From NCBI GenBank assembly GCA_040289575.1, contig PSLL01000004.1, forward strand, positions 12,228 through 25,792: a DNA stretch of 13,565 nucleotides, read 5' to 3'. Shown here piece by piece: positions 1-13,565 of this stretch. A program made the translations under genes and the position numbers. Within the stretch, counting starts at the first letter, position 1. Every line of letters starts with the position of its first letter. Below the pieces are notes generated by a model, which made no database searches, had not been told where the DNA came from, and saw only the letters and a list, made by a program, of their open reading frames with translations. The stretch comes from Candidatus Dadabacteria bacterium. GTDB taxonomy: Bacteria > Desulfobacterota_D > UBA1144 > Nemesobacterales > CSP1-2.

Positions 1-963
1 CATGCCTGTGAGGGATACGGGCTGATATGCTACTCCCTTTATAACATCATAGTTATCAATGGCGAGTTGAAGCACCCTTCCTACGTGGTGGTTATTAAGA
101 CCATTGATGACCGTATCAACAAGGATGACACTGAGTCCGACCTTTCTTGCATTCTCTATTGTCTTGAACTTATACTCAAGAAGAGGCTCCCCCCTTGTCT
201 TTTTAAATATGGCATCATCAATCCCGTCAAACTGCAGGTAGAAACTCTCAACGCCCGCCTCCTTACAGGCCTGGGCAAACTCTAAGTCAGCGGATTTAAT
301 CCCGTTTGTATTTACCTGAATGTATTCAAACCCCATATCATGCGCGGTCTTTACTATCTTCAAGAAATTGGGATGCACAGTCGGCTCCCCGCCTGAGAAT
401 TGAACCCTGTCAGATGCCACAGGTTTCTGTGTAAGGAGTGTCTCAAGCATCCTCACTACCTCATCATATGTAGGCTCATATAGATACCCGGCGGCGTTGG
501 CATTGGCAAAACATACAGGGCATGTAAGATTACATCTGTTTGTCAGGTCTATAATGGGTAGAGAGCTTACGCTCGTATGCATATTGCAGAGTCCGCAGTG
601 CTCAGGGCATACGGTAGCACTCTTTACTTTAGGATTTTCAAGCCCTCTTTGGTCTCCATACCACATCCTCTCAGCCTTGTAATACATATCCACATCTGAA
701 AAAAACAGGTCTTGAATCTCTCCATGCTCAGGGCATTCCTTTGTCATCCAAACCTTGCCGTCCTCTTCATAAAGAACGGCGGGGATGATCTTCCTACAAT
801 CAGGACAGAGCGAATCCACAGTCTTAGGCAGTCCCGTCTTAATTGGGGTTATCTCGTATCCAAAGTAGGTCGTCTTGGGTTGATCTTTCATCCACTTAAG
901 CTCCTTGTTAGCCTCCCCATTCCCGTTTCCATTTCCGTTCGACTTTTTAAATATCTCTAGCAT
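1..963 (-). CDS. Radical SAM protein, tetraether lipid synthase (Tes/GDGT-MAS, MJ0619 family) homolog; partial, 3' end lies beyond the left edge of the window
   Basis: Manual translation from ATG at 963 is open for 321 codons to position 1: MLEIFKKSNGNGNGNG...LPKTVDSLCPDCRKIIPAVLYEEDGKVWMTKECPEHG...CPEHCGLCNMH...IDLTNRCNLTCPVCFANANAAGYLYEP...VQFSGGEPTVHP...IQVNTNG...FYLQFDG...RGEPLL...AYQPVSLTGM. Motifs: rubredoxin-like C53/C56/C77/H80, auxiliary-cluster CxxxCxxCxxH (C119/C123/C126/H129), radical SAM CxxxCxxC (C144/C148/C151), GGEP. Motif order matches MJ0619 as I recall it (SLCPIC..CPEHG..CPYDCGLC..H..IDVTNRCNLNCPICFANAN..YLQFDG..QPVSFTG). Confidence 0.92.
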   Translation of the reverse strand, partial: MLEIFKKSNGNGNGNGEANKELKWMKDQPKTTYFGYEITPIKTGLPKTVDSLCPDCRKIIPAVLYEEDGKVWMTKECPEHGEIQDLFFSDVDMYYKAERMWYGDQRGLENPKVKSATVCPEHCGLCNMHTSVSSLPIIDLTNRCNLTCPVCFANANAAGYLYEPTYDEVVRMLETLLTQKPVASDRVQFSGGEPTVHPNFLKIVKTAHDMGFEYIQVNTNGIKSADLEFAQACKEAGVESFYLQFDGIDDAIFKKTRGEPLLEYKFKTIENARKVGLSVILVDTVINGLNNHHVGRVLQLAIDNYDVIKGVAYQPVSLTGM

Positions 964-967
964 AATA

Positions 968-975
968 CACCTCCT
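968..975 (-). promoter_or_regulatory. Shine-Dalgarno site of the Tes-like gene
   Basis: Minus strand reads AGGAGGTG-TATT-ATG(963). Confidence 0.85.
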
Positions 976-999
976 GTCTTAATTATATAGATAAATTCG

Positions 1000-1016
1000 T
1001 GCAAAAACTATGCCAG
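1000..1016 (-). promoter_or_regulatory. Sigma54 (RpoN) -24/-12 promoter for the Tes-like gene
   Basis: Minus strand CTGGCATAGTTTTTGCA versus consensus YTGGCACG-N4-TTGCW. There are exactly 10 nt between GG and GC, and the orientation is correct. Predicted TSS is near 989, about 26 nt before the ATG. Confidence 0.75.
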
Positions 1017-1076
1017 CCGCTCTATACATCCAGTTTCCAAAAATCCTAATATTTACAGGGAAATATAAAACCATTG

Positions 1077-1094
1077 AGGCACATAGGTGTGCAA
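1077..1094. promoter_or_regulatory. Candidate enhancer-binding-protein site (proximal palindrome)
   Basis: AGGCACATAGGTGTGCAA (core GCACA-N4-TGTGC) matches the perfect palindrome at 1215-1232 at 14/18 positions. It lies about 90-105 bp upstream of the predicted sigma54 TSS. Confidence 0.5.
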
Positions 1095-1214
1095 TAAAGT
1101 CTTTAGTAAGATACCCTAAAAATAGAAGAAAAAGCCGGATGGCATTTTTACATATAATTCTTAGCTTCTTGGACACACATATTTTTAATTTATGCCCAAA
1201 AATCAAAGAAAAAC

Positions 1215-1232
1215 TTGCACATATATGTGCAA
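1215..1232. promoter_or_regulatory. Perfect 18-bp palindrome: distal activator site and/or priA intrinsic terminator
   Basis: TTGCACATATATGTGCAA is its own reverse complement. It lies about 30 bp after the priA stop and is followed on the minus strand by GTTTTTCTTT. Confidence 0.55.
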
Positions 1233-1261
1233 AGCTATTCTACCCCATCATTATTATCTCA

Positions 1262-3688
1262 TCACATCAATCCCATTGGGTCTACATCAATTGTAATCCT
1301 AATCCTGCCAGAGACGGAGGTATGGGAAATCGCATTTATAAGCTGCCTTGAGAATCTATGAAGCGTATTCACGTCCAAAGACTGCATTAGCATCTGCCAT
1401 CGGTATTGATTCCTTATTTTATATATAGGAGAAGGAGAGGGTCCAAGAATCTTTATAATGCCGATAGGGAGTTTTGATACCAATCTCCTCGCAATTTCCC
1501 CCGACTCTCTAGCCGCATTTGCCGTCTCAGATTCGGTTCTCCCACTGAATCTAAAACTTACAATCCTTGAAAAAGGCGGATACCCTAGTTCTTCACGTAG
1601 CTCCAACTCCTCATTTAGAAACCCAATGCTATTGTGCTCCACCGCAAACCTGATACTGGGATGTTCGGGGTTATATGTTTGAACTATGACCCGCCCTGCG
1701 TGATCTCCCCTGCCCGCCCGTCCTGCAACCTGTGTAATCAACTGAAATGTTCTTTCACCGGCTCTAAAATCTGGGATTCCAAGGGCAAGGTCGGCAGATA
1801 TAACACCCACAAGTGTTACCCCCGGAAGGTCATGGCCCTTTACAACCATCTGAGTGCCAATAAGAATATCTATCTCCCTTTTTTCAAGCCTTCTATAAAG
1901 GTTAAGGAGCTTAATTTTTCCGCCCATAGAGTCTCTATCCATCCTTGCGACACGTGCCTGAGGAAGGATCTTTTTAAGCTCCTCTTCTATCCTCTGAGTT
2001 CCTATACCGATAGCCCTTAAATTCGACCCGCATCTGCTGCAATCCTTTTTAAACCTCTCCGAGATCCCACAGTAATGACATCTTAACATATCTTCCTTAA
2101 TGTGATAGGTGAGAGAAATAGTACAGTTTGGACACATAAGCCGATCCCCGCACCTCGGGCAGATTATGAGTGTTGAGAATCCACGCCGATTAAGAAAAAG
2201 TATGGTCTGCTTTCCCCCTCTATAATTCTCCTCAATCGCTTCCCTGAGCCTTCGTGAGAATATATTGCCCTTCTCTCCCCTCATATCCACTATTTCAACC
2301 TCTGGAAGTGGTCGCTCCTGAACTCTCAAAGGGAGAGAGATATAGGTAAATTTCTCTTTGAGCACATTGGCATACGATTCAACCGAAGGGGTTGCAGAAC
2401 CAAGCACAACTACAGCATTTGTCATCTTCCCTAGAACCAGGGATAAATCCCTTGCATTATAGCGCGGGGACTCGTCCTGTTTATAAGACGGCTCGTGCTC
2501 TTCATCAACGACTATTATTCCCAGGTTTTTAAATGGGGCAAATATCGCAGACCTGGCTCCTATAATTACCTTGACCTCTCCCCTTCTTGCCATACGCCAG
2601 GCATCGAATCTCTCACCATCGCTGAGGGCACTGTGTATCACCGCGATCTCTTTCCCAAACCTTCCGCGGAATCTTTTTACGAGTTGAGGTGTGAGCGATA
2701 TTTCAGGAACAAGAACAATAGCCTCTTTTTCATTTTTAATGACCTCTTCGACTACACGCAGATAGACCTCGGTTTTTCCGCTTCCCGTAACCCCATGGAG
2801 GAGAAAAGGGGAGAATCTTCCCCGTCCTATTGCCTCCTTTATCCTGTAAAAAGCCATTTCCTGGTCGGGGGTAAGCTTAGGAGGAACCTCATCAGAAGGG
2901 ATTATCTCCGAAAACGGATCCCTAGAAATTTTTTCATGTTCAATCTTTATAAACCTTCTATCCTCCATCCACCGGATATGGCGACTCACGTCGCCGAATA
3001 CTTTCCTTATATCCGTATAAGAAACCCTTCCATGAGAAAGTATAAAATTCAGAATCTGAGATTTTGTAAAACCGATTTGTTTTGCTCCATCTCCTAAACT
3101 CATGCATTCCTGTGGCTGTGGCACGATTATCTTTTCAATTTTCACCTTAGGGTCCGATGAAAGCTCATATACGAATTCTATGAACCCTCTACGTCTGAGA
3201 GAATTCAGAATCTCATACGTCGCGCCCTCTACAAGACCAAGAAGCCTTCTAACTGTGGTTTCTCCGGAAACGGATAAGGTTTTGAGAATCAGCTTTTCAA
3301 TTTCGCCCAGTCTATCCTTGCTGCGTGGGTTTGTCCCCTTTTCCATAATTCTTATGACCTTTTTGAGGGTTATACCCAATCCTCCCGGATGTGCGGACTT
3401 AAGAACGATTCCAAGCGATGTCATATAATAACTTGCAATCCATTTGAAAAATTCAAGCCTCTTTTCATCAAAGAGAGGCTCTTCGTCCACAATGTCTATT
3501 ACTTCCCTGAGGGTTAATCTTTCGGGTGGTTTTCCAAACCCGACTGTAAATCCAAGGGCACATCTATTCTTAAACGGGACCAGAACGCGCTTTCCAATTT
3601 GAATTCCATCTTGAAGATTCGTAGGAACCGAATAATAAAACGTCCCCTCATTCTGAATCGGAACTGCGACCCTTATGGTTTCTTTCAT
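1262..3688 (-). CDS. priA: Primosomal protein N' (replication restart helicase PriA)
   Basis: 808 aa. N-terminal 3'-DNA-binding domain (GKRVLVPF), LLHGVTGSGKTEVY, VLVPEISLTPQ, IGARSAIFAP, DEEHEPSYKQ, SATPS, four CxxC zinc ligand pairs (CPRC, CPNC, CHYC, CSRC), GTQMVVKGHD, QVAGRAGR, C-terminal IDVDP. Confidence 0.98.
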   Translation of the reverse strand: MKETIRVAVPIQNEGTFYYSVPTNLQDGIQIGKRVLVPFKNRCALGFTVGFGKPPERLTLREVIDIVDEEPLFDEKRLEFFKWIASYYMTSLGIVLKSAHPGGLGITLKKVIRIMEKGTNPRSKDRLGEIEKLILKTLSVSGETTVRRLLGLVEGATYEILNSLRRRGFIEFVYELSSDPKVKIEKIIVPQPQECMSLGDGAKQIGFTKSQILNFILSHGRVSYTDIRKVFGDVSRHIRWMEDRRFIKIEHEKISRDPFSEIIPSDEVPPKLTPDQEMAFYRIKEAIGRGRFSPFLLHGVTGSGKTEVYLRVVEEVIKNEKEAIVLVPEISLTPQLVKRFRGRFGKEIAVIHSALSDGERFDAWRMARRGEVKVIIGARSAIFAPFKNLGIIVVDEEHEPSYKQDESPRYNARDLSLVLGKMTNAVVVLGSATPSVESYANVLKEKFTYISLPLRVQERPLPEVEIVDMRGEKGNIFSRRLREAIEENYRGGKQTILFLNRRGFSTLIICPRCGDRLMCPNCTISLTYHIKEDMLRCHYCGISERFKKDCSRCGSNLRAIGIGTQRIEEELKKILPQARVARMDRDSMGGKIKLLNLYRRLEKREIDILIGTQMVVKGHDLPGVTLVGVISADLALGIPDFRAGERTFQLITQVAGRAGRGDHAGRVIVQTYNPEHPSIRFAVEHNSIGFLNEELELREELGYPPFSRIVSFRFSGRTESETANAARESGEIARRLVSKLPIGIIKILGPSPSPIYKIRNQYRWQMLMQSLDVNTLHRFSRQLINAISHTSVSGRIRITIDVDPMGLM

Positions 3689-3700
3689 GTACGCTTGGAG

Positions 3701-3729
3701 AGTGTAAACCGTTTTAGAATGAGGTTCAA
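3701..3729 (-). promoter_or_regulatory. Putative sigma70 promoter of priA
   Basis: Minus strand TTGAAC (3729-3724), 17-nt spacer, TACACT (3706-3701), 12 nt before the ATG. No SD sequence is visible. Confidence 0.5.
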
Positions 3730-3833
3730 TAGTGGTGGAGGAAAGTCAGTAGGATTTAAAGGCTATTAATACACACAAACATATAAATTGAATTTATGGA
3801 ATACCGTAAGATGCGAATTCTTTCGATGAGTTA

Positions 3834-3988
3834 TCACATAACTTCTAGTCTATTTCTCTTAGAGATTGATCACGAGTTATTAAAGGAAAACTTAAATGCA
3901 TTGAGGTAGCAGCGATTAATATATCCCACGGATCTGCAACTTTCTCTGTTGAAATCATTCTACTTCTTTGAATTATAGGCAAGCAAAG
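3834..3988 (-). pseudogene. C-terminal remnant of a PIN-domain (VapC-like) toxin
   Basis: Reads LCLPIIQRSRMISTEKVADPWDILIAATSMHLSFPLITRDQSLREID*, and a shifted frame continues LEVM*. DPxDxLIAATx...PLITRD is the typical VapC C-terminal motif. No PIN N-terminal DT motif is present. Confidence 0.75.
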
Positions 3989-4168
3989 CGACTATACAAT
4001 CAGCACTTTTAATCTAATTAAATACTTTTTTATCAATGCGTTCGCCTGGAGTAAGATACCACACTACGCAACAAATACTTCATATTCCAAATTTTGAAAG
4101 TAGATTCGCAAGAGATACAACAATTCCCAATCCCTAGTGCTATGGCTTATGAAAACCTTATATGCCAT
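3981..4168 (-). pseudogene. N-terminal remnant of a TIR-domain protein
   Basis: ATG at 4168 gives MAYKVFISHSTRD (TIR box 1, VFISHS..D). Across frameshifts and stops it continues GIVVSLANLLSKFGI / EVFVA* / WYLTPGERIDKKVFN*IKSADCIVALL, matching the TIR_2 pattern (PG...I...I..AD..v.ll). TAG stops at 4066-4064 and 4016-4014. It is truncated before the conserved WV..E helix. Confidence 0.75.
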
Positions 4169-4201
4169 TTCTACCCCGATAATTTACATATATAACTTCC
4201 A

Positions 4202-4621
4202 TTACTTAACACGAAAACACGTATTACCCGAACACCCCAATGTGACCCGGGCGATTTTGACAATAACGCGCTGCTCTCCAGGCCCACGGTATGGATATTT
4301 ATCAACCCCTAAATACTTCTTCGCAAGACGGTCTATATGAACGTCCGCGCCGTTATGAGTCATCTCAACAACGAGTCCCCGAATCATAACCTGCTCGTAG
4401 GGATTTTCGGAATTCATAACCGTTACCGCAACCCTTGGGTCTCTGCGAAGATTCTTCGCTTTAGCCCGCCCCTCAGCGGTGTTAAAAATGACGAGTTCAC
4501 CGTCCGAATCTATCCAAACCATGCTGATCTGTGGCAAACCATCCGGCATAAGAGTCGCAACCGCAGCAAAGTTTTTGCCTTCAGTAATTAGCTTATGGGC
4601 GAGTTCTGGTAATTTAGACAT
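4202..4621 (-). CDS. PPOX-class putative F420-dependent oxidoreductase (split-barrel flavin/deazaflavin family)
   Basis: MSKLPELAHKLITEGKNFAAVATLMPDGLPQISMVWID...FNTAEGRAKAKNLRRDPRVAVTV...NPY..V.IRG...HIDRLAKKYLG...YP...EQRV. The start is placed at ATG 4621, after GAGAGGGAG, rather than at 4642. The C-terminal tail may be frameshifted. Confidence 0.88.
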   Translation of the reverse strand: MSKLPELAHKLITEGKNFAAVATLMPDGLPQISMVWIDSDGELVIFNTAEGRAKAKNLRRDPRVAVTVMNSENPYEQVMIRGLVVEMTHNGADVHIDRLAKKYLGVDKYPYRGPGEQRVIVKIARVTLGCSGNTCFRVK

Positions 4622-4658
4622 GGCATTCTCCCTCTCAATCAAACCTCAAATAATATCT

Positions 4659-4874
4659 TTAAGCCTTCTCAGTTAAAACCTCGTACTTCACAGGCAATAA
4701 TCCTTCTAAATTCAGATGCTTGTAGGCATCAAGAATCTCGATGCCTACAATTCTGTTATCCTCTCCTAAGTCCACTACGATGTCCTCAGAGAGTCGTCTG
4801 TTAATCACCCCCTGCTTTCAGTCATCGAGGCGAAGGTAAAGCAAGTCGGTTTTGGCATTATAGCGGATTTGCAT
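4659..4874 (-). pseudogene. DUF2283-family small protein (putative antitoxin) with internal stop
   Basis: AGGAGG RBS, then MQIRYNAKTDLLYLRLDD*KQGVINRRLSEDIVVDLGEDNRIVGIEILDAYKHLNLEGLLPVKYEVLTEKA*. The MxIxY...DxLYxxL and IVGIEILDA motifs are typical of DUF2283. In-frame TGA at 4820-4818. Confidence 0.85.
4720..4750. repeat. Inverted repeat with 11-bp perfect arms inside the DUF2283 pseudogene
   Basis: TTGTAGGCATC-AAGAATCTC-GATGCCTACAA. Confidence 0.8.
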
Positions 4875-4884
4875 CTTTTTCCTC

Positions 4885-5134
4885 CTACTTTCCGTAAAAG
4901 ACATAGACTGTTACAGTTATAATAACATTACTTTCGACAGTATAGAACACCTCTACTTTCTTTTGCTCGTAAAATTTATCGTGCCGCTTTTGTATCATAG
5001 ATTTTGGCTCTTCCCCTACGACCATACTTTCCCACAATGGCGAACCCTGTCTTGATTACATCTTCAATTTCCTCTTCGTTCGTACCTCGTTCATCGGCGC
5101 GCTCTAGCGTATGCGGATCAATTCGGATCTCCAT
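4885..5134 (-). pseudogene. DUF4258-like (BrnT/RelE-like fold) putative toxin, frameshifted
   Basis: GAAGGGA RBS and ATG at 5134 give MEIRIDPHTLERADERGTNEEEIEDVIKTG...GRAKIYD. After a frameshift at about 4993 it continues QKRHDKFYEQKKVEVFYTVESNVIITVTVYVFYGK*. The HxxER..ERG....I..VI and IITVTVY motifs are present, and it sits directly upstream of the DUF2283 gene. Confidence 0.78.
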
Positions 5135-5171
5135 ATATTCCCTTCACTTACAATTACCGATTTAGATTAAA

Positions 5172-6323
5172 CTAACTCGGCTTTTCTTTTCCAGAAAGGA
5201 GTCTGTTCAGGATTTCTTTTTGTATATCCTCGATTTCAGTTTTTACTCTTGTAAGCTCATCGAGGGATTTTCCGCGTTCCCTACATTCATCAAATAGGGC
5301 GTCAACCTTTGAAAGCACATGTCTTAATTTCGTCTGAGCCTCTATATTCGCCTTAATGAGCATCTCCTCATTATCCCAGGGGCGCTTTGCGTATGATTCG
5401 AGTTCCTTTGCCTGGACGAGCAGTTCGCGCGCGCGGTCCCTATAGCCGTGAAGCGACTGATAGATTATAGACTGAATCTCCCCTCTTTCACCCGGATCTC
5501 GCCAGAGGACATTTTCGAGAATACCCAAATCGTTTTCATCAACCTCGCCCCTTCCATCAAGATAGGCTCTTGCTTTAATGAGGAGAATTGATTGTTTATA
5601 GCGTCTGTCCGAAAGTACGATCCCCTTCTTCTTGAGTTCATTTCTTATGCGTGAGATAAGCTTTATTACATGAGGCGGAATATGAACGCCCTTTGTTTGA
5701 GATTGACAATATCTGAGCTCTTCAACGGTTATAGTGGTCTTTTTTCTCTCAGCCTCATCGGTCTGTATCATTTTTATGAATCGAAAATCCTCTTTTATGT
5801 AATCCACAACATATCTGAGCAGAAACCTGTCGTATAGGGCTTCAAGCTCATCTTCTTCTGATGGGAGCTCGTTGCTTGCTCCAAAGAGCGTAATGAGAGG
5901 AACCTCAGTCGCTTCAGTACCGTTGTAGAAAACCCGCTCGTTCATAATCGTAAGAAGTGTGTTGAGTATTGAAGAACTCGCTTTAAAGATTTCATCGAGA
6001 AAGGCGATGTAGGCTTCAGGCAATTTTCCGGTTATTACTCTTCTATACTCATCGTTCTCCAACCCCTTGAGACTCACAGCGCCAAAGATCTCTTCAGGCG
6101 TAGTGAACTTTGTAAGAAGCCACTGAAAGTACTTGGCTCCAGAGACCCTTTTGCAGACCTCATGCGCAAGGAGCGATTTTGCCGTTCCTGGAGGACCAAT
6201 AAGAAGTACATGACAGCCGCATAGAAGCGCGCAAAGAGCCCCTTCTATGACCTCGTCTCTTTCAAAAAACTCTCCCCTCAATTCTTCTTTTATCTTCTTT
6301 AGATTCTCTACCGATCTTTCCAT
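5172..6323 (-). CDS. MoxR-family AAA+ ATPase, RavA-like
   Basis: 383 aa. Walker A GPPGTAKS, LLTKFTTPEEIFG, Walker B AFLDEIFKASSSILNTLL, ASNELP, ALYDRFLLR, SDRR lid motif, and a charged helical C-terminus. The start overlaps the gspK 3' end by 16 bp. Confidence 0.92.
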   Translation of the reverse strand: MERSVENLKKIKEELRGEFFERDEVIEGALCALLCGCHVLLIGPPGTAKSLLAHEVCKRVSGAKYFQWLLTKFTTPEEIFGAVSLKGLENDEYRRVITGKLPEAYIAFLDEIFKASSSILNTLLTIMNERVFYNGTEATEVPLITLFGASNELPSEEDELEALYDRFLLRYVVDYIKEDFRFIKMIQTDEAERKKTTITVEELRYCQSQTKGVHIPPHVIKLISRIRNELKKKGIVLSDRRYKQSILLIKARAYLDGRGEVDENDLGILENVLWRDPGERGEIQSIIYQSLHGYRDRARELLVQAKELESYAKRPWDNEEMLIKANIEAQTKLRHVLSKVDALFDECRERGKSLDELTRVKTEIEDIQKEILNRLLSGKEKPS

Positions 6324-7423
6324 GATATGATGTTTACTCCCTGTAAATTTTGAGAAGTTATTTTTCTTATAATCGCTCCTATGGTCTTGGTTATGGGACT
6401 TCCTTGTCCAAGGCTACCCGTAGATGTAATAGTGAACACATCGCTTTTGCCCGTGCTTAAAACAACACCACTTAAGCCCGCACTGATTGGAATTGACGGA
6501 TCGACATTCTCCGCCTGCACTATTTCGCGCACCTTTCTCTGATCAATTACGGGACTATCTTTTCTCTCATCTATCACGGCATCGGCGATGCTTTCTGCGG
6601 CGTCATCTCTGAGCTCCTCTTGAAAGGCGCTCCCTTGCCTTTGAAAAACCGGGACTGATGCACCCTTGAGTGCAGCCATCATCACGACCTTGGGAGCAGT
6701 ACTGAAATTTATCTTTTTATCCGTCGGATAAACCGTAACGTAGTCTTTAATCTTATTGAAAAAATCATCATCCATTCCACTTATCAGTCGAATTTCTTCA
6801 ACACTATCGAGCGGTCCATCTTTTATCTGATAAGGATTTTGGAGCTTCGCATAGAACTCGGCATTTGCTCCATTCGGGTCCTGGTCGTTATTTTGCTGCC
6901 CCGATATTGGATGATCAAGCCAATTGATTAGGCTCGAGATAAAACGCGAGGATTTACTACTATCTACTCCGACCATTCTGAAAAGCTCTGTAATCTCCAC
7001 AAGCACCTGACGGTCAACTTGATTCGTAATCTGATTTACAAGTGCGTTTAGGTTCACCTTTGAGCGTTCATCAGTAACCACAACGGATGCAACCCCATCT
7101 CCAACTGGGAAGAATGGAACCCTAATACTCCAGTATCCCTGGGAATTCCCACTTTGGTCGCCGAACGGGCCGGCGATTAATGTTAGATTCTCAAGAGATT
7201 CATTCTTTATTGTTCCTGCAAGCACATATACACCGGACTTTGCAATGTAATATGCTTTCATCTCATCCCTTGAATTGGCTGATATTTCCGTATTTATTTG
7301 TGTGAAATAGATGAGATCAACAACAAGAGTCGTAAGGATTGCAACTACGATAAGCACGATAATGAGTACAACGCCGCTTTCGGATTTCCTTTTTTTTCGT
7401 AGATTATTTTCTATAAAAGTCAT
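6308..7423 (-). CDS. gspK: Type II secretion minor pseudopilin GspK
   Basis: Basic leader, then SG|VVLIIVLIVVAILTTLV with no Glu5 (typical of GspK). DERSKVNLNAL, LINWLD, PLDSVEEIRLISG, KINFSTAP. Follows gspJ. Confidence 0.93.
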   Translation of the reverse strand: MTFIENNLRKKRKSESGVVLIIVLIVVAILTTLVVDLIYFTQINTEISANSRDEMKAYYIAKSGVYVLAGTIKNESLENLTLIAGPFGDQSGNSQGYWSIRVPFFPVGDGVASVVVTDERSKVNLNALVNQITNQVDRQVLVEITELFRMVGVDSSKSSRFISSLINWLDHPISGQQNNDQDPNGANAEFYAKLQNPYQIKDGPLDSVEEIRLISGMDDDFFNKIKDYVTVYPTDKKINFSTAPKVVMMAALKGASVPVFQRQGSAFQEELRDDAAESIADAVIDERKDSPVIDQRKVREIVQAENVDPSIPISAGLSGVVLSTGKSDVFTITSTGSLGQGSPITKTIGAIIRKITSQNLQGVNIISWKDR

Positions 7424-7438
7424 AACTTAATTATAATT

Positions 7439-7465
7439 GTAGGAACAATCGCCAAGGATTGTTCC
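7439..7465. repeat. Intergenic GTAG-led hairpin (REP-like) between gspJ and gspK
   Basis: GTA-GGAACAATC-GCCAAG-GATTGTTCC: 9-bp perfect stem, 6-nt loop, no U-tract on the sense strand. Confidence 0.5.
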
Positions 7466-7530
7466 CATTCCAGGCAAATACCAAGATACACACATACAAG
7501 CGCATGAATCCTATTACCGATTAATCCCTT

Positions 7531-8277
7531 TTAATCCGCTATAGGAATTAACACAATAGAATCAAACTCAAAGTCCTCCCCCTTGATGCTTCTCAGGATT
7601 AATGTTATGTCAACGGCTCTTGGAAGAGAGCCTGTTTGTGCTGAATCCCACTCATTTACAAATTCATCTGCATCAGTCCTCATGTATGTAAGAGTAAATC
7701 CCACTACGCGCTCAGAAAGCGGATATTCAATTGCTCCAGAGTCACTCCCTATCCTTGGATTCTCACTTCTCATTAGGAAAAAGAGGCTGCTCTGTGGAAC
7801 TGGCTTCAGGTAATATTTGATCTCAGCCTGATCGGAGTCCCCAGAGTTTACCCCCGGCGAGTGGGATAGAGACATAAAATCAATTGAACTAAGCTCCCTC
7901 TGTTCTCCCCCCCCTCTTCCAACAAAAAAAGATGATGCGGAAGCACCCTGAACCGGATAAATCATGCCCCTAGGATATGCCATTGATAAGTCTTCGGTCA
8001 TCTTAGAGATAATAACCCTTGCCTCGTGATAAAGTTCGAGCTTGTCTTCGGCGGAATCCTTTGCGTTTATGATTTGGAAGAAAGAGGCGTAAAGAACGGT
8101 TAAAACTATTGACCCAATAAAAACGGCAAGAAGTACTTCAATTAGTGTAAACCCAAGGGTCCCGCGGCATCCCCGCCCCAGATCGGCAGATTGGGAATCC
8201 AGAGGGAGAATTCTTAGGGAACCACTACTTGAGGTTAGCCATTGCCAATGTGAGTTCAAATTTCTTTCTCCCTTCAT
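7531..8277 (-). CDS. gspJ: Type II secretion minor pseudopilin GspJ
   Basis: Prepilin motif LG|FTLIEVLLAVFI, EARVIISKMTEDL, W(D)S...LPRAVDITL. The start is uncertain: the nearest in-frame ATG is 8277 (inside gspI), and the ORF extends to 8331. Confidence 0.88.
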   Translation of the reverse strand: MKGERNLNSHWQWLTSSSGSLRILPLDSQSADLGRGCRGTLGFTLIEVLLAVFIGSIVLTVLYASFFQIINAKDSAEDKLELYHEARVIISKMTEDLSMAYPRGMIYPVQGASASSFFVGRGGGEQRELSSIDFMSLSHSPGVNSGDSDQAEIKYYLKPVPQSSLFFLMRSENPRIGSDSGAIEYPLSERVVGFTLTYMRTDADEFVNEWDSAQTGSLPRAVDITLILRSIKGEDFEFDSIVLIPIAD

Positions 8278-8647
8278 CCCAGGTAATAAGTAAGTCAACC
8301 GTTCTTGTTTCTGTATTGAGCCCAGGAACACTCGAAGGCACTATAGAGAGAAACCATTTAAATCCGGGTGCATCCGTGAAATCCCCCTGATCCTGACTCT
8401 GATTGGGGAACCCCCCAAGTTCGATTTCTGCGAGTTTCCGCTGTGCAAGAATCTCAGCAATGACAAGGTCTTTTGACTGAGAGGCAAGGATTAAGTTTCT
8501 ATCTACAGAACCCAAAAGCACGGCAAGCGCAGAGCCAAGTATTGCAACGGCGACGAGAACCTCAAGGAGAAGAAATCCCGAATCCATTGTAGAGGAACAA
8601 AATTCTGCTCTTCTACTTCTATTTCTGAAAAAGGTCAACATATTCAT
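8225..8647 (-). CDS. gspI: Type II secretion minor pseudopilin GspI
   Basis: SG|FLLLEVLVAVAILG prepilin motif, AEILAQRKLAEIEL, G.F...PGFKW...V.L.ITW. The start may be 8647, 8641 or 8587. Confidence 0.88.
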   Translation of the reverse strand: MNMLTFFRNRSRRAEFCSSTMDSGFLLLEVLVAVAILGSALAVLLGSVDRNLILASQSKDLVIAEILAQRKLAEIELGGFPNQSQDQGDFTDAPGFKWFLSIVPSSVPGLNTETRTVDLLITWDEGRKKFELTLAMANLK

Positions 8648-9131
8648 CCAGAACGATGGTTCCCCCAGTATAGGGCTTTGTAGCTACTGTATAATCAATG
8701 CCCCCTTCTGTCTCAAGATGTATCACGGCAGGCTCAACAAATCCGGTCGGCATAAACAGTATATATTCTCCGCTTCCCTTTACACTCTTTCCACGGCTTC
8801 GTTGTGTTATTATATCCTTAAAATAGACGCCATCAGGAAGCCTCTTTACCCCTAAAAGAGGGTCGTCCGTAGTCACCTTAAATTCGTTTCCATCGAGAAC
8901 CTGTACCCAGTACTCACCGTTATCAATGTCAAAGGCGAGTTTATAGATAGTCTTCTTAAAAACGGCCTCACTGTATAGGTACATTATGATTCCACTCAGC
9001 CTTCGGGATGCGCTCTTAATATTTACCTCGCTGATACCCTTAAACTTTGGTATAGCTACCAATAAGAAAGCACCTATCAGAACAACCACCACGACAAGTT
9101 CTATGAGCGTAAAACCCCTATTATCTTTCAT
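8619..9131 (-). CDS. gspH: Type II secretion minor pseudopilin GspH
   Basis: MKDNRG|FTLIELVVVVVLIG...PK...SASRRL...EAV...F.PTG. ATGA overlap with the gspG stop. Confidence 0.88.
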   Translation of the reverse strand: MKDNRGFTLIELVVVVVLIGAFLLVAIPKFKGISEVNIKSASRRLSGIIMYLYSEAVFKKTIYKLAFDIDNGEYWVQVLDGNEFKVTTDDPLLGVKRLPDGVYFKDIITQRSRGKSVKGSGEYILFMPTGFVEPAVIHLETEGGIDYTVATKPYTGGTIVLDEYVDLFQK

Positions 9132-9559
9132 CGAATGTTCCGACTCGATATATCGTCGTCGCTTGGATAAACACCATCGGGCCCTGGCGATACAATCTCA
9201 TAAGATCCGTCCTGGGTTTGGTCGGGACCTATGTATTTAAAGTCGTTCCCCCATTGATCCTTTGGGACCTTACCACCTTCGAGGTATCCTTCCCTTGCAT
9301 AGTTTTGGGGAATTCGCCCGACAGTCGGAGGGACAACCAGAGCCTCAAGCCCCTGCTGAGTTTCGGGATAGAATCCGTTGTCGAGTTTAAACTGTTTTAA
9401 TGCGGTCTCAAGCTGTTTGATTTGAATCTTTGTAGTCTCAATCCTTGCTTTTTCAAGCCTACCTATAACGTTCGTACTTACTATATATACAAGCCCTGCA
9501 ATGATGACAAGAACAACCATGATTTCAATAAGTGTAAAACCGCCTTCTTTTGACATCAT
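9128..9559 (-). CDS. gspG: Type II secretion major pseudopilin GspG
   Basis: GG|FTLIEIMVVLVII, ALKQFKLDNGFYPETQQGLEALV, PKDQWGNDFKY, S.GPDG...DDDI. AGGAGG RBS at 9574-9569. Confidence 0.96.
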   Translation of the reverse strand: MMSKEGGFTLIEIMVVLVIIAGLVYIVSTNVIGRLEKARIETTKIQIKQLETALKQFKLDNGFYPETQQGLEALVVPPTVGRIPQNYAREGYLEGGKVPKDQWGNDFKYIGPDQTQDGSYEIVSPGPDGVYPSDDDISSRNIR

Positions 9560-9580
9560 TTTTCAAATCCTCCTAAGGAC

Positions 9581-9610
9581 AACTAATTACGAATTCATTC
9601 GTGATTAGTT
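9581..9610. repeat. Intergenic inverted repeat between gspF and gspG
   Basis: AACTAATTACGAAT-TC-ATTCGTGATTAGTT: 14-bp arms with 1 mismatch. A further AATTCGTAG unit follows at about 9616. Confidence 0.65.
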
Positions 9611-9639
9611 ATGTCAATTCGTAGCTAAGCATTTCACCT

Positions 9640-10848
9640 TTACCTGCCGATAGTAGATGTTAAATCAAATATGGGAAGAAGAACTGCAAAAACTATAAAT
9701 CCGATAACCACACCGATTGCGAGTATCATAACAGGCTCAAGTAGAGACGTAAGCGTAGAGACCGAGGTTTCAATCTGAAGATCGTATATGTTTGCGATCT
9801 TTGAGAGCATCTCCTCCAGTTCCCCGGTCTGTTCACCTACGGTTATCATTCGCGTCATAAGCGGTGGGAACACGCCGCTTTCTTTCAAAGGACCCGCAAG
9901 ACTCGCTCCCTCCCTTACGTTTTCACGAACTCTCTTTAGGGTTTCGACATAGACCGAATTTCCTAATACCGCCTCCCCAATTTCGAGCGCATCGAGGAGC
10001 GGGATTCCGCTACCAAGAAGGGTCCCGAGCGTACGCGTGAATCTCGATATTATGACCATTTTTACGATCTTCCCAAATATTGGGAGCCTAAGAATCAAAC
10101 GATCAAATAATGCACCCCCGCGCTCTGTCTTACTGAATCGGTAGACAATAAAAACCAAACCGACAAACAAAAGGGAAAGGGCAACAAAATTCTGACTTAG
10201 AAAACCGCTGAGCTTTATAAGCACTATTGTGATAAGCGGCAGGGCTTTTCGGCTTTCTTCAAATATCTTTGCTATCTTAGGAATAATGTATGTCATCATA
10301 AAAAAGAGAACGCCGCTTCCTATGAAGAACATAAATATCGGATAAATAAGCGCGCTTCTTATGCGTGATCGAAGAGCCATCTGCTTCTCAAGAAAATCTG
10401 CAAGCCTAAGGAGCACAATATCGAGCGTGCCGCTCGCCTCACCCGCCTTTACGATGTTTATATAGAGATTAGAGAATACATTTGGATGCTCTCTGAGCGC
10501 ACCGGCTAAAGAGCTACCCTCACTTACCCTCTCTCTTACATGGGTAAGTACCTGGCTGAGTTTTACATCCTCTGTCTGTTCAGAGAGAGCTACAAGAGAC
10601 GCTTCGAGCGGAAACCCAGCAGAAATAAGCGTAGAGAATTGCCTCGTCGTTACCACAAGCTCTCCCGCATTTATCCCCTTAAATAGGAAAAACCTTCTTG
10701 CCTTCTCCTTCTTAACCTCACCGAGAGAAGAGAGAAAGATATTTTGACGCTTCAGCTTCTCAGTTGCTGCCTTGGGAGATTCGGCGTCTATAGTCCCCTG
10801 TACCGTCTTTCCCCTTTCATTAATCGCTTTGTATTTATAAACAGGCAT
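9640..10848 (-). CDS. gspF: Type II secretion inner-membrane platform protein GspF
   Basis: 402 aa. MPVYKYKA, TRQFSTLISAG, AGEASGTLD, ALIYP, RFTRTLGTLLGSGIPLL, GEQTGELEEML, LLEP; three hydrophobic segments. Confidence 0.96.
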   Translation of the reverse strand: MPVYKYKAINERGKTVQGTIDAESPKAATEKLKRQNIFLSSLGEVKKEKARRFFLFKGINAGELVVTTRQFSTLISAGFPLEASLVALSEQTEDVKLSQVLTHVRERVSEGSSLAGALREHPNVFSNLYINIVKAGEASGTLDIVLLRLADFLEKQMALRSRIRSALIYPIFMFFIGSGVLFFMMTYIIPKIAKIFEESRKALPLITIVLIKLSGFLSQNFVALSLLFVGLVFIVYRFSKTERGGALFDRLILRLPIFGKIVKMVIISRFTRTLGTLLGSGIPLLDALEIGEAVLGNSVYVETLKRVRENVREGASLAGPLKESGVFPPLMTRMITVGEQTGELEEMLSKIANIYDLQIETSVSTLTSLLEPVMILAIGVVIGFIVFAVLLPIFDLTSTIGR

Positions 10849-10857
10849 CTTTTAAAA

Positions 10858-10922
10858 TCAGAACAGAATACAGGAGTCAGAAGCTTTCTTCTGAATTCCG
10901 AATTCTGACTCCCAAATTCTAA
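10858..10922. repeat. Inverted arrays of degenerate heptamer repeats between gspE and gspF
   Basis: CAGAATA CAGGAGT CAGAAGC faces TTCTGAA TTCCGAA TTCTGAC TCCCAAA TTCT. Perfect 10-bp arms GGAGTCAGAA (10873-10882) and TTCTGACTCC (10903-10912). Confidence 0.7.
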
Positions 10923-12623
10923 TTACATCTCATCCTCTTCCGTAACGCGCATGACTTCATCTATTGAAGTTAAGCCCTTTAGAATCTTTCCCGCACCGTC
11001 CATTCTGAGTGTAGTCATACCATGCTCAATTGCCTTTTTCTTTATCGTCGTAGAGTCCGCCGTACTCATCGTAAGGCCACGAATCTCCTCATCAACTAGG
11101 AGAATTTCAAATATCCCGCTTCTTCCGCTGTAACCCGTACCTAAACACTCATTGCAGCCCTTTGCATGATATAGCCTCCCCCCCGGAAGCTCACTTCTAT
11201 CAATATCTATTCTTCTTAGCTCATCTTCAAGCGGCGTATAAAGCTCTTTGCATGAGCTGCAGAGAAACCGGATGAGCCTTTGTGCCACAACTGCAACGAG
11301 GGAAGACGCTACAAGAAACGGTTCAATTCCCATATCTATAAGCCTCGTTATCGCGCTTGCCGAGTCGTTTGTATGGAGTGTAGAAAAAACAAGGTGGCCT
11401 GTAAGCGATGCGTGAATCGCAATATCCGCAGTTTCTCTGTCTCTGATTTCACCTACTAAAATTACATCCGGGTCTTGGCGGAGAATGGATCTCAGGCCAT
11501 TTGCAAATGTAAGATTCACCTTTGGATTTACCTGAATCTGATTTATCCCCTGAATCTGATACTCAATAGGGTCTTCAATCGTTATAATCTTTTTATCGGG
11601 AGAATTAATCCTCTCAAGAGCGGCATAAAGAGTCGTCGTTTTTCCGCTTCCTGTAGGACCGGTGACAAGAATAATTCCGTGCGGGCGATGAATGAGTGAA
11701 TTTATCGTATCGAGTTTTTTGCCCTCAAATCCCAATTCCTCCAACTCAAGGAGAACTGTAGAGCGGTCAAGGAGCCTCATCACAACGCTCTCTCCGTGTG
11801 AAGTGGGGACAGCAGATATACGGACGTCAACATCGCGCCCCGCAATCTTTACACGAATCCTTCCATCCTGGGGCTTTCTCTTCTCTGCGATATCAAGCTC
11901 AGCCATAATCTTTACCCTTGATATAATGGACGACTGGAGCCTTCTCGGAACCGCCGTCACTTTGTGGAGAATCCCGTCTTTCCTAAACCTCACTACCATA
12001 TCTTTTTCAAAGCACTCTATGTGAATGTCGCTTGCCCTCTCCTTTACCGCCTGAAAAAGGAGAGAGTTTACAAACCTGATTATCGGTGCTTCATCCTCTG
12101 CCTCAAGGAGATCTTTAGGCTCCTGAAACTCGGACTCTATAATCCCTATGGTTCCATTTTCAATCTCATCTCTCATCTCCGTTCCGCGCTCATAGACCCT
12201 ATTTATGCAGTCTATAACTACGGGGCCGAGCGCAAGAAACGGCTCTACTTCGCATCCAAAAAGAGACCTTACCTCATCAAGTGCATAGAGGTCGAGCGGC
12301 GGGGCAAAGACCACTACGATCTTCCCATCCCCTCTCTTTAATGGAATCAGTTTGAACCTTTTTGCAAAGCTTATGGGAATGAGCTTTATAAGCTCCGGAT
12401 CAATCTCCCTTTCGGATATGGCGCTTATATAAGGAATCCCATAGAATTCTGAAAGAACCTCTAGAGCCTCTCCATCGTCTAAGATCTTTGATTTCAAAAA
12501 TGCCTCTTCAAACTTTTCGCCGTTTTTATTTTTGATTATATCATCAATCTTCCCCCGTGCCTCAGGGGCCCTCTCGATTATTATCTCCTCAAGCCTCTTC
12601 ACATCAATATCCCCCTTTTTCAA
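10923..12623 (-). CDS. gspE: Type II secretion ATPase GspE
   Basis: APIIRFVN, ASDIHIE, LDIAEKRKPQDGRI, Walker A GPTGSGKTTTLY, TIEDPIEY, LRQDPDVILVGEIRD, TGHLVFSTLHTN, tetracysteine CSSC/CNEC. The start is either TTG 12623 or GTG 12602 (after GGGGGA, just past the gspD stop). Confidence 0.97.
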   Translation of the reverse strand: MKKGDIDVKRLEEIIIERAPEARGKIDDIIKNKNGEKFEEAFLKSKILDDGEALEVLSEFYGIPYISAISEREIDPELIKLIPISFAKRFKLIPLKRGDGKIVVVFAPPLDLYALDEVRSLFGCEVEPFLALGPVVIDCINRVYERGTEMRDEIENGTIGIIESEFQEPKDLLEAEDEAPIIRFVNSLLFQAVKERASDIHIECFEKDMVVRFRKDGILHKVTAVPRRLQSSIISRVKIMAELDIAEKRKPQDGRIRVKIAGRDVDVRISAVPTSHGESVVMRLLDRSTVLLELEELGFEGKKLDTINSLIHRPHGIILVTGPTGSGKTTTLYAALERINSPDKKIITIEDPIEYQIQGINQIQVNPKVNLTFANGLRSILRQDPDVILVGEIRDRETADIAIHASLTGHLVFSTLHTNDSASAITRLIDMGIEPFLVASSLVAVVAQRLIRFLCSSCKELYTPLEDELRRIDIDRSELPGGRLYHAKGCNECLGTGYSGRSGIFEILLVDEEIRGLTMSTADSTTIKKKAIEHGMTTLRMDGAGKILKGLTSIDEVMRVTEEDEM

Positions 12624-13565
12624 ACCTCTTTTGCTGAAGGATCATGTTCCGCCTCTGCCTATCCTCAAGGATTTTCTGCATATCGGATTCATCTTTAACT
12701 ATCTTTGGAGTAAGAAGGATCATAAGATTTACCTTGGTGACTTCTCTCGATTTAAACTTAAAGAGATAGCCAAGAATCGGAATATCGCCAAGGAGCGGAA
12801 CCTTGCTGACGTTTATGGTTTCTCTATCTTGAACAAGCCCTCCAATTACAATTGTTTGACCGTCTTTTACGACTACCGACGAATCGGCGCTTCTCGTGGT
12901 CGTTGCAATACCAAACTGCTGAGTATTGAGACCGGCAGGAGCAGTCGTTGTAGCAGAAACCTCCGTGTGTATGTTTAAACTCAAGTAATCGCCTTCGCCA
13001 ATCTGGGGAGTGATGTCAAGCAGTATGCCGACGGGTTCACGGTCTATAGTCTGTACAGTAACGCCAGTTTGTCCGACGGTGCTCCCTGTAGGAAAGGGAA
13101 TCACATCGGCTACGGTAATTTGTGCCTCCTCATTATCCCTGGTAAGAAGGCTGGGAGTAGAAAGAACATTAACATCATTCATAGAAGAAAGGGCCTGAAC
13201 AAGGGCACTATAGGCCGGGATCTTAACGCCGTTGATATTGACCGTTTTACCAACAACCCCCAGGAATAACCCGTTTACACCTCCAAGCGAGGTTGCAAAA
13301 GACTGAGGGCTTGCCGCAACTCCAAGAAGGCTCGGCAATCCAGGAAGATTAGTTCCGGCAAAGCCGCCTCCATTATGATCAAATGCAAAACCGAGGCTGA
13401 AGCTCGTCCCAAGCGCCCTTAGCCTGTCGAGGCTTACTTCGAGTATCGCAGCCTCAACAAAAACCTGTTTCCTTCTTATGTCCAACTCATCAATAACCTT
13501 TTTTATAGTTTCATAATCCCTGCGCGAGCCTACAATTATAATAGAATTTGTAGCAGGGTCGGCGG
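12604..13565 (-). CDS. gspD: Type II secretion secretin GspD; partial, 5' end lies beyond the right edge of the window
   Basis: The frame is open to the window edge: ADPATNSIIIVGSRRDYETIKKVIDELDIRRKQVFVEAAILEV (N3 domain end), NVLSTPSLLTRDNEEAQI, VGILLDITPQI, DGQTIVIGGL, KVPLLGDIPILGYLF, NLMILLTPKIV. Confidence 0.96.
   Translation of the reverse strand, partial: ADPATNSIIIVGSRRDYETIKKVIDELDIRRKQVFVEAAILEVSLDRLRALGTSFSLGFAFDHNGGGFAGTNLPGLPSLLGVAASPQSFATSLGGVNGLFLGVVGKTVNINGVKIPAYSALVQALSSMNDVNVLSTPSLLTRDNEEAQITVADVIPFPTGSTVGQTGVTVQTIDREPVGILLDITPQIGEGDYLSLNIHTEVSATTTAPAGLNTQQFGIATTTRSADSSVVVKDGQTIVIGGLVQDRETINVSKVPLLGDIPILGYLFKFKSREVTKVNLMILLTPKIVKDESDMQKILEDRQRRNMILQQKRFEKGGY

Follow-up and report, generated by a model that had tools for sequence, protein, structure and literature searches.

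A full-length Tes/GDGT-MAS-type radical SAM gene predicted in Candidatus Dadabacteria and its candidate partner genes

One end of the 13,565-nucleotide stretch of Candidatus Dadabacteria DNA analysed here (the window) carries the 5' part of a gene, tes, whose product is predicted to be a full-length member of the Tes/GDGT-MAS radical SAM family, about 588 aa long. By sequence, all four metal sites are kept, as are the Met and the Tyr of the C-terminal cluster. As a whole, the data are best explained by a Tes/GDGT-MAS-type enzyme that probably couples lipid tails and makes a bacterial membrane-spanning lipid. The gene is not new, as its family, its occurrence in bacteria and the name of its cluster are already in public databases.

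Reading frame and assembly lesions

Positions 1..963 on the minus strand hold codons 1-321 of tes (tetraether-synthase-type radical SAM gene), as seen from the ORF, the NCBIfam model NF045702 and the match to PDB entry 7TOL. In the ORF listing with open ends, this frame begins with ATG and reaches the window edge without a stop. Direct reading reveals a Shine-Dalgarno sequence, AGGAGG, at 970..975 on the minus strand, 6 bases ahead of the start codon at 963. The contig carries the remainder of the gene beyond the window edge (G000:C126:11441-12227). The preliminary description considered the gene to have been missed by the ORF track. The frame is indeed listed only with open ends, but this is a mere effect of the window edge, since the frame runs off the window.

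In the assembly, tes contains a run of 10 N and has lost 17 bases, a deletion whose frameshift gives a broken reading of 449 aa. The deletion is flanked by two similar octamers. The 17 bases are present in independent contigs from 4/4 public runs, including the possible source run, where the contig has a depth of 17.6. They are also present in 4/4 relatives. Therefore the real gene is intact and about 588 aa long, and this is the form of tes found in the population. Similarly, base 2 of the window is A in the assembly and C in 4/4 runs, so the last codon of the window part, read as M321, should be R. Arg is also seen at the position of residue 321 in P0003, an intact 588-aa orthologue which is identical to the window part at 315 of 321 residues. 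In all five other genomes of the phylum that score above the cut-off of NF045702, the tes frames are open, 505-595 aa long, and contain no stops.

The deletion is present in the assembly, and it could be read as a real variant rather than an assembly error, with the tes of the assembled strain being a true pseudogene. This is quite unlikely, as the 17 bases are seen in the contig of the possible source run and in the three other runs, and the gene of the population is intact in either case. Rare variants drop out of contigs; therefore a minority deleted form of tes is possible.

Family membership, metal sites and phylogeny

The Tes equivalog model NF045702 has a cut-off of 450 bits. The broken 449-aa reading scores 452.9 bits (E 1.2e-135) over positions 3-385 of this model, and the piece in the next frame scores 82.3 bits over positions 385-484. 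For P0003, the score is 553.5 bits, with positions 3-484 of 486 covered. On the model of the sister family TrsS (NF045646), the broken reading and P0003 score 286.7 and 330.3 bits, respectively, below the cut-off of 490. The sequence matches 7TOL with E 6.9e-102 at residues 40-419, and the second-frame piece matches residues 453-510 of 7TOL with E 5.3e-13. These E values speak against a chance frame, as do the 421 cluster representatives found at E <= 1e-30 among 1.84 billion proteins. As the preliminary description had stated, an old pterin annotation exists for this family, and JGI still calls some relatives "7,8-dihydro-6-hydroxymethylpterin dimethyltransferase".

The AlphaFold model, which was made for P0003 and not for the broken assembly reading, has a pLDDT of 91.1. 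Foldseek aligns it with 7TOM and 7TOL at TM 0.90-0.91 over 504 columns, with an rmsd of 2.4 A and 38% identity. The next match is SkfB, at TM 0.47. The model thus predicts the GDGT-MAS fold over all four domains.

All motifs named in the preliminary description were located by script in the 321-aa frame; they are all read from the minus strand. The rubredoxin-like iron site, CPDC-x20-CPEH (C53-x2-C56-x20-C77-x2-H80; residues 53-80, positions 724-807), is matched by Pfam Zn_ribbon_HMPTM with E 9.9e-19. Its spacing is identical to that of the site C9X2C12X20C33X2H36 of GDGT-MAS, as given in the available text of PMC9433317. The N-terminal auxiliary [4Fe-4S] motif is CPEHCGLCNMH (C119-x3-C123-x2-C126-x2-H129; residues 119-129, positions 577-609). 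The same text describes this pattern for the N-terminal cluster of GDGT-MAS, with C73, C77, C80 and a His. The motif is invariant or nearly so in 59 sequences. The radical SAM cluster motif, CNLTCPVC (C144-x3-C148-x2-C151; residues 144-151, positions 511-534; Pfam Radical_SAM, E 1.6e-23), is directly followed by FANAN (residues 152-156). QFSGGEPT and YLQFDG are found at residues 188-195 and 242-247. Near the window edge lies the QPVSLTG loop (residues 314-320, positions 4-24), by alignment to 7TOL the counterpart of the SAM-binding loop of GDGT-MAS with Gln268, Ser271 and Arg275 (PMC9433317, available text). The codon for the Arg of this loop is the first codon of the window, misread as Met in the assembly.

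The C-terminal half, which the preliminary description proposed to retrieve, is on the same contig and contains the Met (in GMHFMD), the Tyr (in CVIHY) and three invariant Cys. M489 and Y509 of P0003 are the equivalents of Met439 and Tyr459 of GDGT-MAS, and both are also encoded by the contig of the window, in its second frame. M489 is conserved at 90% or more in the 59 sequences. Invariant in these sequences are C53, C77, H80, C144, C148, C151, C384, C505, and C520. Based on this invariance, C384, C505 and C520 are the putative ligands of the C-terminal [4Fe-4S] cluster.

The differences LVDT, AYQP and SLPII, for which a different substrate had been suggested, are real in comparison with 7TOL. 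LVDT and AYQP, however, are not a signature of bacterial versus archaeal sequences: in an alignment of 16 rows, both are confined to the three Dadabacteria-type rows. Judged from this alignment, they are lineage marks.

The query branches inside Tes and away from TrsS. Of the refuting conditions set in the preliminary description, the two that concern the sequence, missing C-terminal cluster ligands and a place outside the Tes clade, are thus not found. The split between TrsS and Tes has the starred value 98 in the tree of 179 rows and 100 in that of 58 rows; these trees contain no experimentally characterised Tes sequence, and their archaeal rows are MAG proteins. The clade of the query includes all 51 bacterial-labelled loci (starred value 99) and adjoins Thermoplasmatota. 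Its closest neighbours are MAG proteins of Nitrospirae and Deltaproteobacteria with 57-58% identity, not Acidobacteriota. NCBI already names members of the query's 90% identity cluster Tes, one of which is from Candidatus Dadabacteria. The literature search found no paper reporting Tes in Dadabacteria. In its available text, PMC11868695 cites a correlation study which names Dadabacteria as possible sources of brGDGTs. The three large families of the phylum are without Tes (0/37, 0/33 and 0/19 genomes).

Gene neighbourhood and candidate partner genes

The neighbours of tes are priA, a small ORF, glnE and a phosphodiesterase gene, and the order priA-tes-glnE-phosphodiesterase is kept in relatives. 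None of the neighbouring genes is a lipid gene. A terminator-like hairpin follows priA (1214..1233, minus strand); it is a pattern match only, for which the consensus scan found one instance against a mean of 0.3 in shuffles. This hairpin suggests that tes may have its own promoter, in the 298-base spacer. [quoted passage not shown] Neither the window nor the spacer 5' of tes contains a match to an Rfam family. The two hairpins suggest that tes forms a transcription unit by itself. An operon link between tes and glnE was considered and rejected, because a strong terminator-like hairpin is present 3' of tes and the products are unrelated.

Elsewhere in the genome, the archaeal lipid genes searched for were those of GGGPS and G1P dehydrogenase. 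The genome, which is 95% complete, contains 0 matches to PcrB/GGGPS, while seven control genomes, including all four archaea, are matched. The sole Fe-ADH_2 match is AroB, which reaches 51 bits with the model for G1P dehydrogenase, versus a cut-off of 413. Because of the 95% completeness, the absence of GGGPS and G1P dehydrogenase is likely, not proven. A PlsC-type acyltransferase is present. As there is no GGGPS match and acyltransferases are ordinary, the tails most likely come from bacterial glycerolipids.

A candidate for ether formation is a 1199-aa protein (G000:C28:82693-86289), found via PF09989, in which Pfam detects two BcrAD_BadFG domains and then DUF2229 (BBD). Its domain order points to a putative PlsA/Ger-type reductase, the domain rule for Ger/PlsA being taken from the available text of PMC13159169. 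The gene overlaps that of a 587-aa partner, the pair spanning G000:C28:82693-88036. The partner shares 68-74% identity with proteins labelled Acidobacteriota (Terriglobia, Blastocatellia, Pyrinomonadaceae). This partner has no sequence match in Pfam, NCBIfam or PDB, and its Atlas features are only unnamed clusters with the automatic label "activator of 2-hydroxyglutaryl-CoA dehydratase". The silence of PF06050 (HGD-D) had been read as the lack of Ger/PlsA, and this reading was rejected: Thermotoga maritima, a control that has Ger, is silent too, and PF09989 found the BBD protein.

The genome also contains two tandem HpnR-like B12 radical SAM genes, at G000:C126:122303-125141, and no hopene cyclase. 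These partner genes are far from tes, on another contig or 110 kb off. The BBD gene is found in six of 120 genomes of the phylum, five of which have the query-type Tes; the sixth, G016, has a Tes-like gene of only 29% identity. One genome with the query-type Tes lacks the BBD gene. Orthologues of the B12 radical SAM genes are seen in 10 of the 120 genomes, among them all six with Tes above the cut-off, and they are missing from three genomes with a second type of Tes. The distributions of the BBD and B12 genes largely overlap that of Tes in the phylum, a weak indication, as the counts come from close kin of two families and are not independent.

PF07993 (NAD_binding_4), used for ElbD-like reductases, gives ten matches, all to frames 223-361 aa long and none a large ElbD-like fusion, and it is uninformative because all 14 controls match too. 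PF10520 (CarF-type desaturase) has no match in the genome or in any control and is likewise uninformative. As candidates for Mss, a script found 26 frames with CxxxCxxC, 20 of which were scanned. Thirteen belong to named families (RlmN, MoaA, MiaB, RimO, LipA, HemW, MqnC/E, CofH, AblA, and others), and seven are unnamed at E 1e-40. In sister genera, a divergent Tes-like gene has nearby a fused FadD/acyltransferase, an HpnB/CruG-like glycosyltransferase, a lipid-kinase-like gene, and a B12 radical SAM gene.

Proposed function and comparison with known systems

If the enzyme works like that of M. jannaschii, its CX3CX2C cluster would cleave SAM into a 5'-deoxyadenosyl radical, which would abstract hydrogen at the terminal carbon of a first lipid tail. 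The lipid radical would be stored on the C-terminal [4Fe-4S] cluster through a carbon-sulfur bond. With another SAM the second tail would be activated, and a C-C bond would then join both tails. The substrate is most likely bacterial glycerolipid tails, for instance iso-branched acyl or alkyl chains, and the product would be an iso-diabolic-acid-type membrane-spanning lipid. A bacterial membrane-spanning lipid is the likely product, and it is possibly ether-linked; the BBD reductase and the two B12 radical SAM genes could give ether-linked, extra-methylated brGDGT-like lipids. That bacterial homologues contribute to brGDGTs, as the preliminary description stated, was proposed by Zeng et al. 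2022 (PMC8941075, available text). According to the available texts of PMC11868695 and PMC13459092, no bacterial Tes homologue has a demonstrated activity, and the literature search found none.

The fold of Tes might act on another substrate than membrane lipids, either another hydrophobic metabolite or that of the former pterin chemistry of MJ0619, and no membrane-spanning lipids would then be made. Several facts fit this reading: no lipid genes adjoin the apparently monocistronic tes, and TrsS, annotated with a non-lipid role, has the first ~310 positions in common. In the available text of PMC8941075, Halobacteria have Tes homologues and no GDGTs. Sahonero-Canavesi et al. (PMC13159169, available text) found Tes homologues in only three of 14 acidobacteria producing iso-diabolic acid, so most producers tested are without Tes, and showed that Mss, a different enzyme, makes bacterial membrane-spanning lipids. 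These published findings and the lack of adjoining lipid genes also count against the main reading. Nevertheless, a substrate other than membrane lipid tails is rather unlikely. The match extends over the full length, including the C-terminal cluster domain which lines the lipid pockets of GDGT-MAS, and the Met and Tyr conserved in archaeal enzymes are retained. Besides, the pterin activity was not reproducible according to Lloyd et al. (PMC9433317, available text), and the divergent Tes-like gene of sister genera sits amid lipid genes.

The query clade is sister to Thermoplasmatota Tes and every cofactor site is retained, from which true archaeal-type isoprenoid tetraethers or macrocyclic archaeol in a bacterium could be imagined. 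This is highly improbable, because the genome, 95% complete, gives no PcrB/GGGPS match where seven control genomes do, and its one Fe-ADH_2 match is AroB. The coupling of bacterial lipid tails is thus the preferred reading.

The brGDGTs are widely used for the reconstruction of past temperature and pH, yet only some of their makers and enzymes have been identified. Bacterial Tes homologues have been in print since 2022 as candidates for the coupling of fatty chains. The gene described here is one more well-preserved candidate, from a phylum without a cultured member among the records examined, and two plausible partner genes accompany it in the genome. By itself it changes little; it is a sound but ordinary find. 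It can be speculated, tentatively and with more doubt than confidence, that a terrestrial subset of Dadabacteria-type bacteria with Tes, the pair of BBD and 587-aa proteins, and the tandem B12 methylases couples, etherifies and methylates chains into brGDGT-type lipids. If so, these bacteria would be non-acidobacterial producers of palaeoclimate biomarkers, and the three-part kit would be a minimal gene set for testing.

Among known systems, the GDGT-MAS/Tes of Methanocaldococcus jannaschii (MJ0619; 7TOL, 7TOM; Lloyd et al. 2022, PMC9433317, available text) has the same four-domain layout and fold. The query resembles it in the spacing of the rubredoxin-like site, the N-terminal cluster of three Cys and a His, the CX3CX2C motif followed by FANAN, the QPVSxTGR loop, and the equivalents of Met439 and Tyr459. 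It differs in being only 38% identical, and in an N-terminus ~45 residues longer, with an NG repeat, and a C-terminus ~50 residues longer, both of low model confidence. The query also contains ~20 more residues ahead of GMHFMD, common to bacterial-type rows, and Gly instead of Cys just before the labile Met. Its host is bacterial and has no GGGPS match, and therefore the substrate is probably not archaeol.

The bacterial Tes homologues (Zeng et al. 2022, PMC8941075; Ding et al. 2025, PMC11868695; available texts) fall in the same starred clade as the query, and the acidobacterial Tes of Bryobacteraceae, Solibacteraceae and Acidobacteriaceae MAGs are 47-52% identical to it. [quoted passage not shown] The Mss of Thermotoga and Thermoanaerobacter (Sahonero-Canavesi et al. 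2022, PMC13159169) is proposed to perform the same tail-to-tail C-C coupling by radical SAM chemistry. It is only remotely related to Tes according to the available text of that paper.

The tes gene and its lesions in the assembly

A frame of 321 codons occupies window bases 1–963 on the minus strand. It starts with ATG, with AGGAGG six bases upstream, and is open at the window edge. The preliminary description read it as part of a gene (tes) for a bacterial homologue of the archaeal tetraether lipid synthase Tes/GDGT-MAS, and scripted motif placement located every motif listed there, in the same order and spacing. The differences from the Methanocaldococcus jannaschii Tes MJ0619 proposed there (LVDT, AYQP, and SLPII) are real when compared with the 7TOL sequence. 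The frame matches the NCBIfam Tes model (E 1.2e-135), Pfam Radical_SAM and Zn_ribbon_HMPTM, and 421 cluster representatives at E ≤ 1e-30. These matches indicate that it is not a chance frame.

The window corresponds to G000:C126:12228-25792, and the 3' half of tes, which was to be retrieved, is found on the same contig in the upstream 12 kb. The frame crosses a run of 10 Ns and ends after 449 codons, and the last ~140 codons lie in another frame. A profile search of the genome contigs returned the same two pieces, at profile positions 3–386 and 385–484. Logan contigs from four public runs, one of them flagged as a possible source of the assembly, were compared with the locus. Contigs of all four runs contain 17 extra bases at 11884–11891 of L002, the stretch of contig C126 outside the window that carries the rest of tes. 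When aligned as DNA with relatives (4 of 4), the assembly lacks 17 bases in one clean gap flanked by two similar octamers, which read TTTCTCAG and TTCCTGAG in the relatives. This deletion shifts the tes frame in the assembly. The closest database protein, P0003, is an unbroken 588-aa orthologue that shares 315 of the 321 residues encoded in the window. Based on the 17 bases in all four runs and all four relatives and on the unbroken P0003, the frameshift is judged not to be a feature of the population, and tes to be intact in nature. The lesion is either a collapse or a minority variant. The N run (G000:C126:12218-12227, just outside the window) is bridged without a gap by contigs of all four runs, indicating that it replaces exactly 10 bases. 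The assembly has A at window base 2, against C in all four runs; the A turns a conserved Arg (codon at window 1–3) into Met.

On one side, tes is flanked by priA, and on the other by a small ORF, glnE, and a phosphodiesterase gene. The same gene order is found in relatives with identities as low as 77%. Terminator-like hairpins are seen on both sides of tes, so we read it as a putative single-gene unit. The host was described as a diderm, and this is borne out by the T2SS operon with secretin in the window and by TolQ and TolA elsewhere in the genome. The T2SS string gspD-E-F-G-(pseudopilins)-K is closed, at window 5172–7423, by a gene for a bpMoxR-type AAA ATPase of 383 aa, and this gene overlaps the gspK-like one at the latter's end.

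Family membership, metal sites, and phylogeny

P0003 scores 553.5 bits against the Tes equivalog NF045702 (cut-off 450), in a match that covers almost the entire profile, and 330.3 bits against the sister model TrsS (NF045646), below its cut-off of 490. GDGT-MAS is described with four cofactors in the available text of Lloyd et al. (PMC9433317). Compared with that description, the Dadabacteria Tes matches the spacing of the rubredoxin-like site exactly and also contains the radical SAM site and the N-terminal Cys3-His cluster. The C-terminal ligands, whose check had been proposed, are also in place: equivalents of Met439 and Tyr459 are found in the C-terminal domain, and C384, C505, and C520, invariant across 59 sequences, are taken as the putative cluster ligands on that invariance. 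The AlphaFold model of P0003 (pLDDT 91.1) superposes on 7TOM/7TOL with TM 0.90–0.91, rmsd 2.4 Å, and 38% identity, and the next fold is far behind. Residues 541–588 of P0003 (L002 about 11441–11590) form a genus-specific tail of low model confidence, ending in Cys/His-rich GGCCGGE-x-H-x-GH. Relatives at 77–80% identity have other tails here.

For the phylogeny, 96 of 150 cluster representatives (430–700 aa) were labelled by NCBIfam score; five more of that length were left out. Four representatives were then removed, three for having no family at 1e-90 and one as a partial match. The set also includes seven proteins from the window's phylum and the best 80 named loci of at least 601 stretches from the species-genome scan; these are the closest to the query, and thus the tree samples near bacterial branches and not more distant ones. 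Its rows include no characterised enzyme. FastTree (179 rows) and an IQ-TREE quick tree (58 hand-picked of these) agree. The query branches on the Tes side, and TrsS is separated with support of 98 and 100 in the two trees. One clade (99) contains all 51 bacterial-labelled loci and both Tes types of the window's phylum. The query groups most closely with MAG proteins of Nitrospirae and Deltaproteobacteria (100). Thermoplasmatota Tes adjoins the bacterial clade, inside a clade supported at 100 in the 58-row tree. The Tes of L077, a locus from a genome_contigs record labelled "archaeon", falls among Acidobacteriota proteins (100); the record is probably mislabelled, and its label or binning is doubtful. 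Four named clusters are placed outside the bacterial clade, three archaeal and one labelled Parcubacteria. P0165 is a Tes that passes the cut-off with 584 bits; the members of its cluster are labelled Candidatus Parcubacteria or Minisyncoccales, and P0165 branches outside the main bacterial clade.

Distribution and candidate partner genes

The 90% cluster of P0003 includes a protein of Candidatus Dadabacteria bacterium CSP1-2, and proteins under other MAG labels that NCBI names "tetraether lipid synthase Tes". Tes over the cut-off is seen in 6 of 120 phylum genomes: the window's genus (3/3), one sister genus (2/3), and one genus of a second family. Three large families of the phylum are without Tes (0/37, 0/33, and 0/19 genomes). 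Five further genomes contain a divergent Tes-like type of ~640 aa (325–350 bits), and one contains a third type, 29% identical. The second type, in sister genera (L039 9814–11724, L040 9040–10920, and L041 9024–10997; about 630–660 aa), is 33–35% identical to the window's protein. It adjoins lipid-type genes: an HpnB/CruG-like glycosyltransferase, an 849-aa FadD/acyltransferase fusion, a lipid-kinase-like gene, and an HpnR-like B12 radical SAM gene.

In the window's genome (95% complete), PcrB/GGGPS has no match and Fe-ADH_2 matches AroB alone; the genome encodes a PlsC-type acyltransferase. This gene content makes archaeol an unlikely substrate of Tes. In the proposed search for Ger genes, PF06050 had no match in the genome, but the Thermotoga control was equally silent, and the reading that Ger/PlsA is missing was dropped. 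The PF09989 search then recovered a protein of 1199 aa that combines two BcrAD_BadFG domains with DUF2229 (BBD), a PlsA/Ger-like layout. According to section 10 of Sahonero-Canavesi et al. (PMC13159169), all alkyl-ether producers have the BBD order. A 587-aa gene lies upstream with a 17-base overlap (both at G000:C28:82693-88036, L149 6691–12037, minus strand). Its product has no Pfam or NCBIfam family and many relatives at 68–74%, including ones labelled Terriglobia, Blastocatellia, and Pyrinomonadaceae (Acidobacteriota). Upstream of this pair, a divergent gene encodes a sigma-54 activator with GAF domains.

Two tandem B12-binding radical SAM genes are located 110 kb from tes on the same contig (G000:C126:122303-125141, L042 5304–8142). 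They score 352 and 375 bits with the HpnR model (cut-off 650), and hopene cyclase has no match in the genome. Their orthologues are seen in 10 of 120 phylum genomes, including all six with Tes over the cut-off, and in one sister genome such a gene stands next to the second Tes type in divergent orientation. The BBD gene is seen in six of the 120, five of them with the window's Tes type. The co-distribution of the three is no more than suggestive: the genomes are closely related, and exceptions occur each way. Several separate pieces at G000:C126:98611-100956 match a sister-genus 840-aa radical SAM/SPASM-ArsM fusion, and this gene may be broken in the window's genome.

Comparison with known bacterial Tes homologues

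The literature search returned no demonstrated activity for any bacterial Tes homologue and, among the papers searchable, none reporting Tes in Dadabacteria. In the available text of these sources, the set of Zeng et al. 2022 (PMC8941075) contains 456 bacterial homologues, Ding et al. 2025 (PMC11868695) count homologues in 281 Black Sea MAGs and call their activity unconfirmed, and a 2026 review (PMC13459092) treats bacterial homologues as bioinformatic only. A correlation study, as cited in PMC11868695, names Dadabacteria as possible brGDGT sources. The Dadabacteria tes is a correct but ordinary finding, one more case of the known bacterial Tes. Its contribution beyond that is modest and consists of the candidate partner genes.
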